From contig NC_068984.1 of assembly GCF_001194135.2 (NCBI RefSeq), positions 41,310,044 through 41,364,478 on the forward strand: DNA of 54,435 nt, in the 5' to 3' direction. The notes below the pieces were generated by a model. The model was not told the DNA's origin and ran no database searches. It was given only the letters and a program-made list of their open reading frames with translations. Shown here in pieces: positions 1 to 54,435 of the stretch (position 1 is its first letter; every line of letters starts with the position of its first letter). The translations under genes were made by a program, and so were the position numbers. Source of the stretch: Octopus bimaculoides. Its lineage: Eukaryota.

Positions 1-3
1 GCT

Positions 4-143
4 CTTTTCAGTTTTCCGTCTACCAGATTTACTCACAAAGCTTTGGTTGGCCCGAAACTATAGTAGAAGACGTTAGCCCAAGTTATCACGCAGTGGGACT
101 GAACTCAGAACCATGAAGTTGGGAAGCAAACTTAGCACACAGC
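4..143 (-). mobile_element. tRNA-derived SINE, family A (head/body fragment)
   Basis: Same sequence block as 5612-5769, 9053-9210 and 16397-16558 (CAGTTTCCGTCTAC...CACGCAGTGGGACTGAAC). Confidence 0.8.
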
Positions 144-544
144 ATTTTCTCTCATGTCTTTTCTATAACCATATAAACCCTCTTGTTGCTACCGATTTTT
201 CACATCACGTTTATATTTTTTCGTCAGATCCAATATTTTTCCAGTATACTTTGTGAGTATTTTAACCTGTTTTGACATTTAAATATTTTCTGCATAATTT
301 CTCATTCTATTGATTGCAATCGTCCAGAGTGTGGAAGCATGATACTCGAAATGATTTCAGGTTCCATCAAGTATACTTAGTAACTCTATAGCCATTTCTT
401 CTTTATTTTCAGACTCAGGGCTTTTCATAAGTCGACTGCTTCTCCTTCGAATGTAGCACACTACATACAGAGATAAAAACTAGGGAAAAGAAATAGTACT
501 CGCTTAATTTTTCAACTAAGAATATCCCCATTCCATCTATAAAA

Positions 545-2205
545 TGCTGCCTGGAATGTTTAAACGAGAAAAAGGAAGATTATATGTAAAGAACGAGATT
601 TATTCTCTGAGGAGATGCCCAGACATTATACAGATAATAAAATCGGATTTGAAACTCGAAAACTTCCCCCCATCAAACAAAATCAAAACTATTTAAGCGT
701 AACTTTTTACTTGATAAAATGGATCATATTTCAGAAAATCCACAACAGCTTCCAAAACACTTTAAAAAGATCTTAATATATTTACCTATTTCCGAGGAAA
801 TATACGTTTATCTTATCATATAAGAAAAATTTCTTTGGTATACATGACAGGCTGCTTATTATCCAAAATAATATCACTAACGTTTATAAAAGAATATTAT
901 GTCAACACAAACATCTCCGTAAGACAAGAAGCAGAAGAAATTTCTATTACTTTTTAAATAGATGATAAAGTGAAATACCCAGACCTTTGTGTACGATGCA
1001 TTACACTTAAAGTTCACAAGAGCAACTTCGCACACAACCAAGTATAACCGGGATCAGCAAGCAATTTTAGATGTACTTATACTTACAGTAAATATTAGAG
1101 AATAGTATAGCCGTATTAGAATGGTTTTGCAGAATCAAAAAGCAGCATTGTAAGTTTACTCGTTTTGATATCACTGACTTTTACTCTTCCATCACTAAAC
1201 CACTTCTTTACAAATCGCTCTAATCAGTGAATCTAGCATTAATATATTTATGCCTACAAAGAAATCCCTGTATGTTTTCTTTTCTTTTCTTTTTTTTTAT
1301 AAATCCACCTGGTTTTTAAAACAGCTGAGTCAAATTGTTTCATGTCTCATATGGAAGCGTACGATGGGGCTGAATTACATGAAATCATAGGCATTTATAT
1401 CTTAGACGTTTTACATATAAGATTTCCTACAGTAATATTGGGGTCCCTACCGAAACGACGGACTCTTAGTCTCAGAAAACACCTCATTAAATTATTATTA
1501 ATATAGGTACCCACAGTAATGCGTAAGCCTATCTTAATAGAATTAACTTTTTAGACATTAAACGTAGACACAAGAAAAATTCTGCCCTTACCATAGACGC
1601 CCAAGAAGAGATTATTTTTAGAACAGTTCCACTCACTGCCAGATATTTTAAATAATTCTTTATGTTAGTGAGTATCATTATCTTCAGATAAATCTGCATT
1701 TATCAATGCCTTTCATTATTACAACGCCGCTTTCCGTAAAAGTGGCTTCTCAGAGAAAAAGCAATACCTACCTGTATCTCATGTTTCAAAGCATACAAGT
1801 ATACCAAGAAATATTCTATGACATTTAAATGCACCAATAAACATAGCTAAATGGTTCCCTACTCTTTCCATCAAACCAGTAACCCGATTAAGATTAGCTT
1901 CCAGTAAAAACTTCAGAAGCTCTATTGTAATATCAAAAAAAAAAAAAAAAACTTTCTAGCAATAGTTTGCCTTCTTCAACTACTTGCAAATGTACTGGCG
2001 GCTTGTTAGTTAGTCAGACGAAATTTAAAAAATACACTTAAATAATATTTATAGATAAGCATTTTACTTTGGATTAAGCGAACATCTTTACCAACTTAGA
2101 CATTCTTTTATTTCGAACAAGAAATTTACAAGCCTGTCCAAATATATCTGATTTTTGAAAGACATATTCCCACTACGTATTCACCTAATTCATTGGCCTA
2201 TACCA
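545..2205 (+). mobile_element. Degenerate Penelope-like element (RT plus C-terminal GIY-YIG endonuclease remnant)
   Basis: Frameshifted motifs ITLKVHKSNF (~1000), FDITDFYSSI (~1165), M(E)AYDGAEL (~1350), YRNDGL (~1447), YFGLSE (~2065), SLSKYI*FLKD (~2130). Confidence 0.7.
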
Positions 2206-2273
2206 GTGCTCCGCAACCGGTATGCCGCGGAACACTGGTGGGCCACGAGACGATGCTAAGTGCGCCGCAGTGT
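2204..2273 (+). mobile_element. hAT-like DNA transposon left-end fragment
   Basis: Begins CAGTGCTCCGCAACCGG, resembling the CAGTGGTTCTCAACC termini of the MITEs at 11398 and 27488. Confidence 0.4.
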
Positions 2274-2559
2274 AACCTCAATATAATTTTTCCCTTATAT
2301 CTTTAGTTCGTACCATCATAGAGATCCAACCATTTTTTTTATATTTAGATTCAATCAAAACTTATTCCGATATTTAAATATTGATTACATATTCTATTAT
2401 ATACTTCTTTTTCCACTGATCACAAACTTCCGAAGATCGGAAAACTCAAAGTAACGACTTGAACTCCACTTTCATAGATGAGTTCTGTCTTTTCCCCTTC
2501 TTGTCCTCATTCATGTGTTTACACGCACACTAGGACTAATCATAATTTTATGCTCGCTC

Positions 2560-4330
2560 TTATGTACCTATAACACTTGGGAGAGTCTCCTCTAGTACAT
2601 CATCTCACTATTGCGATCTTTCAACTTTTTCGTGAGGTTCAGCCCTTTCAGATAAGTTTCCGCCACTTCATATCTTACCCTTCGGTATAATTATTTCGCA
2701 TAGATTGCCCTGGTACTTAACCCAACAATTACTCTTCATATAGATCACAAGTCCGTACCAGTGAAGCTACATCTGATTCCTCTTATACCCAGGCGTTTTC
2801 TCTGCTCACTTTCAAAGTCCGTTCATGTACACTGATGTTTCACTACCAGCGGAGTTTCCTTTTAGCGTTCACGCATCCTCATATTCAATACCACCCCTTT
2901 GCTATTGTGCAATACTGGACTTTGCACAAGCATCGCACTATCTGCCTTTCATTCGGAGAGAGAAAAACCTTTCCTTACACCAGATCTAATAGCTCGCAGA
3001 AGCTTTTTTTTTTTTTTTTACTGATTCTTCTAAGTTTTCGAAACACCCGCCTTTAAGTCCCAGATAAGAGGCTAGCAACTATTTCTAGTCAGTTTTCTAA
3101 ATATTCGAAAGGATTTATTTCATGAGTGCTTCTTTTGCTAACTTCTTGAGCATCTATTACATATGAAGTCTTTCTCAGCTTGCCAGTAACACCACTCCAG
3201 TTTTTGTAAGCCATTGTTTACAATTCGCTCAGGAGATAGAGCTTTTACCTATGCCTCTCTTGCATTCACAAAAATCAATCCCACTTCCCTGATTACAAGT
3301 CTTTTCTTCCCAAATGAATTATTTTCTTCAATAAAATTACTTTTGGGGGCCTTTCAATTTTAAGCTTTGCACATTTTGATTTTCTTTTCAGATTTTTCAG
3401 CTACGAGAGAAGTAAGTCATCAGCACACAATTCTTCAAGGACAATCTTAAACTTCTCTCTTACGGACAAAAGAATTATAATAAACAGCAGCGGGTCGAGA
3501 ACCAAGCCTTGGTAGACACCTACTTGCAAGCTAAATTCTTCACTAGACCCATTGCCGATAGCATTTCTGTACATGGATTTGATCTCACAAACCATTCATC
3601 AACACTGGGGTTTCTAAATGATTAACACTCTTCAGAGAATGGTACTTCTCAAAGCCGTTCGAATTTCCAAAAGATTGGTAGTGGCTTACTCTCAGTTAAG
3701 AACTTTCGTAATTGTTTTGGTTTGAAATAAGCACCAATGGTACCATCAGATCGCACACGAAAACTGTATCCCAAGCTAATTCTCTCGGCTATTTTTCCGT
3801 TACTTTCATAAACTAGACCATGATGTCTATGGTTAATTCTTTCTAGAGCATCCCCTTAAAGCAGTTAACAATTGATCTGCCTGTACTCTTATTGACGATT
3901 ATGCAAGTGGTCTAAAATTTACATCTCAGCGGCTACCCCTAATGGTTCAATGGATTTCCCTTGCCTTCGTATCTATCAGCTTCAATAGTTATGGTTTCCC
4001 CATTAATCCATTATAATCAGCTACGATAACGAGATTGGATCATACGTTACCGAATTACTCAGCCAAACTAAAGTGCCCCATAGAAACAACCCTTTGCTCA
4101 TGTCATTACAGCTTAGTGTATACGCAGAATTAACCTGACGTGTTACTCATGGCTAGGTTAAGCTTCATTATCCTACAATCTCTGACTACAATTATCAATA
4201 GACATATTGCCTACTCTACTCACCCACAAGAAATTGTACCTATGTTTATTGCGCGTGAATATGGAGGCGACTACATGCTACAGCATCTCTGCAAACTCTA
4301 TAGCCCTTCTATTCATCGTAACATGATGTA
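2560..4330 (-). mobile_element. Degenerate RTE-type LINE (RT and C-terminus)
   Basis: ORF 3401-3595 gives VGVYQGLVLDPLLFIII...LCADDLLL (QG-x-LSP and YADD remnants); other frames are interrupted. Confidence 0.7.
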
Positions 4331-4544
4331 ACCCTAAAGAGAGAGTTTGCTCCATCTGAAATCAAAAGTTGGTGAGATCGTATGATCAAGACGCATCAAC
4401 ACGTAGGACGCTAGAAACGGAGCTAACAGTGAAGTAAACATTGAAGACATCAAATGTTGGTAGGATTACTGTAGTAATGCAAGTACGAAATCTAATTTAA
4501 ACCATAAGTCCGACTCTAACTCCTTGGTGTAGTGCAGGTATAAA

Positions 4545-4716
4545 AAGTAAACACAAATGGCGTTTAAAATTTACGACAGCTATTTCAGTAGAATTTTAAT
4601 GCATCTGGAGAAGATAACGATGATGGTGGATTATATAATGTGATGTAATCTTATGAATGCATTAAAATTCTACCGAAACAGCTGTCGTAAATTTTAAACA
4701 CTATTTGTGTTTACTT
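4545..4716. repeat. Fold-back / MITE-like inverted repeat
   Basis: 60-bp arms 4545-4604 and 4657-4716, 4 mismatches, 52-bp spacer. Confidence 0.85.
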
Positions 4717-5165
4717 CATACATATATAATTGTCACAACTTTAAATATTTTAACTTAGCTATTTATTGAACACTTCCTGATATTTTGCACCAGATTAATG
4801 TAGTAGGAATGCGTTGTTAAAACAATAAATAAATAAAATTGTATATGTACACACATGTATATTTACATTATTATATACAGATATACATACACACACATAT
4901 GTAAATGAGTCTTTATTAACGATGTGTCCCGAAGCGAATTCAGCAATAAATAACCAGTGAGGATTGGCGACAGGAATGGCATCCGGCTTTAACAAAATTG
5001 CCTCAACAAATTCCGTCCGACCCATGCAATCGTGGAAAAGTGGACGGTAAATGATGAAGCTGCTGATGAATCCTGTTGGATGGGAAAATGCATGGCTTGA
5101 GCTATGCAGTCAGCTTTCCGCCCTTTTTTTTTTTTTTTTTTTCCATTGGAAGGGAATTTTAACTT

Positions 5166-5439
5166 NNNNNNNNNNNNNNNNNNNNNNNNNNNNNNNNNNN
5201 NNNNNNNNNNNNNNNNNNNNNNNNNNNNNNNNNNNNNNNNNNNNNNNNNNNNNNNNNNNNNNNNNNNNNNNNNNNNNNNNNNNNNNNNNNNNNNNNNNNN
5301 NNNNNNNNNNNNNNNNNNNNNNNNNNNNNNNNNNNNNNNNNNNNNNNNNNNNNNNNNNNNNNNNNNNNNNNNNNNNNNNNNNNNNNNNNNNNNNNNNNNN
5401 NNNNNNNNNNNNNNNNNNNNNNNNNNNNNNNNNNNNNNN
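5166..5439. other. Assembly gap (N run)
   Basis: Run of N. Confidence 0.99.
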
Positions 5440-5611
5440 GGGGGGGGGTATGTAAAGGATTTTTAACTTCAGAGATATTCCAGCTATCAGACGATCTGTT
5501 GACAGGAAACATCAACACGTGATTGAATACAACCCACCCACAAATAGTGACGTAACTAACTGAAGCTCAGCGTAAGTTATAAACATTCGTAAACAGACAT
5601 ACACACAAGAC

Positions 5612-5769
5612 AGGGTTTTTTCAGTTTCCGTCTATCGAATTCCTTCATAAAGCACTGGTTGGCCTGCAGCTCTATTAGAATACATTTGCCCAAGGTGCCA
5701 TGCAGTGAGACTGAACCTGAAGACACGCTGCTGAGAAACAAACTTAATCATATAACCATGCCTGCACCT
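5612..5769 (-). mobile_element. tRNA-derived SINE family A, diverged copy
   Basis: Similarity to 16397-16558. Confidence 0.75.
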
Positions 5770-5865
5770 AAACGTGAGTGTATGATTGTGTGTGTATATA
5801 TATACACCCACACATGCAAACACGTATATATAATTAGTGATCATAATTTTGTGTATGTGCATACA

Positions 5866-5895
5866 TAACTATGTATGTATGTATGTATGTATGTA

Positions 5896-5950
<55 letters not shown>
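5866..5950. repeat. Compound microsatellite (TATG)n(TG)n(TA)n
   Basis: Directly visible. Confidence 0.95.
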
Positions 5951-5954
<4 letters not shown>

Positions 5955-6968
5955 CTATTATAATACACACACACATACATACAAATGGATATATTTATAT
6001 TTCATTAACATACTCGTGTATATACACTTCATATACACGCACACATAAACACACGTGTATATGTACATACATACGTATGTATGTATACATGTTTGATCAG
6101 TATGGAGCCGTAGTAGATGATACTTGCCCACCGCATATCACCTTCGGCAAGTATCATCTTGTACAACCCCGGGTCAACCAAAGCCTCGTGAGTGAATAAG
6201 GTACACAGAAACTAGAAAAAGATCGTTGTGTGTGTGTGTGTGTATATATATATAACTGTACGTGAGAGAGAGAAAGAGAAAATGAGTTCATATCTCGTCT
6301 ATCTTCACACATTTGCTGATTGACTCACTGTTCATACAATGTCCTTTGCTTGCATTCCACTGCAAAAGCATGTCTAGGCTGTTGTTCGTTAGACAAGGAG
6401 ATTATAACCTCACTTGAAAACATGTAGAGACTGTTGTCAGAGCCTCTGGCTGTAGAAATTCTTCCTTAATGCACTTTCATCTGCACCGAGTAAACATGGA
6501 AGTTAAATTGTATGTGTACATAAATTATATATGTATACACAGCACAGAGAGAGAGATAGATAGATAGAGACAGATAGATAGAAACACACACACACTAAAA
6601 GGCAGAAGTGGCTACATAGTTAAGAAATTCACTTCTCGTCTATGTGCACTCAATATCATAACATAGCAACTTGAGAAAATATCTTCTACTGTAACCCCAC
6701 TGACACTTTTTGTGTGTTTACATTTATATGAATGTTTACGAATTATGATGAGATACTACCAGTAAAATTTGTGGAGATTTCCCATCAACAGATTGTCTAC
6801 CTTCGTCAAATTCCTATAGGTAAAAAAAAATAAAGTTCCTTACTTCAAAAACAATGACAGGAAGAGAACATGGTCATAAAAATTCTGCCTCAAATACCTC
6901 CCTGTCTAACACAATGGTAGCATGAAAAGATAAGAATTTAAGTGAACAAACATAAATATATTCAAATA

Positions 6969-6999
<31 letters not shown>

Positions 7000-7249
7000 T
7001 TTTTACATACACATTTTCATGCATCTATCGATGCACACACACACACACACACACATACATACACACACAGAGGCATGCTCACGTTTATGCAGAAGCAGAT
7101 TCATATCCTATGTATTACATTTTACAAAATGAAAAGGCAACAATATATTTCTGGTTTGCATTGTTGTGCTTACTCACTCCAATCAGAGCAAGTAAAACTA
7201 CTTTCACTAAGGAATTTTAGCATTACAAAGGAACATATAGGAAATATAG

Positions 7250-8204
7250 TACCACCAAGGAATGTTTATTCAATAATCAAAAATGAATTATGAAAACAAT
7301 ATGTTCCTTTCATAACATTCATTGAACTACTTACATAAATATCACTAGAATGCAATGGTTCTTCTATCATGCCAAACTTTTCCAACAAGGTTAGACATTT
7401 GCCGGTTAGCTTTCACAAGGAATCAGTACAGAAACTACTGAATAGGTGTAGCTTTGAAGTTAAGATGGAAAAGGCAGACATGAAGTGTTTTTGGGGGGAT
7501 TTTTGTCTTTTTTTTTTGTTTTTTTTAACAGGTGTATGTACATTTGTACGTATGTGTATATCAGTCAGTCTGTGTTTCTCTATGTATTTATATATATTTT
7601 TTATTTTTGTTTTTAATAAATAAATGACTTGGTGGAAACAACAGTCAATATAAACAGGACCTCCAACAGCCAGTAACTCTTGTAGAAATGTTAGAGTACT
7701 CGCTTCTGTAAAAATCAGAGATACCAATTCTACTCTTTGACTATCTGGTGCTTTAAAACGTTTCTAGGAGCAGAAACTTAGTGAGGCCATGAAAATGACA
7801 ACTCACACTGGGTTGGTGAGGTTGACACATCTTTTTCCATATGATACTCCTCAGATTTTCATCCATTTTCACCATAAAACTGCGCTTTTATTCAAACTGT
7901 TACATCACAATCCTATTTTGTACTGCATGATATCCAATTTGACAAATTTTAAGATGAAATGCTGCAGACTTTTAAAAATAAGGCAGTTATTTTGATAAGA
8001 CAGTGGTGGCCATGAAGTAGCAGCAAAAATATAAAATCATAAGATGACTTCATTTTGGAGACAGCAGTAATAAATGCTCAATAATTCTGAAGAAATTGTG
8101 ATGAACAGGGAAAAAGATTTAGCAAACAATGGCTTCCATGAGGTCAAGAGTAAGTGTTGAAGTATAAACTGCAGGAAAGAGCAGGAGTCTAATGTAGCTG
8201 AATT
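7250..8204 (-). other. SPOP: Probable SPOP 3' UTR
   Basis: Non-repetitive sequence after the stop. Minus-strand AATAAA at 7892-7887, 7595-7590 and 7270-7265. The true end cannot be determined from sequence alone. Confidence 0.45.
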
Positions 8205-31094
<22,890 letters not shown>

Positions 31095-33343
31095 CCTGGT
31101 GTGGTCACTGGCAGTAGGATCTTGGTCCAGTGCTTGTGATGATGGCGGGGACGACAGCTTGAGAGATTGGTAGGAAACCACACAGAAATTAAATCAATAT
31201 GTCCGCTAATTTTGAACTGAAAATACAAAAGAAACACTTCATAGCTCTTGGAAAATAATGGGAAAATGGAATAACACTATTGTTAGTTACCATTTAACTT
31301 AAGTACCAAAGCTTCTGCAACAATTTTTAGTATATTGAAAAATCATTATTTAGGACTGGAAAATTGGCACTTGAAGGTAGAGATATGGTGTCTAGTAATC
31401 ACCAGTAACTGAATTTTTAAAAATTCGATATAATTTAATTAACTGATTAATTCATAGTTTTTTTTCTAAAGCTTTGATATTGCCATATATTCATTTGTGT
31501 CAAAAATATGAAAAAATCATTTTCAGGAGCTAAATTCTAAGAAAAATTCTAAATAAAATTTCATCTACTATAGTTAAGGAAATTAAAAATCACTTTGAAA
31601 AATGTAAATTGCTGTATTGTTTATAGTAAAGAATGCTGTAGTTTTACAATGAGAATAAAATTTAGCATTTCCGTTTATATATACCAAATACAAAGAATGA
31701 GAAATTTCCTAAAACAATTTTTAAAAAACCAAATCTTTGATGATTTAATATCTACAGAATTTTGTTAATGCAAACAAAACTACGAGTGAATAAAATTAAC
31801 GCTAGTCACAGATTCAAATAGATGCTATATGAAGATATATTTAATAATAGGAATCTAAGACCCATTTACAAAAGTCGCATCAAACAAAACGATAAAGCAG
31901 TAAGTGGGGCCCAAAATGAACTAAATAAAATATATAAAGCTAGTTAATAAAGGTAACCGATTTCAGATGAGTTATGATGATTCATTCTATGCTGTTTCAA
32001 TTCTGATGAGGGGAGGGGGAACCGAGCCATTCAGAAACTAGATGTAAATAGGATTGGAAAAAGTTTCCTATCTCGTGTTCAGATGAGAGTACGGTTCTGT
32101 TGTAATCAACAGAACATTTAACAAAGATTCCAAGTTGACTCTGTTTTCTTCGTTAATGTAATCATGAACCTTTAATGGAATAACTGCAGAAGAAATGTTT
32201 TAGAATTACTAATTGCAAAACAAGTTGATCAATATTGCAAAACGACACACTAGAAAAATATATAGACGTTAATAAAGTGCTCAGTTAATATGTACATGTC
32301 CAAAAGTTACAGAAAATTGGTTATGTTGAATGAAGCAAAGGAATTTAAAAGCTCGATACACAGCAAATAATGAATGACCAAAGTATCAATAGTAAAGGAG
32401 GGAGTCCAGTACAGTACCTGCATTGCAACAATTCCCCAAACTAATAAAATGAGAGTTAATACAACAAAACTAAGTTAACTCCGTGTTTTTGAATGAACCT
32501 TCATTCAGATACGAACAAAGAAATAAGCTGAATAGCTCGATAGATTTCTTCTAGTCTGTATTTTAGCACTACCTCGGAATTAAGTTAGCTTCATTCCATA
32601 TAATTAATTCTTACTCTCTCCTTCATTGATTAATCCAATCTAATTCGATGTACATGGGAAATGAACAAATAGGTGATTGAATCCATATGTTAAAATGTTT
32701 CATCGAAAAGATTTAGCCCAATTTAAAAACTTTATAAACAGAAATACATGTTAAAACCTGAAATATCTCTTTCTATGGAGTATTATCTTAAAGGGTTTTA
32801 CTAAGCAATGAAATACTTTAAAAGTATAGTTTATACACATACTCGTACACAAAATTAATCTCAGATCGTTGGTGATATTCAAGGGTTAAATGTTTCGATA
32901 CCGTTGAGAAGACAGCAAAAAAAGACTAAACACTTGCACCGAGGAAATTAAAATGAATAAACCAATATGTTTGGATAGGTAAAAGATAACTTAGTAAAGA
33001 ATGATAATAACGTTGACCGAAGATCTATACGGTTTTTAAATCAGAATAATCTAACACCAAATTAATGATAAATTGCACATAAATATGTAGATACAGAAAG
33101 GGGGGAAAAAAAGGAAACATCTGTTAAATAACCTAATTATGTTTCTCTGAAGATACAGCTTGCTAGTGGATCCCCACAGAAAAGAGACTCGATATTCAGA
33201 AGCTTGAGTCGACTGACCAAGTAAAACTATAGAGTCAATGCGATAGCTACAATAAAAAGGATTTATAACCAGTGAATAAATCAATGGTATTTATGGGTGC
33301 CTTGAAAAATTAGAGTGCGCCTGAGTGATCACATATAAAACTC

Positions 33344-33396
<53 letters not shown>

Positions 33397-33896
33397 AAAG
33401 CGATAAAGAGAGGAATTACTGGAAGTCCCCTTGCTTCAAGCCACTACACTAGATGCCGAGAATTCATTTTTGTCTACCACAGACTAAATTTCATTCATTT
33501 AACAATGAACCGCATATCTTTTCAGTTATCAAATATACCAAATCACTCACTAAGTTATGACTAAACCAAAAGTAAATTCTGGAAATGTGCCACAAAATAA
33601 GCCTATAAATTAATAAAACAATTTTGTGTTTCTTAACGAGTGAGAAAATTAAGTGATGAGTGAAAAAGCCTTTTTTTTTTTCCTTTTGTACGTAAAAGTC
33701 TTCTCGGAAAGATGTTGAGTGAAAAGAGATTGACTTCTTAGTGAAATAGCGTTTTCTGGGGAACATCAAGTTTATTACTATAAGCTTTAAAATTAGATAA
33801 ATCGTTTTATTAACAATTGAAATTAGTCAAGAAATATTTCCTCAAGACCCACCATAAATAGTTTAAAAAAAGAAGAGAAAACAAACTGAATACCGA

Positions 33897-33922
33897 ATAA
33901 TAATAATAATAATAATAATAAT
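33897..33922. repeat. (TAA)n microsatellite
   Basis: Directly visible. Confidence 0.9.
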
Positions 33923-34827
33923 AGTTATTTCAAACGTATATTAAAGAGATATCTAAACTACAAGGCTGTAATTTTCTACTCGTAGATGACAATTAGTAAA
34001 TGTGAATATGGAAAAAAAAAAAAAAAAAGAGATATATAACTCAATTAATATGGCGCAAAATACAATACGATTAACCTAAACATAAATTGCAAAAAGGATT
34101 ATTTTTAAAAAATCATTAAATACCATTCTAAAATATGCCGTATAGGCGTAATAGGTACTGCATCAGAGATAAAAACATCAACAAACATTAACATATTAGA
34201 ATGTGGCTATAAGGTGTATACGCAAACGCGTATGGGTAACACATATATATAAATATAATACGTACCTATATATACAAGCACACACACACACACGTGTGTG
34301 TGTGTGTTACAGCGTGGTACAGTATTAAACTCAGCTGGAGCAAACCAACAACATATATGTTATATACAACGATATGTGAGTGTATTATAATCTACACAAG
34401 GCATAAAAAAGGCAAATAGAAAGCAGGAAAGACGATAGATACACTAAGTAGAGAAGGAAATTAGAGTGAAAAGAGTTAATGTAACTTCTACGCCTTTCAG
34501 ATTAAAGAAAAAAATGGATAAATATTTTGTAATTATTAATTATAAATAATATTTCATACATGATACTAACATACAATCAAAGTGAATTGTCTTTCACAGT
34601 AATTTGGATGGACACACACACGTAATATATACAGATTTCTAACACAGAAAGGCGAAAACAAAAGAGAAAAAAAAATCTCCAAGAAATATCTTTAAAATAT
34701 AAATCGAAATTAAATTTTAACAGAGAGATAATGAACAACAAAATATAAATTTCGAAAATTGAAAGCTTAAGGAAATGATATATTCTCGGCATTAAATCCG
34801 TCTTGGCATAAAAGAAAAAATTCTAAC

Positions 34828-34880
34828 CTGTTCGGAACACTGGCGTCCATTAATTTAACTAGTAACTATGCGCATGCGTG
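34828..34880 (-). promoter_or_regulatory. Candidate SPOP promoter / first exon end with NRF1-like element
   Basis: TGCGCATGCG at 34869-34878 in CpG-retaining unique sequence, followed on the minus strand by ATGGACGCCAGTGTTCCGAACAG|GTTAGA (donor at 34827). Confidence 0.45.
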
Positions 34881-35338
34881 ATTTAGATGTCGCTGTGTAC
34901 GTTTCCTTTCGACTGTCATGTATAGCAATCCCTCACCGACAGAAAGACAAGAGCTTTTCGAATAAAGTTTAGCTTTTCTGTTTTCTTTTTTTATTATTAT
35001 TAATAATTGTCTTTTATCGTTATTATAATTCATTATTTCTTCTTTTAAAATTATTCCATTTTTTTTAAAAACGATAAATGCTATGATTTGGGAATATGTA
35101 AAATATTTACGAGTAAAGATATCAGCTGATTTATTTGTCTCGGTAGTAGAATAAAGTCAGCTGCATGCAAATTGGCTTATTTAGGGGTAAAAAAAAAAAA
35201 TTATAATGGGAAACAAGTGTAACCACGAGTTGTTATGAGATGTTACTTTGATAATAGTGTCAAAATTACGCATAAAACTCCGAGGTAGGGGTGGGTATTA
35301 TTCGTTTATAATTTAGTTAGGTCTACCCAACCAGAAGT

Positions 35339-35352
35339 GTCACCATAGCAAC
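35339..35352. promoter_or_regulatory. RFX X-box-like motif
   Basis: GTCACCATAGCAAC matches the GTHNYY-AT-RRNAAC X-box consensus. Confidence 0.3.
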
Positions 35353-35404
35353 TGTCACAGAGATATTCTGGAGTTCAGCATAACACAGATACAGAGAGAG
35401 AGAG

Positions 35405-35530
35405 CCCTGCGGCTGGGCGAATTTGATACTGGACCTTGCGAGTCACGAGTTCGTTCCCCACAGCAGCTGTTGCAGTCCTCGGCAACAAGACATTTAACGA
35501 AAGTTGTCAAAGGGTCCCTGGGCACCATTC
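35405..35530 (+). mobile_element. Diverged tRNA-derived SINE head
   Basis: B-box-like GAGTTCGTTCCCC at ~35447. Confidence 0.35.
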
Positions 35531-36479
35531 AAGAACGTGTAACTAATAATGTCGAGCATTGATTATCTCCCTTGAAATATTGTTTGTTTATATTTTAATA
35601 CACTTTTTTACTATTGACGGGTAAAGGAACAATTTTTACATATTAGAAGCAAATAAGCAATAAAAATACTTTTTGAATTTGAAATCAATACTAATAAATA
35701 AGTTGTCCAATTAGTTTGATCGAAACAATTATTTAGTATTTCCTTGTTTTATTTTTATCCTATACAAATCGTTGATGAAGCAAAACAAAAAAAAAATCGC
35801 GGTTTAAAAACTCGCTCAGCCAACGTTTCTAAGTAACGTGCATATATTTGTATACCTTAATTTTATTTACTTATTATTATTGTGATCTGTTGCCTTTTTT
35901 TATTTGAGCCAAACATTTCTTGCAGTCGTTACTAAATAAGTAAAGAGGCAGGTTCATTTACTTTTAAATGGTGTCGTAAGTTCGGCGTTATTCTTCAAGT
36001 TTTACTTTGAGAAGCAAGTCAATGTGGGAGCTTCTACGGTCTTTGGAACTGTTAGAAACAGCAGCAAAATCTTCTGCAAATAATACCTATTGCCAATAAA
36101 ATTCAAATTGGTTTATGTAGTCCGAGGTAAATTGTCCGAAAGCTAAGAAGGTCATAACTAGGACGTCTTTGATGATTAGTCTGACCTGAAGTAAAACTGT
36201 ACAAAGCGAGGGTCCACTTTCACCTATATGACTGCAACTATATTGTGAGAATCACAGTTGGTCAAACTGATAATGGCGCATCACCGGCCAAAGGGGTTAT
36301 ATCCTGTCAGCTCTGAAAAAGAGAACAGAAATGACAAGCTAATACAAATACTTAAGGTGTGACTGGGTGGGTGGGTGTATGTGCGTGTGTCTGAGTGCGT
36401 GTGTGTAGGAAATAATATCGAAAAATAAAAGAAAGAATAAATAAAAATAAAATACACGGCAATAGGAGCAAAGAAGAGG

Positions 36480-37280
36480 GTTATAATTCATAGGAGACGC
36501 AGATCAGCTTCTGGGAGATGGCGAGAAGCATTACTGGTAGAAACAACAGGGCAACCATCAATACTGGTAAATTCAGAAACATGGACAAACACCACGAAAA
36601 ACGAAATGGAGCTTATTAGATGTCGCGCAATATCGAACAATGTTAATTGTGTATGAATAACGAAAAGGAGCTCCATACATTGGAATGAATAGTGAAACGA
36701 GAATATAGCTTTACTCCTACATAACTATTTATAATTAAAAAGAAGTTTGTGTATGTACGAGTTAGTTCAGAAGGAAAAAGAATTTTATGGGATAGGTGAA
36801 AGAAGAAAAAGAAGACAATTGGATCGATGAATGAATAGACAAGATAAAAGTTTACATGAGCAAAGAGACAATAAAACAACAGAGCTATTAATACGAAAGA
36901 AAAGAATCGAAGAAGAATTCAAAAAATTGAACATAGAATAAAAGAAGTAAAAGTAATTATTAAACTGAGATTCTTGAGGAATGAGAATTTGGGGAAGTAT
37001 AGTGTATGGACACATAAAGAAATATAAGGTTTGAGATTAAATATAATATACGCCAACGCGAAGAATAAAAATCAATTACGAAATTTAAAATGTACAAAAG
37101 GATGTGACAAAACAGAAACGACAGAATGTCTAATGCAAAAAGATCAGGAAAGTAGTGGGATAAAGCATTAAAGAAAGAGGGAAGTAACAAGATATAAAAG
37201 ACCCAGAATGGCTAAGAAAACAAGAACGATAATCAAAAGAATTGAAGAAGTAGAGAAACATATGTAGAAATGAGGAGAGA
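36480..37280 (+). mobile_element. Possible decayed LINE C-terminal region
   Basis: SILVNSETW motif at ~36559 resembles the LL-x-GSETW motif of non-LTR RT C-termini. Confidence 0.3.
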
Positions 37281-37284
37281 CAAC

Positions 37285-37338
<54 letters not shown>
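37269..37338. repeat. (AG)n microsatellite
   Basis: Directly visible. Confidence 0.95.
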
Positions 37339-37357
<19 letters not shown>

Positions 37358-38019
37358 GCGATGTCAAAATGTTTTGCACGCAAATGAAGTGTACACGAGA
37401 GATAGTGATATGCAGCAATGGAACCACAAACTGTCAATAACTAAGTCATTTAACCTATATGAACCTAAAAATGTAACGCTACAGACAACAGAAAACTTAA
37501 TGCACTTACCGTCATTTCCTTGTAGTTGGTTTACACCTCCTACCAGTTCAGTTCAGATCCGACCATGTTGATAGATTAGAGAAAGGTGATCTCCATCTAA
37601 GTTTAATCATTACAGAAACATTGTAAGTCAATGAAGTATCTGATGACTTCCAATCGATCTAATAAGTTGTAGAAATAGCAATCAGAGCCTCTGCGTGGTA
37701 GCTCAACCTGCTAGAAATAGCAGCCAAATAATCCCTTGGATAACGCAGTCCTAACCGCAAGATGGCTAAGAATGGAATGTTTTAGATTATAGCTCTCATC
37801 AGTCAGGAGTGAACTGGGGCTGAAAATCAACTACATTGATTGTTTTAAATATAGTTCCCATGTAAGTATCTACTTGTGATGGCGATTTGTCGCCAATGAA
37901 ACAATACAGAAGAATGAAGTTGCTGGAAGAGACATTGCTGATTTTTTACATCCTATAGATTCTGTAAATAAAAGCATTCATATCATCTAATAATTGCGTT
38001 AAAATTCGATGATGAGTGC

Positions 38020-40200
38020 AGACACATTCTTACAGTGAATGTATTGGCGTTAACTCCACCAAGGAAAGTCCTAAACCCGACTGCAAAAGGAGGAGGGTGG
38101 TTGCTCTGCCGAAGGTGGTTGCCTGGCCCTGCCGAACAAATATCTTTTCACGCCGAAGACAAGCAATCATGTGGCTGTCTGGAATGTTCGAACTGGTCAC
38201 CACGTCGGACAGAAAGAGATCATCTCCCGGGAACTTATCATGAGTGACGTATCGATCGCGGCATTATCTGAACTGCAACTTACTGGACCGGGAACAATGA
38301 TCATCGACCCGCCTACCCTCGACACAAAGTTGAGGCGCTACTATTCTAGCGATGACAAACGATCAAAACGCACATCATCTCTGCCTATCCTCCGACTGAC
38401 ACCAGCTCAGACCTCGCTAAGGATGACTTCTACGATCAGCTACAACATGTGCTGAACTTAATCTCACAAACGGAAAGGACTATCCTCACTGGCGACCTCA
38501 ATGACCATGTTGGCTTGTGTAGATATGGCTGAGAAACTACTATACGCATCTTCGGACATGGAAAGATCAATGATAATGGCCCCTGCCTTCATTCGCCACA
38601 ACCAGCAATCTGATTGTTTGGAACACTCACTTCCGACCTCCTCAGAAACACCGGCTCACATGGGAAATCTGTCTGGAAAGGACTCAGCGATCCTGGACTA
38701 TGTGCTTATCAATGCTCGGCTCCGATCATCACTCCAGGATATCCGCGCTATGAGAGATCCCGACTGCGGCTCTGACCACTACCTCGTTCGTGCCTGGATT
38801 TGCTTTAAACTTCAACAGGTGAAACGGAAATTGCTGAAAGTGACCAGATTGAATTGGAATCAGCCGAACGATGCCGCCCAACAGCGTGACTTCCAAATTG
38901 CCCTGACCAACCCCTTCGCCTCACTGGCTGGATCCGTCAATGTGGACGATGAGGAGCTTAAAATTTCAGAGACCATTTTTTAATGTGCTAAGCCTCTGTG
39001 CCGCCTAATCAATGCAGGATGCAACCCTGGGTTTCAGATGAGTGCCTCGACCTGGTAGACATATGCAAGAAAGTGAAGCTGGTCGACTTCGACCAATACC
39101 GGCAATTAAATCAAGAAGTCCGTCGGGGGATGAAAGCGGAAAGGGAAGAATACTGGAATAGGATGGCAACCGATCTCGAGGAAGCTGCGTCCAAACACGA
39201 GTAATGAATCTCTATCGCACACTTCGACAGCTGAGTGGAAAGACTAAGTCGACCAACGGTAATATTAGGAAAGCTGATGGTCTGTTTGTGCGATCGCTGG
39301 ATGAGTGCTTTCAGAGTTGAAGAAATTTCTTTGATGAACTCTACAACTACGACCCACCCCAGGGACTGTCGGCAGCTCCATCACCTGTCGACCCTCCCGA
39401 CACCCTGATGACCAATATTGAGCCTACACTAGAGGAAGTGAAGGAAACCGCACGCTTGTTGAAAAATGGGAAGTCTCCTGGCTTGGACCAAGTCACTGCT
39501 GAGGCAATTAAGGTTGGAGGCGTAGTGCTGCTAGAACGACTCCTTGCACTCACACCCATCTAATATGGCTATCATACAGCACACCTTTGAGATGGAAGAA
39601 GGCCATCATCATTCCCATCCATAACAATGCAAAAAGTGCTGTGGTATTAGCCTACTGTCCATCGTTGGAAAGGTCTTTTTGAAGATCATTCATTCGCGGC
39701 TCCAACAACATCGCGAACAGACCAGGAAGGAAGAACAAGCTGGTTTTCGATTTGAGTGTGGATGTTGCAGCCAAAATGCGGTGTCTTCGTCAAATGCTTG
39801 GTGTCCCTCTACATGACCGAATCTCAAACAACAACATCCGAGAGCAATGTCAGTAGCAGCCTTCCATTGAAGACCAAGTCCAGCAGCGCAAACTACAGTG
39901 GTTTGGCCACGTCTGCAATATGAGCACCAGGAGACTTCTACACCAACTGTTGTGGAAGCAGCGACCCGCGTATTAGTGAATCCAGTACTATGGGCAAAAC
40001 AAACTGAAGAAGACCTGAAGTCGCAGTGCCTCGAACTCGAGCATGCTAAGGCCTGTGCCATGGAGTGGAAAACGTGGAATAATATCATCGCTAGAGCCTG
40101 TCATCCAGCGGCACCCACAGTAATATGTATTGGTTGAGTGGACAGCTCCCTTGCTCATCTCCGGTCGCCAGGTGTGATATTCTCTACGGATCTGGCGTTG
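38020..40200 (+). mobile_element. RTE-type LINE with internal deletion of the RT core
   Basis: AP-endonuclease motifs VWNVRT (38171), LDYVLI...GSDHYLV (38501-38983); RT start KSPGLD (~39468) and EQAGFR (~39731) are joined directly to C-terminal CLRQMLG...LQWFGHV. Confidence 0.88.
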
Positions 40201-41084
40201 GCGTTAGTTTTTGTATATAGTGATTAATTAGTGCATGTTCTAGTGTTGTACGTATCTATGTGTGTGTGTGTGTGTATACATACAAACATACAAACATACA
40301 TACACGTGTCCAGTTACATCACCGACGCTAAAGCGTTTTACACATATGTAAATATACATATAGCTGCACTTATACAGTTGTGTTGTAACATAAAGATTTC
40401 TCGTAAAAACATTAGCCCATATTTACTGCTCATAAAATGTTCTGACGGGAAATCTAATTTGTTATATCTGTCGTTTGCAATGCTCACAGCATAAGCAGAA
40501 TAAATTAGAATTATGCAATAGAAGCGGATCTATAATAAAAACTTAATCAATAAAACATACTTAATGTATGTGTGTTGTCTAAACACTAGAATATAATATA
40601 CTTCAGAGTTGGGCAAATGAAATCGCCCAGATGTGATCACCACAGCGACAGATATGTATTTCGCCGTAGTTGCGGCTTGTCTACGTCGCGTAACTAGCAA
40701 ACAGTTTATACAGTATCTGTACATAGTTCAGACTAGCGGATTCAATCATGCTTCGGAATTGACACGAATGTGCGCGCGCGCTTATGTGGTAATATTGCTC
40801 AATATGTTCGCTTTGAAACGAACGTAACACATTAAAGAAATTTGAGGTAAGAAAAATTAATTAGAACGTTACAAAATAACATCTCAAATAGCGAGAGATC
40901 TCCGTCCACCTCAAAATTGTTATCGTTATCTGTTAGTGTTACATAGCATGTACGTAGCTTTAGGTGCTTCGATTGTTTCGCATATCTCAGGATAGATTGA
41001 TTAGTTTCTATGAGAAATTGATAACTGTTTCGTACAGCACTTCTTAGTTGTAAATTTAGCAGTAGAATATATTAATAGTACGAC

Positions 41085-41810
41085 TTAATATGGCCTCACC
41101 ATCAGTCTGAGGAAAACTGAAGTACTGTTCCAGAAACTGCCATGAGCCACATACCGACCAGCGCAAATCATCATGGATGGATACCTCTCAACGCAGTCGA
41201 GCACTTCACCTACCTGGGGAGCGTTATTTCTAATACGCAACCTGTGAAAAAGATGTTGACAACCACATTCTCAAAGCCAACACCGCCTTTGGACGTGTGT
41301 AGGAGCGTGTGTTATAGAACCGTGCACTGCACCTATTCACCATGATCAAAGTCTACAAGGCAGTTGTCATCACGACCATTGAAGCCATACATCCCGACCA
41401 TTGAAGCCATACTGCTGTTCAAACAGCTCAGATGAGATGATCACATTTCACACATGAATAAATCCAGAATACCGAAGGCCGAATCCTGCAACGAGCTCAG
41501 TGGAGACAAAAGAGACAGCAGAGACTCCCCCTCACAGAATGAGGGGGAGTCACAGCACAGAGTGAGGCGGAGGGGGAGTTTGCATCCAGATTGCTGCAAA
41601 CAACTTTGAGGAGGCAAGAGCAACTGCATCGGATGAGAAACGCTTAAGAAGGAGAGAGTTATCGTCATGACCCCCATCTGACCAAAGCTTACATATTTGC
41701 CCCAAGTGCACCAGAACCTGTCGTTGAAGGAGAGGTTTACACAGCCACCTGAAGGCTTGCCGCTCTTCCTCGTTATCTTCGAACACGAAGGACTGTCATC
41801 AGCATCATTT
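41085..41810 (+). mobile_element. Short decayed RTE-BovB-like LINE 3' fragment
   Basis: GLTISLRKTEVL and HFTYLGSVIS motifs; ends GAACACGAAGGACTG-(CAT)n-like. Confidence 0.75.
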
Positions 41811-42448
41811 ATAACAAAAGTGAAATAATGACTGGATAACTTTATTTGTTTGCAATGCTTCAGTATTGCAAATTCTGTATTTCTCAGAAACATCAAGTTC
41901 AAATTTTGTGCAGCGATTACAGCCGAGGAAAATCAAGATGAAACTTCTGCGAGTGATAGCTTTTTAAAACAAAAATGGATTCAAAATCGAACCTCAACCT
42001 TAACATGTGATAAAGCTCCTAAAAGTGTGAAAAGGAAAAGAAGTGCTCTTCCAGATTGTTGGAGTATGAATCAGGCTGGAAGTTTCAAGAGAAAATACGA
42101 TGGGTTACTTGTTATCAACAAGAACCTCGGCTCTAATCGTTGCGCCAGATTTGAGTTCATGCTTCAGTGAAATGCAGAATTTCAATGCTGAAGCATTGCG
42201 AACAAATAAAGTTGTCCATCAAGTATTTCTTAAAAGGAAAAGCAGAGTATATGGGGGAGGTTTTTGTATCCGTATATATATTGGTCCAGTGGTACCAAGC
42301 TTAAAGTTAAGTACTGGGCTCAATGTAACCAACTAAGCCTTTCAAGGTATGACTGCAGTCCAATGACTGAAACAAGTAAGAGAATGAAAGAATATATTTA
42401 TTCATATAAAAAAAAAATATATTTATATATTATTTAATATTATAAATT

Positions 42449-42453
42449 CGGAT

Positions 42454-42543
<90 letters not shown>
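42449..42543. repeat. (GACA)n(GATA)n microsatellite
   Basis: Directly visible. Confidence 0.95.
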
Positions 42544-42544
<1 letters not shown>

Positions 42545-42939
42545 CTTAGATTTACCCACATTAAAACAGTTTTTTAAGTTTGACAGAAATATCGGGTTTC
42601 ATCAGCATGGATTTATTTGCATTTCTCAGAGTAATGTTTCAGCATTTACTGTAGGTAGTTTTCATTATTATTTTTAATTTAATTTTTATTTTGGTGACTT
42701 TAGTCCTTAAATTCAGCCATTCATCTTTGCAGCCATTCATTTTGCAGTCATTCATCTTTGAATGACTATGCATATCCGCATACCATTTAAGGCAAGTCAC
42801 GTGGAGTCCATTTTGTCATACTTAACCCGTTTCAGCAAATTTATAGGACAGTTGCATCTTCCTCACCGCCCTCACCTTCACTTCCAAGTGTAACTTATCC
42901 CTAGTTCATTTAATTGCGTCCATCACAACCTCTTTCGAC

Positions 42940-45780
42940 AAAAAAAAAAAAAAAAAATGCCATTTTCCTCCGGATGAAGGAAAGCGGTGGGTGATCAGCC
43001 TACCTTTCCTGGCCGAAAGAAATTGGTGAGGTGATCTTCACGCTGGATTATAACAAGAACAAGTTCTATTCAGACCTGTGCTGACTCCTACAGGAAACCC
43101 CTGTCGATGATAAGGTCATAATCCTAGGAGATTTCAATGCCAGAGTGAGCCGAGATTCGGAAACCTTGAAAGTAGTCCTCAGAAAACATGCGGTTGGGAA
43201 CTGCAATGACAACAGGCGCCTCTTGCTTGAGGTCTGCACCGAAAATCAGCTCGTCATCATCAATACCATCTTCCAGCAAAGAGACAGTCTGAAAACAATC
43301 TGAATGCATCTGTGGTCCAAACACTGGCACCTCCTTCACTACGTTCTAGTGCGCTAACGAGATCAGTCTGACGTCATGCACACTAGAATGATGCATAGCG
43401 CAGAATATTATATTGACCATCACCTCGTTCGTTGCAACCTCAAACCCCACTTCAAGCCCGAACAAAAAAGAGAGGACTCACCAACAAGAAAATCAAAACT
43501 AGCGGTCTGCAGCTAAACGAAGTGAATGTAAACTTCCACGCAAGCCTACAGGCAAAGTTTGATCAATCCAATTGCCCCTCAGATCCCTCTCCAGGAATCC
43601 TATGAGAACAACTGGAAACCGCCATCCTATAGACCTCTGTAGAAATCCTTGGGTTTACGAAGAAAAAGAACAAGGATTGGTTTGACGAAAACGATGTACT
43701 GATCCAGGAATTACTAAAGAACAATATGTCTGCCTACCAAACATACCTGGCACAACCGTCCTGCCCAGAGAAGAAAGCGGCCTTTCGCCAAGCCTGCTGC
43801 TTTCTGCAGCGCAAACTCCATGAAGTTCAGAATGAGTGGTGGACTAATGTCGCACGGAGAACCCAGCTGAGATATTGGTGACTACGGATGGGTGGGGTTC
43901 TACGAAGCTCTCAAGGCAGTTTACGGCCCAACAAATCAAGTCCGGAGTCCCCTGAGCAGCTCAGACGGCCAGACGCTTCTCACAATCCTCCACATCCAGC
44001 AGCAGCCAGTCAGAATGGAACTAGATGAGGCTCCAACCCTGGAAGAGACCACAGTTGCCATAGGCCGGCTGAAGACTAGAAGAGCAGCAGGAGTCGATGG
44101 CATACCTCCAGAGATATGGAAGCGTAGGGATCCTGTCCTACATGCTAAACTACACGAACTCCTCGTCGCATGTTGGGAACAGGGCAAGCTGCCACGAGAT
44201 CTCTGCAATGCTGTCATCATTACACTGTACAAAAACAAAGGGGAAAAGTCAGACTGCTCAAACTACCAGGGGATTATCTTGCTTTCTATTGCAGAAAACG
44301 TTCTAGCAAGATTACTCCTCAACAGACTTGTTCTGTCCATCGCCGAAAATTATCTCCCAGAAAGCCAATGTGGTTTCAGAGCCAACAGTTGCACAACAGA
44401 TATGGTTTTCGTCCCCAGGTAGCTCCAAGAAAAGTGTCGGGAGCAAAACAAAGCACTTTGTACAACATTTGTCGATCTGACAAAAGCGTTCGACACTGTG
44501 AGCAGAATAGGTCTGTGGCAGATCCTAAACTGACTTGGCTGTCCCTCAAAATTCCTAACCATGATCATCCAGCTTCACGAAGACCAACAAGGACAAGGCC
44601 GCCTGAACAGTAACATATCAGAGCCATTCCCATTAACAACGGCGTAAAGTAGGGCTGTGTCCTGGCACCAACTCTTTTCAGACGTCGACGCTGAAGACGG
44701 CGTTTTCATCAGGTACCCTCTGGATGGCAGTCTTTTCAAGCTCCAGCACCTACAGGCCCATACCAAGATACATGAGCAATTGATCCAGGACCTCCTCTTT
44801 GTAAATGATGCCGCATTTGTCGTGCACACAGAAAGAGCCCTGCAGTGCATCACATCCTGCTTTGTAGAGACCGCCCAGCTCTTCGGGCTGGAAGTAAGCT
44901 TGAAAAAGACTGAAGTCCTACACCAACCAGCTCTTCAGGAAGAGTACAGCCCACTCGCATCACCATTGCCGAAACAGAACTGAAGCCGGTACAGCACTTC
45001 ACTTCCCTTGGATGTATCATCTCATCAAATGCGAGTATCGACAAAGAAATTGACAGCAGACCTGCAAAGGCAAACAAAACATTTGTCAGACTGTACAAGC
45101 GTGTGAGGAACAACAAGCATCTTAAGTTCAGTATAAAAGTCAGTGTCGACAGGGCCGTCGCTCTCACGACGCTTCTATATGGCTCTGAGTCCTGGGTCCC
45201 CAATTGCCATCATCTCAGACTGCTTGAACGTTTTTACCAACGCTGCCTCCATACCATCCTCAACATTTACTGCAACGACTACAAAACCAACACTGAGATC
45301 CTCAAAGCAAAAGTCACCAGCCAGGAAGCCATTTTACTTAAGAGACGACTGCATTGAGGAATGCACGTTGACAGGATGAAAGACAACCGCCTACCTAGGA
45401 TCATCATATACGGTGAGGTCACCATCGGCTACCACAACAGGGTGCAACAAGGAAGCGTTACAAGGACTGCTTGAAGTAGACCCTTAGCATTTGTGACATT
45501 GATTATCGTGAGTGGTCCACTGTAACAGCTGACCGCGTCGCTTGGCGTCATACTGTCAGCAACGCTGTTTCCTCCTTTGAGATCTCTCGTTGTGCCTCTC
45601 TTGAAAACAAACGTCAGAGACGAAAAAACAATACTGTTGCATCATCAGACCTTGAACAACCATATGTCTGTCATCCCTGCAATCGGATATGTCGATCCCG
45701 CATCGACCTTATCAGCCATGAACGAGCGTGCAGACGACGTGGACAACAGCCTTCCTAATCTTCGTCGGTGAAGCCAAGCC
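42940..45780 (+). mobile_element. Near-full-length degenerate RTE-BovB-like LINE
   Basis: EN motif VIILGDFNARV (~43115); RT ORFs 43892-44422 (AAGVDGIPPEIWK, LPESQCGFR), 44657-44983 (DLLFVNDAA, GLEVSLKKTEV), 45103-45357 (LLYGSESW); many stops and frameshifts. Confidence 0.92.
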
Positions 45781-45788
45781 ATGATGCT

Positions 45789-45849
45789 ATGTATGTATGT
45801 ATGTATGTATGTATGTATGTATATGTATGCATGTATGCATGTATGTATG
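45789..45849. repeat. (TATG)n microsatellite at LINE 3' end
   Basis: Directly visible. Confidence 0.9.
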
Positions 45850-46113
45850 AGCCGTTGTGCATACCAACACTGTCGAATTCCCAGAATCTGGAAGCTGGAC
45901 AAAATTATAATTGTAAAGCCCAAAGGAATTAACACCACTCAAACCCATTATCCTTGTATGCACATCCTCAAAAATCTTAGAAAGACGAAGCTGACATCAG
46001 AAACCTATGCAGCTTCCCCAGCACGGATTCAGACTACAACATTCAACTACCACTGCTCACAAATCTGCCGCAGAAAATACATGGCAGAAAAAATAAAGAA
46101 ATAATAAAATTCT

Positions 46114-46306
46114 GTTCTATATTTAAGAGATGAGGAATTATGTACATTATTTACATTATTTACAATTGACGGATATTTGTCCTCATCTTGTTTGTTGTTA
46201 GCACAACGTTTCGGCTGATATACCCTCCAGCCTTCATCAGGTGTCTTGGGGAAATTTCGAACCTGAGTTCTTATTCCTAAGGTATTTTTCGATGTTGTTG
46301 TTGTTG

Positions 46307-46372
<66 letters not shown>

Positions 46373-46562
46373 TCACTGCCTGGAATCGAACTCGAAATCT
46401 CGGGGTTTGTAGCCCGCGCTCTTAACCACTACGCCACTACGCCATATGCCCACGGGCATATGGCGTAGTGGTTAAGAGACGCGGGCTACTAACTCCAAGA
46501 TTCCGAGTTCGATTCCAGGTAGTGACCTGAATAATAATAATATCCGTCAATTGTAAATAATG
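46114..46562 (-). mobile_element. Non-autonomous tRNA-headed, hammerhead-bearing palindromic retroelement (Penelope-like tail)
   Basis: 12-bp TSD TAATAAAATTCT at 46102-46113 and 46563-46574; two back-to-back tRNA-like heads; (TAA)n linker; hammerhead motif. Confidence 0.8.
46200..46245 (-). ncRNA. Minimal type I hammerhead ribozyme motif (Penelope-type)
   Basis: Minus strand GACAC CTGATGA A GGCTG-GAGGGTATAT-CAGCC GAAAC GTT GTGCT: core, 5-bp stem II, palindromic AACGTT in place of stem III, short stem I. Confidence 0.75.
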
Positions 46563-47058
46563 TAATAAAATTCTAGCGAACACTATTATTAACAAAGCTT
46601 TCGACTCCATTCCCCGCTACCAACTCATAGAAAACATACTAACCATCACTTTAGGAAACAACTCAAAACACTGGTCAGCAAACGCCCGCGAAGCCTATGT
46701 AGTACACTAGGATAACTCGCCAAGAACTCATAGTCTTTTTAATGGAGTACTACAGGGGACCTTTTTCTCATCCACTGTTTTCAATCTATACGTACATAAC
46801 CATCCCATACATCCAGGAAATGTATAGAAACCTCATACGCAAATGCACAGCACAACTACTTGAAATCTATTTGTTTAATTCACCAAGAAATCTGACTCCA
46901 CAGCAACAGACTTAAAGTAGCACCCACCAAACCTATGTTTCTTATTACTAGCAACAGTTATTACACTCAACAGCATAAACATACCACTCACACAGAAGAC
47001 AAAAATACTTGTGGTTATATACATCATCACAACATTCATGCAGAAGACATAGCTAGAG

Positions 47059-47092
<34 letters not shown>

Positions 47093-47103
47093 AACACACA
47101 CTG

Positions 47104-47146
<43 letters not shown>

Positions 47147-47399
47147 AACGGTGCAAAGAGATACTTAGCATAACCATGGCATAGACACCCCATTTGGCTA
47201 CCAAAATTAAGTATGAACAATATATTAGATCCATCACAGACTAAGCCACGACTACCTGGTTCCCCAATTTCTCCGTAATAAATTTCAATAAACTATAAAG
47301 GACACAAAATGTAGACCATACCTGCACACTGCCAATACAACGAAACGAAATACTAAAAGTGAAATACCACCTGGACATACGGAAAGTGCAGTTTGTTAT

Positions 47400-47960
47400 T
47401 TTAGCAAGCTTCGGCCTCTACACTGCCTGTCACTTCACGAAAAACCATCCCCAAATGCCCAGTCTCATATATCACGTTCCAGAAAGCAAGTACATCTTAA
47501 AAGTAGGATCTCTCCCCGTCACATGTACGACGAACACAAACATATATAGAGGTAGATGCAACGTCAATAGTCACACTGGCTCCAAACACTGTGCCGGAAT
47601 GTACACTACCAACAATAAATGCTGGGGTGCCGTGTTCATTTTTCTCATCCGACCTTGACCATAAACAGAATCTAAGGGCGTATGGGAATAGACTGGGCAA
47701 TGTATTATGTCCTGGCCATCTCATTGCACCGTTATGATTCATTACTGTTGGAATATTCCTTATGGTCTTCAACAGGTAGAGATGTGGTATAACTAGTAAA
47801 ATGGATCGCGCCATAAGTTTACCTCATCAGGCACTACGCAACACCAACAAGTTGAGTGATCAGTTTATTAGTTTCAGTTCGTGGCTGTTTATGTCAGTTG
47901 CATCTAATTCACCTGAAACTCTCAGTGTTTTAGCAGTTAGGTAGCTTTCAATACCCATTT
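47400..47960 (-). mobile_element. Possible Tc1/mariner-superfamily transposase remnant
   Basis: With one indel the minus strand gives TPLDFCLW, resembling the SPDLTPLDFFLW motif; upstream traces of WCG and GPxF. Confidence 0.35.
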
Positions 47961-48540
47961 TGTATTTCCTCGTTTGTCCTGACGTGTTGATTAGGTCTTT
48001 TGATCCAACTTATTCATCCAAATTTTTTAACTTCTATAGTTACTCAACGAGTAGTCAGCTTACAGAAAATTCCTTATGTTTTACTCGATCTACCACTACG
48101 ATATGTTCTTCCCATTATCATGTATTACATATCATTTGTTATTTCATTAAAAACTAGAGTGAAGTAACGAAAGCCGAGGTTAAGGTTTTGGTGGGTACAC
48201 ATTTATACACTAAAATCTTTACCAAGTCCGCTACTGATCATAAACCTACTTTTAACACTTTCATACATGACTTAAATCTCTTCCACACTAATCATAGTTA
48301 CTAGCTTTTCGTTGTCACCAGATACCAAGTTATGAGATATCAACATACCTCTTTAGAGTCTTTAAAAATAAGGCAAAAATCTTTCTTCGTAGCTTAGAAA
48401 TTCTTTTTCTTATACTTCAACAGAAATATAACTTCTGTAAATCATGTACTGGTATAAACTCAAACTACATTATAAAGCAATGTAACTAAACACGTGCTGT
48501 TGTCGATTTCTTTTCCTTCTTTGGACTTTCCTCTTTCTCC

Positions 48541-48573
48541 TTTCCGACGAAGAGTTATACTCGAAACGTCATA
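48541..48573 (+). ncRNA. Variant hammerhead-like motif
   Basis: TTT CCGACGA A GAG-TTATA-CTC GAAAC GTC ATA; U4 is replaced by C. Confidence 0.45.
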
Positions 48574-48690
48574 CTCTCTCCTTTCACCGAGTGTCAAACT
48601 AATACATTTCTTGTGCACGTCCTCTTGTTGTCCGTTAATTGAATTCGTTTACTTTAATTGATTGTTTATTTGAACTGACTAAATATATAC

Positions 48691-48855
48691 TATACTTTAT
48701 TAATAAAGCTGCAAAGACATCACAAAAACTGTTACTCAGAGTTTCATGTTCGGTTCGCCGGACAGTTTTGGTGAAGATTCTCAACCAAAACTGTCAACGT
48801 GAAACTCAGAGTAACAGTTTTTGTGATGTCTTCAAAGCTTTATTAATAAAGTATA
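48691..48855. repeat. Long imperfect hairpin
   Basis: Outer arms 48691-48750 / 48796-48855, 10-nt bulge, inner 12-bp perfect stem 48761-48772 / 48784-48795. Confidence 0.85.
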
Positions 48856-48919
48856 TTTACTCTACCTCCGGTATTCGAGTGCTATTTTTCCACCTTGTTT
48901 CACATTTGTCTGCTTACTC

Positions 48920-49233
48920 NNNNNNNNNNNNNNNNNNNNNNNNNNNNNNNNNNNNNNNNNNNNNNNNNNNNNNNNNNNNNNNNNNNNNNNNNNNNNNNNN
49001 NNNNNNNNNNNNNNNNNNNNNNNNNNNNNNNNNNNNNNNNNNNNNNNNNNNNNNNNNNNNNNNNNNNNNNNNNNNNNNNNNNNNNNNNNNNNNNNNNNNN
49101 NNNNNNNNNNNNNNNNNNNNNNNNNNNNNNNNNNNNNNNNNNNNNNNNNNNNNNNNNNNNNNNNNNNNNNNNNNNNNNNNNNNNNNNNNNNNNNNNNNNN
49201 NNNNNNNNNNNNNNNNNNNNNNNNNNNNNNNNN
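48920..49233. other. Assembly gap (N run)
   Basis: Run of N, followed by (GAA)n at 49234-49346. Confidence 0.99.
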
Positions 49234-49346
49234 AGAAGAAGAAGAAGAAGAAGAAGAAGAAGAAGAAGAAGAAGAAGAAGAAGAAGAAGAAGAAGAAGAA
49301 GAAGAAGAAGAAGAAGAAGAAGAAGAAGAAGAAGAAGAAGAAGAAG

Positions 49347-50030
49347 ACGGCCGGAATATTTGATGAACCTCAAATAAGAACATTCCTCAGGGATCCACAT
49401 TTTGTTACAGCTATGAGTGCGGCGGAGTCTAGAGCTTGGAATGCCCTCTCTGATGCGGTACGGAATTTCCCTGGAAACAGGAAAGCTGACAACTACCAAG
49501 AAATTGTGGAGTGGCTGCTCTTGAGTCTGTAAGCACTTGAATCTAGAATGATCGTTAAATTGCACTACTTACACAGTCACTTGGGTGAGTTTCCAGAGAA
49601 CTTGGGTGATGTTTGCGAAGAACAAGGTCAACGCTTTCATCAAAATGTAAAAGTAATGGAAGAACGCTACCAAGGTCAATGGGACTCAGGCATGATGGTA
49701 GATTACTGCTGGAGCTTGATGAGAGACATTCCAGAAGCTGTACACAAGGGATTGTCAAAAAAGAGGAAGTTCTTGCAGTAATAAGATGATCAGAATGAAT
49801 TACCACAACGAATAGATTTTGTATTCATATTTTGTTATAACCAAGCTTAATTCTTATATGCTAATGTGTATTTACTCCCACAACTTTGTGTTTTGATTGA
49901 AAAAAAGAATGATATATTGTCTATTAAAAATTGCATCTACATGTGTTTAATTCTTCCTTTATAAGCATTAAATAGTTGTTTCTAGCAAAATTAAAGATAT
50001 CTCAAAAATCTGATGTGATAGACAAAATCT
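49347..50030 (+). mobile_element. DNA transposon 3' fragment, Chapaev (CMC)-like transposase C-terminus
   Basis: GIFDEPQIR...NFPGNRKADNY and KLHYLHSHLGEFPENLGDVCEEQGQRFHQNVKVMEERYQG...DYCWSL; the family name is from memory and needs a Dfam/Repbase check. Confidence 0.7.
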
Positions 50031-50295
50031 GATGCCAGAAGATTATTGACTAATATTACAGAGGAAAACAAAATGCTGCATGACAATAATGATGACTTCC
50101 TATATGTGTTTCAAGCTTTTGGGTAGCTTGGTGTCACATTAGCCATTCGTTTATTTAATCTAATTGTACTTGAAAGTATTAACCCTAATTACTGGCTTAG
50201 AGGACCGTCAACGGCTGTTAGAAAGCTAATGAAATGCTCGAGAAAAGACATCAATGTTTTAAACACATTGATCAACCTTAAATAATAGCTTACAA

Positions 50296-50995
50296 CGCGT
50301 CGAGCTGGCAGAAACGCTTAACGGTATTTGGTGTGTCTTTACGTTCTGAGTTCAAATTCCGCCGAGGTCGGCTTTGCCTTTCATCCTTTCGGAGTCGATA
50401 AATTAAGTACCAGTTGTATACTGCGGACGATGTAATCGACTGGCTCCCCTCACCCCCCAAAATTTCAGGCTTTGTAGTAGAAAGTATTAATTAATATCCT
50501 TCATTTAATGATATTTATATTTTTTCCTTTTCATTATTACGGAAGAGAAAGGTATCGATCAGGCAAAATTATTAGCGCGTTGGACAAAATACTTAGCGGC
50601 ATTTCTTCCGGCTCCTTAAGTTCTGAGTTCAACTGCTTTCGAAGTTGACATTGCTTTTCATCATTTCAGGGTCCATTAAATAAGTACCAGTTGAGCATTT
50701 GAGTTGATGTACTCACCTTACTCAGCCTCTAAAATTGCTGGCCTTGCTCCAGAATTTGAAACTTTTATTACGGAAGAAAGAGTATGGTGAGTTGACCGAA
50801 TCGTTAGCGTCGGAAAAAAAAAAAAACTCCTTGCGGTAAATAGTTGCGGCTCTTTACGTCCTGAGTTTAAATCTCACCGAGGCCAGCTTTGCTTCGGAGG
50901 CCGACAAAATAAAGCAGCAGTCAAATATCGATCGATAGTATGAACTAACTCCTCCACCCACATTTCAGGCCTTATGCCTATATTAGAAACCATTA
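50296..50995 (+). mobile_element. Three tandem diverged tRNA-derived SINEs, family B (~50296-50484, ~50555-50765, ~50785-50995)
   Basis: Shared GTTCTGAGTTCAAATTCC...GACTTTGCCTTTCATCCTTTCGGGGTCGATAAATTAAGTACCAG block. Confidence 0.8.
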
Positions 50996-51345
50996 TTAAG
51001 GAAAGAAAACTTCCCATATTCAAGACATCTTAGTTGCTAATAACACACTATCTTAGCCAAAGACATTATGTCGACATGAACTTTATTGTCATTGATACAA
51101 ATAATTATGAATGACTAGATTAATTAATTCTTCACTGGAACATCTGGCACTTCAATCTATTTTTAAATCCTACCGGGAAAATAAAACAAACTGAAAGTGG
51201 GACATAAAAAAATTTTGAATGTTGTTTGTTGGGTGGGATTTTGAATTCGATTCGATATCGAATGTATGAGTGTTATCATCTTTAATTGTTACATGTTTTG
51301 TTCTGGATATAATTTATGGTTTCTTCTGATATAAATAGCATAAGT

Positions 51346-51777
51346 AAGGCGCCGAGCTGGCGGAAACGTTAGCACGCCGGGCGAAATGCTTAGCGGTATT
51401 TCGTCTGCCGTTACGTTCTGAGTTCAAATTCCGCCGAGGTCGACTTTGCCTTTCATCCTTTCGGGGTCGATAAATTAAGTACCAGTTACGCACTGGGGTC
51501 GATGTAATCGACTTAATCCCTCTGTCTGTCCTTGTTTGTCCCCTCTATGTTTAGCCCCTTGTTGGCAATAAAGAAATAAGAAACATTAGCATGCGGGGCG
51601 AAATGCTTAGCGGTATTTCGTCTGTCTTTACGTTCTGAGTTCAAATTCCACCGAGGTGGACTTTGCCTTTCATCCTTTCGGGGTCGATAAATTAAGTACC
51701 AGTTGCGTGCTGGAGTCGATCTAATCGACTGGCCCCTCTCCCCCAAAATTTTGGGCCTTGTGCCTAGAGTAGAAAAG
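51346..51777 (+). mobile_element. Dimeric family-B SINE with 18-bp TSD
   Basis: Two monomers; TSD GATATAAATAGCATAAGT at 51328-51345 and 51778-51795. Confidence 0.9.
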
Positions 51778-52099
51778 GATATAAATAGCATAAGTGACTT
51801 CAAGTGGTTATTACAAATCATGAATCAGTTCTGACATACATTCCTAGAAACCCATTTCCATCTGTAGTGCTGTTAATTAACTTCAGCTCAATTCCAATGA
51901 TCAAAAGCGTGACAGTTGTGACCATAACCCCTTATTGCGAAGTATTGTGTTCCCAGTCCTTTTTGATGGTTGGGTGTGATTCGAGGGAGATTTTGCTGAT
52001 ATTTCTTTCGTTGACTCAGAACAGTGTTGGTTGTGTTTTGATGATGAAATTTTAAACCTGGCACTGCAAGCTAATGTAACATGTGTCAACTGTACAATG

Positions 52100-54250
52100 T
52101 CCACATGTTTTGGAGAGTGGTGAGGGCTTCACAAATTTGTAATCTACGCAATCAACTTAGAACTAATAGAGAGGGACCGGATACTAGAACTTGAATGCGT
52201 CCTTCCCGACGCGAAAAGACTAGAGACCGGATTGTCAGCTAGTCAAGTGACATTTGACAGGAGCAATAGTCAACAATAGGTTATAGGGAGTCCTGAAAAC
52301 GGTAATTAAATATGAATCGATAGCGTTTAGTAATGGAGTAGTAATAGAAAGAAATACATTAGAAGAGGAGCTAGTAAGTAAAGTAGAAGAAGCAAGTAGA
52401 AATGGCATTGCAAGCAACGAGCTGTAGTAAGAATGGCCTTCGACCATTGCTTCAGTGCGAAACACCAAGGTTGCATTATCAGAGCTAAAGCTCGTGCGCT
52501 AAAACAAGAAAGAACAAAAGCTGTTCGGTGGGCACAGGTGGTGGAGGTGCAGGGTGGCACCAAAGTCACAATTCAGTCTTTGACGGACCAGGATAGGCGC
52601 GTTCTACTCAGTTCCAAGCAGATGTAGGCGGCGTTCCAACAGCACTTTGCTCAACTCTTCTGAGTAAGCAATAGGTTAGAGACGATTATGGACTTCAGTG
52701 CCTACCTAGACGATCTCAGCGGCTCTTAACAGAAGAGGCAAGGACTGTGAAAGGCCAATATCAGCACCTGAAATGCAAGTGTTATTGAGTAGTTGCGCAA
52801 GAGACAAATCGCCCGGTTTGAATGGTCTGTCTATGAGTTTATACCAGATCTGCTTGGCGACCTCTATCGCAACTGGTAGCAAAACGGGAAAATTCCACTT
52901 CTGTGAGCTGAGTCGTTTTAATGCTACTGAGAAAGAATGCTAACAAAGGAGATATAGATAATTTCTGGTCCTTAACTCTGTTAAATGTAGAGATTAAAAT
53001 TTTGACCAAGGTATGAACAAAGAGGTTGTCGTTTATCGTAGGAGGTTTCTTCGGTGAAGTACAAACGCCTGAGATCTCTCAACAGATCCGTTTATGATAA
53101 CTTTCACCTTATCCGATACATCATAGAAAGAGTAAGTAACAAATGTGGCGATGGTGGGGCTCTGGTCAATTTAAATCTGTCGAAAGCCTTCGTTATAACT
53201 GATCATCGCCACTGGTAGCAATCCTAAAAGCAAGCCAATTTGGATGCAGGCTAACTCACCGAGGCTGTTGATTCGCAGACACGCGCTGAGCCTGCGCCAC
53301 TTGCAGGTGATGAATCTGTGTATTTTCCTTTTGTAAATTTTTTTTTTTTTTTCGCAGCTCATCTCTTTAACAGGGTCGCGGTTCTGCAACAAACCCATCC
53401 ACCTACCCACAAAAAAAAAAAAGAGAAAAAAATTAGGTGCCTAGAACTTAGTGAGTCGACAGGTGCACACTACTCTCTACCAATCGGGCAATGCGGTTGG
53501 AAGAAGTTCGATTTTAGTAATTTAGAGAGAGGGCTAGAAATGGATAAGAGCGATGACGTTCTCGGGAGAACTCTAGGCGTCGACGAGACCGAACTAGCTG
53601 GTCTTTTTCGGGGGACTTTCAGGCTGGAGACCACCGTGGATAATTTCCAGAAATCTCTAGCCTGGCAGTGATACTAAGGAGCACTGCTAGTTCGAGATAA
53701 ACACTTCGCGCACGTAAGTACTGCTGAGCGGGACTGCCCGAGATGTGCACCGAGCGATGAAATCGCATGCATTCGTGCCATATCCGAGCATTGCTGTCTT
53801 ATGGAGTTATGTAGAACAGCTGTTGTTGCATATAGGATAAATCTAACTATTGGCCGAATTCGTCACGAGATTCGCCCTACTACCCACATTTAACAAGGCA
53901 GAGCATGCGGTTTTTCTCTGTATAATGGCTATGGTGAAAGAAGTTGTATGGTAAACGAAGCTGAAAGGAATGAGAACAGATACTTTCCTCTTCGGTCAAG
54001 GTCCTATTACCCCGTGAGGGCAGAGAGGGAAGTGCTCCCAGTGAATTTGTCAAATGGTGGGTAACTATGGCAAAAGTGGTTAGAGTCAATGAACCTACTC
54101 TAAGCATGTACCTATAAATTGGAGAACCACAGTTGGGTGACGGCTTGTGTTCTTAGTAGTCAAGGTGATCTTGGATCTGTGGAGTTCTTTGATTGGCTCT
54201 AGCTGGAAGTTCTTCTTTAAGAGGAGGACTACATAATAGGTGTATTTTCA
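52100..54250 (+). mobile_element. Degenerate L1/Tx1-like LINE (linker, RT, C-terminal zinc knuckle)
   Basis: GCIIRAKAR (~52468), DKSPGLNG (~52803), LTLLNVEIKILTK (~52971), SKAF (~53181), CPRC (~53735). Confidence 0.75.
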
Positions 54251-54377
54251 TATTTCGTATACTATGTATACTTTTATCTCATCTCTCTTCCTTCCCCTCA
54301 TCTTATATATAAACCCCACACAGATTGTAAACTGTCTTTGTAATGTTACCCTTATTTTACGCTCCTGAAGCAAACAA

Positions 54378-54378
<1 letters not shown>

Positions 54379-54435
<57 letters not shown>
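54379..54435. repeat. (TTA)n microsatellite running off the window
   Basis: Directly visible. Confidence 0.95.

Follow-up and report, generated by a model that had tools for sequence, protein, structure and literature searches.

By definition SINEs depend on LINEs, and classification in the manner of Repbase sorts them by head type and assigns them LINE partners. The Sm-alpha and Sj-alpha repeats of schistosomes are characterized, in PMC6765202, as SINE-like elements with a Pol III promoter and a type-I hammerhead. Penelope-like elements (PLEs) carry minimal hammerheads in their pseudo-LTRs (pLTRs) (Cervera & de la Pena 2014; Lunse et al. 2017), with a helix II of 6-8 bp and a helix I of 4-5 bp (PMC4209133). 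In this stem-III-less class two copies are needed to form helix III, and cleavage is poor even then (PMC4209133, PMC6765202). PLE insertions show target-site duplications (TSDs) of 8-10 bp, a 5' inverted copy, joined head to head through a palindromic junction, and an optional terminal extension of 30-40 bp on one end (PMC3846280, PMC8557442). PLEs are also associated with (AAT)n/(AAC)n tracts, and a pLTR is sufficient for mobilization in trans (Arkhipova et al. 2013; Craig et al. 2021). The metazoan non-LTR retrozymes are non-coding, hammerhead-bearing and proposed to be PLE-dependent (Cervera & de la Pena 2020; Li et al. 2026 preprint). In octopus genomes SINEs account for about 8-12% of the sequence, and most of the recently active families are unclassified (PMC13282606). 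The classical octopus SINEs OK, OR1 and OR2 (Ohshima & Okada 1994) have tRNA-derived heads; either OR1 or OR2 is a CORE-SINE, and two sources disagree on which.

We describe here a 449-bp unit in Octopus bimaculoides, within a window (the whole stretch of DNA that was analysed) of 54,435 nucleotides. It is probably one insertion of a tRNA-headed SINE whose 3' module is a PLE/retrozyme-type repeat of about 1.5 units, which would have been mobilized by a PLE and would have inherited its hammerhead with that module. The features of the unit are as follows.

46102-46113, no strand: left TSD copy, TAATAAAATTCT on the plus strand, one half of an exact 12-bp direct repeat
46563-46574, no strand: right TSD copy of the same exact 12-bp direct repeat
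46452-46453, no strand: palindrome centre of 2 nt, between inverted repeat arms 46434-46451 and 46454-46471
46371-46451, minus: tRNA-like head of the long arm, with A and B boxes; sub-threshold Rfam tRNA match over 46443-46371
46444-46434, minus: A box of the long arm, duplicated at 46436-46426
46392-46382, minus: B box of the long arm, within its head
46294-46370, minus: linker (TAA)n(CAA)n, between head and tail
46114-46293, minus: tail of 180 nt, colinear with about 1.5 units of a tandem hammerhead repeat in L009
46151-46177, minus: 27-nt tail segment, a perfect inverted repeat (100% complementary) with 46539-46565
46114-46150, minus: 37-nt terminal piece, ATAATGTACATAATTCCTCATCTCTTAAATATAGAAC, in the long arm only and missing from the short arm
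46454-46562, plus: short inverted arm, made of a head without the 8-nt duplication, (TAA)4 and the 27-nt tail segment
46461-46471, plus: A box of the short arm
46506-46516, plus: B box of the short arm

A first-pass annotation had claimed a discrete 449-bp unit bounded by an exact 12-bp direct repeat and reading, on the minus strand, as head, (TAA)n/(CAA)n linker and tail of about 180 nt; all of this was borne out. The TSD may be 10-12 bp long, two nucleotides on the element side perhaps being part of the element's 3' end (...GAACAG), as judged by comparison with the 3' ends of other copies. The 449 bp form a head-to-head palindrome, in which a long arm of 338 nt (46451 to 46114) and an inverted, internally deleted short arm of 109 nt (46454 to 46562) lie 2 nt apart. 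This palindrome is a feature that the first-pass annotation, which spoke of an "arm", did not state. It also accounts for the Rfam mir-885 and mir-4599 matches at the unit, which are the palindrome itself. The short arm contains neither the hammerhead nor the 37-nt terminal piece, and the latter seems to behave like the optional "tail" extension of PLEs (PMC3846280, PMC8557442). Searches of the 54-kb window with blastn and nhmmer found no second copy of the unit, its head or its tail, and a protein search with the flanking ORF recovered no empty site (a single AGAATTTTATTA).

Two explanations at the level of DNA bear on this architecture. The palindrome could be an assembly artefact, given that the assembly is gapped, with three N runs in the window, and that short-read assemblies are known to have difficulty with inverted structures of the PLE type. 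However, alignment of the two arms reveals 5 substitutions, 2 indels (of 8 nt and 1 nt) and a deletion of about 190 nt, unlike a palindrome derived from a chimeric read, and comparable inverted arrangements are present in independent assemblies. We consider an artefact extremely improbable. A foldback or MITE-like transposon with terminal inverted repeats might also be proposed from the perfect 27-bp inverted repeat near both ends and the flanking direct repeat. However, one arm of this repeat sits 37 nt inside the boundary, and arm lengths, break points and candidate TSDs (7 versus 10-12 bp) differ among loci. An RNA intermediate is suggested, moreover, by the presence of a Pol III promoter inside the unit and of a ribozyme module, and a transposon of this kind is very unlikely.

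The minus-strand arm begins at 46451 with GGGCATA, followed at +8 by TGGCGTAGTGG, which matches the A-box consensus TRGCNNAGTGG exactly. The A box is exact in both arms, and an 8-nt duplication in the long arm has produced a second copy at +16. The B box, AGTTCGATTCC, departs from its consensus at one position. It lies at +53 in the short arm and at +60 in the long arm, where it is shifted by the 8-nt duplication; the +8 and +53 positions correspond to canonical tRNA geometry. The pair of boxes occurs once in the 54-kb window and not at all in 200 shuffles. No run of four T residues is encountered on the minus strand from 46451 to 46110, the first TTTT being at 46109-46106, in the flank. The boxes and the position of the first terminator-like run had both been reported in the first-pass annotation, and both reports hold. 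From the promoter boxes we infer that the unit would be transcribed by Pol III. ARAGORN made no tRNA call in the head, the Rfam tRNA model gave 14.8 bits (gathering score 29, E=6.7), and by eye the acceptor and T stems are mostly unpaired. Several traits of a tRNA-derived SINE (SINE2) are present in addition to the boxes: the unit is short (338 nt in the long arm) and non-coding, has at least 31 tail cluster representatives, keeps the same head-body-tail order and is flanked by a TSD. Compared by description only, the classical octopus families OK, OR1 and OR2 share with it a tRNA-derived head and the host group.

The tail carries the second defining feature of the unit, a motif with the following parts.

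46200-46246, minus: minimal type-I hammerhead, matched by a descriptor using PLE traits from PMC4209133
46246-46241, minus: 5' strand of helix I, with A46244 bulged
46240-46234, minus: CUGAUGA core box, matching the conserved core CUGANGA...GAAA...UH
46233, minus: extra A between helix II and CUGAUGA, a trait of PLE minimal hammerheads
46232-46227 paired with 46218-46213, minus: helix II, G46232 pairing with C46213
46212-46209, minus: GAAA core box, conserved core
46208-46207, minus: palindromic C15.2/G16.2, with no helix III loop
46206 and 46205, minus: U16.1 and U17, respectively, conserved core
between U46205 and G46204, minus: cleavage site predicted from the hammerhead motif
46204-46200, minus: 3' strand of helix I, 3' of the predicted cleavage site

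The first-pass annotation had placed a hammerhead in the tail with cleavage between 46205 and 46204, and the motif at 46246-46200 agrees with that placement. A descriptor assembled from the published traits of PLE minimal hammerheads, which demands PLE-specific traits beyond those that a bare core search asks for, matched at a single place in the window and nowhere in 300 dinucleotide shuffles. Helix II consists of 6 bp (5 Watson-Crick and one G-U). Helix I is weak, with 3 contiguous bp, a 1-nt bulge and then 2 bp. The motif shares with the PLE minimal hammerheads the core boxes, the extra nucleotide that separates position 9 from position 10.1, the G10.1-C11.1 pair, a long helix II, a short helix I, the palindromic 15.2/16.2 positions and the lack of loop 3, as well as a mostly dispersed occurrence as single motifs and opposite-strand pairs 100-700 bp apart. 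These features support assignment of the predicted hammerhead to the Penelope type. Dispersed PLE minimal hammerheads have been read as truncated PLEs, whereas the octopus motif is the tail of a unit that has its own tRNA-like Pol III head. A scan with the Rfam hammerhead models, which the first-pass annotation had suggested, returned nothing, either at gathering thresholds over the whole window or at E<=10 over 45900-46800. Intact tandem relatives in L009 were likewise missed by these models (E<=1), and the failure therefore reflects model coverage.

The segment A15.1-C-G-U16.1 is ACGU and is self-complementary, so that two copies could pair, but such a dimeric helix III was absent from the predicted dimer minimum free energy (MFE) structure when two ribozyme domains were cofolded. 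An alternative helix III formed by GUUGU/ACAAC was ruled out, as no G16.2-U16.1 follows it. The hammerhead secondary structure has a predicted energy of -11.2 kcal/mol, 1.7 kcal/mol above the MFE, and in the MFE structure the cleavage site is concealed by a competing hairpin. For the whole arm, MFE folding was uninformative (z = -0.74). Covariation for helices I and II across 9 copies, most of them decayed, was not significant (76.8% of cells paired, compared with 75.3% in shuffles, with 2 double-sided changes).

The copies available for comparison are few and come from sequencing-run contigs, and because they were found via open reading frames they are a biased sample. At the protein level the tail peptide matches an O. 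bimaculoides protein with 83-90% identity, together with 175 cluster representatives, and of the best 150 tail-peptide matches, 31 resemble this tail more closely than they do the related group B. In the DNA of two other loci, L003 and L010, head, linker and tail follow one another colinearly, and an O. bimaculoides gene model, P0040, contains both head and tail at the protein level. The first-pass annotation had made the linkage of head and tail in other copies a point on which its proposal depended, and this linkage was found. A degenerate linker occupies the same place in L003, L010 and L005. Other copies of the tail have no head (L001, L005, L012 and L013), as is expected from 5' truncation. 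Exact-pattern scans of viral contigs and of metagenome contigs gave no matches, the same kind of scan of a genome collection gave L011 as its only match, and a protein search with the plus-strand frame spanning tail and head gave no candidates.

These copies may be used to evaluate the idea that the unit is a chance composite, in which an unrelated, 5'-truncated PLE or retrozyme fragment landed in the microsatellite of a short tRNA-SINE with a (TAA)n tail. PLEs prefer microsatellite targets, the junction here is a microsatellite, and the headless tails are numerous. However, the order head-linker-tail is repeated in L003, L010 and P0040, the short arm joins the head to the 27-nt tail segment, a single TSD encloses the entire unit, and headless copies are also predicted by 5' truncation. 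A composite of independent insertions is thus quite improbable.

L009 belongs to a related family with tandem units of about 129 nt, each with a hammerhead, and the tail is colinear with this array across the unit boundary (score 150, compared with 39 +/- 6 for shuffles). In the L009 alignment the 5' boundary of the tail falls no more than about 30 nt from the expected cleavage site of the preceding unit. An internal repeat between the 5' part of the tail and its 3' end did not rise above shuffles. The best explanation for the 3' module is that it is a PLE- or retrozyme-type repeat with a stem-III-less minimal hammerhead rather than a LINE tail. Being non-coding, bearing a hammerhead and having a tail homologous to the L009 repeat, the unit resembles the retrozymes; these are arranged in tandem, each unit having a canonical type-I hammerhead, and give rise to circular RNAs, whereas the octopus unit has one minimal hammerhead and a Pol III head, and is not tandem. 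The "SINE/retrozyme hybrid" of the first-pass annotation survives in part: the unit is a non-autonomous retroelement in which a Pol III-type head is joined to a hammerhead tail, but its single hammerhead and lack of tandem structure do not support the retrozyme label.

That annotation had further proposed that the transcript is self-processed. In its strongest form this idea holds that the hammerhead cuts the Pol III transcript in which it lies, with possible circularization as in a retrozyme, and that this cycle is required for propagation. Several observations are favorable. The catalytic core is intact in the window copy and, as the annotation's proposal required, in the consensus of 5 and of 9 copies, which in this small sample is identical to the window hammerhead; the related L009 family consists of tandem units with a hammerhead in each; the tail begins close to a would-be cleavage site; and the hammerhead structure lies within 1.7 kcal/mol of the MFE. 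Against this, each unit has one hammerhead and the short arm has none, while in this class helix III forms only from two copies and cleavage is poor anyway (PMC4209133, PMC6765202). A cut would part the promoter head from the 3' end that a reverse transcriptase needs, and a circle would require two cleavage sites. None of the 5'-truncated copies seen (L001, L005, L012) begins at the cleavage site. Finally, a comparison of 31 relatives shows the positions that encode the ribozyme to be conserved no better than the flanking ones. Self-processing is thus unsupported, and a propagation cycle that depends on it is unlikely. There is no sign that spread of the SINE requires hammerhead cleavage, and the most plausible reading of the hammerhead is that it was inherited with a PLE-derived 3' module.

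What, then, mobilized the unit? At the window, L001/L002, L003 and L012, which make up 4 of 8 loci, an inverted partial copy adjoins a forward copy, and the related family L011 has the inverted arrangement as well. Upstream of the L010 head an inverted arm was considered, but the alignment is too weak to claim it. Arm lengths and break points vary between loci. The terminal piece of about 37 nt is present on one end only; in L003 it is on the inverted arm, reciprocal to the window, and among forward copies it is present in L001, L005, L010 and L012 and absent from L003, L004 and L013. The candidate TSD of L003 is 7 bp. The unit thus shares with PLE insertions a short TSD, a 5' inverted copy, a palindromic junction, a terminal extension on one end and a tract of microsatellite type. 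It differs in that the inverted copy is 5'-complete and internally deleted, whereas that of PLEs is simply 5'-truncated, and in that its cargo is a tRNA-like promoter of about 80 nt instead of the ORF or host gene of trans-mobilized pLTR cassettes.

These results may be weighed against the more conventional expectation of an ordinary tRNA-SINE mobilized by a LINE, whose hammerhead-like motif and inverted arm would be incidental. SINEs and LINEs of the RTE, CR1 and Dong-R4 groups are abundant in octopus genomes, the sole reverse transcriptase fragment that the window contains (12481-13225) seems RTE-like on visual inspection, and twin priming of the L1 type is a further way for part of an insertion to become inverted. 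However, the 3' end of the unit has neither poly(A) nor a simple repeat, the motif is unique with respect to shuffles and has PLE-specific traits, the optional terminal piece is PLE-like, and the tail is homologous to tandem hammerhead arrays. The inverted arms, which recur in 4 of 8 loci, repeat the 3' region of the forward arm itself, and this duplication rules out classical L1 twin priming as the main model. LINE mobilization is accordingly improbable.

We conclude that the unit is most likely a Pol III-type SINE mobilized by a PLE. The first-pass annotation had proposed Penelope-like mobilization, and the case for it is stronger than was argued there because of the PLE-specific insertion scars, namely the inverted partial copy, the palindromic junction, the optional terminal piece of about 37 nt and the TSD of 10-12 bp. 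Against this reading, neither the window nor the fetched loci yielded an autonomous PLE whose 3' end or pLTR matches, or any PLE ORF. The following sequence of events would account for these scars. Pol III would transcribe a master copy from the A and B boxes inside it, beginning at the G equivalent to 46451, and the transcript would span linker and tail as far as the flank's first T run. A PLE reverse transcriptase bearing a GIY-YIG nuclease would recognize the pLTR-like 3' module, and the PLE enzyme would nick an AT-rich target. Priming of the cDNA would then use one of two sites, the long 3' end (...TATAGAACAG) or a second site lying about 37 nt upstream of it (...GTAAATAATG). Copying on both DNA strands would yield the head-to-head inverted repeat and the near-perfect palindromic junction that are seen in the structure, the outcome here being a complete long arm and a short arm with an internal deletion, inside a target duplication of 10-12 bp. 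As to the origin of the family, we may speculate that a template switch took place from a hammerhead-processed PLE or retrozyme RNA onto a tRNA-like RNA, and that the (TAA)n(CAA)n tract grew at the junction.

Mobilization of this type would be unusual for a SINE, and the schistosome elements suggest a partial precedent. Like Sm-alpha, to which it is likened by description and not by sequence, the octopus unit is a short, non-coding, dispersed repetitive retroposon with a Pol III promoter and a type-I hammerhead. The hammerhead of Sm-alpha is canonical, cleaves efficiently and is largely tandem, whereas that of the octopus unit is of the stem-III-less PLE type and occurs once per unit, in dispersed copies with inverted arms like those of PLEs.

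If this reading is correct, PLEs would join LINEs as partners of SINEs outside the schistosome Sm-alpha case. It would help to explain the thousands of "orphan" dispersed minimal hammerheads in animal genomes, and would offer an entry point to the poorly understood integration of PLEs, in the form of a small, high-copy substrate with a 5' end set by the Pol III start. The identity of the driving retrotransposase also bears on repeat annotation, on the dating of expansions and on the reading of hairpin-forming SINE pairs that mimic microRNA precursors. More tentatively, it is possible that octopus, and probably other molluscs (to judge from the relatives L009 and L011), harbor a class of Pol III-driven, tRNA-headed SINEs that parasitize PLEs, born when a PLE reverse transcriptase switched from the 5' end of a hammerhead-processed PLE or retrozyme RNA onto a tRNA-like RNA. 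Should the family prove abundant, some of the large SINE expansion specific to octopus, much of which is still labelled "unclassified SINE", would be PLE-driven.

An exact 12-bp direct repeat, TAATAAAATTCT, occurs at 46102-46113 and again at 46563-46574, and the 449 bp between its two copies form a discrete unit, in agreement with the first-pass annotation. What that annotation had left unstated is that these 449 bp are a head-to-head palindrome, with the following parts.

46451 to 46114, minus strand: long arm (from repeat analysis of the window)
46454 to 46562, plus strand: short inverted arm (from repeat analysis of the window)
46370-46294, minus strand: (TAA)n(CAA)n linker, between head and tail
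46293-46114, minus strand: tail of 180 nt, 3' of the linker
between 46205 and 46204, minus strand: predicted cleavage site (from an explicit descriptor)

The +1 ends of the two arms lie only 2 nt apart at the palindrome centre. The short arm consists of a head without the 8-nt duplication, (TAA)4 and a 27-nt stretch of tail with the sequence of 46151-46177; it is devoid of the ribozyme region and of the last 37 nt. An alignment of the arms shows five substitutions and two small indels. More (TTA)n microsatellites are present at 33895-33923 and 54379-54435, one of which runs off the end of the window, and there are three N gaps (5166-5439, 25655-26289 and 48920-49233), so that the source is a scaffolded draft assembly.

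From 46451 the minus strand of the long arm reads GGGCATA-TGGCGTAGTGG. The A-box consensus TRGCNNAGTGG is matched exactly at +8, a tRNA-like position, and AGTTCGATTCC departs from the B-box consensus at a single base. The 54-kb window has no second A/B pair of this kind, and 200 shuffles produced none. The tRNA-like head that had been claimed is present. Judged from its sequence, the head appears tRNA-like in promoter geometry rather than recognisable as a tRNA, since ARAGORN called none in it and the Rfam tRNA model gave 14.8 bits, below its gathering score of 29. Between 46451 and 46110 the minus strand contains no run of four Ts; its first TTTT (46109-46106) falls within the left direct repeat, as had been noted.

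The proposed hammerhead in the minus-strand tail was recovered by the descriptor as the sole such site in the window, with no hit in 300 dinucleotide shuffles. In helix I, AG(A)CAC pairs with GUGCU; its 5' strand is followed by CUGAUGA, one extra A, a 6-bp helix II and GAAA, and then by C15.2-G16.2 without a loop, U16.1, U17 and the predicted cleavage site. The motif has all the traits, emerging beyond the searched core, that Cervera and de la Pena list for the minimal hammerheads of Penelope-like elements (PLEs; PMC4209133). The Rfam hammerhead models, suggested earlier as a check, did not match it even at E<=10. Two intact tandem relatives in a related family (locus L009) were likewise missed at E<=1, and the negative result thus reflects model coverage. 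Helix covariation among nine mostly decayed copies was not significant. Helix I is marginal, and the predicted hammerhead structure, at -11.2 kcal/mol, is less stable by 1.7 kcal/mol than the minimum free energy fold, in which a GUUGU-loop-ACAAC hairpin (46194-46207, minus strand, immediately 3' of GAAAC) covers the cleavage site. According to the fold prediction, this hairpin would sequester that site in competition with helix I. It recurs in related families, as an AUAAC variant in L009 (about 2625-2640) and in L011.

The tail has one open reading frame, and its translation served as a query for spurious reading frames in other copies. It matched an O. bimaculoides protein at 83-90% identity, and an exhaustive search returned 175 cluster representatives; among the best 150, 31 are nearer the window tail and 119 nearer the related family, group B, many of these with 2-3 tandem units. 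The DNA behind matched proteins provided eight independent same-family loci (L001/L002, L003, L004, L005-L008, L010, L012, L013). The first-pass annotation had staked its reading on linkage of head and tail in other copies and on a catalytic core in the consensus. Both expectations hold: in L003 and L010 the head is followed, as in the window, by a degenerate (AAT)n/(CAA)n linker and then by the tail, and majority consensuses of five and of nine copies are identical to the window over the ribozyme, so the family core is intact. Individual old copies have lost it, often at its two CpGs (C11.1-G12 and C15.2-G16.2): both are gone in L013 (120-165; CCGAAACG to CCAAAACA), while in L003 (1640-1680) and L010 (270-310) the losses fall elsewhere in the core or helices. 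Both CpGs are preserved in the window copy, which therefore looks relatively young or unmethylated. The protein P0040 (GCA_001194135.2; a multi-exon, 132-kb O. bimaculoides gene model with an EF-hand_2 match) opens with MPMGIWHSG, which is the palindrome centre and head, followed by the ribozyme tail; this start is either repeat exonisation or a gene-model artefact.

The self-processing and retrozyme-like cycle that had been proposed are not supported. Each unit has a single, stem-III-less hammerhead, a class for which cleavage has been reported only as a dimer, and weakly (PMC4209133, PMC6765202). Cleavage at the predicted site would part the promoter from the 3' end. None of the truncated copies seen starts at the cleavage site, and across the 31 relatives conservation is no higher at ribozyme-coding positions than on either side of them. 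The tandem, two-site arrangement was looked for and is absent, and the unit is therefore not a retrozyme.

The insertion scars are informative about the mover. PLE insertions have 8-10 bp target-site duplications (Arkhipova and colleagues; PMC3846280, PMC8557442). In the same reports an inverted copy adjoins the 5' end, head-to-head junctions are palindromic, an optional 'tail' of 31 bp or 30-40 bp is found at one end only, (AAT)n/(AAC)n tracts are captured through template jumps, and the pseudo-LTRs (pLTRs) alone suffice for mobilisation in trans. In the window the duplication measures 10-12 bp. In 4 of 8 loci (the window, L001, L003 and L012), and also in the related family at L011, the forward copy is joined by an inverted partial one. 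The last ~37 nt are one-ended: in the window they are carried by the long arm, and in L003 by the inverted arm, the forward arm there ending ...TAAATAATGTGA, at the same break point as the window short arm. Across loci, the short site terminates three forward copies and the long site five. The 3' region found in the forward arm is present a second time in the inverted arms, a pattern that classical L1 twin priming does not give. Taken at sequence level, these scars point to a PLE as the mover, and we consider it fairly probable that the unit is a PLE-mobilised SINE. Of the earlier 'SINE/retrozyme hybrid' moved by a Penelope-like RT, the mover is thus supported, and the retrozyme half, which requires two tandem sites, is not.

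No partner PLE was found in the window or the compared loci. The sole RT fragment in the window (12481-13225, plus strand; Pfam RVT_1, E=3.5e-12) looks RTE-like by eye in the following frame and is unrelated to the SINE. A protein search with the flanking reading frame recovered no empty site. A reading frame at 15053-15226 (minus strand) looks by eye like a BTB/POZ (SPOP-like) exon.

The origin of the tail may be approached through L009 (2400-2850 of a 205-kb contig, ENA ERZ21867824), a group B locus in which two ~129-nt units stand in tandem, both containing an intact minimal hammerhead (ACACCTGAAGA-A-GGCTGG...CGGCC-GAAACGTT-GTGG), with a B-box-like GCAGGTTCAATCCTCAC ~130 nt upstream of them. 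The tail aligned to this pair with a score of 150, against 39 +/- 6 for shuffles. The alignment crosses the unit boundary, so that the tail corresponds to the final ~60 nt of one unit together with a complete one. The (CAA)n tract occupies the position of UAACAACAAAC in the preceding unit, just 3' of that unit's cleavage site. This placement is suggestive, though no proof, of a SINE origin in which the template was switched from the 5' end of a hammerhead-processed RNA to a tRNA-like RNA. In L011 (CBDHDV010000339.1, 'MAG: Rubritalea sp.') at least four eukaryote-type minimal-hammerhead repeat copies (about 1620-1730 and 3450-3860) are present, forward and inverted copies meeting at a palindromic junction; the contig is probably host invertebrate DNA contaminating a bacterial MAG.

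The nearest known counterparts are the SINE-like Sm-alpha and Sj-alpha elements of schistosomes, with a Pol III promoter and a canonical hammerhead; the dispersed PLE minimal hammerheads, earlier interpreted as truncated PLEs; pLTR cassettes mobilised in trans; and non-LTR retrozymes, whose tandem, two-site layout the octopus unit lacks. Among the papers searched, and apart from Sm-alpha, none was found to describe a SINE with a tRNA head and a PLE tail, whether in cephalopods or in other groups. The unit would work like a SINE, yet its tail and integration scars are of PLE type. On both strands its palindrome (46412-46486) matches the Rfam microRNA precursor mir-885 (32.7 bits, E=6.7e-05), and mir-4599 too; these matches are the two inverted SINE heads. 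In octopus genomes, inverted head pairs of this kind might lead to spurious miRNA annotations or give rise to genuine hairpin RNAs.
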